Positions 1 through 64,000 of a stretch of DNA of 64,000 bases are shown here, piece by piece. Below the pieces are notes generated by a model that had not been told where the DNA came from, made no database searches, and saw only the letters and a list, made by a program, of their open reading frames with translations. The translations under genes and the position numbers were made by a program. Where the stretch lies: the sequence record MG589383. One strand, 5' to 3'. Every line of letters begins with the position of its first letter. The stretch's first letter is position 1. This DNA is from Shigella phage phi25-307.

Positions 1-275
1 CGTATGACGGTGATAATCAGATAACAGTTTTTGATGTAACATTTGCTTATCGCGTTATGCAATCAGGTGCTGTAAATAGACAGGCTGCTTTAGAATGGCT
101 GGAATCAGGACTTATTAGTAGTGTTTCAGGAATGTTTGGAAATAACCAGAATGATTCTGGTCTAGGAAGTGCAGTATCAAGACTTTCTAGATTAGGTGGG
201 ACCGCTGGAGGTGTGTCTAATATAAACACATTGACAGGTGTGGTGAATTCTGCGTCAAGAGTTTTAGGACTATAA
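1..275 (+). CDS. 3' end of a late structural gene, probably baseplate gene 54 (partial, 5' end outside window)
   Basis: Open frame from the window edge to TAA at 273-275; plus-strand orientation and position just upstream of alt match gene 54 in T4 order. Identity is by synteny only. Confidence 0.4.
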   Translation, partial: YDGDNQITVFDVTFAYRVMQSGAVNRQAALEWLESGLISSVSGMFGNNQNDSGLGSAVSRLSRLGGTAGGVSNINTLTGVVNSASRVLGL

Positions 276-280
276 AGAAA

Positions 281-303
281 AAAGGGAGACGTTGTCTCCC
301 TTT
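281..303. terminator. Bidirectional intrinsic terminator hairpin between convergent genes
   Basis: Perfect hairpin GGGAGAC-GTTG-GTCTCCC at 284-300, flanked by A-run on one side and T-run on the other; sits between the plus-strand stop at 275 and the minus-strand stop at 310. Confidence 0.6.
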
Positions 304-309
304 AGGGGT

Positions 310-603
310 TTATTTACGGAATGAAAGGAATGCTGGTGCTCGGAATGGAGTATCATCTTTAGAGTATTTAACTAATACGACCATTGGTACCTCTGTTTCT
401 AAATGACCCGTCACTACACCGACAAAAATTTGATCAGTGTGTTCAGGGTCACGAAAGTTTTTAAGAGGTTCCATAGCAATATGGAATGCACCTGGGAATA
501 CTCGATTCAATTCGTCAATCACAGCTTCGTTAAAAGCATCATCCGCTGGGATAACATCTTCAACTACTAGTTCTTGACCATTAAAGCGAAGCATAGATTT
601 CAT
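310..603 (-). CDS. Hypothetical protein, 97 aa (alt-downstream ORF)
   Basis: ORF-track ORF 310..675 trimmed to the ATG at 603, which follows GAGGAAAA and lies downstream of the early promoter at 634-661. Confidence 0.5.
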   Translation of the reverse strand: MKSMLRFNGQELVVEDVIPADDAFNEAVIDELNRVFPGAFHIAMEPLKNFRDPEHTDQIFVGVVTGHLETEVPMVVLVKYSKDDTPFRAPAFLSFRK

Positions 604-633
604 AACGTTTTCCTCATGTTGTTGATGGGATGA

Positions 634-661
634 TAGTATCACACATCCATGTGTTTGTAAA
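634..661 (-). promoter_or_regulatory. Early sigma70-type promoter (-35 TTTACA, 17-nt spacer, -10 TACTAT) inside a GGATG/CATCC inverted repeat
   Basis: Minus strand reads GTTTACAAACACATGGATGTGTGATACTATCATCC. Confidence 0.5.
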
Positions 662-2749
662 CTATCCTTGGACAAATTTAAACGGAACTGATTCTAAATC
701 CATTAAAGATGCTAACAATTTCAATCCTTTAGGAGCACTAGTTTTTTCTACAAATGAGGAGAACGATATCGGCTCATCTGATTCGATTTCACCCGTCATA
801 GCAACCACCTCACCTGTTTCCATGAGAACATCACCGTCGTAAATGACAGCTTCGTCCAACTGGTCCGAGGACATGACTTCAGCTTGAATAAATTTAAGGT
901 TGGATTCTAAACCTGCACCAGTGTCAGATGACGCATCTGTAATTTTATTTATCTGCAAGAGAATGCCTCTAGGCAAAATAATTTCTTGCTCATTAGGGTG
1001 ATTACTCAACTGTCCAGGATAAATCACGTTAACTTTATGGGCGCCATCAATAGCCCATCCAACGTTAACACGGATTTGGTCTGGTGCATGCATAGCTGTT
1101 CTTACTTGACTAGGAGAAATAGTAACACCTTCGTCATTATTGTCAATGTTAAGCTCTTTGCGAACTTCTTCAGGAGCAAGTCCAAGGGCAACGTTCTCTT
1201 TAAACCCACCGAAAATAATAGGAGCTAGTGAAGTGGAAACATAGTTTCTGAAGTAGAATACCTTATTTTTAACCATTGCTTCGTAAATAGGCATTCTGAT
1301 AGACTGAGCTCTATATAACGTTAGTCCTTCAGGTAAACGGTCTCCATTTAAAAACGCTGAATCAAGACCATCAATAGCGCGTTTAACTTCATCTTCATCT
1401 GCAACATCGTAAAAATCTGGTTTATAACGACCTAACAGCATATTATTGATATCGGTATACGCAGAAGAGGCATATTCACGAATAGCTCGTTTTTCAGCAA
1501 CAGAGTATTGATTAGGGACCCGATTCATTGTTATATTAAAGGTGCCTCTAGCCGATTCTCGTGCATAAGTATACATCACATTAGACAAGAACGCTGATTT
1601 ACGTTGTTTCCAAGTTTTTTCAGATACTTCAGCTAAAACGTCGTCAGCCAGTTGGAAATTATCACGTCTAAAATCTTCAAACCATTCGTCTTTAATAGAG
1701 TCTGCAATTTCATTTGCAGCTTCAACAAAAGCAGTTAATGCTTTAACAGATGTTGTTTTTTCAGTTTTAATTTTCTTAGCAAACTTTTCTAAAGTTGGCT
1801 TAATAACACTACCATAAGAAACTTCATCAGCAAATCTAAAGGATTCATCAATACGATTATAAATCTTATTTTCGATATCAGCAACTAAAGTGCCTTTTGC
1901 TGTGGACGATGCTTGGGCTAGTACGATTTCATATGCTTCAGGAAGTAATTCGGCTGTAGCTGGGCCACTAACTTCTTTAGCAGAATTTTCGTATTTCTGG
2001 AATAACTCACCTTCTTGTCGGTCAGCTTCTAAAGATTGACTTGCTGCAATAGCACGACGAGAAATTTTAGTACGAGCAATAACAGGCTTATCTTTACGTT
2101 TTTCTTCTACAGCAGCAATAGAACCAGCGATAGCCGTTTCTTTGGTGACCTTTTCGCCAGTCTTTTTACTCACATAAACTTCGCCAACATCAGAATCTAC
2201 TTTCGTGTACAACTCTGTGTTAATGTTAGGGATGCCTTTAATATCTTCAATGTTGGCATTTTTGCGAACCATCATCACATAGGTGTGTTTACCTGTGAAT
2301 TGATACATTGCCGACAATACTTTAAAACGACCACCGGTTTTAGTAGAAACTAAACGAGCAAGAAGAGTTTGAAGCTGCTGTCCGCGTCCTTTCAATTTCT
2401 TGGTAGGGAATCGGAATAGAACTGCATCCATACGAAGAGCTTTAACCTGTTCATATACTGTATTGAAAATGGTGTTGATTGCATCAATAGGAGCAGGACC
2501 AAGGCCATTTTTCAATTCAGCGAGATTGCCCTTTTCAGATAGACTCATAATAACAACATGAGCGTATTTGTCGCCAAGTTTAACTTGTTTTACAGCATCA
2601 CCTTCGGAAAGGTAAGAGAATAAGCGAACTACGATGTTTGTATCGATATCACCAATTTTCCAGACTTGTGGAACTTTAGCTTTAGGGTTCAAATTGACGA
2701 CAGGAAGACTGCCTTCAGATTCAAACACTTCATTTAATTGTTCAGACAT
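662..2749 (-). CDS. alt: Alt-like ADP-ribosyltransferase (head-packaged), 695 aa
   Basis: C-terminal ART motifs in order: R (LYRAQSIR), STS (YVSTSLAP), E-x-E (NEQEIILPRG); size close to T4 Alt (about 682 aa); position between gene 54 and ligase as in T4. Confidence 0.8.
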   Translation of the reverse strand: MSEQLNEVFESEGSLPVVNLNPKAKVPQVWKIGDIDTNIVVRLFSYLSEGDAVKQVKLGDKYAHVVIMSLSEKGNLAELKNGLGPAPIDAINTIFNTVYEQVKALRMDAVLFRFPTKKLKGRGQQLQTLLARLVSTKTGGRFKVLSAMYQFTGKHTYVMMVRKNANIEDIKGIPNINTELYTKVDSDVGEVYVSKKTGEKVTKETAIAGSIAAVEEKRKDKPVIARTKISRRAIAASQSLEADRQEGELFQKYENSAKEVSGPATAELLPEAYEIVLAQASSTAKGTLVADIENKIYNRIDESFRFADEVSYGSVIKPTLEKFAKKIKTEKTTSVKALTAFVEAANEIADSIKDEWFEDFRRDNFQLADDVLAEVSEKTWKQRKSAFLSNVMYTYARESARGTFNITMNRVPNQYSVAEKRAIREYASSAYTDINNMLLGRYKPDFYDVADEDEVKRAIDGLDSAFLNGDRLPEGLTLYRAQSIRMPIYEAMVKNKVFYFRNYVSTSLAPIIFGGFKENVALGLAPEEVRKELNIDNNDEGVTISPSQVRTAMHAPDQIRVNVGWAIDGAHKVNVIYPGQLSNHPNEQEIILPRGILLQINKITDASSDTGAGLESNLKFIQAEVMSSDQLDEAVIYDGDVLMETGEVVAMTGEIESDEPISFSSFVEKTSAPKGLKLLASLMDLESVPFKFVQG

Positions 2750-2784
2750 AGTGTTTTCCTTTTAGTAATAATTTATATTTATGC

Positions 2785-2805
2785 CAAAAAGAGCCCGAAG
2801 GCTCT
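2785..2805 (-). terminator. Intrinsic terminator (UUCG-loop hairpin plus U-run)
   Basis: AGAGCC-CGAA-GGCTCT hairpin at 2790-2805, followed on the minus strand by TTTTT; abuts the stop of ORF 2805..2993. Confidence 0.6.
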
Positions 2806-2993
2806 TAATCCACAATCGGGAGCAAAGTACGATAAACTTCAAAATTAGGGCCTTTTTCGTACCCATTAACGTTATCTACGAAAACCCGATACGAATTTTC
2901 ATTAGGAAAATCTAATATAATCTGAGAGCAAGAGGTGGAAACATCTCCACCATCCTTCTTAGCTACAATAACTGTTTCTAAATAAGCTTTCAT
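2805..2993 (-). CDS. Hypothetical protein, 62 aa
   Basis: Start trimmed to the ATG overlapping the ligase stop (TAATG at 2991-2995); ends at the terminator hairpin. Confidence 0.45.
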   Translation of the reverse strand: MKAYLETVIVAKKDGGDVSTSCSQIILDFPNENSYRVFVDNVNGYEKGPNFEVYRTLLPIVD

Positions 2994-4486
2994 TATAAAC
3001 CTGTCTGGGACCACGGTCCAAATACGTCTTCAAACGAATCCGCTTCTGTTTTATCAAAACGGAACCCTTTAATAATTGGAAGGAAAATACCTACAGTACC
3101 TTCACGGCCTTTAGAATGAACCCAACCATTACATTCACAATCAGCGATACGTCCAATTAATTTACCTTCACGAGCTTCGGTCATTAATCGTTCACGGTCT
3201 AAATCATGACGCTCGTCTAAAGGAATAAGAACCTTTACACCGTCAACTGTTTTATGAGTTGTATCTTTAAACCCTGAACCACAATCGGTTGTAATACGAC
3301 GACAACGTGATACGAGTTCGACACCACCTAATTTGTTAGGGTCTTTAGAGTGTTCATAGTATCCTACAACTTCTAAAGCGATATCAATAACTTCTTTAAA
3401 TTTAATTAGGTTCTTAGAGCGTTTGTTTTCCCAATATGAATCACGGTTTTTAAGGATAATACCTTCAAGACCTTGGTCAACATATTTTTTATAAACTACT
3501 TTAGCTTCGTCAAGATTACGAACTAACTGATTTTCAATTGGTTCAATTCGCTTAAAGCCTTCAGCCATATTTTCAAGAGCAGCAAAACGAACATCGTATT
3601 TCTGACCTTTAATTTTGCCGTCAGAATAGACTTCATCTAAAGGAACATAGTCCCAGGCTTGAAGAACCATACCTTCCGCTTCTTTAGGAGAAATAGTCCC
3701 TTGAAGAGATTTATTTGCTAAACCATTTGAAGTGCTACGGTCTGCAACTTGTACTTCTTCGGATTCTTCATTATCACCAAATAAGAACGACAGGTCATTT
3801 CCTGAGCTCACAGCCTTTTTAATATCGAATGAATGATAAACTAATTCACCGTCGATTAAAACCCCATTAGGGTGTCTTTCACGAGCTTCTTTAGTCATTT
3901 CCATTAGTTCATCCGCTAATAGAGTAAGACCATGGTATTCGTTACCAGCACGAGAAAAGAATTGAACACCATCATCGCGAACTTCAGCGAAACAACGAGC
4001 ACCATCTGCTTTTAATTGGGCAAATGCGGGCCATTTAATATTTTTAGTAATCAATTTCTCATCATATGCAGATGCTAACATCTGTGGTTGCAATTGAATA
4101 AGTCCAGGCCACACCTTATTCGCGATAGACACTGAAGCACCTACTTCAAGGTCGCGCATCATTACACGACGAAGGACTTCTACATCATCAGGTTTACCAT
4201 CAGCGATATAACCCATGAGCTCTTTAATTGCAGCATTACCGGTGAGTTTACGAGTGGCTAATGTGAACTCAATAAAATCCAACATGTCATCTAATTCAAG
4301 AAGACCATATGCTTGAGACCTTTCACCCGGTCCTGGCCATTTCTTAATATAATACTGGATACCACGTGCATATGTTAAACGATACACACGTTCAAGTAAT
4401 TTGTTGTCCTTATTTTTCTTAAGGATTTCTTGTTTTGTTTTAGTAGAACCGATCGCAGCTATTTGGTTTAAAATATCTAAAATCAT
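2993..4486 (-). CDS. 30: ATP-dependent DNA ligase, 497 aa
   Basis: Adenylation motif KADGAR; N-terminal region closely resembles T4 gp30 as remembered; size and position between alt and rIII match T4. Confidence 0.92.
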   Translation of the reverse strand: MILDILNQIAAIGSTKTKQEILKKNKDNKLLERVYRLTYARGIQYYIKKWPGPGERSQAYGLLELDDMLDFIEFTLATRKLTGNAAIKELMGYIADGKPDDVEVLRRVMMRDLEVGASVSIANKVWPGLIQLQPQMLASAYDEKLITKNIKWPAFAQLKADGARCFAEVRDDGVQFFSRAGNEYHGLTLLADELMEMTKEARERHPNGVLIDGELVYHSFDIKKAVSSGNDLSFLFGDNEESEEVQVADRSTSNGLANKSLQGTISPKEAEGMVLQAWDYVPLDEVYSDGKIKGQKYDVRFAALENMAEGFKRIEPIENQLVRNLDEAKVVYKKYVDQGLEGIILKNRDSYWENKRSKNLIKFKEVIDIALEVVGYYEHSKDPNKLGGVELVSRCRRITTDCGSGFKDTTHKTVDGVKVLIPLDERHDLDRERLMTEAREGKLIGRIADCECNGWVHSKGREGTVGIFLPIIKGFRFDKTEADSFEDVFGPWSQTGL

Positions 4487-4752
4487 TTGATGTCCTCGAT
4501 TTTGGTTACGGTTCTATTATAAGCCACTTCATCTAGAAGCGATTTCAGCGTTTTCTGATAAGTGGTAATCCATTTACCGAGACCTTCAACATAATATTCT
4601 GAAATGTAGATGAACCCTTGTTCAACACACTCTTTAAATATTTCTGCGTCTTTTACTGAACGAAACATTGGCCAGTCTCGAAAGAACATGTTAACGTGAC
4701 CGTAGTCACGCGTTGTGTTTTTGCCATCTGTAATATCATGAACTACAAACAT
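4483..4752 (-). CDS. Hypothetical protein, 89 aa (30.1 position)
   Basis: ORF with ATGA overlap onto the ligase start; no recognisable motif. Confidence 0.5.
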   Translation of the reverse strand: MFVVHDITDGKNTTRDYGHVNMFFRDWPMFRSVKDAEIFKECVEQGFIYISEYYVEGLGKWITTYQKTLKSLLDEVAYNRTVTKIEDIK

Positions 4753-4761
4753 AATTAACCC

Positions 4762-5586
4762 TTAACAATTTGTAGACCAAGTCCATTTGGACGAATCTAA
4801 AGGAAAGTTTTGAATCGTCCACCATGGCTGCATATCGGTTGGTCCTGGGGTTCGCCAGGTATATGGAGTACGTGTTGTCGAGGGGCCACCAATTTGATTA
4901 GGCCATGCACCTGGACTTGTTGTACCAGATTCTTTAAGCAAATCCGCCAATCGTTTTAAAAGGTCTTCACGATCTGAATCTGAATTATGCTCGGGTGGAA
5001 CCAAACGAGATTCAATATCATCCCACGTGTGTACACGTTGTGCAGTACGAGGAATGGCATCACGTTCACCACGAGCCAACCAATAAATCGGTACATTAAG
5101 AATTTCTGCTGCATGGTCACAATGATGAGCTAAATCGTCAACGTAACAAATCACGTTATATTTTGTTTTAGCTAGTTCGAATAATTGTTCCTTTGAAGAA
5201 TCATGACCACACATCATTACTTCAGAGAAAGCGCCTGGGAACAAAGCATTCAAATTAAATTGTCTATTCAATCGAGCATCAATTGAATCACCTAGCGCCG
5301 TCACGGCTACAAAATTATAGTCTTCTTTTAGTTTATTGATAACTCGAAGAGCATCCGAATAAGGCGCTAAGTAACGAATAAAATCAGAGCTATTATATTT
5401 TTCTATTAATTGTTTACCAAGGTTATCGTCGGTATTGAACAGTTTACCAGGAGAAATAAATTTTTCGTCCTGAATCATTTTTAAAATATGTTCTAATGGA
5501 AGATTATATTTTTGGGCAAAATAAGGAAGTCCAGATTGCCAGCTTAAACATACACCATCAATATCAGTCAAAATAGTAGGTTTCAT
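4762..5586 (-). CDS. HAD-superfamily phosphatase-like protein with a low-complexity P/T/W-rich C-terminal tail, 274 aa (30.2 position)
   Basis: HAD motif I DIDGV near the N-terminus, later VTALG and YVDDL motifs; last ~70 aa are Pro/Thr/Trp-rich; ATGA overlap with the upstream NADAR gene. Confidence 0.5.
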   Translation of the reverse strand: MKPTILTDIDGVCLSWQSGLPYFAQKYNLPLEHILKMIQDEKFISPGKLFNTDDNLGKQLIEKYNSSDFIRYLAPYSDALRVINKLKEDYNFVAVTALGDSIDARLNRQFNLNALFPGAFSEVMMCGHDSSKEQLFELAKTKYNVICYVDDLAHHCDHAAEILNVPIYWLARGERDAIPRTAQRVHTWDDIESRLVPPEHNSDSDREDLLKRLADLLKESGTTSPGAWPNQIGGPSTTRTPYTWRTPGPTDMQPWWTIQNFPLDSSKWTWSTNC

Positions 5587-6050
5587 AAAGAGTCTCTTAA
5601 TAGGTTTAACACATCAATAAATTCAGCTTCGGTTAGTATTGTATCATCTTTTGTTAGACCGCTAGCCATGCTGTGCTTCAAAATTTTTCCTTTAGAGGCT
5701 TGTAAGGCATCACGAAACCCCTTGTTTTGGATCGCGGCTTCAAAATATGCATTTGTGTATAATTCTTTCCACGCTTCGGAGTATCTTGAAAATGGAACTC
5801 CTAACCAGAAGAGAGTTCCACGGTCCTGAGCTCTTGCATAAGACCTTCCAGCTTGCTGTGCAGCCAATCCAGACATCCCAAATATGCGTCTTTGTTGTTC
5901 AACATTTTTCACCTTACATCCTTGGAGAAATCCTTCAAGTCCTCCGAATTGAATACCATCCATAACGAAAGGCCATTGAGCAAAGTTACTTAATGCACAT
6001 GACGGCCATTTGAAATTGCTTCTTATTTCTAATTCAGACATCTTTAACAC
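5583..6050 (-). CDS. NADAR / YbiA-like domain protein, 155 aa (30.3 position)
   Basis: Motif LSNFAQWPFVMDGIQF...EGFLQGCK matches the FSNFAAWP...DG...E.YFQA.KF core of E. coli YbiA as remembered. Confidence 0.6.
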   Translation of the reverse strand: MLKMSELEIRSNFKWPSCALSNFAQWPFVMDGIQFGGLEGFLQGCKVKNVEQQRRIFGMSGLAAQQAGRSYARAQDRGTLFWLGVPFSRYSEAWKELYTNAYFEAAIQNKGFRDALQASKGKILKHSMASGLTKDDTILTEAEFIDVLNLLRDSL

Positions 6051-6252
6051 TTATAATTTCAACATCAGCCCAATGGCCATATCCAGGTATACGGTCTTCG
6101 ATAGATAAATTTCCGTCATTTTTAGGCATTTTAATTGACGTAACGTATGGTTCTAAACGGTTTTCTGCATAATACGGAAAAACGTCTGTTACACGATAAG
6201 TAACTTCGATCATTTCCGTACCAAACAATTTCTGGATTAATTTATTCAACAT
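6034..6252 (-). CDS. Hypothetical protein, up to 72 aa (start uncertain)
   Basis: ORF overlaps neighbours at both ends; the true start may be the internal Met (MIEVTYR). Confidence 0.4.
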   Translation of the reverse strand: MLNKLIQKLFGTEMIEVTYRVTDVFPYYAENRLEPYVTSIKMPKNDGNLSIEDRIPGYGHWADVEIISVKDV

Positions 6253-6439
6253 GTTTCAACCCTTTAATAGGAGATAACTCTTTACCCATACGTATGTCAG
6301 AAGTCCAATCAACCCATTGAACAGCATACGCTTCATTGATAATTCCAGCGCCGGTTTTAAATTCAGGGAGAACTTTAAAAATCACCCCAGGAATTCCAAC
6401 ACCTTTTAATTGAACTGTTTGTGCTATTAAAAATTTCAT
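6242..6439 (-). CDS. Hypothetical protein, 65 aa
   Basis: ORF directly downstream of the early promoter at 6464-6493. Confidence 0.45.
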   Translation of the reverse strand: MKFLIAQTVQLKGVGIPGVIFKVLPEFKTGAGIINEAYAVQWVDWTSDIRMGKELSPIKGLKHVE

Positions 6440-6463
6440 ATTTTTCCACTTACTAAAGAAATC

Positions 6464-6493
6464 ATTATACTCTAATCCGTCCTTGGATGTAAA
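6464..6493 (-). promoter_or_regulatory. Early promoter (-35 TTTACA, -10 TATAAT)
   Basis: Minus strand reads GTTTACATCCAAGGACGGATTAGAGTATAAT. Confidence 0.5.
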
Positions 6494-7108
6494 CTACTTA
6501 ACGAAATTAATTTCTACTGGATGAACAACAGGTTGAGCAGTGATATATTGAGTAATTGCTTTCATGACTAGAGCTTCAGAACCAGGATTTTTCTCAACGA
6601 ATTCACGTGCTTGGTTATGAGCTTCAAGTTCACTTAGTAAACCACTTCGTTGGCATCCACGGTCTTGAGTACCCTGTTCAGATAAAAAGACGACGATGTA
6701 TTTTTCATCGTCATACGGTTTAGACGGTTGAGCAAATGTTCCTTTACTTCCAAAAGGAGAGTTATGACGCCACATCACGCCGTGAGGAGTTTCAACCTTC
6801 ATATATTCGTGCGGGCCATTTTTCTTAGTTTCTTGATGTGGAACTTCGTGGACCTTAGGGTTAGGACATTCAATAAAATGCTCATCTAAATCGGTCGAGA
6901 ATATTAAAGTAAAACAATTACTGAATTTACCAACACCTGCCTGATAAATTTTACCTTCAGAAGTTCTAATTTCACAAACCGAGCCGGCATCAGTAACTTC
7001 TAAAACTTCAAAAGGCTCGATAAGGTCATATGAGAACATGTTTTTAAGGCGTGGAGTAATATCCCCATTTTTAAAATTCATTTTATAAAAAGTATTAACT
7101 TTAAACAT
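6494..7108 (-). CDS. Hypothetical protein, 204 aa
   Basis: Long ORF preceded by GAGGAAA and the intercistronic hairpin at 7121-7136. Confidence 0.6.
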   Translation of the reverse strand: MFKVNTFYKMNFKNGDITPRLKNMFSYDLIEPFEVLEVTDAGSVCEIRTSEGKIYQAGVGKFSNCFTLIFSTDLDEHFIECPNPKVHEVPHQETKKNGPHEYMKVETPHGVMWRHNSPFGSKGTFAQPSKPYDDEKYIVVFLSEQGTQDRGCQRSGLLSELEAHNQAREFVEKNPGSEALVMKAITQYITAQPVVHPVEINFVK

Positions 7109-7120
7109 AATTTCCTCAGT

Positions 7121-7136
7121 GGGAGCCGAAGCTCCC
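7121..7136 (-). promoter_or_regulatory. Intercistronic UUCG-tetraloop stem-loop (no U-run) immediately upstream of an SD
   Basis: GGGAGC-CGAA-GCTCCC; on the minus strand it is followed by ACTGAGGAAATT-ATG. Confidence 0.4.
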
Positions 7137-7143
7137 AGTTAAA

Positions 7144-7509
7144 TTAGATATCGAATTCGTTAAGAACTACATCAAAGATTGCTTCGAGATGTTCAGGTTT
7201 AGCTCGGTTACTCAGGATATGACGAATCCAAGTTTTAACCAGAAGTTTACGATTATCACCGTTCCAGCAAGGATGAGTACCTAAATCACGTTGACGGAAA
7301 TCGTCATCTAATGCAATTTTGAAGTTGGAACCTTCCATCGTGATTGAAACCGTGATGCCATTTTCAAATCGCATATAAACGTAATTAGGAGTCATATACT
7401 GCTCAATTTCACATACTGAACCGTTATTATGTTTCCATAAGCAAATCGTATCAATAGAACCAGCAATACCGTTAGAAACATATTTACGTTCGAAGTTGAT
7501 GTAGTTCAT
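7144..7509 (-). CDS. Hypothetical protein, 121 aa
   Basis: ORF downstream of the promoter cassette at 7539-7578. Confidence 0.6.
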   Translation of the reverse strand: MNYINFERKYVSNGIAGSIDTICLWKHNNGSVCEIEQYMTPNYVYMRFENGITVSITMEGSNFKIALDDDFRQRDLGTHPCWNGDNRKLLVKTWIRHILSNRAKPEHLEAIFDVVLNEFDI

Positions 7510-7538
7510 TTATTCTCCAGATGTTTAAGTTGTTTGTT

Positions 7539-7578
7539 GGTACAGGTCTATAATAACAAAACCTGTACCAAAGTAAAC
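7539..7578 (-). promoter_or_regulatory. Early promoter embedded in a perfect 9-bp inverted repeat (PeSL-like cassette)
   Basis: Minus strand GTTTACTTTGGTACAGGTTTTGTTATTATAGACCTGTACC; arms GGTACAGGT / ACCTGTACC flank the -10 TATTAT. Confidence 0.55.
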
Positions 7579-7582
7579 ATTT

Positions 7583-7954
7583 TTATTTGATTTTTGTCCA
7601 CTTAGCTGAATCAATAACACCTTTTGCTTTAATCTTCTCGATTAATGACTCTGCACGATTTCTAGCATTTTCGTACCATACAACATCTTCAGAGTAACCA
7701 GTCTCTTCATCTTCGTAAGTTTTAGAACGAATACAACCATAAACTGTAGAATTCAGACGGTAAATTTCACCAGTGAAAAAGTTTTCGATTTCGATATGAT
7801 AACAAAAATCGTCTGAAGGGCCATCAGGAGTTGTACAATAAACTACATCACCTTGAACCGAACGAACCATCCACTGTAACTCGTTAACAACTTGAGATTT
7901 ATATCCATCATGGTCACGGCATTTAATTGTAGCATTTAAATTGATAGTGTTCAT
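7583..7954 (-). CDS. Hypothetical protein, 123 aa
   Basis: ORF downstream of the promoter at 7996-8024. Confidence 0.6.
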   Translation of the reverse strand: MNTINLNATIKCRDHDGYKSQVVNELQWMVRSVQGDVVYCTTPDGPSDDFCYHIEIENFFTGEIYRLNSTVYGCIRSKTYEDEETGYSEDVVWYENARNRAESLIEKIKAKGVIDSAKWTKIK

Positions 7955-7995
7955 TTTATTCTCCGGTTGTTTTATTGATTAGGTGGTACAAGTCT

Positions 7996-8024
7996 ATAGT
8001 AACACATCCTACAGGAGAGTAAAC
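7996..8024 (-). promoter_or_regulatory. Early promoter (GTTTAC, 17-nt spacer, TACTAT)
   Basis: Minus strand GTTTACTCTCCTGTAGGATGTGTTACTATAGAC. Confidence 0.5.
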
Positions 8025-8054
8025 ATCTTTTTTAAACTTTTTCTGCCCTAAACG

Positions 8055-8079
8055 CACAAAAGGGAGACCGAAGTCTCCC
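8055..8079 (-). terminator. Intrinsic terminator (GGGAGAC-UUCG-GUCUCCC plus UUUUGUG)
   Basis: Hairpin at 8062-8079, identical in sequence to the one at 23041-23058; lies just after the stop of ORF 8085..8264. Confidence 0.65.
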
Positions 8080-8084
8080 TAAAA

Positions 8085-8264
8085 TTATGCAACAACCTTT
8101 CCAAAACGAGAAGCATCATCTCGAAGAACTGCACGTGCTCTGCGCATGATCTTCTCAACGGTTTGATTAATACGAGAGTTCGACCCACGCTTGTATCCAG
8201 CGCGTTTAGAGGTACCATCAACTTTCTTTTCAACTGCTTTCTTTGCTTTAGCTTGTTTTGCCAT
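8085..8264 (-). CDS. Small basic Lys/Arg-rich protein, 59 aa (below the ORF-track size cut-off)
   Basis: Hand translation MAKQAKAKKAVEKKVDGTSKRAGYKRGSNSRINQTVEKIMRRARAVLRDDASRFGKVVA; ATG preceded by AAAGAGAA; stop is followed directly by the terminator. Preferred over track ORF 8048..8233, which is in another frame. Confidence 0.45.
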   Translation of the reverse strand: MAKQAKAKKAVEKKVDGTSKRAGYKRGSNSRINQTVEKIMRRARAVLRDDASRFGKVVA

Positions 8265-8531
8265 TATAAATTCTCTTTAAATGAAAATGCAGGACTTATT
8301 GTCATTGCCTGCTCAAGCCCTCAAGGGGAATATAGGTTTTGGATATTTAACGACAGGATAACCATAAACCCGTCATCATACCGACCACGACTTAGACAGA
8401 TAACCTTTTTCTGACGCGTGATAGTACAAAATACATTCAAGAGGTACACCGTAAAATTGTCGGGGCGGTACTTCAAAACATACCGATTCGCAAATCGATA
8501 ATCAGACAATTCGACGGCTCCTCGATTTAAC

Positions 8532-8780
8532 TTACTTCAGGGTAATAACAAAATGACGAACTGCTTTACGTGCTGCAGAAGCCAGAGGCTTAGCATATTT
8601 CAATTCATCTTTCTGGACCAGGATATCGCGAAGATCGGCTTGTGCTGGATTCAGATGTTTGAAATACTGTAAGATTTCAAGAGCTTCAGCTTCAACATCA
8701 ATAGATGCGCCGTAATTGTCATGGCCATTATTCCATGCATGGCGTTGCAGTTCAAGAGCGTGTTGTAATTGTTTAGTCAT
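8532..8780 (-). CDS. rIII: rIII lysis-inhibition accessory protein, 82 aa
   Basis: Same length as T4 rIII; sequence (QLQHALELQR...WNNGH.NYGASIDVEAEALEIL.YFKHLNPAQ) matches remembered T4 rIII; located upstream of gene 31 as in T4. Confidence 0.8.
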   Translation of the reverse strand: MTKQLQHALELQRHAWNNGHDNYGASIDVEAEALEILQYFKHLNPAQADLRDILVQKDELKYAKPLASAARKAVRHFVITLK

Positions 8781-8896
8781 TTTAAATTCTCAATTCGAGA
8801 TAATATTTAGTAGCCACGTTCTTCTGAATTTCACCTTCTTTCGACAAGTCTCTCAGTTGTAGGCTACCGCTTAGAAGAATGTTCTCTTCATATAGT

Positions 8897-8904
8897 TATT
8901 TATA
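8897..8904 (-). promoter_or_regulatory. Candidate late promoter TATAAATA upstream of rIII
   Basis: Minus strand reads GATATAAATAACT, immediately downstream of the gene 31 stop. Confidence 0.35.
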
Positions 8905-9237
8905 TCACTTATAAAGACACGGAATAGCTTTATAGTGGCATGTTACGAATTTCTGTTTAATTTCTTTAGGTTGTTTAAGTCCCAAAGCCACAAATGGATG
9001 CGGAACGTTTCGAATTTGACCAACTGGCAGAGAAGTCAAATCACCAACTTCAACAAAACCTTCAGGAACATCAGGACCTACAGAATGAACTACACATAGT
9101 TCAGGAACTTCACCTTGAACACGTTTACCAATCACAAGTCCTGATTCGGTAACTTCTTCATCACCTGCTTGAGCGGGTTCAGAAACCAGAATGACATATT
9201 CACCAACAGCACGAATTGGGAGTTGTACTTCAGACAT
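8905..9237 (-). CDS. 31: Co-chaperonin gp31 (GroES analogue), 110 aa
   Basis: Near-identical in remembered sequence to T4 gp31 ([34 protein letters not shown]...[11 protein letters not shown]). Confidence 0.9.
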
Positions 9238-9267
9238 CTTATTTCCTTGTTGTTTGACGATAGATTA

Positions 9268-9292
9268 ATAATACTATACTATTCGTAAAGCA
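9268..9292 (-). promoter_or_regulatory. MotA-dependent middle promoter for gene 31 (MotA box TGCTTTA, 12-nt spacer, -10 TATTAT)
   Basis: Minus strand ATGCTTTACGAATAGTATAGTATTAT; followed by AAGGAAAT and the gene 31 ATG. Confidence 0.45.
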
Positions 9293-9294
9293 TA

Positions 9295-9591
9295 TTACAT
9301 AAGAAGCAAACGTTCCACCGGAGTACCATCAACCGAAATTACTTTATCAAGGCGGAAAGAACGCCACTGACCTAACTTGGTGTCGAATGCTCGAACTGAT
9401 TCACGAGGTTCATAACGAACTTCTGTTGCCGGATTGTTATTTTCGTATTTGACTTCAAGTTCATCACGGGAGGCAAACATCGTACGAACATCACCGTTAG
9501 CCTTTTCAAATACAACACAATGAACGCCTACAGACAGAATAGTTTTAATACGTTCACGAAGAACCATAGTTTCTTGTTCAGTTAAAATCAT
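9295..9591 (-). CDS. Hypothetical protein, 98 aa (31.1 position)
   Basis: ORF between cd and gene 31; no recognisable motif. Confidence 0.55.
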   Translation of the reverse strand: MILTEQETMVLRERIKTILSVGVHCVVFEKANGDVRTMFASRDELEVKYENNNPATEVRYEPRESVRAFDTKLGQWRSFRLDKVISVDGTPVERLLLM

Positions 9592-9593
9592 AA

Positions 9594-10175
9594 TTATTCA
9601 CCACAAAAGTTTCGGATTTGTTCCCAATTCAGAGAACGAAGATTATTACGAGAGTACTGAATTACTTCAATACCGGCTTGTTTTAGAATGTCTGCCCAAT
9701 TTTCAGGAGATCTGTCATATAATTCTGCGTATACAACCTTTTTAATACCTGACTGCGTAATAGCTTTAGTGCAATCAGGACATGGAGAAAGTGTCGTATA
9801 CAACGTAGCACCTTCAATAGAATTACCTTTACGAGCTGCAAACAAAATGGCATTCAATTCAGCATGGATTTCGTTATTAGCAGACCATGCACTATGAGCG
9901 GCCCGATGTTCTTTAGCCAAAACAAAATTATCCACCCGTCCAAATGCTGTAGTGCCTTCTTTATGTCCGGCAACGATGACCGGGCTTGGTTTATTCTTCA
10001 ACCAACCGTTTTCGGATGCATGTTCACAACAGTTAACGCCACCTGCTGGTGAGCCATTATATCCAGTAGAGATAATGCGTCCATCTTTTTCAATGACGGC
10101 ACCAACTTTCCATGAACAACATTTTGATTCTTGAGAAATCAGATATGCAATCTGAAGGTATGTGCTAGCTTTCAT
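9594..10175 (-). CDS. cd: dCMP deaminase, 193 aa
   Basis: Zinc-binding deaminase motifs HAELNAI and PCPDCTKAI; same length as T4 Cd. Confidence 0.9.
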   Translation of the reverse strand: MKASTYLQIAYLISQESKCCSWKVGAVIEKDGRIISTGYNGSPAGGVNCCEHASENGWLKNKPSPVIVAGHKEGTTAFGRVDNFVLAKEHRAAHSAWSANNEIHAELNAILFAARKGNSIEGATLYTTLSPCPDCTKAITQSGIKKVVYAELYDRSPENWADILKQAGIEVIQYSRNNLRSLNWEQIRNFCGE

Positions 10176-11167
10176 TATTGAACCTTATTAATATAAGTTA
10201 ACAGCTCTTTAGTTTGTTCCCAACCGATGCACGCATCGGTAACGGAAACGCCATAGGACATATTATCAGAAATTTTTTGATTTCCTTCATGTAGGAATGA
10301 TTCTATCATAATTCCTTTGACCAAATCATTAGCTGCTAAATTTTTACCAATACCAATTTGATTGCTATAATACCCATCAGCGTTTGCGTGGCTACAGTCA
10401 ACCATTACATAATGATTCAGACCTAATGCACTTGCTTTGTTAGAAGCTTCTTGAATATCAGAAGAATGATAGTTCGGGCCGTTAGTCCCGCCACGCAATA
10501 CGATATGCGTATTCTGATTACCTTCAGCTTCAACAATGCCTACAGTACCATCGACGTCCATACCCATATACCGATGAGGCCAGGCGGCACTATACATCGC
10601 GTCTGTAGCTACTTTAATAGAACCATTGGTTGCGTTCTTGAAGCCTACGCACATCGGTAGACCTGAAGCAATTTCACGATGTGTCTGACTTTCAGTCGTA
10701 CGGGCGCCAATAGCAACCCATGAGAAAATACCAGAAAGATACTTAATCGTGAATGGGTCTAATACTTCAGTTGCTAATGGAAGTCCCATACGTAGAAGTT
10801 TACGACACAATGTTCGTGCAACTATAAGACCGTGGTTCATATCAAAACTTCCGTCAAGATATGGATCATTTACAAGACCTTTCCAACCTACGGTAGTTCG
10901 AGGCTTTTCAAAATAAACGCGCATCACTAACAGAACATTAGGAAGACGAGTTTGAAGTTCAGCCAGACGTTTGCCGTATTCAACAGCAGCAATAGGGTCA
11001 TGAATTGAACAAGGACCTACAACAATAAGTTTGCGTGGGTCTTCACCGTTCATAATCGAATTAACTTGTTCGCGATGAGAAGCCACTTGTGATGCGTAAG
11101 CTTCCGACAAAGGAATAATCTCAGCCAGTTCTTTTGGAGAAATAAGTTTTCTGACGATAGGTAACAT
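10175..11167 (-). CDS. 3-deoxy-D-arabino-heptulosonate-7-phosphate (DAHP) synthase, class I alpha (AroG/AroF/AroH-like), 330 aa
   Basis: Long runs shared with remembered E. coli AroG: VVGPCSIHDP, MRVYFEKPRTTVGWKGL, IGARTTESQ.HRE.ASGL, VGFKN, ILRGG, SHAN, VTDACIGWE. Stop overlaps the cd start as TAATG; own SD TAAGGA. Confidence 0.9.
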   Translation of the reverse strand: MLPIVRKLISPKELAEIIPLSEAYASQVASHREQVNSIMNGEDPRKLIVVGPCSIHDPIAAVEYGKRLAELQTRLPNVLLVMRVYFEKPRTTVGWKGLVNDPYLDGSFDMNHGLIVARTLCRKLLRMGLPLATEVLDPFTIKYLSGIFSWVAIGARTTESQTHREIASGLPMCVGFKNATNGSIKVATDAMYSAAWPHRYMGMDVDGTVGIVEAEGNQNTHIVLRGGTNGPNYHSSDIQEASNKASALGLNHYVMVDCSHANADGYYSNQIGIGKNLAANDLVKGIMIESFLHEGNQKISDNMSYGVSVTDACIGWEQTKELLTYINKVQ

Positions 11168-11287
11168 AACAATCCTTAGGAGATATAAACAGATTCTGAT
11201 TCAACAATACCTTTAACCGGATTAGACAGGCTAAGTTGGTAGTGCTCAGATTTATGACCATTCTCGATAGTAATGAGATAGCTCTCA

Positions 11288-11524
11288 TTATAGTGTTCCA
11301 TATACTCGAGTTGCTTCAACAAGACCATCACTGCCTAATTTAAGATTAGTAATTTGGTCACCATCTTTAGGATTAACGATTATGAGAAAAGAACGTGGAG
11401 ATTCTTTAATAACTCGTAATGTTGCATCTTGGAAACGTTCAGACACTTTATTGATGAGTGCTTGAGCAAATTCTTTTACTTTAATCTGAAATTCGTGTAC
11501 TGTAATTGGGTTTTCACTTAGCAT
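11288..11524 (-). CDS. Hypothetical protein, 78 aa
   Basis: ORF downstream of the promoter at 11553-11582. Confidence 0.55.
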   Translation of the reverse strand: MLSENPITVHEFQIKVKEFAQALINKVSERFQDATLRVIKESPRSFLIIVNPKDGDQITNLKLGSDGLVEATRVYGTL

Positions 11525-11552
11525 TTCTATTTCCTCATTTGTTGGTAGAGTT

Positions 11553-11582
11553 ATAGTATCACAACTCCACCATGTTGTAAAC
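11553..11582 (-). promoter_or_regulatory. Early promoter (GTTTAC, 18 nt, TACTAT) in an imperfect inverted repeat
   Basis: Minus strand GTTTACAACATGGTGGAGTTGTGATACTATAACTCTACC. Confidence 0.5.
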
Positions 11583-11584
11583 CA

Positions 11585-11860
11585 TTAAATTGCTTTGCAT
11601 TCAATTTTTTGTGTACCGAAATTGATATCACATTGGATAACTAAATCGCCGTCAAGATCAAATACCACTATGACGTGTGCAGACCCAGGGAGAAGAGTAA
11701 TAGCAATAGAATCTACTTGGTCTGGGAGCAAAGCATTGAGTACATGAGTTAGTTGAGCATGAACTCTGAGTTCGGCTGCATTATCAAGCACTTCAAACAT
11801 ATTATTAGCAATAATCTGACTGAAGACTACCTTTACAATTTCAGAATAAGTTGGGAACAT
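11585..11860 (-). CDS. Hypothetical protein, 91 aa
   Basis: ORF in the cd-pseT interval. Confidence 0.55.
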   Translation of the reverse strand: MFPTYSEIVKVVFSQIIANNMFEVLDNAAELRVHAQLTHVLNALLPDQVDSIAITLLPGSAHVIVVFDLDGDLVIQCDINFGTQKIECKAI

Positions 11861-11867
11861 AATTACC

Positions 11868-12092
11868 TCAGTGTACAGTATTTACTTTAACTCGAACAAC
11901 AAATCGCTCGGTCGGTTCACCTACAGGAACAAACTCTACATGATATTCACCTTTGTAACGAGTATTCAGATCATTACGAATTCCTGCGAGTTTGTTGATT
12001 AATGTAGGACTCATATTAAGTCCCACTAGTTTACGAAGCATTTTGTATGCTTCATCTTCGATTTCATGATGTTTATCGTACATAGTTTTCAT
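11868..12092 (-). CDS. Hypothetical protein, 74 aa
   Basis: ORF in the cd-pseT interval. Confidence 0.5.
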   Translation of the reverse strand: MKTMYDKHHEIEDEAYKMLRKLVGLNMSPTLINKLAGIRNDLNTRYKGEYHVEFVPVGEPTERFVVRVKVNTVH

Positions 12093-12263
12093 TTAACCAT
12101 TCAATTGCCTGGTCGACGTTATCAAATATACCGCCGTCCAACCATTCTTCATGTTCATAGTCCAGCACATCAATACCGAACCGTCCATTTACTAAAGGCC
12201 ATACTACAAACAAATATTCTTTATGCTGTTCGATGGCCTCAATCACTTCATATAATCGTTTCA

Positions 12264-12264
<1 letters not shown>
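12073..12264 (-). CDS. Hypothetical protein, 63 aa
   Basis: ORF whose ATG overlaps the pseT stop as TAATG. Confidence 0.5.
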
Positions 12265-13350
<1,086 letters not shown>

Positions 13351-13351
<1 letters not shown>

Positions 13352-13650
13352 TATTTTATTCCTAAGAAAATTTCAAGAATACGAATGTTATGCTCGCGCC
13401 GGTCTTTATTAATTTCAGCAACGTTTTTATTAATTGACGTACTTCTAACGTTTGAAGAAATAAATTTAATCATATGACTTTTGAGTTGTTGCAAATCCAA
13501 CCCTTTTTCTTTAGCAGCTTTACGAAGAGCTTTACCTGCTTCATCTAGTGCCTTTGCTGCATCTTTGTCATAATTGCCGAGTGACATTCCACGACAGATA
13601 TCAATATACTCATCAGACCGTTTGATGTAATTCTCTAGTAATGTTTTCAT
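13351..13650 (-). CDS. Hypothetical protein, 99 aa
   Basis: ORF downstream of the promoter at 13689-13719. Confidence 0.55.
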
Positions 13651-13688
13651 TTAGATTTCCTCAATTATCCATAGGAGCATTATACTCT

Positions 13689-13719
13689 GCTCCTGAGAGT
13701 TTGTAAACTATTTTACTAA
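13689..13719 (-). promoter_or_regulatory. Early promoter (GTTTACA, 18 nt, TATAAT) with AGGAGC/GCTCCT inverted repeat
   Basis: Minus strand GTTTACAAACTCTCAGGAGCAGAGTATAATGCTCCTATGG. Confidence 0.55.
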
Positions 13720-13932
13720 AGATTCAATATACTCGTGAAGAGCTTTAGTCGCTACTGCCCACTTATTCTGATATTCATTTTTCAGATTAGCACGAGACTG
13801 AACTAACAATCGGTCATTAGTCGGAGGCAAAGATTCTAATCGTTGAATCTGGCGCCCATAAATCATAGCCGCCATTTCAGATTCATAGATAAGCCCTTTA
13901 ATGTATTCATGTTGTTCTTTAGTCATTGGCAT
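13708..13932 (-). CDS. Hypothetical protein, 74 aa
   Basis: ORF in the pseT-alc interval. Confidence 0.5.
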   Translation of the reverse strand: MPMTKEQHEYIKGLIYESEMAAMIYGRQIQRLESLPPTNDRLLVQSRANLKNEYQNKWAVATKALHEYIESLVK

Positions 13933-14213
13933 TTTTCCTCTTTTAAACCACTACGATAATAACATATCATAGTCTTCTGGTCATGTACATATCTTTTTAC
14001 ATCGTTTAACCAGATACGAAATTCTTGAGAGTCTTCAAACGGCATTCCAACCCACGGATTACCATCAATAACCTTTACTTGCCATTTCTGGTTATATTCA
14101 ACAATAGATTCAGGCCATGGCGGATGTAAAGTTTCTTTAGGGCTTAAGGGCACATCCTGGGCACATCCAGCCAAAATACTAATAGATAATACAACTGCGG
14201 TTAATTTAATCAT
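13923..14213 (-). CDS. Predicted lipoprotein, 96 aa
   Basis: N-terminus MIKLTAVVLSISILAGCAQ: signal peptide with lipobox LAGC. Confidence 0.55.
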   Translation of the reverse strand: MIKLTAVVLSISILAGCAQDVPLSPKETLHPPWPESIVEYNQKWQVKVIDGNPWVGMPFEDSQEFRIWLNDVKRYVHDQKTMICYYRSGLKEEKCQ

Positions 14214-14566
14214 TCTGAGAGCTTCCTGAGGTCTTCTGCAAAGGAATCGAAGGACTTGTTGATTTGTTTTTCGACCAATCCTGGTTTACTTGCCACCACG
14301 TTCTTCTTCTTCGAATCCTTACGGAGCTTTTCATTTTCGGCCTTAAGTTGGTCAACTAAAACACGGTTCTTATAAGTCATTTCTTCGATTGACTGATACT
14401 GAACCTTGAAGTCGTCTAATACTTTAGCATTGTTTTTAGCGGTCTCTTTGACAGAAGCTAATTCAGTATTCAACGAATCAACTTTGTTGTTTAAGACAAC
14501 TATTGTTACCGTAGAAACTAGAGCAAAAGCTGCTACTATAGTATAAATCGGATTTACTTTAAGCAT
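14210..14566 (-). CDS. Membrane-anchored coiled-coil protein, 118 aa
   Basis: Hydrophobic N-terminal helix (IYTIVAAFALVSTVTIVVL) followed by a charged helical region. Confidence 0.55.
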   Translation of the reverse strand: MLKVNPIYTIVAAFALVSTVTIVVLNNKVDSLNTELASVKETAKNNAKVLDDFKVQYQSIEEMTYKNRVLVDQLKAENEKLRKDSKKKNVVASKPGLVEKQINKSFDSFAEDLRKLSE

Positions 14567-15054
14567 GTTTTAATAATCTCAATGATTTCATCTCGGGATA
14601 ATCCATTGATAAGAACGGTTTTCGGACCATCGCACTGGATTTTGTACGATTCAAACAATACACACAACTCTTCTGCTGTATGATACGGACTTGAAATTCC
14701 GAGGCGGTTGAATTTGTCGGTAAGAGGGTCGCAAATAATGTAGAATTTTATACCTGCGATATGTACATTTGGTTGACTAATATTAATGAACACATTAGCG
14801 TCATATTTAGTCAAATTGTTTTGAAGAAATTCTACCATGGCATTAACTGCTTCTGGCATCGCTTCACGTTTCTCTTCGGTGTAACGTGTTGAATATTCCT
14901 TTTGCTTTAACTTCTTTTTAGCATTTTTGGCCAGTGTAACACGTAGGTCAGTAAGATAACCAACTGGACGTCCTTTCTTAAAGACCCTGATTCCATCTGA
15001 AGAATCACCAAATGCTGCCACAACCATATCGTTAGTAATCAATTGCATATTCAT
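14554..15054 (-). CDS. alc: Alc-like inhibitor of host transcription, 166 aa
   Basis: Start set at ATG 15054 (MNMQLITN...), preceded by GAGGAG and the early promoter at 15085-15114; size and position (between the pseT cluster and rnlA) match T4 alc. No motif check possible. Confidence 0.55.
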   Translation of the reverse strand: MNMQLITNDMVVAAFGDSSDGIRVFKKGRPVGYLTDLRVTLAKNAKKKLKQKEYSTRYTEEKREAMPEAVNAMVEFLQNNLTKYDANVFINISQPNVHIAGIKFYIICDPLTDKFNRLGISSPYHTAEELCVLFESYKIQCDGPKTVLINGLSRDEIIEIIKTCLK

Positions 15055-15084
15055 AATTTTCTCCTCGTGATGTTGATAAAAGCC

Positions 15085-15114
15085 ATAGTAACACCATCCT
15101 TGGTGTTTGTAAAC
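15085..15114 (-). promoter_or_regulatory. Early promoter (GTTTACA, 18 nt, TACTAT)
   Basis: Minus strand GTTTACAAACACCAAGGATGGTGTTACTATGGC. Confidence 0.5.
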
Positions 15115-15116
15115 CA

Positions 15117-16250
<1,134 letters not shown>

Positions 16251-16266
16251 TCAGTTAGTTTTTTAA

Positions 16267-16296
16267 ATTGTACCACAATCCTTGTGGCGTGTAAAC
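16267..16296 (-). promoter_or_regulatory. Early promoter (TTTACA, 17 nt, TACAAT) with CCACAAGG/ATTGTGG inverted repeat, upstream of rnlA
   Basis: Minus strand GTTTACACGCCACAAGGATTGTGGTACAAT. Confidence 0.5.
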
Positions 16297-16706
16297 TACT
16301 TTTTCTTATGTTGGATATTCCAAGGCGGGTTGAACTTTTTGATAAAAAGCGGTTCTTCAAGGTCCATTGTTGCGATGGTCATTGAACCAAGTTCGTTGGT
16401 GACTGAAAGGTCAAAACATTGGCGGGCCCAGAATTCAACCTTTTTGCCTTGCATTAAGGCATCCAAAATCATAAGTGATTTTCTTGAATCTGAAGTCTGG
16501 TCTTTTCGATTTATGGCTGTTCGATAATAGTTAATGCGTTTCTTTAAATTCTTGGTTTTACCAATATACACAAGTTCGTCATCTATAGCAATAGCGTATA
16601 TGACATTTTTCTTATTAGGGACATCAACTGTTTTAATTGTTGCATCTTCTAATAGCTCCAATTCTGTATATTTAATAAAGGAATATTCGGCGGCAATATC
16701 TTTCAT
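16296..16706 (-). CDS. denA: Endonuclease II (GIY-YIG family DNA endonuclease), 136 aa
   Basis: Same length as T4 DenA and a close match to its remembered sequence (VIYAIAIDDELVYIGKTKNLKKRINYYRTAINRKD...PPWNIQHKKK). Confidence 0.92.
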   Translation of the reverse strand: MKDIAAEYSFIKYTELELLEDATIKTVDVPNKKNVIYAIAIDDELVYIGKTKNLKKRINYYRTAINRKDQTSDSRKSLMILDALMQGKKVEFWARQCFDLSVTNELGSMTIATMDLEEPLFIKKFNPPWNIQHKKK

Positions 16707-16710
16707 AATA

Positions 16711-16730
16711 AAGTGGGACCGAAGTCCCGT
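16711..16730 (-). promoter_or_regulatory. Intercistronic UUCG-loop hairpin between nrdB and denA
   Basis: GGGAC-CGAA-GTCCC, followed on the minus strand by ACTTTATT and the denA ATG. Confidence 0.4.
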
Positions 16731-16732
16731 CC

Positions 16733-17920
16733 TTAGAAATATTTTTTGTATGAATTGATTACATTTTGGTCTACATCATTATCAATTTGTGCGACAAGAT
16801 AAGAACTGATTTCAACTTCCTGAGGAGCTGCTTGAACTAAATCAGAGTTCAGATATTCACGAATCCAAGGATATGGATGCTTGGTCGGAGCATCAGTGAT
16901 TGGGCATGGTAAACCACACTGTTTCATACGAGACACAGTCAAGTAATCAACAAAAGCACACATACTCTGCGTATTGATACCTGGGCATGTACCGTTTTTA
17001 AAGAGGTGTGCAGCCCATTCCTTCTCTTGTCTATTTACTTCCATAAAAATGTCAACTGCTTCTTGTTCACATTCTTTAGCAATTTGAACCCACTCATCAC
17101 CATCAGTACCAGATTGAAGTTGACGGATAATGTACTGAGTACCCTTGAGGTGGAGTTGTTCGTCACGAGCAATGAACTTCATAATCTTTGCATTACCTTC
17201 CATAATTTCCATATTTTTATGGAAGTTGAAAGTACATGCAAATGATACGTAAAAACGAATAGCTTCTAAGGCATTGATAACATGCAAACAGAGATAAAGA
17301 GACTTCATTAAATCACGCTTGGCGTTAAACATTATTTCTTCATACATCTCAATATCATTCTGCTGGCATGAGCCTATTGAACGCTCATAATCTTCCTTAG
17401 CGTTTTCCCAATAACGAGTTTTAACCAGAACATCATCGTAATATTTACCTATTGATTCAGCTCGTTTCATGATTGCTTCGTCTAATACAATTTCATCAAA
17501 TACCTTAGATGGGTCCGTATAAAGATTTCGCATAATATGAGTATACGAACGAGAGTGAATAGTTTCACTGAATGTCCATGTTGCAACCCACGTATCTAAT
17601 GAAGGGTCAGAAATCAGTGCCATAAGTACCGCAGATGGGGCCCTGCCTTGGATAGAATCTAATAATGATTGATACTTAAGATTGTTTGTAAAGATGTCCT
17701 GTTGGAACTGAGGAAGCTTATTGAACTGCGCAGAGTCCAACATCAAGTTTACCTCTTCTGGGCGCCAAAAAAACGATAATTGCTTTTCGGTCAAATCTTC
17801 AAAAACTTTATGGCGTTGAATATCATAACGCGCAATACCAAGACCAGAACCAAAGAACATCGGTTCATTCAAAACATCAACTTGTTGTGTGTTAAAAACT
17901 GTACTCATTATATTTCTCAC
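16733..17920 (-). CDS. nrdB: Ribonucleotide reductase small (beta) subunit, 395 aa, uninterrupted
   Basis: Class Ia RNR beta-like sequence with a single continuous ORF (no intron); position denA-nrdB-nrdA as in T4. Confidence 0.88.
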   Translation of the reverse strand: MRNIMSTVFNTQQVDVLNEPMFFGSGLGIARYDIQRHKVFEDLTEKQLSFFWRPEEVNLMLDSAQFNKLPQFQQDIFTNNLKYQSLLDSIQGRAPSAVLMALISDPSLDTWVATWTFSETIHSRSYTHIMRNLYTDPSKVFDEIVLDEAIMKRAESIGKYYDDVLVKTRYWENAKEDYERSIGSCQQNDIEMYEEIMFNAKRDLMKSLYLCLHVINALEAIRFYVSFACTFNFHKNMEIMEGNAKIMKFIARDEQLHLKGTQYIIRQLQSGTDGDEWVQIAKECEQEAVDIFMEVNRQEKEWAAHLFKNGTCPGINTQSMCAFVDYLTVSRMKQCGLPCPITDAPTKHPYPWIREYLNSDLVQAAPQEVEISSYLVAQIDNDVDQNVINSYKKYF

Positions 17921-17960
17921 TTAGTTTAACTCATCCATGAGTAAATTATAATCAAAAGTC

Positions 17961-20216
17961 TTAAAGCTTACAAGCAGAACAATCTTCAGCTTTAGGTGTT
18001 TCTAATTCGTAGTCATCTGTACCTGACCCATCACGAGTGTTATGATAGTAGAGGTTTTTTCCGCCAAAGTACCAGAAGTAAAGTAGATCGTCAAGCATTA
18101 CTGACATTGGTACTTTACCTTTCTCAAATACTGCAGGGTCATAGTAAGTATTAGCAGAAGCAGATTGGCACACCCATTTCAACATGATAGCAACTTGGGT
18201 CAAATAAGGTTTATTACCTTTCTTAGCAAGTTTCCACGCGTAGTCGTAAAGACTCATGTTATGTTCTATATTAGGAACAACCTGACGGAAGTTGCCTTCT
18301 TTAGATTCTTTAATACTTACTGGACCGCGTGGGGGCTCAATCCCGTTTGTAGAGTTTGATACTTGACTGCTTGACTCACAAGGCATGAGTGCAGACAACG
18401 TTGAGTTACGAATTCCATGTTCTTTGAGTTCAGCTCGAAGTTCTTCCCAGTCACAGACGTAGTTCGGGGCTGCGATTTGGTCAATCTTTTTATTGTACCA
18501 GTCGATAGGTAATTCGCCTCTAGACCATTTAGTGTCTGAATAATACTCGCAACATCCTTTTTCTTTGGCGAGTTTGATTGAAGCTTTGATAAGGCCATAT
18601 TGCAATCTCTCAAACAATTCATGAGTCAAATCGTTAGCGTCTTCATATGAAGCAAAGTTGGAAGCTAACCATGCGGCATAGTTCGTAACACCAACACCGA
18701 GGTTTCGACGCTTTTTAGCTTTTAAAGCTTCTGGAACCGGATAATCTTGATAGTCTAACAGGTTATCAAGTGCACGTACTTGTACTTCAGCAAGTTCATT
18801 AATTTTATCTTGGTCTTGCCAATCAAATTTATCTAATACAAAAGCAGATAATGTGCATAAACCAATTTCAGCATCAGGACCATTCACATCATTAGTTGGA
18901 ATAGCGATTTCACAACATAAGTTACTCTGACGAATTGGAGCTTTTTCACGAATAAATGGAGTGTAGTTATTCGTGTTATCAACAAACTGTGGATAAATTC
19001 GAGCAGTGCCAGAACGTTCAGTCATGAACAATTCAAAGAGTTCTAGTGCTTTTATTCTTTTCTTTCTGATTGTTGGGTCTTTTTCAGCTTTCTCATAAAG
19101 CTCACGGAATTTATCTTGATCTTCAAAGAACGAGTAGTATAGTTCGCCTGACATTTCGTGAGGGCTAAATAAAGTAATATAATCATTTTTACCAAGGCGT
19201 TCCATCATAAGGTCATTAATCTGAATTCCGTAGTCCATATGACGAATACGGTTTTCATCCACGCCTTTGTTATTTTTCAGAACTAATAGGTTCTCTACTT
19301 CTAAGTGCCACATCGGATAATACGCTGTAGCAGCACCACCACGAATACCACCTTGAGAACAAGATTTTACTGCAGTTTGGAAATGTTTCCAGAATGGAAT
19401 AACACCTGTATGTCGAACTTCACCCATACCGATCTTAGAACCTTCTGCACGAAGCATACCAACGTTGATACCGATACCAGCTCGTTTAGAAATATATTCA
19501 ATAATTGATGCTGAAGTTTTGTTAATAGATTTTAACGAATCACCGGCTTCAATAACTACACAACTAGAGAACTGGCGAGTTGGAGTACGAGCACCTGCCA
19601 TAATTGGAGTAGGCAATGAAACTTGATGAGTAGAAACGGCATCATAAAAACGAATAATATGTTTCAAACGGTCGTGAGTTTCGTCTTGATGTAAGGCCAT
19701 ACCAATAGCCATGATAGCAAACTGTGGAGTTTCATAAATCTTCCCAGTTGTTTTATCTTTAACTAGATATTTTTCTTTAAGCTGCATAGCACCAGCATAA
19801 GTCAGGTCAAAGTCTCGTTCATGTTTAATCTGTGAATCGAGATAAATGATTTCTTCTGCTGAATATTGAGACAACAACTCAGGGTCATATTTGCCTTCAT
19901 TAACACAGTAAGAAATATGGTCGATAAAAGCAGGTGGTTCAAACTGTCCGTATACATCTTTACGAAGTGCAAACATTAGCCCTTTGGCGGCGACATACTG
20001 ATAATCAGGTTCTTCGACAGAAATCAAGTTAGCTGCAACTTTAATACAAATCTTCTGAATATCTTTGGTGCTCATCCCATCGACAAGATGGGTCTTAATT
20101 TCTTCGTACAATTCATATGGATCAATTTGTGTTCCTTCACATTGCCAAGTTAAGACTTGAATAATTTTCTGTGCATCAAAATTTTGGGATACACCACTGC
20201 TCTTAGTTACTTGCAT
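17961..20216 (-). CDS. nrdA: Ribonucleotide reductase large (alpha) subunit, 751 aa
   Basis: Class Ia RNR alpha features (ATP-cone-like N-terminus, CEIAIPT and conserved Cys-containing segments); size close to T4 NrdA (about 754 aa). Confidence 0.9.
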   Translation of the reverse strand: MQVTKSSGVSQNFDAQKIIQVLTWQCEGTQIDPYELYEEIKTHLVDGMSTKDIQKICIKVAANLISVEEPDYQYVAAKGLMFALRKDVYGQFEPPAFIDHISYCVNEGKYDPELLSQYSAEEIIYLDSQIKHERDFDLTYAGAMQLKEKYLVKDKTTGKIYETPQFAIMAIGMALHQDETHDRLKHIIRFYDAVSTHQVSLPTPIMAGARTPTRQFSSCVVIEAGDSLKSINKTSASIIEYISKRAGIGINVGMLRAEGSKIGMGEVRHTGVIPFWKHFQTAVKSCSQGGIRGGAATAYYPMWHLEVENLLVLKNNKGVDENRIRHMDYGIQINDLMMERLGKNDYITLFSPHEMSGELYYSFFEDQDKFRELYEKAEKDPTIRKKRIKALELFELFMTERSGTARIYPQFVDNTNNYTPFIREKAPIRQSNLCCEIAIPTNDVNGPDAEIGLCTLSAFVLDKFDWQDQDKINELAEVQVRALDNLLDYQDYPVPEALKAKKRRNLGVGVTNYAAWLASNFASYEDANDLTHELFERLQYGLIKASIKLAKEKGCCEYYSDTKWSRGELPIDWYNKKIDQIAAPNYVCDWEELRAELKEHGIRNSTLSALMPCESSSQVSNSTNGIEPPRGPVSIKESKEGNFRQVVPNIEHNMSLYDYAWKLAKKGNKPYLTQVAIMLKWVCQSASANTYYDPAVFEKGKVPMSVMLDDLLYFWYFGGKNLYYHNTRDGSGTDDYELETPKAEDCSACKL

Positions 20217-20279
20217 ATATTCCTCAGTATAGGTTGATAGACATTACTCCAAACGGGATAGTATTTATCCCGTTAATTT

Positions 20280-20304
20280 ATTATACAACTTTTAAACTGA
20301 AGCG
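20280..20304 (-). promoter_or_regulatory. Candidate middle promoter for nrdA (MotA-box-like CGCTTCA, 12 nt, TATAAT), followed by a 9-bp-stem leader hairpin
   Basis: Minus strand ACGCTTCAGTTTAAAAGTTGTATAAT, then AACGGGATA...TATCCCGTT at 20251-20273. Confidence 0.35.
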
Positions 20305-20559
20305 TTAATTATCCTCAGCAATAATTTCTTCGTATTCTTTAGGTGTCAAGACTGTGATATCGAAATAAACCAACGGTTCTTTTTCTATACCGTAACCACC
20401 ACAAAATTCACGATATTCATAAATTCGTTCATGTGAATAGCAAATGAATCGTTCACCTTTAATTGTGATTTCACTATTCGGTGAAGGGATATCCAGTTCG
20501 GTAGGATTTTTCATTTCAAAAATTGTGGTGCCATATGAATTAATAAAACGTAAAATCAT
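20305..20559 (-). CDS. Hypothetical protein, 84 aa
   Basis: ORF between td and nrdA. Confidence 0.5.
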   Translation of the reverse strand: MILRFINSYGTTIFEMKNPTELDIPSPNSEITIKGERFICYSHERIYEYREFCGGYGIEKEPLVYFDITVLTPKEYEEIIAEDN

Positions 20560-20560
20560 T

Positions 20561-21421
20561 TTATACCGCCATTTTAGCTTTGATAGCTGGATGTGATTCG
20601 TAATTTTTAAGAACGAAATCAGAATGTGTCATTGTTCCGGTAACCCAGTCCATTTGGATTTTTGTAGGCCAATTCTCAAAATTACTAGGCCAATTAATTT
20701 CAAGAGAACATAACTCTTTAGGTTCACGACGAAGAACTTCTTTGCATTGTTCTACATGATTGCTGTAGATATGCGTGTTGCCGCCTGAGAACACTAAATC
20801 ACCTGGGGTAAGGTTACACATCTTCGCTACAATATGCGTCAAGGCAGCGTACGAGGCAATGTTGAACGGCAGGCCTAAGAAAACATCTACACTGCGTTGA
20901 TACCATTGTAAATCAAGATGACCATTACGCACATTGAACTGATAGAACATATGGCAAGGAGGAAGAGCCATTTGATTTATTTCAGCTGGATTCCAGGCAG
21001 AAACAATTTGACGACGATCAGTTGGTAATTTTTTAATACGGTCGATTGTTTCAACTAATTGGTCTACACCACCAAAATCACGCCATTGCTTACCATAAAT
21101 AGGACCAAGTTCGCCACTATGATATCCAAGGTCTTTTGCCTGATTTTCATAGTTATCGTCCCAAATAGTTTTACCTTGAATAAGACTACCATGAGTACGA
21201 ATACGCAAATCATTAACATTGGTAGAACCAGACATGAACCATAATAGCTCGGCAATACAAGCTTTCCATGCTAATTTCTTAGTTGTTACCGCAGGGAATC
21301 CTTTAGTCAGATCCCAACGTAATTTAGTTCCGAACAGGGCAATAGTGCCGGTACCTGTACGGTCGTCTGTTTCGTAGCCATTTTCTAAGATATCTTTAAT
21401 TAGGTATTGGTATTGTTTCAT
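20561..21421 (-). CDS. td: Thymidylate synthase, 286 aa, uninterrupted
   Basis: Same length as T4 Td; active-site region ALPPCHMFYQF and LGLPFNIASYA; continuous ORF (no intron). Confidence 0.95.
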   Translation of the reverse strand: MKQYQYLIKDILENGYETDDRTGTGTIALFGTKLRWDLTKGFPAVTTKKLAWKACIAELLWFMSGSTNVNDLRIRTHGSLIQGKTIWDDNYENQAKDLGYHSGELGPIYGKQWRDFGGVDQLVETIDRIKKLPTDRRQIVSAWNPAEINQMALPPCHMFYQFNVRNGHLDLQWYQRSVDVFLGLPFNIASYAALTHIVAKMCNLTPGDLVFSGGNTHIYSNHVEQCKEVLRREPKELCSLEINWPSNFENWPTKIQMDWVTGTMTHSDFVLKNYESHPAIKAKMAV

Positions 21422-22005
21422 TTATAAACGCTCTCAGTAATTTCGGTGAGTTCATCGATTCTGTAGTAATGAGATTCTACCATAGAACGTTGAAGCATAA
21501 TATCTTGGACGAAATCTTTATCAAGTTGAACATCGGAATTAACACGACATTTCTTAATGATTTTAGTCATCACGATTTCATCGGCATAAGGCAGTGCTTG
21601 TTTTAATAAAGCAGGACCACCAATAACCGAGACATTAACATGTTCAGTAGAAAGTTTAAACGGTACGTCAGTTGCAGGGCTAAACAGGTTAATTTCACCA
21701 CCTGTTACCAAGGTAATAAATTCAGATTGGGTGATATAGAACCGTGCAAGTTCGTTGGTTTTAGTCCTAGGCAGTTTTCTGGCCATATCAGTGACAACCA
21801 CATGAGTGCGATCTGGTAGTAGACGAGGTAATGATGCAAAAGTCTTAGCACCCATAACCATTACAGTGTTTTTAGTGCGAGCAACAAAGTTACTCATATC
21901 TTGTTTGATATGCTTCCATGGAAGTCCATCACCTAATCCAAAAGCATATTCCAGTTTATCATCAACCGTTTTAGACGGTGCGCATGCGAATACTAATTTA
22001 AGCAT
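21418..22005 (-). CDS. frd: Dihydrofolate reductase, 195 aa
   Basis: Start trimmed to ATG 22005 (MLKLVFACAPS...); DHFR-like GLGDGLPW near the N-terminus; 4-nt overlap with the td start. Confidence 0.8.
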   Translation of the reverse strand: MLKLVFACAPSKTVDDKLEYAFGLGDGLPWKHIKQDMSNFVARTKNTVMVMGAKTFASLPRLLPDRTHVVVTDMARKLPRTKTNELARFYITQSEFITLVTGGEINLFSPATDVPFKLSTEHVNVSVIGGPALLKQALPYADEIVMTKIIKKCRVNSDVQLDKDFVQDIMLQRSMVESHYYRIDELTEITESVYK

Positions 22006-22246
22006 TTTTAAGTCCTTTAATAACTTTTTGGATTTGTGATTTAGAAGAAACCAAATCAGTCTGGATTTGACAGCCGTCGGTCGGGTCAAATGTTGTAACA
22101 CAAACACGAGGTTTTGTTGTGTATCGACCAGACAAATCAAATGCGTCACCAATGAATTCGGCTAAATCCGGATGGTCCAAATTAACTGAAGTATAAACTT
22201 CATATCCGACATCAGCGCCTTGAGAGTATTCAACAACAACATTCAT
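21998..22246 (-). CDS. Hypothetical protein, 82 aa
   Basis: ORF overlapping the frd start by 8 nt. Confidence 0.5.
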   Translation of the reverse strand: MNVVVEYSQGADVGYEVYTSVNLDHPDLAEFIGDAFDLSGRYTTKPRVCVTTFDPTDGCQIQTDLVSSKSQIQKVIKGLKNA

Positions 22247-22248
22247 AA

Positions 22249-22497
22249 TTATTTCCTCAGATTTTTCTTAACAACTTTCCAATCGGCTTTAAACGATTCA
22301 ACATCAGAGTGGTGAATCCAGAATCCTGCACTTTCACCATCTTCGTAGAGTGGACATCCATCACATTCTTCGTTCCAACCCATTTCACGTAAAGCTTCTT
22401 CGGCTTGTTCAAGGAGTTCAGCGTCTTTACCAACTATGGTAAAGTACCATTTACCTCTAACTTCTGAATCTTTGATGCTCTGGCGTTGCAATCTCAT
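22249..22497 (-). CDS. Hypothetical protein, 82 aa
   Basis: Start trimmed to ATG 22497 preceded by AAGGAG; the track start at 22512 is a GTG inside the SD. Confidence 0.5.
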   Translation of the reverse strand: MRLQRQSIKDSEVRGKWYFTIVGKDAELLEQAEEALREMGWNEECDGCPLYEDGESAGFWIHHSDVESFKADWKVVKKNLRK

Positions 22498-22520
22498 TTT
22501 ATTCTCCTTCACTTTTATTT

Positions 22521-22559
22521 GATAGGACTACTATAACATAGCCCTATCTTGTTATAAAC
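22521..22559 (-). promoter_or_regulatory. PeSL-like early promoter cassette (family B)
   Basis: Minus strand GTTTATAACAAGATAGGGCTATGTTATAGTAGTCCTATC; shares ATAGTAGTCCTA(T/C) with cassettes at 42443, 42964 and 62711. Confidence 0.55.
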
Positions 22560-22951
22560 TACTTTTTAAAAGTTTTTTGCAAAAGTTTGATGATTTCGTC
22601 GACGTTGGTTTCATCTACGATACAATGTATTTTTGTTACACCTAAAGCTATACCTTTGTTGGTAGATTGAGGCTTTACTAAATCTACCTCAGTAAAGTAT
22701 TTGAACTCGTCAGGATAAATCTCAAAATAAGTTTCAATTTCACCAGCGGCAGAACATACAGTACCGTCTTCCATAGTTACACTTACTACGTTTGGCGTAT
22801 CGTCATCATAATCAGGTTCCATTCCGTTTACAACAAAACTAGGCCCGTGGAGTTCAATCAATTTTAACATCTTAGCGTTATTGTGTGGCGCTTCTTGAAC
22901 AAAGTCGTCTTTAAACAAAGGGTTAATGATATAAGATTTTCCGATTTCCAT
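22559..22951 (-). CDS. Hypothetical protein, 130 aa
   Basis: ORF downstream of the promoter at 22981-23009. Confidence 0.55.
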   Translation of the reverse strand: MEIGKSYIINPLFKDDFVQEAPHNNAKMLKLIELHGPSFVVNGMEPDYDDDTPNVVSVTMEDGTVCSAAGEIETYFEIYPDEFKYFTEVDLVKPQSTNKGIALGVTKIHCIVDETNVDEIIKLLQKTFKK

Positions 22952-22980
22952 TTTGATTTCCTCATGTTGTTGATAGAACT

Positions 22981-23009
22981 ATAATATCACATCTAGGGAA
23001 GAAGTAAAC
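22981..23009 (-). promoter_or_regulatory. PeSL-like early promoter cassette (family A)
   Basis: Minus strand GTTTACTTCTTCCCTAGATGTGATATTATAGTTCTATC; near-identical to the cassette at 52392-52420. Confidence 0.55.
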
Positions 23010-23032
23010 AACTTTTTTGGCAATTTACAGAT

Positions 23033-23058
23033 ACTCAAAAGGGAGACCGAAGTCTCCC
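23033..23058 (-). terminator. Intrinsic terminator after gene 32
   Basis: GGGAGAC-UUCG-GUCUCCC hairpin followed by UUUUG on the minus strand. Confidence 0.7.
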
Positions 23059-23064
23059 GATTTA

Positions 23065-23964
23065 TTATAGACCAGCTAACAGGTCATCGAGGTCGCCATC
23101 GTCAGAAGACGAGGAACTCATGAAGTCATCTTCAGTTTTTGCAGAACTAAAGGCTTCCATGTCTTTATCAAAATCGTCGAGGTCAGAAGCAACTTTATCT
23201 GCAACAGAAGCTGCGGCAGCTGCTGCACCACCAAGAGCGGCAGTACCAAGAACTTGAGTAAATTTAGTATTCAATTCTTCAAACGATTTGAACTTATCTT
23301 TAGAAGTCATTTCAGAAAGGTCAACCATTTGTTCGAACAATTCTTTCTGGAAAGATTCATCATCAATGTTTGGAATCGCAGATTGATTCAGGAATTTAGA
23401 TTCGTCATAGTTACTGAAACCAGAAACCTGTTTAACTTTCAGCACAAAGTTAGCACCTTCCCATGGGCAAGTTACATCAACAGGAGTTTCACCCATTTCA
23501 GTATCGACTGCAATCATTGCATTGATTTTGTCCCAAATCTTTTTACCAAAACGGTATTTGAATACTTTACCTTCATTATCTGGAGCTTGTGGGTCTTTAA
23601 CAACCAGGATATTAGCCCAATAAGAAGTTTTACGTTTCAGTTGAGAATATTCTGTTTTGTTTGTATTGTACAGATCATTTTTACTAATGTACTGACATAC
23701 TGGACAAGAGTCATAATCGCCGTGTGTAGATGAACAGGTTTCAATATACCATTTGCCGTTTTTCTTGAACCCGTGGTTAACAAGAATTGCAAACGGAAGT
23801 GCGTCATCTGTTTTTGCCGGCAGGAAACGAATTACCGCTTGACCATTACCGGATGCATCGAGTTTCAGCTTCCATTCACCTTTATCTTCTGAAGAGAAAC
23901 CTTTGTTACCATTCAGTTTAGCCATCTGAGCTGCGAGGTCTGCGGTACTTTTACGTTTAAACAT
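23065..23964 (-). CDS. 32: Single-stranded DNA-binding protein gp32, 299 aa
   Basis: Close match to remembered T4 gp32 ([36 protein letters not shown]...), acidic C-terminal tail, size about 301 aa. Confidence 0.95.
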
Positions 23965-24035
23965 TTTATTTGCCTTTATTTAGATTAATTAAATTTTACA
24001 GTTGGTTGCTACGACACTTATACCTCGTAGCTGGT
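23965..24035 (-). promoter_or_regulatory. Gene 32 leader: AU-rich unstructured tract plus upstream hairpin (candidate autoregulatory translational operator)
   Basis: Minus strand GCTACGAGGTATAAGTGTCGTAGC hairpin (24008-24031), then AACCAACTGTAAAATTTAATTAATCTAAATAAAGG before the ATG. Confidence 0.5.
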
Positions 24036-24041
24036 ATGATT

Positions 24042-24049
24042 TATTTATA
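24042..24049 (-). promoter_or_regulatory. Candidate late promoter TATAAATA upstream of gene 32
   Basis: Minus strand TTTATAAATAAATC. Confidence 0.4.
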
Positions 24050-24078
24050 AAGTAATTTTAACACACAAGAAATAAAGC

Positions 24079-24732
24079 TTAATACTTACATGATTTGATT
24101 GTTTCTATGAACAATTTCTTAGCAGCATTTCCATCGATTTGAAGTATTTTTCGATATGCCTTTAATTTGGTAGAATAATTTTGCCAGACTAAATTGTCAG
24201 TAAGTTCGTCGTGCTTATCTATAATATTCAAAAATGAGTCCAACAATAAGAAAGTCTCAAATGAGATTATATTGCTTTGTAGCAATTTGAATATGTAGCT
24301 CGACTGAACGTTGTTATTATAATCAAATATCTCTTGAAGCGCACTAACTTCAACTTTCTTACTGAAATAGTAGATGTTACGTACGTCTTCAGCAAACGTC
24401 TCCTTGGCTTGTTTGAGACGTCCAATATATTCCCTATAGAAAACTAATGCATCAGCGTCTGATATCTCACCAATCCATGCGTCTTGGTTAGCAACTAAGT
24501 TGCTTATGAATATCAAGGTGAGTTCCTTCAATTTATATTTCTCTGCTAGTTTTTCAAAGAAATATTTATCTCGGCGTTTTTGATACGCATTATCCGAAAC
24601 ACGCATGCACCAGTTATATTTGATTACGTCATACCGACCACCAAAGTGGTTTTTGCACATCAAGTATAGTTTATATACTGATTTACCGTTAATATAACGT
24701 TCTCCGTCAGGAGGCATGCGTATTTTAATCAT
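24079..24732 (-). CDS. 59: Helicase loader gp59, 217 aa
   Basis: Same length as T4 gp59 and a close match to its remembered sequence (GERYI.GKSVYKLYLM...DVIKYNWCMRVSD.AYQKRRDKYFF). Confidence 0.9.
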   Translation of the reverse strand: MIKIRMPPDGERYINGKSVYKLYLMCKNHFGGRYDVIKYNWCMRVSDNAYQKRRDKYFFEKLAEKYKLKELTLIFISNLVANQDAWIGEISDADALVFYREYIGRLKQAKETFAEDVRNIYYFSKKVEVSALQEIFDYNNNVQSSYIFKLLQSNIISFETFLLLDSFLNIIDKHDELTDNLVWQNYSTKLKAYRKILQIDGNAAKKLFIETIKSCKY

Positions 24733-25408
24733 AGTTCCATCCAGGCCATTTTGAAGATTTAAGTCTATACGTAACTAGAGATGCAGAAATATTAAAAACA
24801 TCCGAAACTTCTGTGCATGACGAGTATTTTATACCATCAATAATTATAGGTTTTTGTTTTTTAATAGTTCTTTCTTTAGAATGCGGCTTTGAATTTGCTA
24901 TTCTAAGAGCTTCTTTGGTTGAATCAGGCATCGGCTTATTCGTTTTTCGCCCTTTTCGGACTTTACTCAAAGCTAATTTATGAGCTTCAGATAGTTTCTT
25001 ACCCTTATTAGGGGATGGTATTTTTCTTTCTAATCTGGTTTTAGATACTTTAGCCTTAGTCTCTTCAGATCTAGGTTTACCTAATTTAGAAAGTGAAATA
25101 GCCCTTTTAGCTTCATCACTTTGTTTTTTACCAGGGCCACCTTTACCACCGGGAACTAAGTTATAAGTATCAGTTCGCAAAACAAAATCTTCATTAACCA
25201 ATTCTGCTTCTTTTTTATAGGCGTCCTTGTCATTATCATATTCATAAAGAATTTCGGTATAAAAATTTTTTAGTCCATATTTAGCTTTGGCCGCTAATAT
25301 AGCGCGGCCTGATCCAATATACCAATCTTTCTCTTTATGTTTTTTGTGTACGCCTATATAAATTTTACCATTTATTTTATTGGTAGTTTTATACACAACG
25401 TATTTCAT
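24725..25408 (-). CDS. GIY-YIG homing endonuclease (Seg-like), 227 aa
   Basis: N-terminal GIY-YIG module VVYKTTNKINGKIYIGV..., basic C-terminal half with repeated K/R-rich DNA-binding-like segments; free-standing between gene 59 and gene 33. Confidence 0.8.
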   Translation of the reverse strand: MKYVVYKTTNKINGKIYIGVHKKHKEKDWYIGSGRAILAAKAKYGLKNFYTEILYEYDNDKDAYKKEAELVNEDFVLRTDTYNLVPGGKGGPGKKQSDEAKRAISLSKLGKPRSEETKAKVSKTRLERKIPSPNKGKKLSEAHKLALSKVRKGRKTNKPMPDSTKEALRIANSKPHSKERTIKKQKPIIIDGIKYSSCTEVSDVFNISASLVTYRLKSSKWPGWNYD

Positions 25409-25743
25409 AATAAGAAATCTAACGTATTAGTTTTTTCACCACGAGCAACTGATGGGCGAAGCATGTTTTCGTCAATTGCTTCGCTTGTAATTTTTTCAAC
25501 AATTCCTGTAGGAATAAATTTAGCAAATTGTGTTTCTGGAATAGAATTTTCTTCCAAGAAAGCAGTTGTTGCTTCTAAATAAGACATACCAAATCGTTCA
25601 ACCATGGATTCGATAATGAATCCGTTTTCTTGTCGGTCAAGTAATTTAGCGATATCATCTTTATCGTGTTTTACTGCTAATTCTTGTTCAGATAAACCGG
25701 CCTCATCAACCGGTTTAATATCACTTAGTGAAAACTGTGTCAT
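25405..25743 (-). CDS. 33: Late transcription accessory protein gp33, 112 aa
   Basis: Same length as T4 gp33 and close match to remembered sequence (FSL.DIKPVDE.GLSE.EL...LLDRQENGFIIE.MVE.FGMSYLEATTAFLEENSIPETQFAKFIP). Confidence 0.9.
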   Translation of the reverse strand: MTQFSLSDIKPVDEAGLSEQELAVKHDKDDIAKLLDRQENGFIIESMVERFGMSYLEATTAFLEENSIPETQFAKFIPTGIVEKITSEAIDENMLRPSVARGEKTNTLDFLL

Positions 25744-25990
25744 AAAGCTCGACTACCTCTTCGTTTTCAGCTTCAAATTGATCACGAGCGTCTTTATGAT
25801 AAAGAGCTAACAAACGATTAAACATTTTTCCATCGACGCCAAGCTCTTCTTTAGCACGAGTACGAATGTCTTTAATCAGTTCATTATAACCAGAAATTTT
25901 AAGTTTGTTATCGGAAGCTTCTTTGACTAGTTTAGCCAGTTCTTCACCATGCACATCTTGATTAAATTCAACTGCTTCTTTCTTAGCCAT
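25721..25990 (-). CDS. dsbA: Double-stranded DNA-binding protein DsbA, 89 aa
   Basis: Start trimmed to ATG 25990 (preceded by GAGG), giving the T4 DsbA length of 89 aa; position between 33 and rnh. Confidence 0.75.
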   Translation of the reverse strand: MAKKEAVEFNQDVHGEELAKLVKEASDNKLKISGYNELIKDIRTRAKEELGVDGKMFNRLLALYHKDARDQFEAENEEVVELYDTVFTK

Positions 25991-25997
25991 GTTTACC

Positions 25998-26915
25998 TCA
26001 GAATTCATTAATTACACTTGTTAATTTAGAAAGACCAGATTTTACAAAGTATGAATAAATCTTGCCTTTAGGTTGTGGTTTATATGAGTTATAATACTCT
26101 ATAATGGTTGAAGCAATATTATCAGGGATATAATCAAAATCAATGAGAACCAAATTTTCTTGATACCGTTTATATTCTTCTGCACTTAATAATACTTCGG
26201 CTTGAGAACGGTCATTGGCAATTGCTTCAATAATCGTTGTTTTCATGCTCGGAGTTCGTTCACCATCAACTCGAGTAAACCAGAAGTCACCACGAACTCG
26301 AACAGATGCAACGCCATCTTTACGGTCACCTTTAAGAATTTTAGTCATGCAATCAATTTCAGCAGAACCGTTCTTAATTTTAACCCATTTTTTCTGTGGT
26401 GGCGACCACTGTTTAACGTTAGGATATTTGTGTAATTGTGTAAAGTCACCATCTGATGCAACAATACATACCTTATGACCAGCTAATGACAAATATTTAG
26501 TTAATACACCGATATGGTCATCCGCTTCATACTTGTCAATATCCATTACAACGTATGGCATGTATTTCTTAATCTCATCAACAACTTGATGGAGTGCAGT
26601 AAAATATCCTTCCCAATCCCACTTTGAAGCTTCACGATCGGTTTTACGATTTTTCTTGTAATAGTAAGCAAAGTCACGACGCCAATAACCTGAAGTAGCA
26701 TTATCCATACACAATACAAATTTTGTATAGCCTTGCTTACGGAACATCACCACGTTTTTACGAATTGAATTCAAGATTACATGGCGAACCATCGGAACAG
26801 TAATTTTATCGCCGTCTTCAAAGTTGTTTAATGCGGCTGCCAATGCAATGTTACTAAAGTCGGCAAGTGCAATACCTTCTTTGTAATCTTCATCCAACAT
26901 CATTTCTAAATCCAT
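25998..26915 (-). CDS. rnh: RNase H (5'-3' exonuclease, FEN-1 family), 305 aa
   Basis: Same length as T4 RNase H and a close match to its remembered sequence (YKEGI...VRH.ILNSI..., DIDKYEADDHI.VL, SSDGDFTQLHKYPNVKQWSP). Confidence 0.92.
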   Translation of the reverse strand: MDLEMMLDEDYKEGIALADFSNIALAAALNNFEDGDKITVPMVRHVILNSIRKNVVMFRKQGYTKFVLCMDNATSGYWRRDFAYYYKKNRKTDREASKWDWEGYFTALHQVVDEIKKYMPYVVMDIDKYEADDHIGVLTKYLSLAGHKVCIVASDGDFTQLHKYPNVKQWSPPQKKWVKIKNGSAEIDCMTKILKGDRKDGVASVRVRGDFWFTRVDGERTPSMKTTIIEAIANDRSQAEVLLSAEEYKRYQENLVLIDFDYIPDNIASTIIEYYNSYKPQPKGKIYSYFVKSGLSKLTSVINEF

Positions 26916-26947
26916 ATGAACCTCTTGTTCAGTTAGTCAACTTGACT

Positions 26948-26977
26948 ATAGTAACATACTCATTTGAAAGCGTAAAC
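26948..26977 (-). promoter_or_regulatory. Early promoter for rnh (GTTTAC, 18 nt, TACTAT)
   Basis: Minus strand GTTTACGCTTTCAAATGAGTATGTTACTATAG. Confidence 0.45.
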
Positions 26978-26980
26978 TGG

Positions 26981-26988
26981 TATAAATA
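26981..26988 (+). promoter_or_regulatory. Late promoter TATAAATA for gene 34
   Basis: Exact TATAAATA 31 nt upstream of the gene 34 ATG, in the divergent rnh/34 intergenic region. Confidence 0.6.
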
Positions 26989-27018
26989 AGTATTATTGAA
27001 ACAATAAAGGAAAAACGA

Positions 27019-30000
27019 ATGGCCGACATCAAACGTAAGTTCAGAGCCGAAGACGGTCTGGACGCCGGTGGCGACAAGATTGTTAACGTAGCATTAGCCG
27101 ACCGTACAGTAGGTACTGATGGCGTAAACGTTGACTTCCTGGTACAAGAAAACACCGTTCAAGTATATGATTCTACGCGTGGATATAACAAAGGATTTGT
27201 TGTTCTTTATGACAACCGTTTATATCAAGCAATAAATGATATCGTGTCTCCTTCCGGGGCATTTAACCTTTTACAATGGCGCACAGTTCGTACCGATGCA
27301 CAATGGATAACTGTCGCTTCTGGGACTTATCAACTTTCTTCAGGTGAATCGATTTCGGTTAACACTGCTGCCGGCAATGATATGGTTTTCACATTGCCAA
27401 GTACGCCGGTTGATGGTGATACTGTTGTTTTGGCTGATATCGGTGGAAGAACCGGGACAGTTAAAGTACAGATTAACGCGTCTGTGCAGAGTATTTTAAA
27501 CTTTAGAGGTGAACAAGTTCGTTCAGTTTTAATGACGCGACCACGTTCACAACTAGTGTTTGTGTTTAGTAATCGTTTGTGGCAGATGTATATCATTGAT
27601 TACGGTAAAGAATCAATCACTGTTACACCAGCGGCACCATATCAAGCACAAGCAAATGATTTTATCGTTCGTCGTTTTACTAGTGCAGCACCAATCAACA
27701 TTACACTTCCACGTAATGCTAACAATGGTGATATAATCAGCCTAGTCGATTTAGATAAATTAAACCCACTGTATCATACAATTGTTAAAACATTTGATGA
27801 TACAACGTCTATTGGTGAAGTCGGGACTCATATTGCCGAAGGCAGAAATGACTCTGACGCGTTTTTTGTTTTTGATGCTGCAAATAGTTTATGGCGTATA
27901 TGGGAAGGCGACCAGAAATCGCGTCTTCGTATTATCCGTGCGGATTCAAATATTCGTCCAAATGAAGAAGTTCTTATTTTTGGCACAAATAACGCTGCAA
28001 CCGGAACTATTAATCTTACGCTGCCTACCGGAATTTTGAGTGGTGACACTGTTAAAATTTCAATGAACTACATGCGTAAAGGCCAAACAGTAAAAATTAA
28101 AGCTGCCGAAGGTGATACAATTGCTTCTTCTGTTGCGTTGCTTCAGTTCCCTAAACGTTCTGAGTATCCACCTGATGCTCAATGGGTCTCTGTTACTGAA
28201 CTAGAATTCAATGGCACTACTTCATATGTTCCTGTATTAGAATTATCGTATATCGAAGACACCGTTGCTGGTACACGTTATTGGGTTGTGCAACAAAACG
28301 TCCCAACTGTAGAACGTGTTGATGCTGGAACTGATGCTACACGAGCTCGTTTAGGTGTTATTGCTCTTGCTACTCAAGCGCAAGCAAACGTTGATTTTGA
28401 AAATTCTCCGGCTAAAGAAGTTGCTATTACTCCTGAAACGTTGGCAAATCGTACAGCAACTGAAGCTCGACGTGGTATCGCTAAAATTGCTACAACAGCA
28501 CAAGTTAACCAGAATTCCACAGCATCATTTGTGGACGATACTATTGTTACGCCTAAAAAACTAAATGAGCGTACAGCAACTGAAACTCGTCGTGGTCTTG
28601 CTGAAATTGCTACTCAGGCTGAAACAGATGCTGGTCTTGATGACACAACGATTATTACACCTAAGAAATTGCAGGCACGTCAGGGTTCTGAAACACTATC
28701 TGGTATAGTTAAATATGTATCAACTACTTCTGCTACTCCTGCTGAAACTCGTGGGGCTGCAGGCACTAATGTTTATAATAAAACCGTAAATAATTTAACT
28801 ATTTCTCCTAAAGCCCTTGACCAATATAAAGCAACTTACGCCCAACAAGGTGCAGTAATTTTAGCTATTGATAGTGAAGTAATTGCTGGACAATCTCAGT
28901 CTGGATACTCTCATGCTGTAGTAACTCCTGAAACACTACATAAGAAAACTTCTACTGATGGACGTATTGGTTTAATTGAAATTGCTACGCAAGCAGAAAC
29001 TAATGCTGGGACTGATTATACACGTGCAGTAACGCCTAAGACGTTAAATGATAGGAGAGCGACGGAAGGATTATCCGGCATAGCCGAAATTGCTACGCAA
29101 GTTGAATTTGATACTGGAACTGATGATACTCGTATCTCGACTCCACTGAAAATTAAAACTCATTTTGATTCTTCTGACCGTACCAGTGTTAATTCTGATT
29201 CCGGACTTATTGAAGAAGGAACCTTGTGGAACCATTATACTCTTGATATTTCTAAAGCAAATGAAACACAACGTGGTACACTTCGCGTAGCGACCCAGGC
29301 AGAATCTAATGCAGGAACTTTAGATGATGTTCTTATTACTCCTAAAAAGCTTTTAGGGACTAAGTCCACTGAAACGTCTGAAGGTGTAATCAAGGTTGCA
29401 ACCCAGTCTGAAACTGTGACTGGAACGTCAGCGAACACTGCTGTATCTCCTAAGAATTTAAAATGGATTGTGCAGAGTGAACCAACATGGGCTGCTACTA
29501 CAGCAATTCGCGGATTCGTTAAAACTTCATCCGGTTCTATTACATTCGTTGGTAATGATACAGTCGGTTCTACACAAAACTTAGAGCTATACGAGAAAAA
29601 TAGCTATGCAGTATCACCGTATGAATTAAACCGTGTATTGGCAAATTACTTGCCATTAAAAGCAAAAGCTGCTGACGCAAATTTATTAGATGGCCTAGAT
29701 TCATCTCAGTTCATTCGTAGGGACATTGCACAGACGGTTAATGGTTCACTAACCTTAACCCAACAAACGAATCTGAGTGCCCCTCTTGTATCATCTAGTA
29801 CGGCTACGTTTGGTGGTTCGGTATCTGCTAATAGTACATTAACTATTTCTAATACAGGTGCTTCAACTCGCTTAATATTTGAAAAAGGTCCACAAACTGG
29901 AAACAACCCTGCTCAGGCGATGAATATCCGTGTATGGGGTAACCAATTCGCCGGCGGTTCTGATACATCTCGTGCTACGATATTTGAAGTTGGTGATGAA

Positions 30001-30894
30001 ACATCTAACCACTTTTATTCACAACGGGATAACCTTGGTAATATTACTTTCAGCATCAACGGTACAGTTCGGCCGATTAATGTTAATGCATCCGGAACAT
30101 TGAATGCTAATGGTGCGGCAACATTTGGACGTTCGGTGACAGCACAGGGTGAATTTATAACCTATAGTGCAAACGCATTCAGAGCAATTAGTGGTAATTA
30201 CGGATTCTTTATTCGTAATGATGCTGCTAATACCTATTTTATGCTTACTGCATCAGGTGATCAGACTGGCGGATTTAATGGATTACGTCCTTTAGCTATT
30301 AATAATGCATCCGGCCAAGTAACGATTGGTGAAGGCTTAATCATTGCCAAAGGTGCTACTATAAATTCAGGTGGTTTAACTGTTAACTCGAGAATTCGTT
30401 CTCATGGTTCTAAAACTGCTGATTTATACACTCGTGCTCCTACTGCTGATACAGTCGGATTCTGGTCAATCGATATTAACGATTCAGCCACTTATAACCA
30501 GTTCCCGGGTTATTTTAAAATGGTTGAAAAAACTAATGAAGTGACTGGACTTCCATACTTAGAACGTGGCGAAGAAGTTAAATCTCCTGGTACACTGACT
30601 CAGTTTGGTAACACACTTGATTCGCTTTACCAAGATTGGATTACTTATCCAACAACTCCAGAAGCACGTACAACCCGTTGGACACGTACATGGCAGAAAA
30701 CTAAAAATTCTTGGTCGAGTTTTGTTCAGGTATTTGATGGTGGAAACCCTCCTCAACCTTCTGATATTGGTGCTTTACCTTCTGATAATGCAACAATCGG
30801 AAACTTGACAATAAGAGATTTCTTAAGGATTGGTAACGTCCGCATTATTCCAGACCCTGTGAATAAATCTGTTAAATTCGAGTGGATTGAATAA
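27019..30894 (+). CDS. 34: Long tail fibre proximal subunit gp34, 1291 aa
   Basis: First gene of the plus-strand late operon; size close to T4 gp34 (about 1289 aa); repeated ...TPKKL/TPETL... motifs in the shaft region. Confidence 0.9.
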   Translation: MADIKRKFRAEDGLDAGGDKIVNVALADRTVGTDGVNVDFLVQENTVQVYDSTRGYNKGFVVLYDNRLYQAINDIVSPSGAFNLLQWRTVRTDAQWITVASGTYQLSSGESISVNTAAGNDMVFTLPSTPVDGDTVVLADIGGRTGTVKVQINASVQSILNFRGEQVRSVLMTRPRSQLVFVFSNRLWQMYIIDYGKESITVTPAAPYQAQANDFIVRRFTSAAPINITLPRNANNGDIISLVDLDKLNPLYHTIVKTFDDTTSIGEVGTHIAEGRNDSDAFFVFDAANSLWRIWEGDQKSRLRIIRADSNIRPNEEVLIFGTNNAATGTINLTLPTGILSGDTVKISMNYMRKGQTVKIKAAEGDTIASSVALLQFPKRSEYPPDAQWVSVTELEFNGTTSYVPVLELSYIEDTVAGTRYWVVQQNVPTVERVDAGTDATRARLGVIALATQAQANVDFENSPAKEVAITPETLANRTATEARRGIAKIATTAQVNQNSTASFVDDTIVTPKKLNERTATETRRGLAEIATQAETDAGLDDTTIITPKKLQARQGSETLSGIVKYVSTTSATPAETRGAAGTNVYNKTVNNLTISPKALDQYKATYAQQGAVILAIDSEVIAGQSQSGYSHAVVTPETLHKKTSTDGRIGLIEIATQAETNAGTDYTRAVTPKTLNDRRATEGLSGIAEIATQVEFDTGTDDTRISTPLKIKTHFDSSDRTSVNSDSGLIEEGTLWNHYTLDISKANETQRGTLRVATQAESNAGTLDDVLITPKKLLGTKSTETSEGVIKVATQSETVTGTSANTAVSPKNLKWIVQSEPTWAATTAIRGFVKTSSGSITFVGNDTVGSTQNLELYEKNSYAVSPYELNRVLANYLPLKAKAADANLLDGLDSSQFIRRDIAQTVNGSLTLTQQTNLSAPLVSSSTATFGGSVSANSTLTISNTGASTRLIFEKGPQTGNNPAQAMNIRVWGNQFAGGSDTSRATIFEVGDETSNHFYSQRDNLGNITFSINGTVRPINVNASGTLNANGAATFGRSVTAQGEFITYSANAFRAISGNYGFFIRNDAANTYFMLTASGDQTGGFNGLRPLAINNASGQVTIGEGLIIAKGATINSGGLTVNSRIRSHGSKTADLYTRAPTADTVGFWSIDINDSATYNQFPGYFKMVEKTNEVTGLPYLERGEEVKSPGTLTQFGNTLDSLYQDWITYPTTPEARTTRWTRTWQKTKNSWSSFVQVFDGGNPPQPSDIGALPSDNATIGNLTIRDFLRIGNVRIIPDPVNKSVKFEWIE

Positions 30895-30902
30895 GAGGTA
30901 TT

Positions 30903-32030
30903 ATGGAAAAATTTATGGCTAAGTTTGGACAAGGATACGTCCAAACGCCATTTTTATCGGAAAGCAATTCAGTACGATTTAAATTAAGCATAGCGGGCTC
31001 TTGCCCGCTATCAACATCTCCTGCTTATATTAAGTTCCAGGATAATCCACTTGGGTCCCAGGTTTTTTCTGTTGGATTAAACGTTCGTGTAATAAATCCT
31101 ACAACAGGTGCAGTAGTTGAATCTAAGTCATATAATTTCTCTACTGAAAACGACACAACGTCAAGTGCATTTGTTACTTTCATGGACACATATGCTTCAA
31201 ATTTTATATTTGCTCTTGTTACTAACGCTAAAACAAACTTTCCGCCTGAAGTTCTTACATGGTTTAATAAAGCCGGAAGTTCTGCTATTCCATTAGCTCA
31301 ACAAGTTTTAAATATAGTGGACATTTCTTATTCGGCATTTTATATTTCTGGTAAGAATGCTATAGCACTAGAACATATTAAGTATAGTAATAAGAAAACT
31401 TCAACCGACTATAGTACACCACTTGATGTTGTGTATGACACGATCGACGATATTGGTGCTACCGGCTTCCCTAGTCGTACGTATGAATCGACAGACACAT
31501 TTTTATCTGCCGTTGGAGGTACTAATAATGAAATTAAAAGGATGCCTACAACATCCCTTATTACACCTCTCGCTGGGTATAAATTGAAGCCTGGAGATTT
31601 CCTTTATATGAAATTCCAACTAATGGCTGATGCCGATTTGTTAGCACAAGGGACGACACGACTTTCTATTCGTTTCTTTAAATCTCCTTCTACTTCACCT
31701 ATTTCATTTAAGGATACAAACTTTGATGGGGCTGCAGGTGAATGGAAGATATATGAAGACTACATAGAAATTCCTGCTGGTGCTGACGGGTTCACGATTT
31801 ATTGTTATCGTACAGCTCCAGTCGGGCAAGGTGGATTAAGAAACGTTATATTCACTGAAGTATCATGTAATGGAAGCGTTTCAAAACCTGCTGAGTTTGG
31901 TGTAAATGGTATTCGTGTAAATTATGTTTCAGAATCTTTAAGTGCCCCAGACATAATGACATTACCTACTCAATCTTCAACTGATACTGGTAAGGTATTT
32001 GGTCAAGAATTTAAAGAAGCATCAGAATAA
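30903..32030 (+). CDS. 35: Long tail fibre hinge protein gp35, 375 aa
   Basis: Position and size match T4 gp35 (about 372 aa); SD GAGG before the ATG. Confidence 0.8.
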   Translation: MEKFMAKFGQGYVQTPFLSESNSVRFKLSIAGSCPLSTSPAYIKFQDNPLGSQVFSVGLNVRVINPTTGAVVESKSYNFSTENDTTSSAFVTFMDTYASNFIFALVTNAKTNFPPEVLTWFNKAGSSAIPLAQQVLNIVDISYSAFYISGKNAIALEHIKYSNKKTSTDYSTPLDVVYDTIDDIGATGFPSRTYESTDTFLSAVGGTNNEIKRMPTTSLITPLAGYKLKPGDFLYMKFQLMADADLLAQGTTRLSIRFFKSPSTSPISFKDTNFDGAAGEWKIYEDYIEIPAGADGFTIYCYRTAPVGQGGLRNVIFTEVSCNGSVSKPAEFGVNGIRVNYVSESLSAPDIMTLPTQSSTDTGKVFGQEFKEASE

Positions 32031-32035
32031 ATTTA

Positions 32036-32060
32036 GGGAGACTTCAGTCTCCCATTTTTG
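32036..32060 (+). terminator. Intrinsic terminator after gene 35
   Basis: GGGAGAC-TTCA-GTCTCCC hairpin followed by ATTTTTG. Confidence 0.7.
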
Positions 32061-32068
32061 TATAAATA
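32061..32068 (+). promoter_or_regulatory. Late promoter TATAAATA for genes 36-37-38-t
   Basis: Exact TATAAATA directly after the terminator, 25 nt upstream of the gene 36 ATG. Confidence 0.6.
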
Positions 32069-32092
32069 TGGTATACATATAAGGAGACAACT

Positions 32093-32758
32093 ATGGCCGA
32101 TTTAAAAGCTGGTAGTACAACTGGCGGCGCCGTTATATGGCATCAAGGTAATTTCCCTTTAATGCCAGCAGGTGATGACGTCCTGTATAAAACGTTTAAA
32201 CTCTATTCAGAATATAATAAACCACAAGCGGCTGATAACGATTTCGTTTCTAAAGCTAATGGTGGTACGTATGCCGCTCGAGTAACATTTAATAATGGTG
32301 TGCAAGTACCTTATGCCGTAAATAACACAAATCAAAGTGGTATTTATCCTGGCAATGGCGATGCTGCTACTTTTGATACAGCAAATATTGATATTGTTTC
32401 ATGGTATGGCATTGGTTTTAAATCATCACAAGGATCTGCAGGTAGAACTGTTGTTGTTAACACTCGTACTGGTGATATCAGCACTAAAGGTGGTATTTAT
32501 GCAACTGGTCCTGTCCGTTCTAACGCTACTGCTCCGGTTGCAGCAAATGATCTCACAAGAAAAGATTACGTTGATGGACGAATAAATATTGTTACAGATA
32601 ACGCAAATTCCCGTGTATTGCGTTCTGGCGATACCATGGCTGGTACTTTAACAGCACCAAACTTTTTCTCACAGAATCCGGCGTCTGAGGCTAATCATGT
32701 TCCTCGTTTCGACCAGATTGTAATTAAAGATTCTGTTCAAGATTTCGGCTATTATTAA
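32093..32758 (+). CDS. 36: Long tail fibre distal connector gp36, 221 aa
   Basis: Same length as T4 gp36; position between 35 and 37. Confidence 0.8.
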
Positions 32759-32766
32759 GAGGACTT

Positions 32767-35700
32767 ATGGCTACATTAAAACAGATACAATTTAAAAGAA
32801 GCAAAGTAGCAGGAGTTAATCCTACTGCAGCACAATTAGCCGAAGGCGAATTAGCGATAAACTTAAAAGATCGAACTCTTTTTACTAAAGATGACCTCGG
32901 TAATATTATTAGCCTAGGCTTTGCTAAGGGCGGGGATATTAACGGTAATGTAACTCAAAATGGAGATTATTTACAGAACGGTACATATAATCTCAATGGA
33001 AACCAGTTTGTTTATGCAGGAAAATATATTGAATTTTTACCTAAAACTGCAGGCAATGGTGCTTGGGCTAACCAACATTTGAATAAAGCCCCTATCTTTA
33101 CAGATTTAAGTTCAACTACTTCTGTTTCAGAATACCATCCGCTGATTAAACAACGCTATAAAGATGGAACTTTTTCTGCTGGTACATTAGTAAACGAAGG
33201 TAGTTTTAAATTCCATTATATTGATGAAACCAGGACTTCAAAATACTGGACTTTTAATCGAAACGGTAATTTTCAAGTTGATTCCGGAAGTTTATTAGTA
33301 TCTAATGGATATTTAGTTACTCAAAGTAATATTGAAACTAAAGCTGGTTCTTTAATTGGTCCTAAAGTTATTACCAAAAATATCAATGTGAGCACTAAAT
33401 CTTGGGACACTAATATTGATACTGCATATGATTTAGTTTCATTACCTACTTGGCAGTATACTCCAACCGAAACGGATTTGGATACTAATGGTATAAACTA
33501 CCTTCGTAAATTCCGCGGACATGTTTCTTCTGCTATTTTCCATGAAGTTGCTGATGCTCGTTCAGGTAAACCACAGAATATTTCGTATTGGACGGGACGT
33601 AATGCTGAAGTTTATCAATGGTCTTATACCACAGATGGGCGTATGTCTGTTGCTAATTCGATAGGTATAGGTCTTGCTGATGTTGGTGACCAAGGACGTT
33701 ATCCATTGGTTTCGTTTGGTAAAGGTATTGCAATTGGTGACAATGATACTGGTATTAAATGGGTTCGTGACGGGGTTATCGATTTAGTTGCGAATGGTAT
33801 TTCTGCCGGCACTATTCTTAATAACGGTATTAACAGTACTAAAAAATTGATGGTCGGTTATAGCCGCGATTCTGGTACTACTTGGGATTTCCCAAATAAC
33901 AACCAAGCAATGTTTACCGCACGCACCGATGTTGATGGTAATAATAACGGCGATGGTCAGACTCATATCGGTTATAACAGTAATTCTAAAATGTATCACT
34001 ATTTCCGTGGTACAGGTCGTATGGCTGTTGGTATGTCCCAAGGTCTCCTTGTTGAACCAGGAATTTTAGATATTAGCACTGGTTCAAATACATTAAGTTT
34101 GCGTGCTGACGGTACTGTTGCTTCTGTTCAAACGTTAAAGCTTAATAATGGATTATATTTTAATGGTGATGGAACTAATGCTTCTTTAGTTTTTAAAGCA
34201 GCTTCAGGTATTGATGGCACTAAGCAAATTATGTGGGAAGGTGGTAAGCGTGCTGGTCAAAATAAAAGTTATGTGACAGCTAAAGCTTGGGGTAATTCAT
34301 TTAACGCATCTGGCGATCGTAATCGTGAAACAGTTTTTGAAGTAGCTGACGGACAAGGTTATTACTTTTATGCGCAGCGTGTAGCTCCCGCTTCAGGATC
34401 TACTGTCGGACCAATTCAATTTAGAATTGCTGGAGCATTATTAACCGGTGGTGGTATTACATCATCCGGCTCGATTGTTACAGAATCAAGTTTAGTTGCT
34501 AATAACGGATTATCTGTAAATGGCCAGGCTAAATTTGGCGGAACAGCTGATGCATTAAGAATTTGGGATGCCGAATATGGCGCTATTTTCCGTCGTTCAG
34601 AAACAGCATTACATATTATCCCGACCAATAAAGATGCTGGTGAATCTGGTGGAATAAGCAATCTGCGCCCATTGAGCATCGCACTTAACAACGGTATGGT
34701 TCAAATGCGTCATTCTGTCACGTTAGGTGATGATGGTGCAGGCGGTAATATGATTACTGTGGACAACGATAACAAACTTGTTGTTGTTACTAGTCATAGT
34801 CGTATTTCTCCTAATTACCGTATGCAGGTAGGACAAGCAGCTTATATTGATGCTGAATGTACTGACACCGTTCGCCCGGCTGGTGCAGGGTCTTTTGCTT
34901 CACAAAATAATGAAAACGTTCGTGCTCCGTTCTATATGAATATTAATCGCACAGATACAAGTACTTACGTTCCTATTTTAAAACAACGTTATGTTCAAGG
35001 AAATAGCTGTTATTCTTTAGGTACTTTAATAAATGGCGGTAACTTCAGAGTTCATTATCATGAAGGTGGAGACGGAAGTTCAACAGGCGCAACTATAAAA
35101 GATTTAGGCTGGGAATTTACACGTTCTGGTGATTTTATATCTCCTAAGCGCATTTCTGCTGGGGGTTCAGTTTATTTAGGCACAGACGGTAACATTACTG
35201 GTGGTTCTGGTAATTTTGCCAACTTAAATAGTACAATTGAATCACTTAAAACTGATATTGTTTCAAGTTATCCTATTGGAGCTCCGATTCCTTGGCCTAC
35301 TGATACACCTCCTGAAGGTTACGCCATAATGGAAGGTCAAACATTTGATGCTGGCTTGTATCCTAAGTTAGCTGCTGTGTATCCTTCCGGCTCTCTGCCT
35401 GATATGCGTGGTCAAACTATCAAGGGTAAACCATCTGGGCGTGCTGTATTAAGTACAGAAGCAGACGGTGTTAAGTCACATAGCCATAGTGCAAGTGCAT
35501 CAAACACGGATTTGGGTACTAAAACCACTTCTAGTTTTGATTACGGTAGCAAAACGACTTCAAGCTTTGATTATGGTACTAAGACCAGTAATACCACTGG
35601 CAACCATAACCATACAGTGAGTGGTAATACTAGTTCCGCTGGTGCTCACCGACACGCGCGTTCAGGCCCTCAGATTCAATACGGCGTACACACTAGCATA

Positions 35701-36024
35701 TTCTATGATGGATACAATAGTGCTGGTCCAAATGGCAACGCTAAAATCACTGGAACCGTGAGTGGTGCTACTGCATCGTCGAATATGGCCAAAACTTCTT
35801 CAGACGGTGCCCACACCCATAGTTGGTCTGGTACTACTAGCACCACAGGTAACCATGCCCACACCGTAGGTATTGGCGCCCATACTCACACCGTAGGTAT
35901 TGGCGCTCACACCCATTCGGTTGCAATTGGTTCACATGGTCATACAATAACTGTAAATGCCACAGGAAATACAGAAAACACAGTTAAAAACGTTGCTTTT
36001 AACTATATCGTTCGTTTAGCATAA
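32767..36024 (+). CDS. 37: Long tail fibre distal subunit / receptor-binding protein gp37, 1085 aa
   Basis: Large Gly/Ser/Thr-rich fibre protein ending in a His-box tip (GNHNHT, GAHRHA, GAHTHS, GNHAHT, GAHTHT, GAHTHS, GSHGHT) and the T4-like C-terminus NYIVRLA. Confidence 0.9.
35515..35592 (+). repeat. In-frame tandem 30-nt coding repeat in the gp37 tip ([11 protein letters not shown])
   Basis: GGTACTAAAACCACTTCTAGTTTTGATTAC / GGTAGCAAAACGACTTCAAGCTTTGATTAT, then a partial third copy. Confidence 0.7.
35866..35919 (+). repeat. In-frame tandem 27-nt coding repeat in the gp37 tip ([10 protein letters not shown], His-box)
   Basis: GTAGGTATTGGCGCCCATACTCACACC / GTAGGTATTGGCGCTCACACCCATTCG. Confidence 0.7.
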
Positions 36025-36057
36025 GGAGAAGGGACTTCTGTCCCTTTTTATAATATG
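36023..36057 (+). promoter_or_regulatory. Gene 38 translation initiation region with SD and AUG separated by a hairpin (split ribosome-binding site)
   Basis: AAGGAG at 36023-36028, hairpin GGGAC-TTCT-GTCCC at 36031-36044 plus T-run, ATG at 36055; the hairpin would bring the SD close to the AUG and may also terminate some gene 37 transcripts. Confidence 0.5.
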
Positions 36058-36606
36058 AAACTCTATCACTATTATTTTGACACTAAAGAATTTTACAAAG
36101 AAGAAAATTATAAACCATTAAAAGGCGTAGGATTTCCAGCTCATTCGACACCAAAAAAACCTTTAGACCCTAAAGAAGGCTATGCTGTTGTATTTGATGA
36201 ACGCGAACAAGAATGGGTATATGTTGAAGACCATCGTGGAAAAACAGTATGGACTTATGATAAGCAAAAAATTGTTATTGACACTCCAGGTGCTCTTCAA
36301 AATGTTACTACAGAAGAACCTGGTGAATTTGACATTTGGACCGGCGACGGGTGGAAGGAAGATGAAGCATATAAACGCGTAGTTCAACGTGATAAGAAAA
36401 TTCATGAACTCTATAAATTATTCAGTGTTTTAAGTTCTCTTATTGACGCAGAGGTTGCTAATAGAGAAGAAAAACGAAAATTTAAAGAGCTCAAAAAATT
36501 CTTTGCCCTTTTAGAAAAACATGAACATCTTGGTGGTGAATTCCCTAAATTCCCTGACCTTGAAAACAAATCTATTGTCAAAGCGATTATAAATATCTTT
36601 AAGTAA
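36055..36606 (+). CDS. 38: Tail fibre assembly chaperone gp38 (T4 type, not the T2-type adhesin), 183 aa
   Basis: Same length as T4 gp38 and close match to remembered sequence (YHYYFDTKEFYKEENYKP.KG.G.PAHST.KKPL.PKEGYAVVFDE...FALLEKHEHLGGEFP). Confidence 0.9.
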   Translation: MKLYHYYFDTKEFYKEENYKPLKGVGFPAHSTPKKPLDPKEGYAVVFDEREQEWVYVEDHRGKTVWTYDKQKIVIDTPGALQNVTTEEPGEFDIWTGDGWKEDEAYKRVVQRDKKIHELYKLFSVLSSLIDAEVANREEKRKFKELKKFFALLEKHEHLGGEFPKFPDLENKSIVKAIINIFK

Positions 36607-36615
36607 GGAGGTATT

Positions 36616-37275
36616 ATGGCAACACCAAAAGTATCATTTTCGCCTAGTGATATTCTATTTGGGTTGCTAGATCGTATTTTCAAAGATAACGCTACTGGAA
36701 AGGTTTTAATGTCTCGAGTAGCGGTAATTATTCTTTTGTTCCTAATGGCACTAATATGGTACAAAGGAAGTATTTTGCTGGATTATTATGTAAGAGCTAA
36801 GTATGATACTTATACTGAAATAATCCAAAAAGAACGAGCTTTACGTTTTGAATCTGCGGCTCTAGAACAACTGCAAATAGTTCATATCTCATCTGGTGCA
36901 GATTTTAGTGCTGTGTATTCTTTCAGACCTAAAAACTTAAATTATTTCGTCGACCTTATAGCTTATGAAGGCAAACTACCTAGCACAATTTCTGAAAAGT
37001 CCCTTGGCGGATTTCCGGTGGATAAAACGGCCAATGAATATATAATTCATTTAAGTGGCCGTCATTTCTCATCTAAATCAGAATTTGCATTTTTGCCTAC
37101 AAAATCTAAGACCGCCGAACTTTCTTATATGTATAGTTGCCCATACTTTAATTTGGATAACATCTATGCTGGGACTGTGACGATGTATTGGTATAAGGGG
37201 AGTAATATACTTGAGGAGGATCGCTTAGCGGCTATATGCAACCAAGCGATCCGAATACTAGGAAGGGCTAAATAA
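36616..37275 (+). CDS. t: Holin T, 219 aa
   Basis: Close match to remembered T4 holin (SFSPSDILFG.LDR.FKDNATGKVL.SRVAV..LLF.MA..WY...), single N-terminal TM segment and large periplasmic domain; SD AAGGAGG. Confidence 0.92.
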   Translation: MATPKVSFSPSDILFGLLDRIFKDNATGKVLMSRVAVIILLFLMALIWYKGSILLDYYVRAKYDTYTEIIQKERALRFESAALEQLQIVHISSGADFSAVYSFRPKNLNYFVDLIAYEGKLPSTISEKSLGGFPVDKTANEYIIHLSGRHFSSKSEFAFLPTKSKTAELSYMYSCPYFNLDNIYAGTVTMYWYKGSNILEEDRLAAICNQAIRILGRAK

Positions 37276-37548
37276 TTAGTTGTTAGAATACATCGCTAAA
37301 TGACGATAAATATTTTCAAAACCTTCATTGAATTCACTAATCAGTGTTTTCTTTTCTTCGGCAGTTAAATTTGTAATTAGTTTTCTGAACGAATTCTGAT
37401 TTAGCTGCCGACCATCTTTTTTAATTCCAATCTCATTCAAGAAACCGATGAAACTTGCTCGGTCTTCAACAATATCTTCCCTAGAGAATTTAATCAAAAT
37501 AGAAGCAATAGTAATAATTTCACGTACGATTTCAATGTCTTTATTCAT
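37276..37548 (-). CDS. asiA: Anti-sigma70 factor AsiA, 90 aa
   Basis: Same length as T4 AsiA and close match to remembered sequence (REIIT.ASILIKFSREDIVE.RA.FI.FLNEIG...NQNSFRK). Confidence 0.92.
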   Translation of the reverse strand: MNKDIEIVREIITIASILIKFSREDIVEDRASFIGFLNEIGIKKDGRQLNQNSFRKLITNLTAEEKKTLISEFNEGFENIYRHLAMYSNN

Positions 37549-37582
37549 AACGTTTTATTCATTCCACTTAATTGATAGGAGT

Positions 37583-37612
37583 ATAGTACCACTATCAGTG
37601 TTGATTGTAAAC
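37583..37612 (-). promoter_or_regulatory. Early promoter for asiA (TTTACA, 17 nt, TACTAT)
   Basis: Minus strand GTTTACAATCAACACTGATAGTGGTACTATACTCC. Confidence 0.5.
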
Positions 37613-37756
37613 GGCTTTTTCTACGCTTTTAACGTAATTGGTGTAGTCTTCCTGTTCGTACGAGTGTAAGGCCAAGAACGGAGCTAATAGTTCATTATAG
37701 ACTAAAGCCTCACGCTCACGTTCGGCCTCTACTACGTTCTGAAGATTATGACTCAT
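37595..37756 (-). CDS. Hypothetical protein, 53 aa
   Basis: Track ORF 37595..37810 trimmed to the ATG that overlaps the upstream stop (ATGAGTCATAA). Confidence 0.4.
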   Translation of the reverse strand: MSHNLQNVVEAEREREALVYNELLAPFLALHSYEQEDYTNYVKSVEKAVYNQH

Positions 37757-38132
37757 ACTGTTCCTTATAACTATCAATGTAGTCCTGTATGTCGAAGAAT
37801 GATATTTCATATTCTAAGGCATTAAGAGCCTGTTCTTCAGTGTAGTCAGAACCAAATACAATAGTGATTTCACCAGGTTTAGAATGACTGAAATCAACAC
37901 TAAACTCAAGTCGAGAGCAGACTTCATCTTCCATATCTATGATAACACTACGATACACTTCTCGGTTAACCTGATAAAGCTCTGCAAGTTCTTCGCATCG
38001 AATAACAAGTTCAGTGGCAGGATTTTCTTTGATTTTAGTAAGCATAGTCTTTACCCTTATGTTTTTGTTTGCGTTTAGATTGAAGTTCTGATTTCTTCTT
38101 GTCCTTATGGACGGAAGCCTTATTGAAATCAT
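37746..38132 (-). CDS. Hypothetical protein, 128 aa (start uncertain)
   Basis: ORF with ATGA overlap onto the upstream gene; an internal Met at 38045 is an alternative start. Confidence 0.5.
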   Translation of the reverse strand: MISIRLPSIRTRRNQNFNLNANKNIRVKTMLTKIKENPATELVIRCEELAELYQVNREVYRSVIIDMEDEVCSRLEFSVDFSHSKPGEITIVFGSDYTEEQALNALEYEISFFDIQDYIDSYKEQYES

Positions 38133-38347
38133 GTTTTGCTACAAAATTGTTCATAATGCTTTATAACCTCGTTTAAACATTTGTCTGTGAAAGAAAACTT
38201 TTTAGCCACAGAACATTCGATAATGTGCTCTTTCAAATCTTTAGAGTCAGTATAACCCATCTCAGTAATAAAGTGGCGAATTAAAGCTTTATTCTTATCA
38301 TTAACAGAATTAAAATAATCTGCTTTAGAATCAATTATTCTCATCAT
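38129..38347 (-). CDS. Hypothetical protein, 72 aa
   Basis: ORF in the asiA-motA interval. Confidence 0.5.
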   Translation of the reverse strand: MMRIIDSKADYFNSVNDKNKALIRHFITEMGYTDSKDLKEHIIECSVAKKFSFTDKCLNEVIKHYEQFCSKT

Positions 38348-38612
38348 CTAATTTCCTTAATTGATATTGCAACGAGCCAATAATTTCTTCGTTCATTTTA
38401 ATATACATGTCGCGCAAGAAAGGTTTTAACCCATCACGAATAATTGCTAATGTATCACCTTTACATAAATTAACCAAATAAGGATGGTCTAAAGCATCCC
38501 AACCAGGCTGATTAGCATACATACCATAATTTTCTTCCATCATATGATTAAGACGTTTGATATCTTGGATACGTGATTCAATAGCATCTTTCTGGAGTTG
38601 TTTAATATTCAT
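38331..38612 (-). CDS. Hypothetical protein, 93 aa
   Basis: ORF in the asiA-motA interval. Confidence 0.5.
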
Positions 38613-38874
38613 TAATAAAGGTCCTCTGAATAAAGTTCTTTCTCGCTTCCGCCACGTTCAATTTAAACCTATTAGCTGCACATACTATAACACGTTGAAC
38701 TTTTTGGTCATTATTCCAATAGCACGTTTGCCAACAGATTTCAGGAACTTCATTCATTATATCATCAGCAGAATAATTATAACCGTAGGACTGGAATTTT
38801 TCTGCTAGACTTTCAGGAGTCTCACGAGACAAGGCCAAATCTAATAGCTCTAAACGTTCTTTAAATGATTTCAT
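38602..38874 (-). CDS. Hypothetical protein, 90 aa
   Basis: ORF in the asiA-motA interval. Confidence 0.5.
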
Positions 38875-39200
38875 TTAAACCATTCCTTAATACGTTGCCA
38901 AATAGATTTTTGTGCTTGTTTATTTACACCAATCGAACGAATAACTGGTTGTGACTGCTGATATTCTTTATAATCTTCTTTATAGATTTCGTAAGCGGCA
39001 TCAACAAATGAACTGATCGCTGCCATGTAGTTTTTACGAAGGCCGAATGGTGCGTCATTATTTTCACGAATAACCATATATTGGCCTGCTTTAATCTTTA
39101 CAATTGTCCCTAAATAAGCCCCGTGGTACCAAATATCCCATCCTTCCTGAGTAGGTTCTGCACATTTACGAAGTTCGTTAATAATATTCAGCTTATTCAT
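38871..39200 (-). CDS. Hypothetical protein, 109 aa
   Basis: ORF immediately downstream of motA. Confidence 0.55.
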
Positions 39201-39210
39201 TATGTATTCC

Positions 39211-39843
39211 TCACAGTACGTTAGTTACAAGGGTAATGATTTCTTTGGACACATTAGGGAAGTCAATGTAAGTATATTTACCACCGATCTTAATCTTAAC
39301 ATCATTTTCAAGAGAAGTAAACAGCTTTGATTCAGTTTCTGACATGTTATATGCAAATATTCTAAGACAACCGTCTCGACGAATTTCGATCTGACGAATA
39401 CCTAGAACTCGTTTTGCAAATCGAACTTCCAAGTTACTACGGTTTTCACCAATTTCTTTAACTTCAACTTTATCTTTAATATTTTCAAAAACAAAGTTTG
39501 CTAATTCATGCATTTCGGGAGTAACTCCACGTGCTTTTCTAGTGTTACGTTTCTGAAGAAGTTCTGGAGCATTTTCTTGGGCAAAGAGGTCTGCAGCTTT
39601 TTGGATAATATCCATTGCTTCGCCTGTTGCTATAAGTCCATCACCAGATTTTTCGACTAAACCTTTCTTAATCAATACACCAATGTTAGAGTTAACAACC
39701 GATGCATTGTATTCCGCTTCCAGAGCTTCACGGACATTGGCAGCAGTGGTGAAGTTGTTCTTAATGATATAAACCATTATTGCAGCAGTTTTTTCATTCA
39801 GAGCGTTTTCGGAAGCTTTGATGATGTAAGCAACTTTAGACAT
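39211..39843 (-). CDS. motA: Middle transcription activator MotA, 210 aa
   Basis: Size close to T4 MotA (211 aa); close match to remembered sequence (IIKAS...LNEKTA, NSNIGVLIKKGLVEKSGDGLI.TGEA.DII, QENAPELL.KR.TRKAR). Confidence 0.9.
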   Translation of the reverse strand: MSKVAYIIKASENALNEKTAAIMVYIIKNNFTTAANVREALEAEYNASVVNSNIGVLIKKGLVEKSGDGLIATGEAMDIIQKAADLFAQENAPELLQKRNTRKARGVTPEMHELANFVFENIKDKVEVKEIGENRSNLEVRFAKRVLGIRQIEIRRDGCLRIFAYNMSETESKLFTSLENDVKIKIGGKYTYIDFPNVSKEIITLVTNVL

Positions 39844-39882
39844 TTTATTTCTCCAATTTGGTTGTTTTGTTTTGATAGGTCT

Positions 39883-39911
39883 ATAATATCATGTTTGAAG
39901 CACATGTAAAC
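39883..39911 (-). promoter_or_regulatory. Early promoter for motA (GTTTAC, 17 nt, TATTAT)
   Basis: Minus strand GTTTACATGTGCTTCAAACATGATATTATAGACC. Confidence 0.5.
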
Positions 39912-39929
39912 TGTTTTGTGAGAAAAATG

Positions 39930-39952
39930 CACAAAAGGGAGCCGAAGCTCCC
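39930..39952 (-). terminator. Intrinsic terminator downstream of gene 52
   Basis: GGGAGC-UUCG-GCUCCC hairpin followed by UUUUGUG on the minus strand. Confidence 0.6.
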
Positions 39953-40028
39953 TAATCGTGTTTGTCCAACCAATACAGCCAAATCACTAGTGCAGCTATT
40001 GCACCGAGAAATCCTAAGGCTAGGGCAC

Positions 40029-41354
40029 TCAAAGTGCCTCCAAGTCTTTAGTGTACTCTGTCACAACATCAGTAGACTTCCAATACTCATTTTCTTCTTT
40101 CTTAGCTTTAGCTTCTTCTGCCAGTTTACGTGCTTCGTCGGAAGTGATATGGAAGATGTTAAGGCCTACCAGTTTATCGACATGTTCTTTATACATTTCG
40201 ATTTGTGCTAGCTCTTCAGTCAAAGCTTTACGAGTCTTGCCCTGAATCACAATTTCGCCACTGATAACTTTTTTGATGAAGTGTGCCTTAGCAAAAGCCA
40301 GTTTAAATGCTTTTTCAGATTCAAGGATTTTGTTGTCAATACGTTTCTGAACGTAAGTCTTACGGACTTCAACAAAATCTTTGATTAAGTCCACTACGTT
40401 ATCATAGACGGCTAATTTACCCTTTTCATTAATCACTGTGATGTTTTGTGAACGACGTTCGATGAGACTAAAATCTTTCATGATTTTTTCATGACGTAGC
40501 TCTTCATCATCAGGAAGCGAGTACTCTTTACGGAACTTCACCTTAAACCCAAAGCCGTGTTCACCACAATCATCTTCCCATGAGATTAGACCTTTGTCTT
40601 CCAATGGGTCAAGAACCTTACTCACATACGTTTCACGGTCGAATTTATATGGGATTTCAGTTATCTGCATTTGAGTGCGAGATGTGAACTTATATGTTCC
40701 GTGAATCTCATAACGCCCATCAACTTCGTGTACTTCACCACGGAATTCCGGGAATTCAACTTTTGGCTTAGTGACATTTTTACCTTGAAGAGCTTGTAAT
40801 ACGGCCTTTTTTACCGATTTAAAACTATGAGGCAGAATATTTGTTGCGTAACCGGTTGCAATACCAGAGACACCATTCAAAAGAACTGTCGGAATAATAG
40901 GAAGATAGAATTTTGGTGGAATGTGTTCTTTATCTTCATGGGCTGGAGCATATTCAGTATCTTTATATACGTTATAGAAATTTTTACTTACACGAGCAAA
41001 AATATAACGAGATGCTGCAGCTTTTTGGACTGTTCGAGAACCAAAGTTGCCTTGGCCATCTAACAGTGGATAGTTGTTGTTCCATGTGTTAGCCATCAAT
41101 GCACCTGCATCTTGTGCAGAAGATTCACCATGGTGATAACCTAAATCTGCAACACCGCCTGCAATTGACGCAAGTTTATGAAATTTTTCTTTATTACCAC
41201 GAGCCAAATCTAACGCACGATGAACCACAAAACGTTGAACCGGCTTAAATCCATCAATCATGTTTGGGATTGCACGGTTTTCAACGGTGTACATCGCGTA
41301 TGCTAAGGCTTCGTTATCAATAATACTTTTTAGATTACGAGAATTCAATTGCAT
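40029..41354 (-). CDS. 52: DNA topoisomerase II medium subunit gp52, 441 aa
   Basis: Size close to T4 gp52 (442 aa); GyrA-like N-terminal region with near-identity to remembered T4 gp52 (IDNEALAYAMYTVENRAIPNMIDGFKPVQRF). Confidence 0.95.
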   Translation of the reverse strand: MQLNSRNLKSIIDNEALAYAMYTVENRAIPNMIDGFKPVQRFVVHRALDLARGNKEKFHKLASIAGGVADLGYHHGESSAQDAGALMANTWNNNYPLLDGQGNFGSRTVQKAAASRYIFARVSKNFYNVYKDTEYAPAHEDKEHIPPKFYLPIIPTVLLNGVSGIATGYATNILPHSFKSVKKAVLQALQGKNVTKPKVEFPEFRGEVHEVDGRYEIHGTYKFTSRTQMQITEIPYKFDRETYVSKVLDPLEDKGLISWEDDCGEHGFGFKVKFRKEYSLPDDEELRHEKIMKDFSLIERRSQNITVINEKGKLAVYDNVVDLIKDFVEVRKTYVQKRIDNKILESEKAFKLAFAKAHFIKKVISGEIVIQGKTRKALTEELAQIEMYKEHVDKLVGLNIFHITSDEARKLAEEAKAKKEENEYWKSTDVVTEYTKDLEAL

Positions 41355-41358
41355 ATTT

Positions 41359-41499
41359 TCACCATATTAATGAACGAATAGCCATTATAACATCTGAAAT
41401 GAAAAGCACTACTTGGATTAGCCCAAACATCACACCATAGTACAGAACCGTAAGCAACAACAAGAGCCCGAAGGCTCCTGCTAAGATTTTCTTAATCAT
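41359..41499 (-). CDS. Small hydrophobic protein, 46 aa (52.1 position; uncertain)
   Basis: Hand translation MIKKILAGAFGLLLLLTVLYYGVMFGLIQVVLFISDVIMAIRSLIW; a UUCG hairpin (41463-41478) lies inside it, so it may be a terminator region rather than a gene. Confidence 0.3.
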   Translation of the reverse strand: MIKKILAGAFGLLLLLTVLYYGVMFGLIQVVLFISDVIMAIRSLIW

Positions 41500-41644
41500 T
41501 ACTCGCCTTTAATACGTTAAAAAGAGCTAAGACCGCTAAGGTACCTTGTGACACAGCCTGTTGAAATACTGTTGTTTCGCCTGTAACTAAAGTGTTAACG
41601 AATAAAAACGACCAACACAGCAATGCAATAATCCATGCTACCAT
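41492..41644 (-). CDS. ac: Ac-like small membrane protein, 50 aa
   Basis: Hand translation MVAWIIALLCWSFLFVNTLVTGETTVFQQAVSQGTLAVLALFNVLKASND; SD GAGGT; size and position (between ndd and 52) match T4 ac (51 aa). Confidence 0.5.
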   Translation of the reverse strand: MVAWIIALLCWSFLFVNTLVTGETTVFQQAVSQGTLAVLALFNVLKASND

Positions 41645-41670
41645 TTTAATTACCTCAAAAATAAATTAAA

Positions 41671-41689
41671 GGCCTAGCTTAATAGGCCT
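41671..41689 (-). terminator. Stem-loop after ndd (AGGCCUA...UAGGCCU) followed by AU-rich run
   Basis: 7-bp stem; minus strand continues TTAATTTATTTTT. Confidence 0.45.
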
Positions 41690-41696
41690 GTATAAA

Positions 41697-42143
41697 TTAG
41701 TAACTCTGCAGAATGAATTTGAAGTTATCAGCCAGAAGACGGTTCATTTCAGTGAGTGTTTGATATTCTGATGTATGGTTGCGAGTGAATGCCAGAGCCA
41801 ATTGACCTTTACCGTAACCAGTAGTCAGGGGTTTCATGTTCTTAGCTGCAACAAAGATTACATCATATTCAATATTGTTAGTGCCCATGGTACGGGCTAG
41901 TTGCGAACGGCCTTGACGAATGTGAGAAAGAATTGCATCTAACCCTTGTTTAGAACGTTGACGTCCTACAAAGAATCGTGCTGCTACTTGACGCCAATCA
42001 GATGAACCTTTAACAAAGAAGTAAAAACCTTCACGAGAACGAAACTCTTTAGAAACTTCAGAACCGTATTCGCCATTACGAACTACTGCAACAACTTCAC
42101 CGCCAACTGCCAGAAGGTCTTTACGAGTTAAATATTTGGACAT
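41697..42143 (-). CDS. ndd: Nucleoid disruption protein Ndd, 148 aa
   Basis: Close match to remembered T4 Ndd ([63 protein letters not shown]). Confidence 0.9.
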
Positions 42144-42188
42144 GCTAATTTCCTCAATTGATTAATGATTTTATTATCCAATGAGAGC

Positions 42189-42218
42189 ATTATACTCTGC
42201 TCTCAAGAGTTTGTACAA
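42189..42218 (-). promoter_or_regulatory. Early promoter for ndd (TTGTACA, 18 nt, TATAAT) with GAGAGCA/TGCTCTC inverted repeat
   Basis: Minus strand TTGTACAAACTCTTGAGAGCAGAGTATAATGCTCTCA. Confidence 0.55.
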
Positions 42219-42220
42219 TT

Positions 42221-42421
42221 TTATTCGGCTATATCAGAACGTTCAAAAAGCTCTTCAACAGTTAAACATTCGGTGTCGTCCTCAATAAAGAATCGAGTCC
42301 AACACGTTGGGGCGATACAGTTATGAGTTTGTCCGGCGATAGAAGCTACACGAATAAGCTGCTGACCATTATTCAGAACAAATTTTTCACCAATTTCAAC
42401 ATCTTTAAAAAGCTTAGCCAT
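42221..42421 (-). CDS. Hypothetical protein, 66 aa
   Basis: ORF downstream of the cassette at 42443-42479. Confidence 0.5.
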   Translation of the reverse strand: MAKLFKDVEIGEKFVLNNGQQLIRVASIAGQTHNCIAPTCWTRFFIEDDTECLTVEELFERSDIAE

Positions 42422-42442
42422 TTTGTGTTCCTCATGTTTCAG

Positions 42443-42479
42443 TAGGACTACTATACCATAATCCTACCTTGATGTAAAC
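42443..42479 (-). promoter_or_regulatory. PeSL-like early promoter cassette (family B)
   Basis: Minus strand GTTTACATCAAGGTAGGATTATGGTATAGTAGTCCTACTG. Confidence 0.55.
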
Positions 42480-42481
42480 AA

Positions 42482-42592
42482 TTAAATTACATTAAAATAT
42501 GTTAAAGCCAACCATGTTCCAGTGAACGAACATACGATGTAAAAACCCGTATCACAAATTGTTCTTAGTACAATAAGAAGCGCATTTTTCAT
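42482..42592 (-). CDS. Hydrophobic micro-protein, 36 aa (below ORF-track cut-off)
   Basis: Hand translation MKNALLIVLRTICDTGFYIVCSFTGTWLALTYFNVI; ATG overlaps the stop of the preceding micro-ORF (ATGA). Confidence 0.3.
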   Translation of the reverse strand: MKNALLIVLRTICDTGFYIVCSFTGTWLALTYFNVI

Positions 42593-42675
42593 AAGTACCT
42601 CAATGCAATTGAAAATATTATACAAATCATAGGGATACTAAGCAACCATATTCCGATCCACATTTTAGAGCTCAT
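42589..42675 (-). CDS. Hydrophobic micro-protein, 28 aa (below ORF-track cut-off)
   Basis: Hand translation MSSKMWIGIWLLSIPMICIIFSIALRYL; ATG overlaps the stop of ORF 42672..42935 (ATGA). Confidence 0.3.
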   Translation of the reverse strand: MSSKMWIGIWLLSIPMICIIFSIALRYL

Positions 42676-42935
42676 ATCTCAACTTCCGCGAGTTCCATAT
42701 ATCCTTTGTTGATAACCTCTTTAAGGTCTTTAGAAAGAATAACACTAAAATGGTCGTTCATATGTCCATTAACTAAACGAGTTATTTCTGCTTCAGATGA
42801 CATATAAGGCACGTCTGAGTCCCAATGAGATAGACTCAAATGGGTATAAATCATCCCTTCGTCATCTGCGGTGTTGTACATTGAAACAAATTCGCCTGTT
42901 ACTTTATGTTTTGCGTAGAAAAATTTAAATTTCAT
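42672..42935 (-). CDS. Hypothetical protein, 87 aa
   Basis: ORF downstream of the cassette at 42964-43001. Confidence 0.55.
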   Translation of the reverse strand: MKFKFFYAKHKVTGEFVSMYNTADDEGMIYTHLSLSHWDSDVPYMSSEAEITRLVNGHMNDHFSVILSKDLKEVINKGYMELAEVEI

Positions 42936-42963
42936 GATGTTATCCTCTTTTAGATAGGACTAC

Positions 42964-43001
42964 TATATCATAGTCCTACTTAGTTGTAAACACTTTTATG
43001 A
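42964..43001 (-). promoter_or_regulatory. PeSL-like early promoter cassette (family B) with perfect 8-bp inverted repeat
   Basis: Minus strand GTTTACAACTAAGTAGGACTATGATATAGTAGTCCTATC. Confidence 0.55.
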
Positions 43002-43003
43002 AA

Positions 43004-43480
43004 TTAAAGATGAAGATACCACCCGTTGTAGTTGCTCTTGCGGACGATTTTCTTTAGGTCTTCATGGTCTCCCACGAACTTTATAGAATAAGAGAAGACG
43101 TCAGGTGAGGTTTCTTTGACATCTAATATAATAATGCAATCTGCGACTCGATGGTTCAAGAAGGGCCCTATATTGATTCCATTACCACCCGGATAATCAC
43201 CACTGTATCCTGTGGTAACCGAAATCCATTTAGAATCTATCTGGTGTGTCTTGACTTCTACACGAATTCCACAATACTTGGGATGGGCTAACACGTCCCA
43301 TGCATACGTGTACGGGTCTTCTACGTCTTCAATACCTTTATTAACATATCCGTCTAGCCAATTTGCTACTACATACTCTGCAAAGACCGCAACCTTACAA
43401 CGTCGAACTACGTCTTCTTTTATTTGACCTGGATCTTGTTTCAACGAGTACCGAGCAGTGTCAGCAATCTTCACCTTCAT
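43004..43480 (-). CDS. Putative PD-(D/E)xK-like nuclease, 158 aa (possibly DenB / endonuclease IV by position; start uncertain)
   Basis: D...EVK and LDVKE motifs; position between rIIB and ndd; the track ORF extends to 43624 (206 aa) and an internal Met would give 185 aa. Identity is not established. Confidence 0.35.
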   Translation of the reverse strand: MKVKIADTARYSLKQDPGQIKEDVVRRCKVAVFAEYVVANWLDGYVNKGIEDVEDPYTYAWDVLAHPKYCGIRVEVKTHQIDSKWISVTTGYSGDYPGGNGINIGPFLNHRVADCIIILDVKETSPDVFSYSIKFVGDHEDLKKIVRKSNYNGWYLHL

Positions 43481-43496
43481 TTCACTAGTCAAAAAC

Positions 43497-43784
43497 TCAT
43501 TCGACAGGATAAATGTCGGAAGATTCTTCAGTCTCAACAGTCCCAAGTTCGTCTTTACCATAGATACCTCTGATGTGTAGTTCGCCAAAATAAATGCGGT
43601 CACCTTCTTCAAGATATTCTGCATCTACAGGCGGAATTTCAATAACAACTTCGTCACATTCTAACCAGCCGTAGTGTGCATCGCCAGGATGTTTTACCAA
43701 TTTAGCACAATAAACTGATTTACACTTATGATGACCACGAAGATTAGCAATTTTGGATTCTGATACGTCAAATGGATGAATCAT
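43497..43784 (-). CDS. Hypothetical Cys/His-containing protein, 95 aa
   Basis: Start trimmed to ATG 43784, which follows the rIIB terminator and AGGGG; contains HHKCKSVYC. Confidence 0.5.
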   Translation of the reverse strand: MIHPFDVSESKIANLRGHHKCKSVYCAKLVKHPGDAHYGWLECDEVVIEIPPVDAEYLEEGDRIYFGELHIRGIYGKDELGTVETEESSDIYPVE

Positions 43785-43796
43785 AATTACCCCTAA

Positions 43797-43822
43797 AGAA
43801 AAAAAAGGGGACCGAAGTCCCC
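43797..43822 (-). terminator. Intrinsic terminator after rIIB
   Basis: GGGGAC-UUCG-GUCCCC hairpin followed by UUUUUUUU on the minus strand. Confidence 0.7.
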
Positions 43823-43827
43823 AATTA

Positions 43828-44763
43828 TTATTCTGCAAATAATTCAGTAACGTCTGAAATTACTTCATAACGACAAGTACGCATCTTAGCATCACCATAG
43901 TCAACTGGGATAGATACAACATCACGTGGATGAACTTTAACCTTAACAACTTTATCTGAGCTAGAACCAAAGTAACGAATATATGATTTAGCACAAACAT
44001 GTAGACCACGGGAACAAGTTTGTGTATCATCATCGTTAACACGAGTACGAGGCATTGAAACAACTTTACCAGGCGAGTTATCAAATGTGCCACTATAGCA
44101 ATCTAAATAGTCTTTACGAACTACTTTCCACGCATAGAAATGCCCATCTTCAGTGATTTCAATATCGTTTGCAACCAAGAAGTCGAATAAACGTTGTACA
44201 GCTTTTTCGCTTGGGTTTTCTAACAGGTTTTCAAGGAACGGCAGATAGAATTTAAAGTCTTCGCCTTTTTCCATGGAATCAATAATACGATTAACCAGTC
44301 CTGAACGAATTTCTATACCTTGATAAAATAAACTACCACCTTCAATAGTAACATTACCGTCAACAAACTTAGTAATAGCTTTCTTGATGTTAATAAGTTC
44401 GACAGCTTTACTAAGGTTTCCTGCGACCAAATTGGCTTTAATTTCTTCAAAATTTGCATGACTTGTTGGGGTCGCATTGTATGCTACGCGTCCTTCAATG
44501 ATTGAAATAAATTTAGATGACGCGTTCCATACGATTTCTGGACGATGACCTGTAATAATAGGTTCATTATTTTCTGGGACCTGTTCTTCGTCTTCAAATT
44601 CAGCTGCTTTCTCTTCAGCTTTAAAATTCTTAACAATCTTACGAAGAGTATCTGTTGAAATGCCGAAGTAATCGGCAATTTCTTTACGAGTCCATTTGCC
44701 TGATTCAACCAGGCCGTAAGCTTCTAACTGTTCTTCTTGGGACAAGCATTTAATATTGTACAT
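43828..44763 (-). CDS. rIIB: rIIB protein, 311 aa
   Basis: Size close to T4 rIIB (312 aa); extensive identity to remembered sequence (FYLPFLENLLENPS.KAV.RLFDFLVANDIEITEDG.FYAWKVVR, KVKVHPRDVVSIP). Confidence 0.95.
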   Translation of the reverse strand: MYNIKCLSQEEQLEAYGLVESGKWTRKEIADYFGISTDTLRKIVKNFKAEEKAAEFEDEEQVPENNEPIITGHRPEIVWNASSKFISIIEGRVAYNATPTSHANFEEIKANLVAGNLSKAVELINIKKAITKFVDGNVTIEGGSLFYQGIEIRSGLVNRIIDSMEKGEDFKFYLPFLENLLENPSEKAVQRLFDFLVANDIEITEDGHFYAWKVVRKDYLDCYSGTFDNSPGKVVSMPRTRVNDDDTQTCSRGLHVCAKSYIRYFGSSSDKVVKVKVHPRDVVSIPVDYGDAKMRTCRYEVISDVTELFAE

Positions 44764-44772
44764 AATGTTTCC

Positions 44773-46986
44773 TTATTTGGCCGCTTCCACGGCCTTCATG
44801 AATTTAACGATTTGAGCGACCTGTTCTTTGGAAAGAGTACCACGTCGTCCCATGTATTCTGACACAATATGATAATTGGTTTCGAATTCAATAACCATTT
44901 TATCATCATTATCGTAAGCATTATCTTTAAGCTTATCGAAAATTTTAGCACACAATTCTAACTTCTTATTCAGGTCTGTATTAGTAGCACCTGCGAATCG
45001 ATTCCATCCCCAACGATTATTTACTGTTGAGAGTTTTGCAAAGTCTTTACTGATTTCTTTGTTCTTAGAGCTAAAATACTTACTAAGGAAGTTAAGCTCT
45101 TCGTTACGAGTAATATGATTCAAATAAGGCTGTGCTCTACGACTTGGTGATACATACTCATCATAATCCACTTTGTCAATTAGCGTAATATAGTCATTAA
45201 TTGATTTTTCGAACAAGCATTCTACTTCACCAAGTTTACGAACTTTCTTAGCAATCTGTGGACGGACTACAGTGAACTCTTTAATACCTGACAAATCAGC
45301 AATACGAGTCAAGAAACTAGAATCATAGTTCAACCAACCTTTATCTGCGTCAAGACATTCGGCGTTAGAACGATTACGAATTACAACATAACCTTGAATC
45401 TCATCGGCTTTACCGGCCGGAATAAAGAGATCTTCTGATACCCAAACATCGTTTTCATTCTTAAAGAACCGATGAGCACTTGGGGATTTAGGACGAGGCT
45501 GCGATGAACGTTCTTTAACTTCAATCCACGGTTTAACTAATGCAAGAATTTCAGAGGTCTTATAAAATTTAAGGCTATCACCAGCGAAAATAACCTTTAA
45601 TCGTTCTAGAAGTTTCATTGCAACTTCATCTTCCGGATTAACGAATAATACGCTACTACCCCATCCGGAAGGAACCTTATCAACGAGTGTTGATGCATCG
45701 GTGGAAGTCAAAGCATCGTTCAGAGCACGCATCATTGGTACGCGGCCTTTCACATCGTCAATAACAATATCAATATGCTTACGACTAATACCTAGCAGGC
45801 TATTAATTGAAATAGTTGAAGACGAGCTTCCGCTTTCACGAATACGACGAAGTCGTGGATCTGAAACGATATCGTATACAACACCAAGGTTGCACCATTC
45901 AGGTCCCATTTTAAACCGTTTGTACAACTCAGAATAAGTTAGCTGTTCTTTAGAATATTTCAGTGATTCAATATTAGAACCGGCTTTTTCCATGTATTTA
46001 CGAGCAGAGTAACCAAGAGAATCGATTTCACGGAATACATGACGTGGATATTCACAATCAATCCATTTCTTAGAATCTTCAGCAAATAATTTTGCATCGA
46101 TTTCTGCAACACGTTTATGGATATTTGCTACTGTACGTTTATCAAATGACAATGCTTCACGAGACGGGGCTACATCTAGTTCACCCATAGGGAATTTAAT
46201 ATAAGCTGTAGTGCATCGCGTCATCATCCATGTTTGTTCTTTAATAACACTTCCGATTGGATATACAATACCACCATAAACAGCCATGATATTACCACGT
46301 TCACCCCATGGAGCTTCCTTGGCTAAATAAACATCATCGAATTCCGGGAAGTATTTGATATCTTTAACACCACGAACTTCTGCAATATCGCCGAGAGGAC
46401 GCATAACATATGCAATTTCAGATGCGAACTTTTCAAAATCTTCTGGGTTAACCGGTACAACTACTTCTACACCCGTACGGTCATCAGGGCCCATCTTATC
46501 TACAAAGGTTGGCTTAATCTGTGGACCGCTGTCATCTTGATAAATTACATAACCACGAACTTCACCGTTGTGATAAGACGTAAGGTTAAACGTATCGGTA
46601 TACGCTAGTGGAGCTTTAGAGCCGAGTCCGAATCCACCAATGAAATCGTTACTCGATGTTTTAGTTGAAGCAAAATATGAATTATAGATTCCTGGCTCTT
46701 CGTCATTACCTCGAATGGTGAAATCACTCATACCAGGACCAAAGTCTCGAACTACAAAACGTGGGTCTAAACGACCTGGAGCCTGAACAATAAACTTATC
46801 AGTGCAACCATTAAGAATTTGACCATCGATACAGTTTGTGATTAATTCGCGTACACAAGCCAATTCTTTGTTTGTATAAAGGTCATTAGACAAAATCTTA
46901 TAAACTTTGCTATTGCCTTGAATAGTAAATGCTGTGCTCTTATCGCCTGAACCAATAATCGTTTCTTTAGCCGTTTCAATAATCAT
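44773..46986 (-). CDS. rIIA: rIIA protein, 737 aa
   Basis: Size close to T4 rIIA (about 725 aa); N-terminal GHKL-ATPase-like region matching remembered T4 rIIA (ELITN.ID...FGPGMSDF, YNSYF.S.K..SNDFIGGFGLGSK). Confidence 0.95.
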   Translation of the reverse strand: MIIETAKETIIGSGDKSTAFTIQGNSKVYKILSNDLYTNKELACVRELITNCIDGQILNGCTDKFIVQAPGRLDPRFVVRDFGPGMSDFTIRGNDEEPGIYNSYFASTKTSSNDFIGGFGLGSKAPLAYTDTFNLTSYHNGEVRGYVIYQDDSGPQIKPTFVDKMGPDDRTGVEVVVPVNPEDFEKFASEIAYVMRPLGDIAEVRGVKDIKYFPEFDDVYLAKEAPWGERGNIMAVYGGIVYPIGSVIKEQTWMMTRCTTAYIKFPMGELDVAPSREALSFDKRTVANIHKRVAEIDAKLFAEDSKKWIDCEYPRHVFREIDSLGYSARKYMEKAGSNIESLKYSKEQLTYSELYKRFKMGPEWCNLGVVYDIVSDPRLRRIRESGSSSSTISINSLLGISRKHIDIVIDDVKGRVPMMRALNDALTSTDASTLVDKVPSGWGSSVLFVNPEDEVAMKLLERLKVIFAGDSLKFYKTSEILALVKPWIEVKERSSQPRPKSPSAHRFFKNENDVWVSEDLFIPAGKADEIQGYVVIRNRSNAECLDADKGWLNYDSSFLTRIADLSGIKEFTVVRPQIAKKVRKLGEVECLFEKSINDYITLIDKVDYDEYVSPSRRAQPYLNHITRNEELNFLSKYFSSKNKEISKDFAKLSTVNNRWGWNRFAGATNTDLNKKLELCAKIFDKLKDNAYDNDDKMVIEFETNYHIVSEYMGRRGTLSKEQVAQIVKFMKAVEAAK

Positions 46987-46998
46987 ATTTTTCTCTCA

Positions 46999-47199
46999 TC
47001 ACAAGTTACGTTTAAAAATTTCTGCTACTTCAAGAAGTTCTTCTTTAGTAGCTGTATCGGTTTGTATTTTATATCGAATTTCCTTAAAGCGTTCTTTAAA
47101 GGCTTCAGCTGATTCGATATCAAAAAATCTTTGGATAAGCCGGAATTCCCGGAGCACAGCTTTATCAAAAAGTTCCAAGTCCACGTTATATGTTCTCAT
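46999..47199 (-). CDS. Hypothetical protein, 66 aa (rIIA.1 position)
   Basis: ORF directly upstream of rIIA. Confidence 0.5.
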   Translation of the reverse strand: MRTYNVDLELFDKAVLREFRLIQRFFDIESAEAFKERFKEIRYKIQTDTATKEELLEVAEIFKRNL

Positions 47200-47224
47200 A
47201 ATATTCTCTTCAGTAGATTCCTAG

Positions 47225-47275
47225 GGCACTATTACTAAAGACCATATAATCTATCATCTTATGTGTAATAGTGCC
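47225..47275. repeat. 11-bp inverted repeat (GGCACTATTAC / GTAATAGTGCC) around a 29-nt AT-rich loop containing TATAAT
   Basis: Perfect arms at 47225-47235 and 47265-47275. Confidence 0.6.
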
Positions 47276-47291
47276 TCAGGCTATTCAGGAT

Positions 47292-48392
47292 TTACGCTGT
47301 GAAGATTTTATCCCACATCGCAACAACTGCATCTCGGTTATACTTCTTCCATACTGCTTCAGCACGTTTAACTCGAGCTTCGTATGTATCAGTGAATTCT
47401 AATACAGCTTTTGTGTAAAGCGCAACTACTTCTTTCTTAGGAGTAGAGGAATCAATTTCTACACGCACAGTATCTGGGTCGTATTCAAATGTCGCATGAG
47501 GATAATCCTTAAAAACTAACTGGATTACAGGGACACCTTTAGAGATGGCTTCAATAGAACTATTCTCTACCGTACCTGTGTCAGGACATGTATTAATAAG
47601 TGCTTTAGCTGTTTTAAGACGTTCCATGATTTCACTGTGTGGAGCATCAATAATAACAGGATATTTAGCTGGTGGTGCCCATTTGCTTGGACAGTATCCT
47701 ACACCATTTTCGCCTAGTGCTTTAATCGCTTCAAGAGCAACATCAGTACGACGCATTTTAGTGTCATAACGTTGTGCACTAATAATCAGATCAGTCGCCG
47801 GAAGAACTTCAGGTTTCTCATTCAAACAAATAACCGGATAATCTTCGGCTTCAAACAACGGATTTGCTCGCCAATAATCATAATCAATTTTGTCAGTCAG
47901 AGCTGAAGTCATATGGCAATATTTACGTTCAAATTCACGGAAGGCTTTAGTAGGAGCATAACTCTTACCGCCATTCTTATGAATTTGAATAGTCTGGTCC
48001 CAAATTTGAACAATGCCACGAGATACCGGTTCAAATGGTGTTGCCATAAAATTCTTATGAACTTTAGAGAGACCTGCGTCTTTAATTGCCTGAACGGTTA
48101 GTTTAGTCGGTTCCATAGTAACAACAAAATCGTATTCATGGATGCCGGCTAGTTCAACAATCTTACGAGCCATAGTATAACTCATACCTAGACTGAATTT
48201 AGTCAGATGACCAACAGGATGGTGTGTAACTTTCCAGTCACCAAACGTGTCATTATCAAAGCCGATATAATCAATATCAGCACCAATGGACACAAGATAT
48301 TTCAACACATTTAAATGTACTGCTTCAAGGCCACCTTGTACACGGTCAGGATTAAATGGGACTGCACGAGATGGGATAAACATAACTTTCAT
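47292..48392 (-). CDS. GT-B fold glycosyltransferase-like protein (GT4-like motifs), 366 aa
   Basis: N-terminal Rossmann start MKVMFIPS...GGLEAVHLNVLKYLVSIG.DIDYIGF and C-terminal E-x7-E-like segment TGTVENSSIEAISKGVPVIQL resemble retaining GT-B glycosyltransferases; no obvious match to remembered T4 alpha- or beta-glucosyltransferase N-termini. Confidence 0.55.
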   Translation of the reverse strand: MKVMFIPSRAVPFNPDRVQGGLEAVHLNVLKYLVSIGADIDYIGFDNDTFGDWKVTHHPVGHLTKFSLGMSYTMARKIVELAGIHEYDFVVTMEPTKLTVQAIKDAGLSKVHKNFMATPFEPVSRGIVQIWDQTIQIHKNGGKSYAPTKAFREFERKYCHMTSALTDKIDYDYWRANPLFEAEDYPVICLNEKPEVLPATDLIISAQRYDTKMRRTDVALEAIKALGENGVGYCPSKWAPPAKYPVIIDAPHSEIMERLKTAKALINTCPDTGTVENSSIEAISKGVPVIQLVFKDYPHATFEYDPDTVRVEIDSSTPKKEVVALYTKAVLEFTDTYEARVKRAEAVWKKYNRDAVVAMWDKIFTA

Positions 48393-48404
48393 AATTAAGC
48401 CTTA

Positions 48405-48436
48405 TTAAAATTAAAATGAAGCTCCCGAAGGAGCTT
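48405..48436 (-). terminator. Intrinsic terminator overlapping the HNH endonuclease stop codon
   Basis: AAGCUCC-UUCG-GGAGCUU hairpin (48419-48436) followed by CAUUUUAAUUUU on the minus strand. Confidence 0.6.
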
Positions 48437-49232
48437 AGGACATCCAACACATTTTATAACCTTTGCAGGTTCTGTTAGGATTATTTAATGCTTTCAATAT
48501 ATTAGAAGACCCTATATCTAAATACTCCCTTAATTCATAAAGATAGTTAAAATCAATAGTTTCACCTGTTTTTACACTTGTGATTCTTATAGGCCTTCTT
48601 TCATATTTAGATTTATACAACTCTCTAGTCTTAGCTTTAGTTTCTTCTGACCTAGGAGTGTATGGTTTAAATCCTTTTGTTTTAAATGTTTCCATTCTTG
48701 ATTTAGTTATTTTATCCTGGTGTTCTTTTGTTTTTACAGGTGCTTTTCGCCCATTCTCCCAAGATAACTTGTTGGCCTGTATTATTTTATCTATTGCTTC
48801 TTGCGTATGAGTTTTACCATAAAATGGATTTAATTCGCCTATACGTTGTGAAGCAATATGTGACATTAATTCTCTTGTTGCTTTAGTATGTTTTTTACCT
48901 TTAAATGGGTTGCCATTTTTAGCAATCCATTCTTTCATAAATCTAGAGTGCTCTTTAGAGAATTCTTGTTTAAGCCAATCATAATCTCTAGAATTTCTAG
49001 CTCCCATGTAAAAAGCTCTAATAGCCATAAGCATAGAACGGTTCTTATGAATTTTATAAAGCAATAAATGGGCGATAAAATGCTCTCTAGGGGTCATTTT
49101 AACTAGATTTGATTTAGCATTACTCCCACCCATAGATTTAGGCAAAATATGGTGAGTTTCAGTATAATTAGGAATAGTGCTGCGGTTTTTAGCCGCAGCG
49201 ATAAGTTTATCATAAATTTTACGATAATTCAT
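48435..49232 (-). CDS. HNH homing endonuclease (Mob-like), 265 aa
   Basis: HNH motif TETHHILPKSMGGSN...NLVKMTPREHFIAH and repeated NPF(K/Y)GK.HT NUMOD-like motifs; start overlaps the gene 39 stop (TAATG). Confidence 0.8.
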   Translation of the reverse strand: MNYRKIYDKLIAAAKNRSTIPNYTETHHILPKSMGGSNAKSNLVKMTPREHFIAHLLLYKIHKNRSMLMAIRAFYMGARNSRDYDWLKQEFSKEHSRFMKEWIAKNGNPFKGKKHTKATRELMSHIASQRIGELNPFYGKTHTQEAIDKIIQANKLSWENGRKAPVKTKEHQDKITKSRMETFKTKGFKPYTPRSEETKAKTRELYKSKYERRPIRITSVKTGETIDFNYLYELREYLDIGSSNILKALNNPNRTCKGYKMCWMS

Positions 49233-51052
49233 TATCCTAGCATCCAATCTTTACGGAGTTCAGGGTCGTTACCCATGAGCATTTCAAATAGTTCTTTCCA
49301 ATTTTCAGGAAGTTTAACTACGTCGTACACAGGGTTTTGAATCATTTCTTTATATTCATCCCGCTGAAGTGAGCCCAATCCCTTGATGTATCGAATACTA
49401 TGCTTAGGCAGTGTATCTTTGGCTTCTTCATACTCAGCTACAGTATAAAACCATTTTTGAGTTTTGCCAATTTGTGCAATAATTACAGGCGTTTTAACAA
49501 AGCGAATACGTCCTTGTTCAAACAATTCAGGCCAATTACTAAAGAAAGCAAGCAAAGCCGGATAAATACTTCCAAGACCGTCATGATCGGCATCGGTCAT
49601 AATTGCAATATTACGATAGTTCGTATTCTCTGCCTTTTCACCAAGAATAAGACCTGTGATAGCACAGATATCAAAGAGCTCTTTGTTCTTCATCATATCA
49701 GCATATGACATACCCCAGCTATTCATCACCTTACCACGTAATGGGAATCCACCGTGTAGTTCACGGTCACGAACATCAATGAGATAACCAATTGCCGAAT
49801 CACCTTCTGTTAAAAACAATGTCGTATCTGCATCTTTACCACATTGGTTAGCTTTAATATGCTTATGAACCTTAGCTTTAGTTGCCTTTTTAGCTGCTTT
49901 AGTTTCTGCAGCCTTTTCTGCTGCCAATTTACGAGCTAATGCTGCTTCAACAATAGGCATAATCAAAGCTTCATTTTTAAGAAGTGCCTGAGCAATTTTC
50001 TTAGCATCTAATTGGATATGATTACGAATATCACCATACGTTGACGTTAAACGTTCTTTAGTCTGAGAATCAAAACGCATGTTGCTCATGTCTCTAATAA
50101 ACATCAACATTGTGAGGCATTCTTTAACACGAGCTTTAGTGACTTCAATACCCTTATATTTCTTTTTAATACCGGGCAAAAGATGTTCGCAGATATCATC
50201 CATTACACATTCAACATGATGACCACCATTTTTAGTATGGATGTTATTCACATAAGTTAAATGACGGAAGCCATCTGGTGATGTTGTGAATGCTATAGAG
50301 ACTTTATCATTTTCTTGAATGATGTTATCTTCGCCAAATTGTTTAGCAAATCGTTTAAAATTACCATCAACCTTTTTACCATTAAATGTGAACTTGATAT
50401 CAGGATAAACGACTGCCAATGTTTGAAGACGGTCTAAAGTAATATCTAAATAAATTTGAGATAAATTATGCTCTTCAAATGAAGAGAAATCAGGAGTGAA
50501 GATTACTTTAGTGCCTTTACCTTTAGATTTCTTAGAAGACCATGATTTGTTTTCCATTCCGTTTGAACAGTTAACAGTGATTTCATTTTCGCCATCTGAC
50601 GTGATGCCTGTAAACAACGTAGAGAAGATATTAGTTAAACTACTCCCGACGCCGTTCATACCACCAGTCTTGCGTTCAGAGTCATCACCAAAGTTACCAC
50701 CGGCCTTTGGAATAGTCCAGGCCGCTACAGGCCCAGGAATTTGTTCACCTGTTTGGTCGGTAACTAAACCTTGAGGAATACCACGTCCGTTATCTTCCAC
50801 TGAGACTTGATTATTTTTAATTTGCACATCAATTTTATTTGCAAACTTAAATGATGTACGAATAGCTTCATCAACCGAGTTGTCAATAATCTCATCGATT
50901 AATTTAACAAGACCAGGAACATATTCAACTTGTTGATATTTACCAAACAAAAAACGCTCATGGGCTTCTTTAGCCGAAGAACCAATATACATGCCACTGC
51001 GTTTCTTAATATGTTCTACATCTGACAATACCTTAATTTCATTTTTAATCAT
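49232..51052 (-). CDS. 39: DNA topoisomerase II large subunit, single fused ORF equivalent to T4 39 plus 60, 606 aa
   Basis: GyrB-like ATPase N-terminus (HIKKRSGMYIGS, VDEAIR...DNGRGIP) and TOPRIM region in one continuous frame. Confidence 0.92.
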   Translation of the reverse strand: MIKNEIKVLSDVEHIKKRSGMYIGSSAKEAHERFLFGKYQQVEYVPGLVKLIDEIIDNSVDEAIRTSFKFANKIDVQIKNNQVSVEDNGRGIPQGLVTDQTGEQIPGPVAAWTIPKAGGNFGDDSERKTGGMNGVGSSLTNIFSTLFTGITSDGENEITVNCSNGMENKSWSSKKSKGKGTKVIFTPDFSSFEEHNLSQIYLDITLDRLQTLAVVYPDIKFTFNGKKVDGNFKRFAKQFGEDNIIQENDKVSIAFTTSPDGFRHLTYVNNIHTKNGGHHVECVMDDICEHLLPGIKKKYKGIEVTKARVKECLTMLMFIRDMSNMRFDSQTKERLTSTYGDIRNHIQLDAKKIAQALLKNEALIMPIVEAALARKLAAEKAAETKAAKKATKAKVHKHIKANQCGKDADTTLFLTEGDSAIGYLIDVRDRELHGGFPLRGKVMNSWGMSYADMMKNKELFDICAITGLILGEKAENTNYRNIAIMTDADHDGLGSIYPALLAFFSNWPELFEQGRIRFVKTPVIIAQIGKTQKWFYTVAEYEEAKDTLPKHSIRYIKGLGSLQRDEYKEMIQNPVYDVVKLPENWKELFEMLMGNDPELRKDWMLG

Positions 51053-51074
51053 GTTGTCTCCTCGTTATGAAGGT

Positions 51075-51099
51075 ATTCTATCATCCGAAATCTAAAGCA
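51075..51099 (-). promoter_or_regulatory. MotA-dependent middle promoter for gene 39 (TGCTTTA, 12 nt, TAGAAT)
   Basis: Minus strand TTTGCTTTAGATTTCGGATGATAGAAT, just downstream of the UUCG hairpin terminator at 51104-51115. Confidence 0.45.
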
Positions 51100-51100
51100 A

Positions 51101-51115
51101 AAAGGGCCGAAGCCC
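51101..51115 (-). terminator. Intrinsic terminator (GGGC-UUCG-GCCC plus UUUUUG)
   Basis: Short GC hairpin with UUCG loop directly after the stop of ORF 51116..51541. Confidence 0.5.
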
Positions 51116-51541
51116 TTATTTAAATTTAATTTTCTGAAGTGCATCAATTGCAGCCAAACGCCCTTGTTCACTTTTAACTGTAATGACCACATCGCCTGAT
51201 ACGATCACCGAACCATCAACAAATTCTATAGAGCCTTTTTTGAAATCGACAGATGTATCTGGTTCCGGAACTTCTTCAAAGAATTTAAATTCTGCACCAT
51301 AAAGCAGAATATCACCTTGCATACTATGAATAGTTCGGCCATAATCGCCTACGGCTTCTACAGCAATCACAGAAACGCCGTAACCAATCATCTCTTCCAC
51401 AATAAAATCTTTGGACAATAAAGTAGTATGCAGATTAGTATTAAGACGTTTACCAGTCGTATTAAGAATTCTCAAGAAATTATCTTCCTGTCCTTTGATA
51501 ATACGATATTTCTTACCAACTTCAAAACCTTTAAAAGCCAT
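51116..51541 (-). CDS. Hypothetical protein, 141 aa
   Basis: ORF upstream of gene 39. Confidence 0.55.
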   Translation of the reverse strand: MAFKGFEVGKKYRIIKGQEDNFLRILNTTGKRLNTNLHTTLLSKDFIVEEMIGYGVSVIAVEAVGDYGRTIHSMQGDILLYGAEFKFFEEVPEPDTSVDFKKGSIEFVDGSVIVSGDVVITVKSEQGRLAAIDALQKIKFK

Positions 51542-51543
51542 AA

Positions 51544-51723
51544 TTAACCCTTCTTAAGTAAGTCGTAAAAACCACCGTTCACATGTTTAGGAGCAGAAAC
51601 CCGACGAGTAGACAAACGATGACATTCAGGGCAAACATCGTTTTCTCGTTCAGAAATTCTTTTAATTTTTTCATATTCATGACCACAATCTTCAGATTGG
51701 CATTTATAGTCGTATAACGGCAT
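51544..51723 (-). CDS. Zinc-ribbon protein (FmdB-like CxxC...CxxC), 59 aa (below ORF-track cut-off)
   Basis: Hand translation MPLYDYKCQSEDCGHEYEKIKRISERENDVCPECHRLSTRRVSAPKHVNGGFYDLLKKG; fills the gap between flanking genes with 2-nt spacers. Confidence 0.65.
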   Translation of the reverse strand: MPLYDYKCQSEDCGHEYEKIKRISERENDVCPECHRLSTRRVSAPKHVNGGFYDLLKKG

Positions 51724-51725
51724 TA

Positions 51726-52136
51726 TTATTCCTTAAAATGTGCTTTCAACATTTGATACAAAGACCATGCCTGGTCGTTATTTTCGATAGTAATCGTCAT
51801 CACCGGAAATTCAGACAATTCGTCAAGTTCACCAGAATCTTGCTCTTCGGACGCTTGATATGGATTTTCAACTTCGTCAAAGAACTCTGCTTCATTCGTG
51901 GAGAGCCAGATAAAGTTTTCATCAAGGATATCACCGCCTGTTGCGTATCCAACCGTGCCAGTAGATGTCACAATTTTAGTAGGACGGCCAAGATGGTCAA
52001 CATCTAATACTTTAAATGGTTCCATGCCAAGACGTCGTGCATAAATCCCATTATCAGTGTGGTCTTTAATAAACTCTTCTTGGGCACGTTTATCTATAAA
52101 TTGGTACCATGAGTTAACGCGGAATTTATTAGCCAT
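51726..52136 (-). CDS. Hypothetical acidic protein, 136 aa
   Basis: Start trimmed to the ATG overlapping the upstream stop (TAATG); begins [10 protein letters not shown]. Confidence 0.5.
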
Positions 52137-52363
52137 TAGTAAGTTTCCTTCCAATAAGTTGTACCGTTTTCAGTGATTTCACGGAAGATACCATAGATAG
52201 GCATTTCATCACCGAGTTTTTCGTAAACGTAAATCACTTCTGTGTAGCATAAAAATTCGGTCCAGTTTTTCTGTACAACAACTAAATCAGGATTAAACAG
52301 AACATCTTCAAACTCATCGATGTTTGAATCAGTAGTTACGTTTTTAATGATTTGGCGTTTCAT
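52136..52363 (-). CDS. Hypothetical protein, 75 aa
   Basis: Start trimmed to ATG 52363, preceded by GAGGAG and the promoter at 52392-52420. Confidence 0.5.
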
Positions 52364-52391
52364 AATATTCTCCTCTTGTTTTGATAGGTCT

Positions 52392-52420
52392 ATAGTAACA
52401 CATCTAGAGGAGAAGTAAAC
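52392..52420 (-). promoter_or_regulatory. PeSL-like early promoter cassette (family A)
   Basis: Minus strand GTTTACTTCTCCTCTAGATGTGTTACTATAGACCTATC. Confidence 0.55.
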
Positions 52421-52424
52421 AACT

Positions 52425-52844
52425 TTATGCAAAAGATGCTGGACAATATTTTTTGATTTGGAACTCAGGAACTACCATGAACTGTCCAGCGAAAACGATG
52501 TTATAAAGCTTAACACCATCTTCTACCCAACGGTCGCTAATAAATCCGGCGATTTGCTTAGTTTTCCACGGCGTTCCATCGGTTCCCGCAGCAATAGTGA
52601 ATTCATGGTCTTTTACAACTAAAACAGACCTGCACAGTTTCCATTTGAACGCTTTTTCTTCTGGCTCAATGAATTGGCTTGAGACGTAGCCAATGTTGCC
52701 ATCGGCGTCACGAACTTTAACTTGATGTGGACTAAAGAGTCCACAACTTACAGAAAGAACTTCAACCAACTTCCCGGCAACTTTAGAGCGAGAAGCAACA
52801 GATACATATACGTAATCACCTGTAGAGAGATTTACAATATTCAT
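52425..52844 (-). CDS. Hypothetical protein, 139 aa; paralog of 52854..53309
   Basis: Shares VSVASRSKVAGKLVEV and FISDRWVEDGVKLYNIVFAGQF with its upstream neighbour. Confidence 0.6.
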   Translation of the reverse strand: MNIVNLSTGDYVYVSVASRSKVAGKLVEVLSVSCGLFSPHQVKVRDADGNIGYVSSQFIEPEEKAFKWKLCRSVLVVKDHEFTIAAGTDGTPWKTKQIAGFISDRWVEDGVKLYNIVFAGQFMVVPEFQIKKYCPASFA

Positions 52845-52853
52845 AATAATTCC

Positions 52854-53309
52854 TTAAGCTTTACGAGGAGACACATAGCGAGTGATTTCAGATTCTTTAA
52901 CAACTCGGAAGTCACCTAAGAATACGATATTGTATAACTTTTCACCATCTTCAACCCATTGGTCACTAATGAAGCCACACATAGTATCAGTTTTGCTTGG
53001 ATAACCGTATTCGTCGATGTAATCAAATTCTTTATCGGTTATAAATTCAACGCCTTTGCAAAGGGCCCATTTGAACTGTACATTAGGTTCAGTAGAAGCA
53101 AAATGAGCACTCACATGAGTTTCCAGGAATTTAGGACTTACGTAAGCGTACTGAGTATCCTGACGTCCAAAACTAGGAATGATTCGAACTTTAACTTCTT
53201 TAATACGTCCCATGCCATTTGTGCGAAGTCCGACAACTTCAACCAGACGACCTGCGGCTTTAGACCGGGATGCAGTTGATACACGCTTAATTTCACCAAT
53301 AGTAATCAT
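52854..53309 (-). CDS. Hypothetical protein, 151 aa; paralog of 52425..52844
   Basis: Start trimmed to ATG 53309 (the track start lies inside the -10 element); shares STASRSKAAGRLVEV and FISDQWVEDGEKLYNIVFLGDF with its neighbour. Confidence 0.6.
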   Translation of the reverse strand: MITIGEIKRVSTASRSKAAGRLVEVVGLRTNGMGRIKEVKVRIIPSFGRQDTQYAYVSPKFLETHVSAHFASTEPNVQFKWALCKGVEFITDKEFDYIDEYGYPSKTDTMCGFISDQWVEDGEKLYNIVFLGDFRVVKESEITRYVSPRKA

Positions 53310-53339
53310 AATTTTTCTCTCTTTGTTTAAGTTGAATTC

Positions 53340-53369
53340 ATTATACTCCATCCATCCTTGGATGTAAAC
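53340..53369 (-). promoter_or_regulatory. Early promoter (GTTTAC, 18 nt, TATAAT)
   Basis: Minus strand GTTTACATCCAAGGATGGATGGAGTATAAT. Confidence 0.5.
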
Positions 53370-53374
53370 TGGTT

Positions 53375-54052
53375 TTATCGCTGTTTTACACTTAACGGGT
53401 CAGGATTTTCAGGGACATCTTCAAGGCCAAGCGCATAACGCTGAGCATATTTTAACATCAAAATATCTTTAGCACAATCATGAATACTATCATGGGCAAC
53501 GAATCCTTTTAACGTACCCAACGGTAATGGACACATACTTAATCCTCGTGTCAACGAGTAAGCTTCGATTGCCGTACGAATATCGCGTTGAGCCCAGAAT
53601 TTAACCGGTTCTAATTTATCAGTATCAATCTCTGGTTCAGGAACACCTTCATCACGATAGAGGTCACGAATCAAATCGACTAATATCGGGAAGTCAAAGC
53701 TCATACCACGGCACCACATCTGTGATTTCCATTGGTCAACTTTATTAGCTCGACAATAATCTAAAAAGATTTTAATGCCTTCAAGCGTAGTGACATCGTC
53801 TTCAGACGGAGCCAAGTTTTTACGTGCTTCAGCCGATTGTTCTTTCCACCATTTCATAGTGGATTTAGCGAAAACTCGCTTCCCTTTCTGAGAAGCTAAA
53901 TTAAATTTAATTCGTTTACCTCGTTGAACAAGTTCTTCAAATGATTCAACAACTTCAGGGTCGGAATTATATGCAATAACCGCAAGGTCAATAACAGCCG
54001 CTTTTGATGTATTGCCGAATGTTTCAAAATCTATAATAACATCAGTGCTCAT
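53375..54052 (-). CDS. dexA: Exonuclease A (DnaQ-like 3'-5' exonuclease), 225 aa
   Basis: N-terminal DnaQ Exo I motif VIIDFETFG; size close to T4 DexA (227 aa); position upstream of dda as in T4. Confidence 0.75.
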   Translation of the reverse strand: MSTDVIIDFETFGNTSKAAVIDLAVIAYNSDPEVVESFEELVQRGKRIKFNLASQKGKRVFAKSTMKWWKEQSAEARKNLAPSEDDVTTLEGIKIFLDYCRANKVDQWKSQMWCRGMSFDFPILVDLIRDLYRDEGVPEPEIDTDKLEPVKFWAQRDIRTAIEAYSLTRGLSMCPLPLGTLKGFVAHDSIHDCAKDILMLKYAQRYALGLEDVPENPDPLSVKQR

Positions 54053-54061
54053 AATTTTCTC

Positions 54062-55375
54062 TCAAATAAAATGGACGTCAAACCGGCCACGAGTTGTGCC
54101 GACATACAATAACTGTTTAGCTAATTCTGAATCGGCATAATGGATACACGGTGTATAAACAAAGGCCGTGTCAACAGACATACCCTGGGCCTTATGGAAG
54201 GTTGATACTGGTAGTGCCTTCACCTTAGTGAACATACGTTTAGCATCCCAGAATTCGCTCCATGGAGCTTTACCACCTTTATTCCAAAATTTGTATGTTT
54301 CTGCGGTCTTAGCCAAAAACAAATTGAATTTATAAAGCTCTTCTTCAGAAGAAATAACCTTTATATCTTCGCGGATGTATTCTTCATCATCCCCATATGT
54401 TTCTACTGTAAGATTCCAGTATCGTATCATATATTCGCCCGAAACACCACGTGCTTTAACGAATGTAGACGTTTCTACAGCATCTCTAATACGAACGAAT
54501 TGGCCGTTATTGAAAAGCATTTCGGTAATATTTTTACCATCTAGCTTATATGTCTTAGTAAATGGCTCCTGTAGAACAATGACTTCGTCTTTAATAAATG
54601 GTTTTTCTGTTTCAAGAAGTTTTCGTCGAATAATTGAATTTAACTTGTCCACCGACTTATTTGTGAATGCCATCATTCGATTTTCGAAAAGGTCTTCAGG
54701 AGTTTTAACGACGTTAAAATAGTTCATCATATACGATTTAAGGTCTGTATATCCGTGAACACCATGTCCATCAACTACTTTATCGTAAATCCATTTGCCA
54801 TTACGAATATCAGTAGCAACATCAATAATTGGTGCATTGCTACGTTTAACTTCTGTAAGGTTGCATTGCACGAAGTCTTTGTGAGTGAAGAAAGGACTTA
54901 GATACGCAGTTGATTCGCCTGGGTCTACCGGACGAATCTGGCATCGGTCGCCGATGCCAATTACTGTACACCATTTAGGGATACTAGCTAACATTATTTT
55001 AAACAGAGAACGGTCGCACATTGACGCTTCATCAAATAACAGTACACGGCACAAGGCTAGGTCTGGAACCTTTTTCTGTTCAAACAATACGTTTTCTTCG
55101 TATGTAGTTGGGTTGATTTTAAGAATGCTATGAATAGTCGATGCTTCTTGTCCCGCAAGTTTACTTAGAACCTTTTTAGCGGCATGTGTAGGGGCTGCTA
55201 AAATAATACCTGATTCTCCAGAAGAAATAAGGGCTTCAACGATGAATCTAGTAAGGGTTGTTTTACCTGTACCAGCAGGCCCATTAATAGTTACGTGATG
55301 TTTCTTTTCTTTAATAGCGTTCATAACAACGTTGAAGGCGTTTTTCTGGCCTTCAGTCAAATCATCAAATGTCAT
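54062..55375 (-). CDS. dda: Dda DNA helicase (SF1B), 437 aa
   Basis: Walker A INGPAGTGKTTL, Walker B LLFDEASM; size close to T4 Dda (439 aa). Confidence 0.9.
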   Translation of the reverse strand: MTFDDLTEGQKNAFNVVMNAIKEKKHHVTINGPAGTGKTTLTRFIVEALISSGESGIILAAPTHAAKKVLSKLAGQEASTIHSILKINPTTYEENVLFEQKKVPDLALCRVLLFDEASMCDRSLFKIMLASIPKWCTVIGIGDRCQIRPVDPGESTAYLSPFFTHKDFVQCNLTEVKRSNAPIIDVATDIRNGKWIYDKVVDGHGVHGYTDLKSYMMNYFNVVKTPEDLFENRMMAFTNKSVDKLNSIIRRKLLETEKPFIKDEVIVLQEPFTKTYKLDGKNITEMLFNNGQFVRIRDAVETSTFVKARGVSGEYMIRYWNLTVETYGDDEEYIREDIKVISSEEELYKFNLFLAKTAETYKFWNKGGKAPWSEFWDAKRMFTKVKALPVSTFHKAQGMSVDTAFVYTPCIHYADSELAKQLLYVGTTRGRFDVHFI

Positions 55376-55683
55376 CGTAAAGTCCCTGCAATTGGAATAC
55401 TAACAATACGGCCTGTATCCAGGATTCGTTGATACAATTTTTGCGTCTCCGCATCTAGTTTAACGTGTTTCATTTCAAGCTTATTAAACCAGAACTTACG
55501 CGGAGTTTCGACCATTCTTAGAACTCCCATTTTTAAATCTGTTTTATACTGTGTTTTCAAAGTATCGAAAACTTTATCTGCAATATCCTTTCTAAAAAAT
55601 ACTGCAGGACGATGCTCATCAAGTGGAACCGGGACAGTAAATCCTTCCATATCTCGATAAACTATTGCATATACATAAACCAT
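55372..55683 (-). CDS. Hypothetical protein, 103 aa (dda.1 position)
   Basis: ORF with 4-nt overlap onto the dda start. Confidence 0.5.
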   Translation of the reverse strand: MVYVYAIVYRDMEGFTVPVPLDEHRPAVFFRKDIADKVFDTLKTQYKTDLKMGVLRMVETPRKFWFNKLEMKHVKLDAETQKLYQRILDTGRIVSIPIAGTLR

Positions 55684-55685
55684 AA

Positions 55686-56432
55686 TTAACCTTTAATCAG
55701 TTGGAATAATGATGCGCTAAGTGGTAAGCCACGTTTCAATTTTAATTTACCAATGAAACCGATCTTTTCAAAACGTTGCAGACCTTGGATAACTTTATCA
55801 TATGTATCGAAAAGCGATTCAGCGTCAGTTAATTTAGTTTTAGTTTTCCAGTCAGAGCCTTTAAGAAGAACGTTGAGTTTAGTAAGTTCATGGCCTTCTG
55901 CTTGATGCGAGCCATTAATGCGTGCTTTCAAAGCAACAATTCTAAGTTTAGCTTCGTCAGATAAAGGTTGATTTTTCATCATGTTCGCCATATGCTTAAC
56001 ACGATTTTCACGTTTTGCTCGGATTTTTAAAATGGTATCATAAACCTTTTTAATTTGGGCCCATTTCTTCTCGTCGAGATTAAGTTTCTCTACTTTACGG
56101 GCGGAAGGATTAGCGATACGTCTTGCAATAGCGTCACGTTTCTCAATAAGTTCTTCTAATGTTAAATCAGAACGAGCCGTGTTATATTTTTTCTTAACTG
56201 GGATAACATTACCTTTAATGTAACCGATATCGTTATTAAAACGTTCTAAGGATAATTTCTCACCTTCAACAGAGTTATTGAAAGATTCACCTGAGTAAGC
56301 GCAGACCTTTTGATCAAGAATGTTTTTAAGGTAATTAAAGTCTAAGTTAAAATCCTTAGAGCGTCTCTTCGCAGAAGCTCTGGTGTGGTCAAGACGACGA
56401 TTGATTTTGTTAATTTTATTATTTGATAACAT
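55686..56432 (-). CDS. srd: Srd-like protein, 248 aa
   Basis: Size and position (between dda and modA) match T4 srd; no motif check possible. Confidence 0.45.
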   Translation of the reverse strand: MLSNNKINKINRRLDHTRASAKRRSKDFNLDFNYLKNILDQKVCAYSGESFNNSVEGEKLSLERFNNDIGYIKGNVIPVKKKYNTARSDLTLEELIEKRDAIARRIANPSARKVEKLNLDEKKWAQIKKVYDTILKIRAKRENRVKHMANMMKNQPLSDEAKLRIVALKARINGSHQAEGHELTKLNVLLKGSDWKTKTKLTDAESLFDTYDKVIQGLQRFEKIGFIGKLKLKRGLPLSASLFQLIKG

Positions 56433-56585
56433 AATATTTTCCTCTGTCTTACGGACGTTAGGTCATTTAGCTGATATGTCCTATAATATCATGCCCTCAG
56501 GTAGTGTACACTCTTTTTTCGTAAAATGCTTTAATTTTTTATGTGTTATAATGGTTCTGAGTTCCATCCGGTTATTCCAATCCAG

Positions 56586-57194
56586 TCAGTAACCGACAAT
56601 AGACAGATTCCAGATTGTATAACGTCCATCTTGAATAATAGAATCTACACGCAGTGTAGTCCCTATAGGGAGCATAAATTCACATTCGTCAGATATAAGT
56701 CTAGCATTAGACCGTCTTGTCGCTTCAGGGAAAGCTCCATTGAACTCACAAGATGGTGCAGCCAGAATCATATTAAGCATATGTTCACGGAAGTTGAAAG
56801 CAAATGGTGCATCTTTGATGCAGAACATATTAAATGTTCCGTAAAAATTATATGAAGCGAAGTTACGTGCTACACCAAACACCGGACTAAAGCTCATTAC
56901 TCTATCAAATTTAATAATACTACCAACGCCTTTATCATCGAGTGTGGCCATAGTTTTCTTAGAGATTCCACGATACATTGTCTCAGGAACAGAAGACGTC
57001 CAATTTCTACGAACGATTGAACTTAAATCTTTTTGGATGCTGTCTGGCTTGTTTTCCATACATTGCCACAGTACACTTTGTTCAATGTCGCTGAATTGCT
57101 CATCGATTTTGTACTGAAGCATATCTTGATAATCCGGGCATTGAGCACGACGAACCATTTCTTCAATTTCACACTCGTTATACGGCATAAACAT
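56586..57194 (-). CDS. modA: ModA/ModB-family ADP-ribosyltransferase, 202 aa
   Basis: ART triad in order: R (TMYRGIS), S-x-S (VMSFSP), E-x-E (DECEFMLP); size close to T4 ModA (200 aa). Only one mod paralog is present. Confidence 0.6.
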   Translation of the reverse strand: MFMPYNECEIEEMVRRAQCPDYQDMLQYKIDEQFSDIEQSVLWQCMENKPDSIQKDLSSIVRRNWTSSVPETMYRGISKKTMATLDDKGVGSIIKFDRVMSFSPVFGVARNFASYNFYGTFNMFCIKDAPFAFNFREHMLNMILAAPSCEFNGAFPEATRRSNARLISDECEFMLPIGTTLRVDSIIQDGRYTIWNLSIVGY

Positions 57195-57222
57195 TTAGGT
57201 TTCTCCTCTGGTTGATAAAAGT

Positions 57223-57251
57223 ATAGTATCATCGTCGGTAGAGTTTGTACA
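57223..57251 (-). promoter_or_regulatory. Early promoter for modA (TGTACA, 17 nt, TACTAT)
   Basis: Minus strand GTGTACAAACTCTACCGACGATGATACTATAC, followed by GAGGAG and the ATG. Confidence 0.5.
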
Positions 57252-57380
57252 CTAAAAATTCAACATTTTTAAATGAATGATTTTGTTAGGTATTCGCGTT
57301 CTTGAAGTTCAGATTGACATGTCATGATAGACCTCCATTTAAAGATAAGCCTATCATAACACGAGAGGAGGGAATGTAAA

Positions 57381-57545
57381 CTACTTTTTAAGCTTTCCTA
57401 CTAAAGGTCCATCAGGTCCAGGTTGTTCTAACATGAATAAGGATGCTTTAAAAAGCAATGCCAACCCTTTCACCATTCGATACCATGTCTCAAAGTCTTT
57501 TTCCTTGATTTCTAGTAAGAATTTCTCTTTAAATTTCTCTTTCAT
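57381..57545 (-). CDS. Hypothetical protein, 54 aa (below ORF-track cut-off)
   Basis: Hand translation MKEKFKEKFLLEIKEKDFETWYRMVKGLALLFKASLFMLEQPGPDGPLVGKLKK; ATG overlaps the upstream stop (ATGA). Confidence 0.4.
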   Translation of the reverse strand: MKEKFKEKFLLEIKEKDFETWYRMVKGLALLFKASLFMLEQPGPDGPLVGKLKK

Positions 57546-57730
57546 TTCCAAGGACTCCATGGTGGAGGGTCGTCATAATAAGAGGCAAGGTCTTTCAGGG
57601 CTTCAACAGGTAAACTACAGCCGTGACGTTGTATAATACTATCTAGTTCATCAACAAGTTCACTACGATGCACTTTAGGAGCCTCAACTTCGGGCTCATC
57701 AAACATACTCATCAAGTCCATATTATTCAC
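57542..57730 (-). CDS. Hypothetical acidic protein, 62 aa
   Basis: ORF with 8-nt overlap onto the upstream gene. Confidence 0.5.
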   Translation of the reverse strand: MNNMDLMSMFDEPEVEAPKVHRSELVDELDSIIQRHGCSLPVEALKDLASYYDDPPPWSPWK

Positions 57731-58187
57731 CGAGATAAAAACTAGCAGGTTCAGAGAATGTTTCTAGCGCTACACCTTTTGTCTTAAAAAATTTCCAAAT
57801 AGCTCGTTGCAAATGGATTAAATCTGCTAATGATGTAATAAAGTATTTTTTGGCAAAATACTTATGGTCTCGCTTTTCAAACAGGTCTAAACGCTTTTCT
57901 GGATTCACATAAACGGCATTTTCCGTAGATTCATAACCTAAGTCCTTTATGCCTTCTTCAAGACTAAACGGAGAATTTTTAGAATGAGTAATAGCTCCAA
58001 CTCGCTCTACACGAATTTTGTAACCTTTAGGAATCTGCAATTTACAGAATTCTTCTACGATATATTGCGGATTATTTAGACTTTTGTTAATGAGAATAGC
58101 TATTTCTAGTGGAGTCTTATCTTCTACTGGTATATGTTTAAACGACTTGGCTTCAAGCAAATACATTTTAAATAACATAGCATCCAT
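57723..58187 (-). CDS. Hypothetical protein, 154 aa
   Basis: ORF in the modA-soc interval. Confidence 0.55.
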   Translation of the reverse strand: MDAMLFKMYLLEAKSFKHIPVEDKTPLEIAILINKSLNNPQYIVEEFCKLQIPKGYKIRVERVGAITHSKNSPFSLEEGIKDLGYESTENAVYVNPEKRLDLFEKRDHKYFAKKYFITSLADLIHLQRAIWKFFKTKGVALETFSEPASFYLGE

Positions 58188-58393
58188 TATAATTTCCTCG
58201 ATGGTTCACCCATATAAAGTTTTACAATACGTTCGCCTTCATCTTCGATGAGCTTCTCTTCATGTTTCTGGAATTCTTTAGCCATATTCTCTTCAAGAAC
58301 ATCCAGCCAATCTTCTGGACCGACACCATCGTCCCAGCTTTTAAACCATTTAACTATCTTGTTCATTCGCAGCTCCCTGAGCTTGAACCACAA
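58187..58393 (-). CDS. Hypothetical protein, 68 aa
   Basis: ORF whose ATG overlaps the downstream gene start region. Confidence 0.5.
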   Translation of the reverse strand: MWFKLRELRMNKIVKWFKSWDDGVGPEDWLDVLEENMAKEFQKHEEKLIEDEGERIVKLYMGEPSRKL

Positions 58394-58563
58394 TCAGAAT
58401 AACTTGACCCAGAATCACCAGGCCAAGACGATACGTATGAATGATTATAATCGGAAGAGCTTGAAGCATTAACCTGTTTTGTTTTTGGACGAACAACTTC
58501 TTCCATCATTCCGTCACCGATATATTCCCAACTTTTTTCGTGTGTATCAGGAATAGGCATCAT
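58363..58563 (-). CDS. Hypothetical Ser-rich protein, 66 aa
   Basis: Track ORF 58363..58686 trimmed to the first ATG after the upstream stop, preceded by AAGG. Confidence 0.4.
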   Translation of the reverse strand: MMPIPDTHEKSWEYIGDGMMEEVVRPKTKQVNASSSSDYNHSYVSSWPGDSGSSYSDCGSSSGSCE

Positions 58564-58576
58564 ACCTTCGCCTGGA

Positions 58577-58804
58577 TTAACAGCAAACAACTTCTTCAGC
58601 ATCGTAAGCATTAATTGTTCCTCGAACAAAACGAACACCACCGTCATCCCAACGGATTTCGGCATTAAATTTGACGTCTTCACCATCCATCATGAACGAG
58701 TGTACGACTACATCATCATAATATCCAAGGCCGTATTTCAATGAAACTTCTTGAGCAATCAAAGCACCTAATGTGTTATTAGGTTTAATCCAACGATTTA
58801 ACAT
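58577..58804 (-). CDS. Hypothetical protein, 75 aa
   Basis: Start trimmed to ATG 58804, preceded by AAGAGGAGAA and the promoter at 58833-58862. Confidence 0.5.
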   Translation of the reverse strand: MLNRWIKPNNTLGALIAQEVSLKYGLGYYDDVVVHSFMMDGEDVKFNAEIRWDDGGVRFVRGTINAYDAEEVVCC

Positions 58805-58832
58805 ATTGTTCTCCTCTTGAGTAAGTAAGAAT

Positions 58833-58862
58833 ATCTTAACACAGTTTTTAGCGGTTGTAAAC
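58833..58862 (-). promoter_or_regulatory. Early promoter (TTTACA, 17 nt, TAAGAT)
   Basis: Minus strand GTTTACAACCGCTAAAAACTGTGTTAAGAT. Confidence 0.45.
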
Positions 58863-58871
58863 TGTAGAAAC

Positions 58872-58899
58872 AAAAAAAAAGGAATCCCGAAGGATTCCT
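58872..58899 (-). terminator. Intrinsic terminator after soc
   Basis: GGAAUCC-UUCG-GGAUUCC hairpin followed by a 9-nt U-run on the minus strand. Confidence 0.75.
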
Positions 58900-58907
58900 T
58901 AAATTAT

Positions 58908-59144
58908 TTAACCGCTTACTGGTGTAGGCGTGAACATTGCTGCGTTCTTGGTCTTCCAGTCAGCAGCATCAGTTACTACCGTTGTATAAGCAGCTTTTTC
59001 AGACGGGAAAGTCTGATAATGAGAATCTGCAATACGATGTTCGTTTGAATAAATCTCAAACGGTACAGAAACTTCCATACCTTTAACTTCTTTACCTTCA
59101 CCTGCAGGATGCGTAAAGGTTTTGATGTTTACATAACCACCCAT
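58908..59144 (-). CDS. soc: Small outer capsid protein Soc, 78 aa
   Basis: Close match to remembered T4 Soc (GYVNIKTF, HYQTFPSEKAAY.TV); size about 80 aa; late promoter upstream. Confidence 0.85.
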   Translation of the reverse strand: MGGYVNIKTFTHPAGEGKEVKGMEVSVPFEIYSNEHRIADSHYQTFPSEKAAYTTVVTDAADWKTKNAAMFTPTPVSG

Positions 59145-59175
59145 AATTAACTCCTTTGTTGTTTAATTACAGGTG

Positions 59176-59183
59176 TATTTATA
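59176..59183 (-). promoter_or_regulatory. Late promoter TATAAATA for soc
   Basis: Minus strand AGTTATAAATACACC, about 32 nt upstream of the soc ATG. Confidence 0.55.
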
Positions 59184-59189
59184 ACTTAA

Positions 59190-59708
59190 TCAGTAACCAT
59201 TATCCTGGCGTTCAAAGTTGTGTTGGTTTTTCAGGTAATACAGTTTGAAGATTTCTTCAGCAGAAAGTCCTAGACCTTGGAACATATTTAGAACGAAATG
59301 TAGGATATCAATCATCTCGAATTTAATTTCAAGCTGGTCTTCAGGAGACAGTTCATCGATACGACGATTTCGATATTCAGCATGTTGTGCCTTCCACGGC
59401 TTCCATACAGAGCTAGCGGCTTTTTCACCATTGCTCATACCACCAAGTGAAGTCAGCAGTTCACGGAATTCATCATCAATATAATCTTTCTGATTACGCA
59501 GCCAATCAACAACATCACCAGCAGTAGCCAATTCATCAGGATGTTTGTTATGTTCAGGCTTGTCATTTGCCAGACGAACCTGTAAAGATTTCTGCATATC
59601 AAGCATTACCTGCAGAGGGTCTTTATCTTCGTGAATCAGGGCATTAAAATAAGCTTCTTCTGCTTTATCAACACCAGAAATAAGTTGTGAACATTCGTTA
59701 AAGTGCGC
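59190..59708 (-). CDS. 56: dCTP pyrophosphatase (dCTPase/dUTPase) gp56, 172 aa
   Basis: Start trimmed to MAHFNEC; close match to remembered T4 gp56 (DPLQVMLDMQ, FRELLTSLG, SPEDQLEIKFE..D..HFVLNMF.GLG, EEIFKLYYLKN); position between soc and 61. Confidence 0.75.
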   Translation of the reverse strand, partial: AHFNECSQLISGVDKAEEAYFNALIHEDKDPLQVMLDMQKSLQVRLANDKPEHNKHPDELATAGDVVDWLRNQKDYIDDEFRELLTSLGGMSNGEKAASSVWKPWKAQHAEYRNRRIDELSPEDQLEIKFEMIDILHFVLNMFQGLGLSAEEIFKLYYLKNQHNFERQDNGY

Positions 59709-59801
59709 CATTATTTTTCCTTTCAATTCAGTATAAGAGAGTTTAATTCTAACATTAATTTTATAAAGCGTAATAAATAATAAGGTAACTAAGGAGATAT
59801 T

Positions 59802-59999
59802 ATGTTTAAACTTCCATCGTTAATCAACGCTATTAAAGGCAATAAAAAGAAAACTGCTATCGCTGCAATAGTTGTAGGTGGCATTATTTCATGGAACTTC
59901 GGGATTGCACCATTGTTAGTTGCCCATGGTGTTATAGTTCCTTCTGTTCCATTGGATACTGTAGTTGATTTGGCCTTTGCTATTATAGGGCTTGTTTAA
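59802..59999 (+). CDS. Small membrane protein, 65 aa, plus strand inside a minus-strand early block
   Basis: Strong SD AAGGAGA 8 nt before the ATG; two hydrophobic segments (IAAIVVGGIISW, VVDLAFAIIGLV). Confidence 0.5.
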   Translation: MFKLPSLINAIKGNKKKTAIAAIVVGGIISWNFGIAPLLVAHGVIVPSVPLDTVVDLAFAIIGLV

Positions 60000-61018
60000 A
60001 TCTTAGAATAACGAGATAATCTCATTTTAGCATGCAACCCACTTGAAATATTCTGTTTCATATATTCTAAAATTTCTTGTGGTGTTGCATTTTCTTTCAT
60101 TACCATATCATTCACATCCTTTGAACTCCATGGAGCTCTATCCCAGAACATAACACGTTCGCCTGCATCTACTAATCGCTTCATACGAGCTATAGTATCC
60201 GGATGCCTAGGTTCATTATCCATCACCCATACCCGACGTTCTTTAAATGGTACCACATCTAAATCTATTGAGCCGCCTGTAATAGCGATTGCATTGGGTA
60301 TGAATAAACTATCAATAGGGCCTTCCATTACCCAGACGTCTCCTTCCTTAACACGTTCAACACCATAAATTTTTGTTGCAGACTCAAACGCTTTAATAGT
60401 GATATATTTCTGAGGAGCATCTTTACGAAGTGCACGTCCTTGGAATGACTCGGCCTTCCCGTCTTTATTAAAAATAGGAATCACTAAACGTGGTTCGGGA
60501 ATCTCTTTCTTATACGTACCAGGTTGAATCTTGTTGACCAATTTAGGCCATTCTAATGTGAACCATAATCTGTTCCATGATTCTTTAGGAATGCATCGAG
60601 ACTTAACATATTTCACAATAGGATGCTCTTCAGGCAGCTTGTCCAGACGAGAACAAGACGGCAAAGAATTTATAGTCTTTTTCTCCGGTTCTGGTTTATG
60701 TTCAGGAACCTTTTCAATCTTTGGTCCCATTCTAGCTTTTTCTTTACGAACTTCCATTAGATATTCGCGGTAAAGCTCTTCATCATACTCTTTTAAGTAT
60801 CCGGAAATTGTATTGTGGTATTGACAATTATAGCAATGTACATTACCAGGAGTACCGCCATAATACCAACCGCGAGCTTTCATTGCATCTGTCTGGGAGT
60901 CGCCACAAACTGGACAACGAAATGTTAATTTAAATGTGCTTGAATTATTGATTTGTCTAAAACGAGGTAGGTGAGAAAACGCACGATAAGCAAATTCATT
61001 ATCTATCCATTCAGCCAT
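59996..61018 (-). CDS. 61: DNA primase gp61, 340 aa
   Basis: N-terminal zinc ribbon CPVCGDS...CYNCQYH followed by a TOPRIM-like region; size close to T4 gp61 (342 aa). Confidence 0.9.
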   Translation of the reverse strand: MAEWIDNEFAYRAFSHLPRFRQINNSSTFKLTFRCPVCGDSQTDAMKARGWYYGGTPGNVHCYNCQYHNTISGYLKEYDEELYREYLMEVRKEKARMGPKIEKVPEHKPEPEKKTINSLPSCSRLDKLPEEHPIVKYVKSRCIPKESWNRLWFTLEWPKLVNKIQPGTYKKEIPEPRLVIPIFNKDGKAESFQGRALRKDAPQKYITIKAFESATKIYGVERVKEGDVWVMEGPIDSLFIPNAIAITGGSIDLDVVPFKERRVWVMDNEPRHPDTIARMKRLVDAGERVMFWDRAPWSSKDVNDMVMKENATPQEILEYMKQNISSGLHAKMRLSRYSKI

Positions 61019-61057
61019 AGTATTCTCCAGAGGCCTTAAATTAATAAGGCCATCATA

Positions 61058-61552
61058 TCACAACTTATTAATATTTACTTTAATTCGCTTTCTTTTCTTG
61101 GAAGGAATTTGTTCTGGACCTTTATTTACGACTGCACCTGTAGTTGTTCCTGATGCAATAGCTTGAGGACTACCGCCTGAATCACCAGCAACCATATCCT
61201 CAAATAAAGGGAGTTCTTTAAATATTTCTTTCTGTTGTTCTTCTGTAATGTTATAGCGTGAAGCTACAGCACTCCAGGCAGACATCATTGAGGCCATTCC
61301 ATTAAGACCTGGAACAGTGCTCATCATTCGCTTCATTGAACGAACTGAAGCATGAAAAGGTGTATACGCAGCTTTCTCTTCGGGAGTAGAAGGACGTTTA
61401 AGAACACTTCCACGTTCATCGATGATTTTGGCTTCGTATGCTTTCCATTCGGTAAAAGGTTTTTGCATTAGTCGAATAAACTTATATGCATAAACAGAAT
61501 CTATTGCAGTGTTAATAATACCCATAGGTACCTCCTGAGTATATTTAATCAA
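61058..61552 (-). CDS. Hypothetical protein, 164 aa (61.1 position)
   Basis: ORF upstream of gene 61. Confidence 0.55.
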   Translation of the reverse strand: MIKYTQEVPMGIINTAIDSVYAYKFIRLMQKPFTEWKAYEAKIIDERGSVLKRPSTPEEKAAYTPFHASVRSMKRMMSTVPGLNGMASMMSAWSAVASRYNITEEQQKEIFKELPLFEDMVAGDSGGSPQAIASGTTTGAVVNKGPEQIPSKKRKRIKVNINKL

Positions 61553-61742
61553 TTACAAAGATTGCTTTGTCACCATTTACATCTGTGACTTCATATGTAG
61601 TGCCTTCATACTGTGGAATATTCCAAATTACACCATCATTAGCTTTTACGCTAATATGGCATTGGTGTTTTGAAACAACTTCATAATCTTCAAAACTTGT
61701 AAAAACACTAATTTTAGAACCAGTGCAAATTGCAGTAGTCAT
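61545..61742 (-). CDS. Hypothetical protein, 65 aa
   Basis: ORF in the 61-sp interval. Confidence 0.5.
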   Translation of the reverse strand: MTTAICTGSKISVFTSFEDYEVVSKHQCHISVKANDGVIWNIPQYEGTTYEVTDVNGDKAIFVID

Positions 61743-61743
61743 T

Positions 61744-62403
61744 TTAACCTCGATTCATAAATGCATTAAATATTTGGTCATCAACAGAAATTTCTAATTC
61801 GACTTCAATTGCTTCAGCCTTTTCTTCAGGTGGTAATTCGTATCCACACACTACAATTTTTTCATCAATATCAAAATATACAGAAGCAATATGATTAATG
61901 TTATTTTCGGTTAAGTCTAAATCAACATCAACATCTTTTTGACCTACACTTAAAGGATAACTAATACGGGTTATTTTATTATCTTTAACAAAGAGTCCAC
62001 CGACATACTCTGTACTACGTTTGAAGTTTACACGTTTCCGAAATGAAAGATATGATGCATCTTTACCATGAGCTCGGCTCATAGGACATAATGAATAGCT
62101 AGAATAAGAGATGTCAAATCCTACACCTTCAATATGAGCCAACGTGTCATGATTAAACCAATTATAATCATATGCCAAATCCATTATATTGTAATATGTG
62201 AAAGGCACCGGATTAACATCATACGTTGTACCTTTAAAATCTGCCCAGGCAACGATTTCGTTATCTTTAACAATTACAAAAATTACACCAATATGGTATC
62301 CGTTATTATTTTCATTCGGCGTTATATTATAACATTGTGCATTAGGAAATTTACCATATTTAAACGGCGCGTTTTTGTGCATGTAATAAATCATATTATT
62401 CAC
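61744..62403 (-). CDS. Hypothetical protein, 219 aa
   Basis: ORF in the 61-sp interval. Confidence 0.55.
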   Translation of the reverse strand: MNNMIYYMHKNAPFKYGKFPNAQCYNITPNENNNGYHIGVIFVIVKDNEIVAWADFKGTTYDVNPVPFTYYNIMDLAYDYNWFNHDTLAHIEGVGFDISYSSYSLCPMSRAHGKDASYLSFRKRVNFKRSTEYVGGLFVKDNKITRISYPLSVGQKDVDVDLDLTENNINHIASVYFDIDEKIVVCGYELPPEEKAEAIEVELEISVDDQIFNAFMNRG

Positions 62404-62689
62404 CTGTGATTTCGGTTACGATATCTTTGTTATCGAAATTAGGGTCACAATACAAAACATAATTGTACTGCATGATACCGCCAGACTTAAGTTGTTCAAC
62501 AACTTTATTAACCATATTAGGACGATCTCGTTTAGTGATGTTCATGATATCAGAGAAGATTTGTTGTTCAACATCTTCTTGATTTGCAGTCATTGACCAC
62601 TCACAGAGGTCTTTATCATAACCTGCCGTAACTGGAGCTGGTGCGCATGATACTGCAAGTAAGATTGCTGCCAATGATAACTTTTTCAT
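62396..62689 (-). CDS. sp: Spackle (Sp) periplasmic superinfection-exclusion protein, 97 aa
   Basis: Signal peptide MKKLSLAAILLAVSCAPAPVTA, then AGYDKDLCEWSMTA and MQYNYVLYCD matching remembered T4 Sp; same length (97 aa). Confidence 0.85.
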   Translation of the reverse strand: MKKLSLAAILLAVSCAPAPVTAGYDKDLCEWSMTANQEDVEQQIFSDIMNITKRDRPNMVNKVVEQLKSGGIMQYNYVLYCDPNFDNKDIVTEITGE

Positions 62690-62710
62690 TTTAACTCCTT
62701 AGTTGATTTG

Positions 62711-62748
62711 ATAGGACTACTATACTATAGTCCATCTATAATGTAAAC
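62711..62748 (-). promoter_or_regulatory. PeSL-like early promoter cassette (family B)
   Basis: Minus strand GTTTACATTATAGATGGACTATAGTATAGTAGTCCTATC. Confidence 0.55.
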
Positions 62749-62752
62749 AAGT

Positions 62753-63001
62753 TTATTCTTTTTCGCGAATAATAATTACTTGTTGAGGCTGCTGAGCAGA
62801 TTTCTTTTCGGCAACGATAGACCAAATTAAAGTTCCAATCCAACCAACCATCGTCCAGTTAAAGAGTAAAGATACAAAGAAGATTGCTGTTGTGCTTTTT
62901 GTGCCACGAATAAGTGCGATTACCCAAGGCAACATGTAAATGATGATTGAACCAATACCTGCGATTAAAACTGCTACTGAACTAGCTACGAATAATTCCA
63001 T
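62753..63001 (-). CDS. Small inner-membrane protein with two predicted TM helices, 82 aa
   Basis: Hydrophobic segments LFVASSVAVLIAGIGSIIIYMLPWVIALI and AIFFVSLLFNWTMVGWIGTLIWSIV; has its own promoter (63029-63058) and SD. Confidence 0.6.
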   Translation of the reverse strand: MELFVASSVAVLIAGIGSIIIYMLPWVIALIRGTKSTTAIFFVSLLFNWTMVGWIGTLIWSIVAEKKSAQQPQQVIIIREKE

Positions 63002-63028
63002 GTTAATTTCCTCTTGATTTGTTATGTT

Positions 63029-63058
63029 TATAGTATCTTGGTTTAACTTTAGTGTAAA
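63029..63058 (-). promoter_or_regulatory. Early promoter (TTTACA, 17 nt, TACTAT) within TGGTTTA/TAAACCA inverted repeat
   Basis: Minus strand TGGTTTACACTAAAGTTAAACCAAGATACTAT. Confidence 0.5.
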
Positions 63059-63062
63059 CCAA

Positions 63063-63431
63063 TTAATTAAATTTGTTTAAACGTTCAATACACTGGATGT
63101 AGTTATTCGCGATTTGTTTCTGGGTAGGCTCTTTACCAGTTGTTTCAACATAGCGAATGAATGCGATTTCAGTAGCCTGTAAGCAATGTTCTTTAACGCG
63201 CTGTTCTTTTGACATAGCTACAGTATCAGAATCACGATAACGTTGAGCATGAGCATCAGCTTGAATCATTCGATTACCTACAGTAACCGGGTCTTCCACT
63301 TCAACTTTAGGTTGTTCATACTGTTTAACATTCGGATTGTAAATCAGTTGGCCGACGTTATTAGGAATAAAGCCATGGGCACCACATCCTGTTAATCCAA
63401 ATACCATTGCTAAAGCGATTAATTTTTTCAT
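63063..63431 (-). CDS. Predicted lipoprotein, 122 aa
   Basis: N-terminus MKKLIALAMVFGLTGCGAHG: signal peptide with lipobox LTGC. Confidence 0.6.
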   Translation of the reverse strand: MKKLIALAMVFGLTGCGAHGFIPNNVGQLIYNPNVKQYEQPKVEVEDPVTVGNRMIQADAHAQRYRDSDTVAMSKEQRVKEHCLQATEIAFIRYVETTGKEPTQKQIANNYIQCIERLNKFN

Positions 63432-63459
63432 TTCAATTTCCTCTGTAGTTGATAGAAAG

Positions 63460-63489
63460 ATAGTAACACAGTATGTGGTGCTTGTAAAC
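63460..63489 (-). promoter_or_regulatory. Early promoter (GTTTACA, 18 nt, TACTAT)
   Basis: Minus strand GTTTACAAGCACCACATACTGTGTTACTATC. Confidence 0.5.
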
Positions 63490-63491
63490 AG

Positions 63492-63704
63492 CTATTTTAA
63501 ACTTTTGCGAAATTTGCGTTTTTCTTGACGAATCTGTCGTTTAGTCGGACGTACAGCAAATTTAACGAAGTCCACTTTGCCGTGTGGAAACTTTTCAGAT
63601 GCTTCACAGTCCATCATTAGTTCCCATCCTTCCAGAATAAGAGCTTTCCATTGTGTAGTTGATGCAAATTCGTATGTTGATGGTTTAAACACAGTTGAAT
63701 ACAT
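63492..63704 (-). CDS. Hypothetical basic protein, 70 aa
   Basis: Track ORF 63492..63749 trimmed to the first ATG after the dmd stop. Confidence 0.45.
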   Translation of the reverse strand: MYSTVFKPSTYEFASTTQWKALILEGWELMMDCEASEKFPHGKVDFVKFAVRPTKRQIRQEKRKFRKSLK

Positions 63705-63705
63705 A

Positions 63706-63897
63706 TTATCCTCTGAAATCAGCTTCAAAAACTTTCTCGTCATTAACAAATGCTTTAACTAATGCTTTGTTCACTTCAGCAAGTTGTACCGCAACCCACT
63801 CGATTTCTTCACGGTCACCTGATAACATGATATCTTTAGTGAACGTATTATCATTTTTAAACCAGCCAATAAAAGTAACTTTAGTTAATTTGCTCAT
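63706..63897 (-). CDS. dmd: Dmd antitoxin-like protein (inhibitor of RnlA/LsoA-type toxins), 63 aa
   Basis: Start trimmed to MSKLTKV; FIGWFKN...FTK and AEVNKALVKAF match remembered T4 Dmd (60 aa). Confidence 0.8.
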   Translation of the reverse strand: MSKLTKVTFIGWFKNDNTFTKDIMLSGDREEIEWVAVQLAEVNKALVKAFVNDEKVFEADFRG

Positions 63898-64000
63898 ATT
63901 TCCTCGCAAAATGCCCATTCAGCGTGATAAACTGTAGCACCTTTAGTATTATTCATTTGAACTACGTCTACCGGAGAAATTACTCGATAGAGACGTGGTT
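63894..64000 (-). CDS. 3' end of an upstream minus-strand gene (partial, 5' end outside window)
   Basis: Open frame from the window edge ending ...HAEWAFCEEI with TGA overlapping the dmd ATG (ATGA); identity unknown. Confidence 0.35.
   Translation of the reverse strand, partial: PRLYRVISPVDVVQMNNTKGATVYHAEWAFCEEI

Follow-up and report, generated by a model that had tools for sequence, protein, structure and literature searches.

A short open reading frame between two early promoters of an RB69-like phage as the probable stump of a deleted modB gene

Introduction

ModB of phage T4 is an enzyme that ADP-ribosylates and 'RNAylates' ribosomal proteins. When T4 carries a catalytically dead ModB the burst size goes down four-fold or more and lysis comes later by about 20 min (PMC10468400). 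The early promoters of T4 as a rule possess UP elements in addition to good -35, TGn and -10 elements (PMC2988021), and those named in the region considered here are Pe11.5, Pe12.8 and Pe15.0 (PMC6024815). In RB69 three early promoters of the same region, Pe:13466, Pe:12829 and Pe:12088, were proposed by means of an HMM (Nolan et al. 2006, PMC1524935, Additional file 3), so that the RB69 support for the two promoters discussed below is prediction only (PMC1524935).

The DNA analysed here, referred to as the window, is a stretch of 64,000 nucleotides of Shigella phage phi25-307 (record MG589383), an RB69-like phage of the genus Mosigvirus. The original prediction had read the 186 nt that precede one of its mod genes as a leader in which two tandem early promoters flank an 18-codon micro-ORF with a strong Shine-Dalgarno sequence, an arrangement that could act as a leader peptide or attenuator for an ADP-ribosyltransferase. 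The comparison with related phages leads to a different account of this leader, in which the promoters are retained and the micro-ORF is what is left of a lost gene.

The mod locus of the window

On the minus strand of the window the genes follow one another in the order primase gp61, gp56, soc, mrh.2, mrh, two small ORFs, a 202-aa mod gene, srd, dda.1 and dda. Along the same strand, from 57395 down to 57192, lie an A-rich stretch, a first promoter (P1), the Shine-Dalgarno GGAGGT, the 18-codon ORF, a second promoter (P2), the Shine-Dalgarno AGGAG and the ATG of the mod gene (57194). The sequence elements originally described were all recovered on this strand, and only the coordinates given to the first promoter, 57340-57375, were slightly off. 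A plus-strand ORF at 57302-57379 (25 aa, TTG start) was dismissed, being unsupported and antisense to a conserved promoter and Shine-Dalgarno.

The mod gene (56586..57194, minus strand; AGGAG at 57207..57203) codes for a protein of 202 aa that occupies the position of RB69 and T4 modA. The protein matches phrog_832 with E = 1.8e-38, and its R, S and ExE residues align with those of T4 ModA and ModB. On the strength of this match and of the R-S-ExE motif, its identification as an ADP-ribosyltransferase of the Mod family was upheld; Pfam offered no matching model for any Mod protein, T4 ModA and ModB included. The name 'modA-like' fared less clearly. It agrees with the position of the gene and with the annotation of the RB69 counterpart as modA, but in BLASTP searches with the protein T4 ModB (113 bits, 33% identity over 210 aa) came out ahead of T4 ModA (74 bits). 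The protein is 98% identical to gp017 of PhAPEC2. The product of the deleted gene described below, called 'modB', matches only T4 ModB. What distinguishes ModA from ModB in the naming used for this genus is the order of the genes and not their sequence.

A small ModA.2-like ORF lies at 57542-57730 (minus strand), inside the region 57381-57730, and measures 54-59 aa in GenBank records. Several of them (PNJ-9, ZQ3, HY126, PHB12, moskry and SHSML-52-1) name it 'molybdenum ABC transporter, periplasmic molybdenum-binding protein ModA', a label that looks like a name-transfer error from 'modA.2'.

The two early promoters

P1 (57346..57395, minus strand) contains an A-rich stretch in its upstream part, a -35 element (G)TTTACA at 57381..57375 (TTTACA 57380..57375; GTTTAC 57381..57376), a 16-nt spacer and an extended -10 in which TGt, of the TGn type, occupies 57361..57359 and TATGAT 57358..57353; its transcription start would lie near 57346. 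P2 (57216..57266, minus strand), the early promoter of the downstream mod gene, has a -35 element (G)TGTACA at 57252..57246 (GTGTAC 57252..57247), a 17-nt spacer, TGa at 57231..57229 and the -10 hexamer TACTAT at 57228..57223, with a putative start near 57216. The make-up of T4 early promoters, UP elements included, fits both.

In a scan with the generic sigma-70 consensus P1 scored 10/12 with TG, the best match in 7.5 kb, and P2, with 8/12 by the plain consensus, was not listed. The same scan returned fewer sites than shuffled sequences did (17 vs 24.5); a T4-like phage should not be measured by the generic consensus. Its counterpart of the T4 type, GT[GT]TAC-N15-17-TGnTAnnAT, has 10 matches on the minus strand of the window and none on the plus strand, where Markov-1 simulations gave a chance expectation of 0.025. 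P2 is among these matches, and seven of the ten, P2 included, have TACTAT as their -10 hexamer. P1 escapes the strict motif solely because its spacer is one base too short, a shortening already flagged as '1 bp del' by Nolan et al. (PMC1524935). The ten strict minus-strand matches, at 663, 11582, 15114, 16296, 26977, 37612, 39322, 57252, 58862 and 63489, constitute a ready map of likely early promoters over the window.

Both promoters have counterparts in related phages. RB69 Pe:13466 maps to 57395..57346 (P1) with one substitution and Pe:12829 to 57266..57216 (P2) with three. The sequence upstream of T4 modB is homologous to P1 and the following Shine-Dalgarno (AAAAAGTTGTTTACTTTCC...GATGATATGATAGC...GGAGGCTATCATG). 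In the Dhakavirus phages Bp7 and VR5, P1 and P2 are both retained at equivalent positions, with hexamers and spacing conserved while the spacer sequences have diverged, which is the pattern expected of functional promoters. Taken together, the -35 elements of the form GT(T/G)TAC, the TGn and TAnnAT elements, the enrichment of the motif in the orientation of the early genes and the conservation make it well supported that P1 and P2 are ordinary early promoters of modB and modA, as already predicted in RB69. The part of the original prediction that concerned two early promoters is thus borne out by the RB69 matches, the coding-strand enrichment and the Dhakavirus retention.

Two further observations concern the surroundings of these promoters. 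A third early promoter, of the GTGTACA type (AGTGTACAC...TGaTATTAT), is located upstream of srd at 56476-56525 (minus strand); it carries the GTGTAC variant of the -35 element too, and RB69 Pe:12088 maps to it (56525..56476) with 6 substitutions. Just upstream of P1, a 5-bp hairpin, GGTCC-TGAT-GGACC, is broken in the window (57406-57419, minus strand), where a T-to-A change at 57417 turns it into GGACC...GGACC; p000v and PhAPEC2 retain the hairpin, whose RB69 counterpart is the predicted terminator 'modB<--RB69ORF020c' (TransTerm, PMC1524935).

The deletion within modB

When 451 nt spanning the leader served as the query, most relatives gave a match in two pieces, which together extend over 959 nt, 508 nt more than in the window. 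In PhAPEC2 the extra DNA belongs to a 582-bp gene for a 193-aa 'RNA polymerase ADP-ribosylase', which starts MTCQSELQEREYLTNLIDSKF... and ends ...YKIIHLKMLNF before the stop. A 193-aa gene (MTCQSELQEREYLTN...KIIHLKMLNF and stop) was found exactly between P1 and P2 in PhAPEC2, RB69, SQ17, ST0, SHSML-52-1, ATK47 and moskry. It is annotated modB in RB69 (RB69p019, NP_861709), is a member of phrog_832 and shows 37.5% identity to T4 ModB (E = 1e-26). In these phages the G of the stop codon of modB is the first base of P2, which lies in the 57-nt spacer between modB and modA. The alleles were compared by a three-way alignment and over 19 genomes. The region from P1 to the modA ATG measures 709 nt in the same seven phages and 201 nt in the window and ten phages that share its short allele, with 202 nt in PNJ-6, where one extra base follows the P2 -10 hexamer.

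From P1 to the end of codon 14 of modB no difference separates the window from the intact alleles, and directly after this come the final 30 nt of the gene (ATC ATT CAT TTA AAA ATG TTG AAT TTT TAG; 57252..57281, minus strand), with the original stop TAG at 57254..57252; these 30 nt are identical to the modB 3' end of SQ17, SHSML-52-1 and ATK47. The intact alleles read CCTAACAAAT...(508 bp)...TATACAAAATCATTC, the right-hand side being also written TATACAAAATC after CCTAACAAAT, and the window reads CCTAACAAAATCATTC. Of the direct repeat ACAAA, which in the intact alleles stands on either side of the 508 bp, the junction retains a single copy (57281..57285, minus strand). Homologues of modB stand at the same position in T4 (modA.2 - modB - modA - srd) and in Dhakavirus Bp7 and VR5, and both ends of the gene are retained in the window; the intact gene is therefore ancestral and it is the window that carries the deletion.

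The 18-codon ORF (MTCQSELQEREYLTKSFI, followed by a stop) extends over 57269..57325 on the minus strand, with its stop TAA at 57271..57269. Its codons 1-14 (57325..57284) are the N-terminus of modB, and codons 15-18 with the stop (K-S-F-I-stop) come from the 3' sequence of modB in a shifted frame, since 508 is not a multiple of three. The Shine-Dalgarno GGAGGT (57331..57336, minus strand; 5-nt spacer to the ATG at 57325) is that of modB, now serving the remnant; it is identical in the full-length modB alleles, and the equivalent position in T4 is GGAGGCTATCATG. Codons 15 to about 183 have been removed. The conserved Arg, Ser and Glu-x-Glu positions of Mod proteins all fall within the lost segment, hence the stump cannot be an enzyme. 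As its Shine-Dalgarno and ATG are intact, it is probably translated, into an 18-aa peptide that would have no function of its own.

With both ends matching an ancestral gene, with frame and catalytic residues lost and with ACAAA repeats at the end points, the 186-nt 'leader' is almost certainly what an internal deletion of 508 bp has left of the modB locus, and the micro-ORF the stump of modB.

Distribution and origin of the deletion

A 44-nt probe centred on the junction retrieved it from 13 GenBank records, corresponding to 11 phages: F2, PNJ-9, p000v, SSE1, S143_2, ZQ3, PNJ-6, EP02SG, vB_VIPECOMC06, HY126 and PHB12. The junction is one and the same in all of them. An assembly or sequencing artefact, by which the deletion would belong to this assembly only, has nothing in its favour beyond the general possibility, and it is refuted by the 11 GenBank phages with the identical junction, which come from several countries and were sequenced independently; it has practically no chance of being correct. 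Exact-pattern scans of IMG/VR gave zero matches for the scar junction and zero likewise for the intact 5' junction, and are uninformative. The window has PNJ-9 as its top GenBank match over 10 kb (97.7%) and is identical to no carrier of the scar.

The interior of modB was found at >=90% identity in about 139 GenBank records. Loss of the gene by this deletion hence concerns some 8%, about 1/12, of the RB69-like records (13 with the scar vs about 139 intact), phiE142 being counted separately. In phiE142 (KU255730.1, 1791-1925) modB carries another deletion, of 447 bp and in frame, between two 9-bp AATCTGAAC repeats; the remnant is a 44-aa ORF (MTCQSEQEYMVSG...KMLNF; ALY07844) annotated 'ADP-ribosylase' although it is without the catalytic Arg and Ser. 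This deletion is independent, so modB has been lost at least twice.

Among the carriers, the 5' part of the scar, from P1 through the junction, is identical in 12 of 12, the window included, which could reflect either a recent origin or constraint. The P2 -10 hexamer varies (TACTAT, TATTAT or TAATAT). The stop of the remnant is TGA in seven carriers and TAA in four (F2, PNJ-9, vB_VIPECOMC06 and the window); this choice is the synonymous Leu TTA/TTG polymorphism already present in intact modB.

The same junction occurs on several different flanking haplotypes, and in nearest-neighbour comparisons the carriers are interleaved with intact alleles on both flanks. The nearest upstream neighbour of the window is ST0, and over 100 nt downstream the window and SQ17 have the same haplotype; ST0 and SQ17 are both intact. 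This interleaving fits a single deletion combined with the frequent recombination of T4-like phages, and we infer from it that the deletion may have happened once and then been shuffled by recombination. Repeated deletion at the same 5-bp ACAAA repeat may be an alternative origin.

The records of the carriers present some peculiarities of their own. That of F2 (MN864145.1) classes the phage as a Tequatrovirus ('Tequatrovirus efftwo'); at the modB locus F2 is ~97% identical to Mosigvirus phages and bears the Mosigvirus modB scar. In PNJ-6 (2374-3044) srd is divided into two CDSs, and in ZQ3 (1612-2169) the surviving mod gene is annotated shorter, 558 bp vs 609 bp; either further gene decay or sequencing errors in the early region may be involved.

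Regulatory readings of the leader

If the leader worked as an attenuator, translation of the 18-codon ORF would control read-through into, or translation of, the downstream ADP-ribosyltransferase gene. A strong Shine-Dalgarno and an ATG do stand between a good promoter and the mod gene, and the ORF is intact in 12 of the 12 carriers, the window among them. However, the ORF is the beginning of modB, cut short after 14 codons and joined out of frame to what follows, and neither a terminator nor an alternative hairpin accompanies it. A scan of the minus strand between 57380 and 57195 revealed no terminator-like site between the ORF and the mod gene; the 162-nt leader of the P1 transcript folds no better than its shuffles (-20.1 vs -22.3 +/- 3.7 kcal/mol, z = +0.59); and an Rfam scan of 56000-59000 with E up to 1 gave chance-level eukaryotic and viral matches only, none of them in the leader. 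The stop of the ORF precedes the modA Shine-Dalgarno by 62 nt and the two are separated by an independent promoter, so that translational coupling is not plausible. The peptide itself is not fixed either, given the Ser16Thr change in PHB12 and the varying stop codon.

Conservation of the micro-ORF had been named beforehand as a test of the attenuator proposal, and it speaks against it: the arrangement is present only in the deletion carriers (13 records) and absent from the about 139 related records, in which the corresponding ATG begins the full modB of 193 aa. A leader peptide or attenuator was consequently abandoned as an explanation and must be regarded as very improbable.

A related proposal is that the stump has been co-opted, either because the 18-aa peptide is functional or because its translation stabilises the P1 transcript and raises modA expression, offsetting the loss of modB. 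The scar allele does persist in 11 independently isolated phages on different flanking backgrounds, with promoter and Shine-Dalgarno undamaged. But these two elements are equally invariant in the intact alleles, and thus give no sign of extra constraint; phiE142 lost modB in another way and has a different stump; and no annotator called the ORF, for which none of the 11 GenBank carrier phages has an annotated feature. We consider co-option to be scarcely credible on these grounds. In a broader form, with some RB69-like phages being natural modB-null phages, the surviving paralogue might cover both roles, given that its sequence is nearer to T4 ModB than to T4 ModA, and its expression might be boosted or tuned by the retained promoter and the translated stump, in the manner of an upstream ORF; this is a speculative idea with little likelihood.

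Proposed course of events and significance

Under the preferred reading, that of a gene lost by internal deletion, the ancestral state is the one kept by RB69 and most Mosigvirus phages, in which P1 and a strong Shine-Dalgarno drive modB, and P2, at the modB stop, serves modA. The deletion between the two ACAAA repeats would be most simply explained by replication slippage or microhomology-mediated recombination. As a result, the old modB start now opens an ORF of 18 codons and P1 sits 128 nt upstream of P2. P1 very probably still fires, its transcript running straight into modA, which would then be transcribed from both promoters. In the intact phages P1 transcripts would already read through modB into modA, and neither the read-through transcript nor the stump peptide is likely to be regulatory. 

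The finding is an ordinary gene-loss scar between known promoters, with little bearing on regulation. For gene callers and readers it implies that the short ORF should not be taken as a gene or a leader peptide. Since about 1/12 of the RB69-like records are without modB, the gene is dispensable in this lineage, at least under the conditions of isolation. This natural dispensability in some RB69-like phages is only a mildly interesting point; even so, the modB-less phages are ready-made natural knock-outs with which the contribution of ModB, and compensation by the second Mod paralogue, could be studied.

Comparison with known systems

The leader-peptide attenuators of the trp and his type share with the window a short ORF that has a Shine-Dalgarno and is placed after a promoter and ahead of a structural gene. 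They differ from it in their terminator and antiterminator structures, their regulatory codons and their conservation as a unit, all of which are missing here, and in that the window has an independent promoter between the ORF and the gene.

The modB-modA region of T4 resembles the window in gene order (modA.2 - modB - modA - srd) and in having a homologous promoter and Shine-Dalgarno upstream of modB (GTTTAC...TGaTATGAT...GGAGGCTATCATG). In T4, however, modB and modA overlap by 4 nt with no promoter between them, and it is because of this overlap that T4 is without P2; moreover, identity between the Mod proteins of T4 and those of the lineage of the window amounts to only 30-37%.

Phage phiE142 is closer in kind, as its modB also suffered an independent internal deletion at a short direct repeat, with the start and the 3' end kept. 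The deletion differs in length (447 bp), in being in frame, in the repeat used (AATCTGAAC) and in leaving a 44-aa annotated product.

The modB locus of RB69 has the same promoters, Shine-Dalgarno, ATG, first 14 codons and last 30 nt as the window. What sets it apart is that the 508 internal bases are kept, so that the two promoters lie 636 nt apart in RB69 and 128 nt apart in the window.

Follow-up and report, generated by a model that had tools for sequence, protein, structure and literature searches.

Gene organization of the locus

The window analyzed in this study is a 64,000-nucleotide stretch of the Shigella phage phi25-307 genome (MG589383), and its orientation is that of the standard T4 map, with the early and middle genes on the minus strand and the tail-fiber genes 34 to 38 and the holin gene t on the plus strand. 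Every ORF of at least 150 amino acids between 39 kb and 62 kb lies on the minus strand. Within this block, the plus strand carries an ORF (59802..59999) that begins with the ATG at 59802 and is translated into the 65-residue sequence MFKLPSLINAIKGNKKKTAIAAIVVGGIISWNFGIAPLLVAHGVIVPSVPLDTVVDLAFAIIGLV. The original prediction described it as an ORF with a strong Shine-Dalgarno (SD) sequence that is transcribed oppositely to its neighbors, genes 56 and 61, and overlaps the stop codon of the latter; we verified its coordinates, the AAGGAG sequence with its 5-nt spacer, the minus-strand location of both neighbors, and the TTAA shared by the two stop codons. The features of the locus are as follows.

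59190..59711, minus strand: gene 56, dCTPase/NTP pyrophosphohydrolase, divergent neighbor (phrog_173, E = 1.6e-45)
59791..59796, plus strand: SD sequence AAGGAG, 5-nt spacer to the ATG
59802..59999, plus strand: 65-amino-acid ORF for a small, predicted membrane protein (phrog_2024, subtype A), stop codon TAA at 59997-59999
59996..59999: TTAA, 4-nt overlap of the convergent stop codons (ORF on the plus strand, gene 61 on the minus strand)
59996..61018, minus strand: gene 61, DNA primase, convergent downstream neighbor (phrog_47, E = 4e-102)

The start of gene 56 (ATG at 59711) was chosen after the HX01 annotation. The surrounding region is 97-98% identical to Mosigvirus genomes such as PNJ-9, F2, ST0, and HX01, and sp- and imm-like genes are located within 3 kb of the ORF. 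GGAG or GGAGG is present at the equivalent position in all 12 homologous loci. The 4-nt overlap of the stop codons is also found in T4, fPS-2, HX01, Marfa, and the second copy of VR26/VR25, whereas the overlap with gene 61 is 21 nt in PM2, and in KPV15 the two genes are separated by an 18-nt spacer that contains a hairpin. The KPV15 spacer (locus extract 2227..2244) consists of the GC-rich hairpin AGGGGC-TTTG-GCCCCT, which resembles a bidirectional terminator. A promoter/terminator scan of positions 59100-60400 of the window found no terminator-like site.

In T4 and fPS-2, the minus-strand RNA over codons 4-12 of the ORF forms a hairpin of 8-11 bp followed by UUAAUUUUUG, with dG values of -8.9 and -12.4 kcal/mol, respectively (z about -3). 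The following regions were compared.

T4 extract 3725..3790, minus strand: hairpin region
fPS-2 extract 2480..2545, minus strand: hairpin region
59788..59853 of the window, minus strand: equivalent region

The fPS-2 record labels this hairpin a terminator, and in Tequatrovirus it may terminate gene 61 transcripts inside the coding sequence of the opposite strand. The hairpin was not found in the window region (z = +0.93), and the idea that the ORF is kept open merely by a minus-strand terminator hairpin was rejected on this ground.

Evidence for a protein-coding gene

The length of the ORF is not significant by itself, since many spurious ORFs of 60-100 amino acids occur nearby, opposite to real genes on the noncoding strand, and the case for a gene therefore rests on comparative evidence. 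The protein matches phrog_2024 (function not assigned) with E = 2.1e-27, residues 1-65 aligning with positions 1-65 of the 65-position profile, and the T4, subtype B, and subtype C homologues described below also match this profile. A tblastn search found matches to the subtype A protein in 691 phage records, with a query coverage of at least 80% in 684 of them; the Mosigvirus matches are 95-100% identical, and those in Tequatrovirus (including T4) and Gaprivervirus are 46-56% identical. An open frame of 63-67 codons is kept in 12 loci from eight genera.

Codon comparison of eight loci gave pS values of 0.57-0.79 between genera (synonymous sites saturated or nearly so) at a pN of about 0.33, and dN/dS values of 0.1-0.35 within genera; T4 and fPS-2, for example, differ by 11 synonymous and 4 nonsynonymous substitutions. 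Because the ORF lies in an otherwise noncoding spacer, no overlapping gene accounts for this pattern, and by these comparisons the small gene is under purifying selection.

The opposing explanation, that there is no gene here and that the ORF arose by chance in a regulatory spacer holding the gene 56 promoters and the end of gene 61, draws on the frequency of chance ORFs of 60-100 amino acids in this AT-rich window and on the RefSeq records of T4, JS98, and SP18, in which the region is left unannotated. It is contradicted by the frame of 63-67 codons in eight genera, each with an SD sequence, by the substitutions indicative of purifying selection, and by the PHROG match (E = 2e-27). We put its probability close to nil and regard the chance-ORF reading as already effectively refuted by the sequence comparisons. 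The comparative evidence shows that the ORF at 59802..59999 is a bona fide protein-coding gene of the uncharacterized family phrog_2024. Thus, the suggestion that a genuine plus-strand gene lies isolated among minus-strand early and middle genes is borne out by the PHROG match, the kept frame, and the selection pattern, and the frame proves to be conserved in related genomes.

Subtypes and distribution of the family

An exhaustive HMMER search with a subtype A profile against 1.84 billion representative sequences returned only 2 clusters; the wider reach required a mixed-subtype profile, which was built with the tandem second ORF of VR26/VR25 and recovered 104 protein clusters. The family comprises three subtypes that share 18-26% identity with one another and match phrog_2024 with E values of 1e-24 to 1e-31 (about 1e-24 to 1e-26 for B and C). 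Subtype A includes the window protein, the T4 protein, and copy 1 of Gaprivervirus. Subtype B (MGTIFYQIWKL...; 122 tblastn records) is found in Dhakavirus JS98, Marfavirus, Mosugukvirus PM2, and Enterobacter phages and as copy 2 of Gaprivervirus. Subtype C (KPV15, MSEVKQECKDKGG...; 165 tblastn records) occurs in Jiaodavirus, and its more distant members are those of Citrobacter phage Moon and Salmonella phage STP4-a. A six-frame hmmsearch detected no paralogues elsewhere in the window.

The site of the gene is fixed in every locus inspected: it lies on the strand opposite to its neighbors, convergent with gene 61 and on the gene 56/dam side of it. This synteny and orientation are shared by Mosigvirus, Tequatrovirus, Gaprivervirus, Dhakavirus, Marfavirus, Mosugukvirus, and Jiaodavirus, and the same site holds homologues in some 950 phage genomes, which represent at least 10 genera of Tevenvirinae. 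Since a gp61 at least 60% identical to that of the window is present in about 963 records, the small gene appears to be near universal in the subfamily. Together with the purifying selection, these counts (691, 122, and 165 records for the three subtypes against about 963 for gp61) contradict the earlier expectation that the gene is accessory, in the sense of sporadic.

The gene is absent from Slopekvirus KP15 and Krischvirus Brandy, in which gene 61 directly abuts gene 56, and from Tulanevirus avDM3 and Lazarusvirus PhaR5, in which gene 61 is followed by genes on the same strand (one genome inspected for each genus). Slopekvirus, Krischvirus, and Tulanevirus belong to Straboviridae, and Lazarusvirus is a genus of Acinetobacter phages. 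Given its absence from these four outside genera, at one genome each, the small gene looks like a Tevenvirinae innovation.

In Gaprivervirus VR26 and VR25, the interval between genes 56 and 61 holds tandem paralogues, one of subtype A and one of subtype B (locus extracts 2001..2407), and the latter (copy B) lacks its own promoter motif. In SP18 (extract 2199..2310), TH54, DK-13, and P896, copy B is reduced to its C-terminal half and copy A is intact. The decay of copy B only beside an intact copy A suggests that subtypes A and B are functionally redundant.

Upstream promoter motif and predicted timing of expression

A NATAAATA motif precedes the start codon of the small gene at every locus examined (n = 12). 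The elements that bear on the timing of transcription are as follows.

59772..59779, plus strand: AATAAATA, T4 late-promoter (-13..-6) motif, A(-13) variant, 22 nt before the ATG
59746..59772, minus strand: middle-promoter-like element for gene 56 (tACGCTTTAt, 12-nt spacer, -10 element TAGAAT)
59176..59183, minus strand: canonical TATAAATA for soc, between the end of gene 56 (59190) and the start of soc (59144)
2775..2782, minus strand: CATAAATA before the Alt ADP-ribosyltransferase gene (662..2749, minus strand)

The heptamer ATAAATA is invariant at 12-22 nt upstream of the ATG in the 12 loci from eight genera, while its flanks vary. The octamer is AATAAATA in the window, HX01, fPS-2, and JS98, GATAAATA in T4 and PM2, CATAAATA in Gaprivervirus and KPV15, and the canonical TATAAATA in Marfa, and thus its first base is not T at most of the loci. 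On the two strands of the 64-kb window taken together, the heptamer occurs 17 times, which is about half as often as base composition predicts. When an SD sequence, a start codon, and an ORF of at least 30 amino acids were demanded within 45 nt downstream, six of the 17 remained, namely, those before genes 34, 36, t, soc, and alt and that before the small ORF. In T4, genes 34, 36, t (holin), soc, and alt are late genes. The use of CATAAATA by alt shows that, in the same genome, a non-T variant precedes the counterpart of a T4 late gene.

The small gene shares with soc and alt the NATAAATA motif, followed by an SD sequence and an ATG at 20-31 nt, and the location in an early-transcribed region; the soc gene is about 650 bp away, and the soc promoter is about 590 bp from that of the small gene. 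However, soc and alt lie on the minus strand, and their products are soluble virion proteins, whereas the small gene is on the plus strand and its product is hydrophobic.

The T4 late promoter is TATAAATA at -13 to -6, and among 50 sites, 32 are perfect and 9 have A(-13), the commonest variant (PMC2988020). T(-13) is poorly conserved in T4-like phages (PMC1524935). The early and middle transcripts of T4 all run counterclockwise, while late transcripts run in either direction (PMC2988020), which is consistent with a plus-strand gene that lacks a plus-strand sigma-70-like promoter; the scan detected no such promoter upstream of the ORF, and in 59100-60400 sigma-70-like sites were no commoner than in shuffled sequence. 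Transcription is predicted to start near 59785, which would give a leader of about 17 nt. The best inference from the conserved late-promoter motif is that the small gene is a late, gp55-dependent gene embedded in the early block, as is soc, and its late timing would explain why it is on the opposite strand.

The putative middle-promoter-like element of gene 56 was read from the sequence according to the established consensus of T4 middle promoters. At the equivalent place, fPS-2 annotates a predicted middle promoter. If both assignments are correct, divergent promoters that belong to two temporal classes would share the 90 bp separating gene 56 from the ORF. We also considered whether the conserved heptamer is the A/T-rich flank of a minus-strand MotA box; this was rejected, since T4, Marfa, and KPV15 have ATAAATA without a GCTT box.

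Predicted structure and membrane topology of the product

The small protein is hydrophobic (GRAVY of 1.24). Its five basic residues all lie within the first 17 residues, and its two acidic residues are near the C terminus. With every Lys near the N terminus, LPSLINAIK in the window protein and LMALVNAIK in the T4 protein are the only tryptic peptides of practical use, which would explain how the protein could escape shotgun proteomics. An AlphaFold2 model obtained with an alignment of 51 sequences (mean pLDDT of 83.7 and pTM of 0.60) contains three helices, formed by residues 4-13, 15-41, and 51-62, the last of which has 12 residues and is preceded by a loop of residues 42-50. Ala, Gly, Ser, and Thr abound in the predicted transmembrane helix (TAIAAIVVGGIISWNFGIAPLLVA), which also contains a Trp-Asn pair, to which subtype B adds an Asp. 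By a crude Hessa sum, the first hydrophobic stretch (residues about 18-41) is marginal, at 0 to +3 kcal/mol across the subtypes, and the C-terminal stretch of residues 45-65, with two Pro and two Asp residues, is at +4.5 to +9 kcal/mol. The last 24 residues (HGVIVPSVPLDTVVDLAFAIIGLV) contain no basic residue and have a net charge of -2; in the other subtypes, the net charge of this region is 0 to -1.

The positive-inside charges and a C-terminal stretch unfit to span the membrane make a single span with the N terminus inside and the C terminus outside the most economical arrangement, and the product is predicted to be a bitopic inner membrane protein of roughly 7 kDa; a re-entrant hairpin may be an alternative topology. 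The proposal of a small membrane protein with two hydrophobic segments is therefore supported as to hydrophobicity and as to a membrane-spanning helix at residues about 18-41, while the second segment appears too costly to insert for a further span.

Six residues, W31, N32, P37, G43, P47, and G63, are invariant in eight genera and three subtypes. They include those of a conserved (H/Q)-G-x-x-x-P loop, which is followed by the short C-terminal helix (acidic in subtype A). Helices in membranes are classically driven to associate by an invariant Asn at mid-helix, and we infer from N32 that the protein may oligomerize or bind a partner in the membrane. Searches with the window and T4 proteins found no match in Pfam or NCBIfam at E values of 1 or below, a profile search of the PDB gave only noise (best hit, YejA; E = 0.49), and Foldseek with the AlphaFold2 model found only the family itself in BFVD and nothing in the PDB.

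Possible role of the product

In the reading that we favor as somewhat probable, the small gene is a real, late-expressed phrog_2024 gene whose bitopic inner membrane product acts at the envelope late in infection. Its transcription would proceed clockwise from a late promoter that belongs to the gene itself and depends on gp55, gp33, and gp45 (AATAAATA, 22 nt before the ATG). Its product would thus be made late, when transcription of the adjacent early and middle genes is from the opposite strand or absent. The short basic N terminus (net charge of +5) would be cytoplasmic, one weakly hydrophobic helix of residues about 18-41 would span the membrane, and the C-terminal tail of 24 residues (loop and short helix) would lie on the periplasmic face of the membrane or be embedded in it. 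The invariant Trp-Asn pair, the Pro five residues further on, and the conserved loop would mediate helix-helix contacts in the membrane, through either homo-oligomerization or the binding of a phage or host membrane partner. With such late timing, the envelope at the end of infection is the most likely arena, and the role there could be to tune either holin T and the timing of lysis or membrane integrity; a structural or enzymatic role appears less likely. The timing, the localization, and the conserved transmembrane motif, all of them predicted, hint at this envelope or lysis function, whereas the gene is not adjacent to the lysis genes and its product is not homologous to holins, antiholins, or spanins of any family. 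The more specific proposal, that the product is an overlooked late component of T-even phages that uses its invariant Trp-Asn/Pro transmembrane motif to bind holin T or another membrane partner and thereby sets the timing or inhibition of lysis or the state of the membrane, is one that we consider possible but doubtful. If such a role in lysis control or membrane physiology is true, the protein would be a new player in a classical and supposedly complete system; if the gene is dispensable without a phenotype, it would be one more small hypothetical membrane protein of a phage.

The protein could itself be holin or pinholin like, i.e., oligomerize and permeabilize the inner membrane, with T being joined by a second or auxiliary holin. 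The protein is small, its promoter is predicted to be late, and its one predicted transmembrane helix (AlphaFold2 helix of residues 15-41) contains polar residues. In these features it resembles T4 T, T7 gp17.5, and class II holins and pinholins such as S21, and one family member, from phage OE5505, is labeled "Holin" in UniProt (A0A482MZV5). However, the highly charged, hydrophilic C-terminal domain of holins is missing, the C terminus being hydrophobic with a net charge of -2 to 0 across the subtypes. No similarity to a holin family was found in Pfam, NCBIfam, or PHROG or by Foldseek against BFVD and the PDB, no endolysin gene adjoins the small gene, and the genome already encodes holin T (36616..37275). 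The lone label is given without supporting evidence and stands against hundreds of entries named "hypothetical protein." We therefore judge a holin to be improbable. An antiholin of the RI type was rejected: the N-proximal, marginally hydrophobic helix of the small protein, with its many Ala, Gly, Ser, and Thr residues, may resemble those of T4 RI and other SAR domains, and the product is predicted to face the periplasm, but RI binds holin T through a periplasmic domain of about 70 residues, whereas only 24 residues follow the helix here, so that the globular domain is missing, and there is no homology between the two. A role in morphogenesis at the membrane, e.g., as a helper of prohead initiation, or as a minor hydrophobic virion component would fit the mostly structural or assembly functions of T4 late genes, including the neighboring soc, and the near-universal conservation in the subfamily would fit core biology; the absence of the gene from Slopekvirus and Krischvirus (one genome each), two genera that are likewise members of Straboviridae and share the 61-56 neighborhood, and the lack of similarity to structural proteins in sequence or fold make this quite unlikely.

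The location in the early block, within 3 kb of the sp- and imm-like genes, and the small size and predicted membrane association, which recall Imm, are what would be expected of an early or middle accessory membrane protein for superinfection exclusion or host takeover, expressed from a sigma-70-type promoter. Imm and Sp are indeed small T-even envelope proteins of the same genomic neighborhood, but they are early proteins encoded on the minus strand under another promoter class, and neither is homologous to the small protein, whose sole PHROG match is phrog_2024 and which has no Pfam or NCBIfam match. In addition, the early and middle transcripts of T4 all have the opposite polarity (PMC2988020), no plus-strand sigma-70-like promoter was found upstream, and the conserved upstream element is the late-promoter heptamer, which leaves only a slim chance for an early accessory function. 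Lastly, the functional product might be the late plus-strand transcript itself, which would be antisense to gene 61 and damp the primase late in infection, with the peptide being incidental. In the window and in T4, the two stop codons overlap, and downstream of the ORF there is no hairpin resembling a terminator, so a late transcript should enter gene 61. It is, however, the amino acid sequence and not the nucleotide sequence that is conserved, with saturated synonymous sites and invariant Trp-Asn, Pro, and Gly residues; the GC-rich hairpin of KPV15 may insulate the two genes from each other, and VR26 has a second ORF between the small ORF and gene 61. Selection on the amino acid sequence and the KPV15 hairpin make a purely antisense RNA role very unlikely.

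Annotation of the gene in phage genomes

The window protein is 100% identical to Mosigvirus entries deposited under the name "hypothetical protein," e.g., that of Shigella phage phi25-307 (YP_010093341.1), and annotated members of the family include HX01 D299_gp163, VR26 gp031/gp032, fPS-2 g031, and Marfa CPT_Marfa_028. By sequence, the gene is thus already catalogued yet uncharacterized, a plain subtype A member with the same position, orientation, length, SD sequence, and ATAAATA motif as its relatives. In the literature on T4 ribosome profiling, small proteins, transcription start sites and late promoters, CRISPRi-ART/HIDEN-SEQ, and strand-specific RNA-seq, we found nothing on the ORF.

In the T4 RefSeq record (NC_000866.4), nothing is annotated in the 310-bp gap between dam (end at 17625) and gene 61 (17935..18963). 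The T4 homologue, of 66 amino acids, is located in this gap at 17738..17938 on the plus strand (locus extract 3739..3939), with AAAGGAGG and GATAAATA upstream, and the exact protein has no NCBI accession in a collection of 15 billion proteins. The RefSeq records of JS98 (locus extract 2501..2698) and SP18 (2001..2198) also omit the homologue. T4 is among the most thoroughly annotated viruses, yet its RefSeq "gap" holds a gene that occurs throughout the subfamily and has a late-type promoter motif. As a practical outcome, the ORF can be annotated as a real phrog_2024 gene, probably of the late class.

In the HX01 RefSeq record (NC_018855.1), three small ORFs at locus positions 1540..1719, 7059..7427, and 7488..7700 carry implausible product names, i.e., a 59-amino-acid "molybdenum ABC transporter," a 122-amino-acid "iduronate sulfatase," and a 70-amino-acid "DNA polymerase." The same record contains plus-strand ORFs of 25-37 amino acids that are probably spurious, such as that at locus positions 3699..3776, which lies over the start of gene 56.

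Follow-up and report, generated by a model that had tools for sequence, protein, structure and literature searches.

The stretch of DNA between sp and 61.4 in Shigella phage phi25-307 raises the question of whether this phage has enlarged an exclusion locus with new envelope genes, or whether it simply carries at another position genes that T-even phages are known to have. The window analyzed here (the whole stretch of 64,000 nt from record MG589383) harbors two small ORFs at this point, both on the minus strand: one at 62753-63001, encoding 82 aa, and one at 63063-63431, encoding 122 aa. The initial annotation had described them as a lipoprotein (lipobox LTGC) paired with an 82-aa protein with two transmembrane (TM) helices next to sp, and this description holds, since both ORFs are present and rule-based lipobox and hydropathy calls agree with it. 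The gene order in the window is 61.4 - imm.1 - imm - sp, with dmd also upstream of imm.1, beyond the 61.4 side. The gap between sp and 61.4 measures 802 nt, as opposed to 60 nt in T4, and 61 nt separate the end of imm.1 from the start of imm. The features of the locus are as follows.

62396..62689, minus strand: sp (spackle), the downstream neighbor, for a periplasmic inhibitor of the gp5 tail lysozyme (Pfam T4_Spackle PF25676, E 1e-42)
62719..62748, minus strand: early promoter match upstream of sp (GTTTACA, 17 nt, TATAGT; motif scan)
62753..63001, minus strand: imm, for a predicted inner-membrane superinfection-immunity protein of 82 aa (PF14373, phrog_1039, identity to T4 Imm, two hydrophobic segments; RB69p036)
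63030..63059, minus strand: early promoter match upstream of imm (GTTTACA, 17 nt, TACTAT; motif scan)
63063..63431, minus strand: imm.1, for a predicted lipoprotein of 122 aa (PF17578 (DUF5481), phrog_1754, identity to T4 Imm.1; RB69p037)
63090..63185, minus strand: predicted C-terminal helical hairpin of Imm.1, with the conserved C83 and C114 as its limits (alignments and AlphaFold models)
63384..63431, minus strand: predicted signal peptide of Imm.1, with lipobox L-T-G-C (Cys16) and Gly at +2 (pattern match)
63460..63489, minus strand: early promoter match upstream of imm.1 (GTTTACA, 17 nt, TACTAT; motif scan)
63492..63704, minus strand: 61.4 (DUF7279), the upstream neighbor and other border of the insertion point (ATG start as in the RB69 annotation)

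The two proteins and their T4 counterparts

The sequence of the 82-aa protein identifies it as an orthologue of T4 Imm. It matches the PF14373 profile (Imm_superinfect) over positions 1-42 of 42, with 56.9 bits against a cut-off of 27.9, and phrog_1039, 'immunity to superinfection', with an E-value of 1.2e-30. In a full-length alignment with T4 Imm, 53 of 83 residues are identical (64%, E 4e-37). The two proteins are of nearly the same length (82 versus 83 aa) and have in common two hydrophobic segments, a conserved core and a C-terminal IIIREKE tail. The hydrophobic stretches of the window protein cover residues ~1-34 and 40-59, with R32-G-T-K35 between them (Kyte-Doolittle, 19-residue window); like the signal-peptide calls given below, these TM calls are rule-based, drawing on hydropathy and patterns.

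The 122-aa protein, which starts MKKLIALAMVFGLTGC, can likewise be assigned to Imm.1. It scores 38 bits against PF17578 (DUF5481; cut-off 27), matches phrog_1754 (E 2.4e-28) and is 33% identical to T4 Imm.1 (E 3e-19); phage S143_2 encodes a protein 100% identical to it. The likeness to T4 Imm.1 includes length (122 versus 125 aa), a lipobox at the same residue, two C-terminal cysteines, the YNPNVK motif and a location directly upstream of imm in both phages, whereas an additional Cys pair near residues 32-44 of the T4 protein is missing from the one in the window. At 33% identity between the window and T4, Imm.1 is the most diverged protein of the neighborhood: the primase and the products of 61.2, sp, imm, 61.4 and dmd range from 56 to 74%, with Sp at 66%. 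Rough tblastn counts place homologues of Imm in 1039 phage records, some of them from non-T4-like phages, and homologues of Imm.1 in 655, and this spread identifies both as real genes rather than chance ORFs.

The N-terminus of Imm.1 (MKK-LIALAMVFG-LTGC) combines a basic n-region, a hydrophobic h-region and a lipobox of the form [LVI][ASTVI][GAS]C, in which Cys16 fits both the classical lipobox and a PROSITE PS51257-like pattern. By the +2 rule of E. coli, lipoproteins without Asp at +2 are sorted to the outer membrane. The residue at this position in the window protein is Gly; across the Imm.1-like family (see below) it is A in 13 cases, Q in 11, V in four, G in two and S in two, and never D, so that the rule predicts outer-membrane sorting for these lipoproteins. 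The N-terminus of Sp (SLAAILLAVSC, window 62645-62689) also fits the loose PROSITE-like lipobox pattern, and mature Sp is a soluble periplasmic protein of 75 aa (PMC7677548). A pattern match by itself is therefore no proof of lipidation, and false positives are possible.

Our search of the accessible literature for imm.1 or DUF5481 returned no study or experiment. A comparative paper from 2018 scores Imm.1 as absent in the RB69 group (PMC5885020). This is contradicted by the 33% homology reported here and by RB69's own annotation, and the absence call is probably an artefact of the orthology threshold, given that level of identity. As regards nomenclature, T4 imm.1 (L003:9637-10014, NP_049661.1) is called 'iduronate sulfatase' in RefSeq, and the name has been copied to other records, including that of ECML-134; it looks like an annotation error, to which a 125-aa lipoprotein lends no support. 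Many other genomes call imm.1 an 'immunity protein', through name carry-over only.

Position and promoters of the imm.1-imm pair

The 3-kb region is 98-99% identical at the DNA level to many RB69-like (Mosigvirus) genomes, and the RB69 reference carries imm (RB69p036) and imm.1 (RB69p037) at the same site. In T4, by contrast with the 61.4-imm.1-imm-sp arrangement of the window, the order is 43 - imm.1 - imm - 42. The comparison of the sp region across related T4-like genomes, suggested by the initial annotation, places the pair at this site in RB69-like phages and at 43/42 in T4. No imm is found in the RB69 42-43 interval, which is occupied by sugar-nucleotide and arabinose-5-phosphate-isomerase genes. 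A 36-aa ORF in this 42-43 gap, RB69p054 (L004:8924-9034), bears the annotation 'similar to T4 42-imm intercistronic region', and it probably represents a remnant or footprint of the ancestral imm site. Each phage record gives a single Imm match and a single Imm.1 match, and there is no second copy of imm within the window. Taken together, the single copies and the RB69 42-43 gap empty of imm imply that the complement of sp, imm and imm.1 is the same as in T4 and that position alone differs.

The reading we favor, with a probability of about 85%, is that the pair is the T-even imm.1-imm cassette standing at its RB69-like (Mosigvirus) site, 61.4/sp, instead of at 43/42. The two genes had been proposed to be extra ones that expand the island next to sp, and this does not stand: the same cassette exists in T4 at 43/42, it occurs once per record and it is annotated in RB69. 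The associated idea of an envelope-directed exclusion island survives insofar as an Imm orthologue beside Spackle does constitute an exclusion locus; its expansion falls away. Both imm and imm.1 are in fact already known, being annotated in RB69 and in ~150 related phage genomes, and the finding amounts to a re-discovery of annotated genes that adds nothing new on the window itself. A third location for the cassette was suggested by contig L008, in which a Frd3-like gene, imm.1 and imm follow one another, and was rejected once the contig proved to begin with sequence matching the 3' end of gene 43.

That the two genes would have early promoters of their own was also part of the initial annotation, and here the motif scan is in agreement. 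The consensus GTTTACA-N17-TAnnnT occurs at 13 sites in the window, against 0.3 expected, all of them on the minus strand, which is the coding strand. Three of the 13 stand directly upstream of imm.1, imm and sp, respectively, and at the level of consensus each of these genes is thus preceded by a predicted T4-type early promoter. The match before imm.1 aligns with the promoter that precedes T4 imm.1. T4 has this one early promoter before imm.1, with imm 11 nt later in an operon-like arrangement and no promoter equivalent between them, whereas in the window an extra match lies within the 61-nt gap between imm.1 and imm, and imm thus has its own.

Imm.1-like lipoproteins and their pairing with imm

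By direct homology, Imm.1 appears to be a tiny family confined to phages, since a profile search over 1.84 billion representative proteins returned 7 matches. In other genera, the neighbors of imm that are missed by DUF5481 encode proteins of 136-167 aa with a lipobox at the same position, and they also keep the conserved Tyr (Y31 in the window protein) and the two C-terminal cysteines (C83 and C114). Profile searches link these proteins to Imm.1, and alignments bear out the common signature. The corresponding genes (L009:1011-1454, L010:1022-1462, L012:1026-1472, L013:1046-1492, L020:973-1431, L011:1852-2355, L017:1852-2352 and L014:3001-3498) come from Jiaodavirus, Moonvirus, Gelderlandvirus, Muldoonvirus, Serratia phage 4S, Gaprivervirus and Dhakavirus, and all are labelled as hypothetical proteins. 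The Pfam family DUF5481 thus looks too narrow for the Imm.1-like lipoproteins. Rough tblastn counts for four lipoprotein subtypes give 655, 145, 116 and 60 records, a sum of 976 in which overlaps are possible.

The lipobox Cys is kept in 32 of the 34 family members, and C83 and C114 show no or almost no variation (alignments A3, A4 and A6). In P0002, a metagenomic lineage, Phe replaces the lipobox Cys and a canonical signal-peptidase-I site (AHA|S) is found, which indicates that the family is consistently exported and that the lipid anchor is not universal. AlphaFold2 models of Imm.1 reach a mean pLDDT of 59.5 with a 5-sequence alignment and of 62.4 with a 26-sequence alignment. Residues 1-45 are modelled as disordered, and the sole confident part is a helical hairpin over residues 75-120 (pLDDT ~78-91), with both cysteines inside. 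For this low-confidence model, Foldseek returned no match with E below 4 against the PDB and, against BFVD, only Imm.1 itself and T4-type Imm.1. With no relatives outside the family, the fold offers no functional clue.

An Imm.1-like lipoprotein was found in every sampled T4-like lineage and adjoins imm in 12 of the 13, in one of two arrangements.

Imm.1-like gene directly upstream of imm: T4; the window and RB69; three metagenomic lineages; Jiaodavirus JD18; Moonvirus Merlin; a Gelderlandvirus; Muldoonvirus PS2; Serratia phage 4S
Imm.1-like gene just downstream of imm (flipped): Gaprivervirus VR25; Dhakavirus CLB_P2; the 173-kb metagenomic phage of contigs L014/L015

The intergenic gap is often 4-14 nt, which is operon-like. 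In Mosigvirus, imm and imm.1 have been relocated together. Strict adjacency of the two genes was nevertheless rejected, for in Providencia phage PSTRCR_121 (Gualtarvirus, MW385300) the Imm.1-like gene adjoins gene 43 and imm lies ~22 kb off, against sp. Adjacency is thus not obligatory. The PSTRCR_121 loci are L018:1519-1952 and L021:37341-37751, and the record labels all these genes 'hypothetical'. There, imm overlaps by 4 nt the start of the gene for an 80-aa Spackle homologue, near rI and tk; this homologue is 33% identical to the window Sp (E 6e-11). Placement of imm against sp is thus seen in two separate lineages, in Mosigvirus with imm.1 and in Gualtarvirus without it.

Possible roles of Imm.1

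In T4, Imm and Sp jointly give superinfection exclusion, with Sp inhibiting the gp5 lysozyme in the periplasm (PMC7677548); Imm resides in the inner membrane, and how it acts there is poorly understood (PMC6832632). T4 Spackle (Sp, gp61.3) resembles the imm pair in being early, exported and envelope-directed, and it is the partner of Imm (PMC7677548), but it shows no homology to imm or imm.1 and is a soluble periplasmic lysozyme inhibitor. By orthology and published T4 work, Imm would be produced immediately after infection and inserted in the inner membrane, where it would keep the DNA of T-even phages that arrive later out of the cytoplasm, and Sp in the periplasm would act on the gp5 lysozyme of the incoming tail. 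It is accordingly to T4 that we look for the function of the window Imm, which probably blocks DNA transfer across the inner membrane.

The role of Imm.1 is a more delicate matter. The protein would extend into the periplasm by way of a flexible linker of ~30 residues, with a small disulfide-stapled helical domain. We tentatively propose that Imm.1 might be an early, exported and probably outer-membrane-anchored lipoprotein that works with Imm in an accessory or specificity role. The evidence for this partnership consists of the conserved pairing, the joint relocation and the fast evolution of Imm.1. Lu and Henning are said to have found that cloned imm alone confers immunity, in which case Imm.1 would be non-essential for exclusion. 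A more far-reaching proposal, which we consider rather doubtful, is that the Imm.1-like lipoproteins make up one Straboviridae-wide family, reaching beyond DUF5481, and supply Imm with its missing partner in the outer membrane or periplasm. The tethered, disulfide-stapled and fast-evolving domain of Imm.1 would then recognize or intercept the tail tip, or position Imm at the injection site, and Imm.1 would set the range of excluded phages. Imm, Imm.1 and Sp would form a three-layer exclusion system, the genes of which selection would tend to cluster, as in Mosigvirus and Gualtarvirus.

The same observations may be explained without any partnership. Imm.1 could be unrelated to Imm, the two genes being neighbors through a shared and plastic 43-42 gap followed by a chance joint recombination into the Mosigvirus sp region, and it would then have some other early role in the envelope, such as acting against a host envelope defense or stabilizing the envelope. 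The separation of the genes in PSTRCR_121, where imm alone adjoins sp, and the separate promoter matches of the two genes in the window count against partnership and suit this explanation, as does the much faster evolution of Imm.1 (33% identity between T4 and the window, versus 64% for Imm). Against it, adjacency outlasts the Mosigvirus translocation, the flip in order seen in VR25, CLB_P2 and L014/L015, and the replacement of flanking genes, and in most lineages a mere 4-14 nt separate imm from imm.1. Chance neighborhood can be entertained as an explanation, albeit without conviction.

Two further explanations would give Imm.1 a different target. The initial annotation had raised receptor masking, in which Imm.1, like T5 Llp or Cor, would bind the periplasmic face of an outer-membrane receptor and block adsorption or triggering. 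A small early lipoprotein with predicted outer-membrane sorting is of the right kind for such a task, its fast evolution would suit a specificity determinant, and T5 Llp (PMC9586334) is a precedent. However, neither sequence nor fold similarity of Imm.1 to Llp or Cor was detected: Pfam and PHROGs give DUF5481 and phrog_1754 only, and the structure searches of PDB and BFVD give no match outside the Imm.1 family, which for a low-confidence model is a weak fold test. In addition, infected cells still adsorb secondary T-even phages, whose DNA is ejected into the periplasm, and lysis inhibition needs such adsorption, with which a masked receptor is in poor accord. Our analysis thus yields no positive support for receptor masking, and we deem it improbable. 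Considerably less credible still is a lysis-type module, with Imm and Imm.1 as an envelope-spanning pair that would work like a two-component spanin or like a holin and its regulator. The anatomy is alike, with a small inner-membrane protein and an outer-membrane lipoprotein, and a review states that Imm 'reportedly molecularly resembles a holin' (PMC6832632). But the promoter matches of both genes are of the early type, with no signal for late or lysis-timed expression, Pfam and PHROGs place neither protein in a spanin or holin family, and imm mutants are affected in exclusion and in the premature collapse of lysis inhibition rather than failing to lyse (PMC6832632).

Imm.1 makes a specific and cheaply testable candidate component of a T-even exclusion machinery in which the action of Imm is still poorly understood, a candidacy that derives from its company with imm in the sampled lineages, the joint move in Mosigvirus and the fastest evolution in the neighborhood. 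The specificity of exclusion is, in turn, relevant to the design of phage cocktails.

The genes beside the exclusion genes are concerned with counter-defense, and the interval from 61 to 41 is a dense cluster of early exclusion and anti-defense genes. Within it, 61.2 (window 61744-62403) matches the Pfam family AdfA (anti-DarT factor A) with an E-value of 2e-121, and dmd (window 63706-63897) is the antitoxin-like discriminator of mRNA degradation. The window has a single ORF of 164 aa at 61058-61552 (155 aa in the S143_2 annotation), where the RB69 reference has two, gp61.1 (RB69p031) and RB69ORF032c; this difference suggests either that the reference carries a frameshift or a split or that the window has a fusion.
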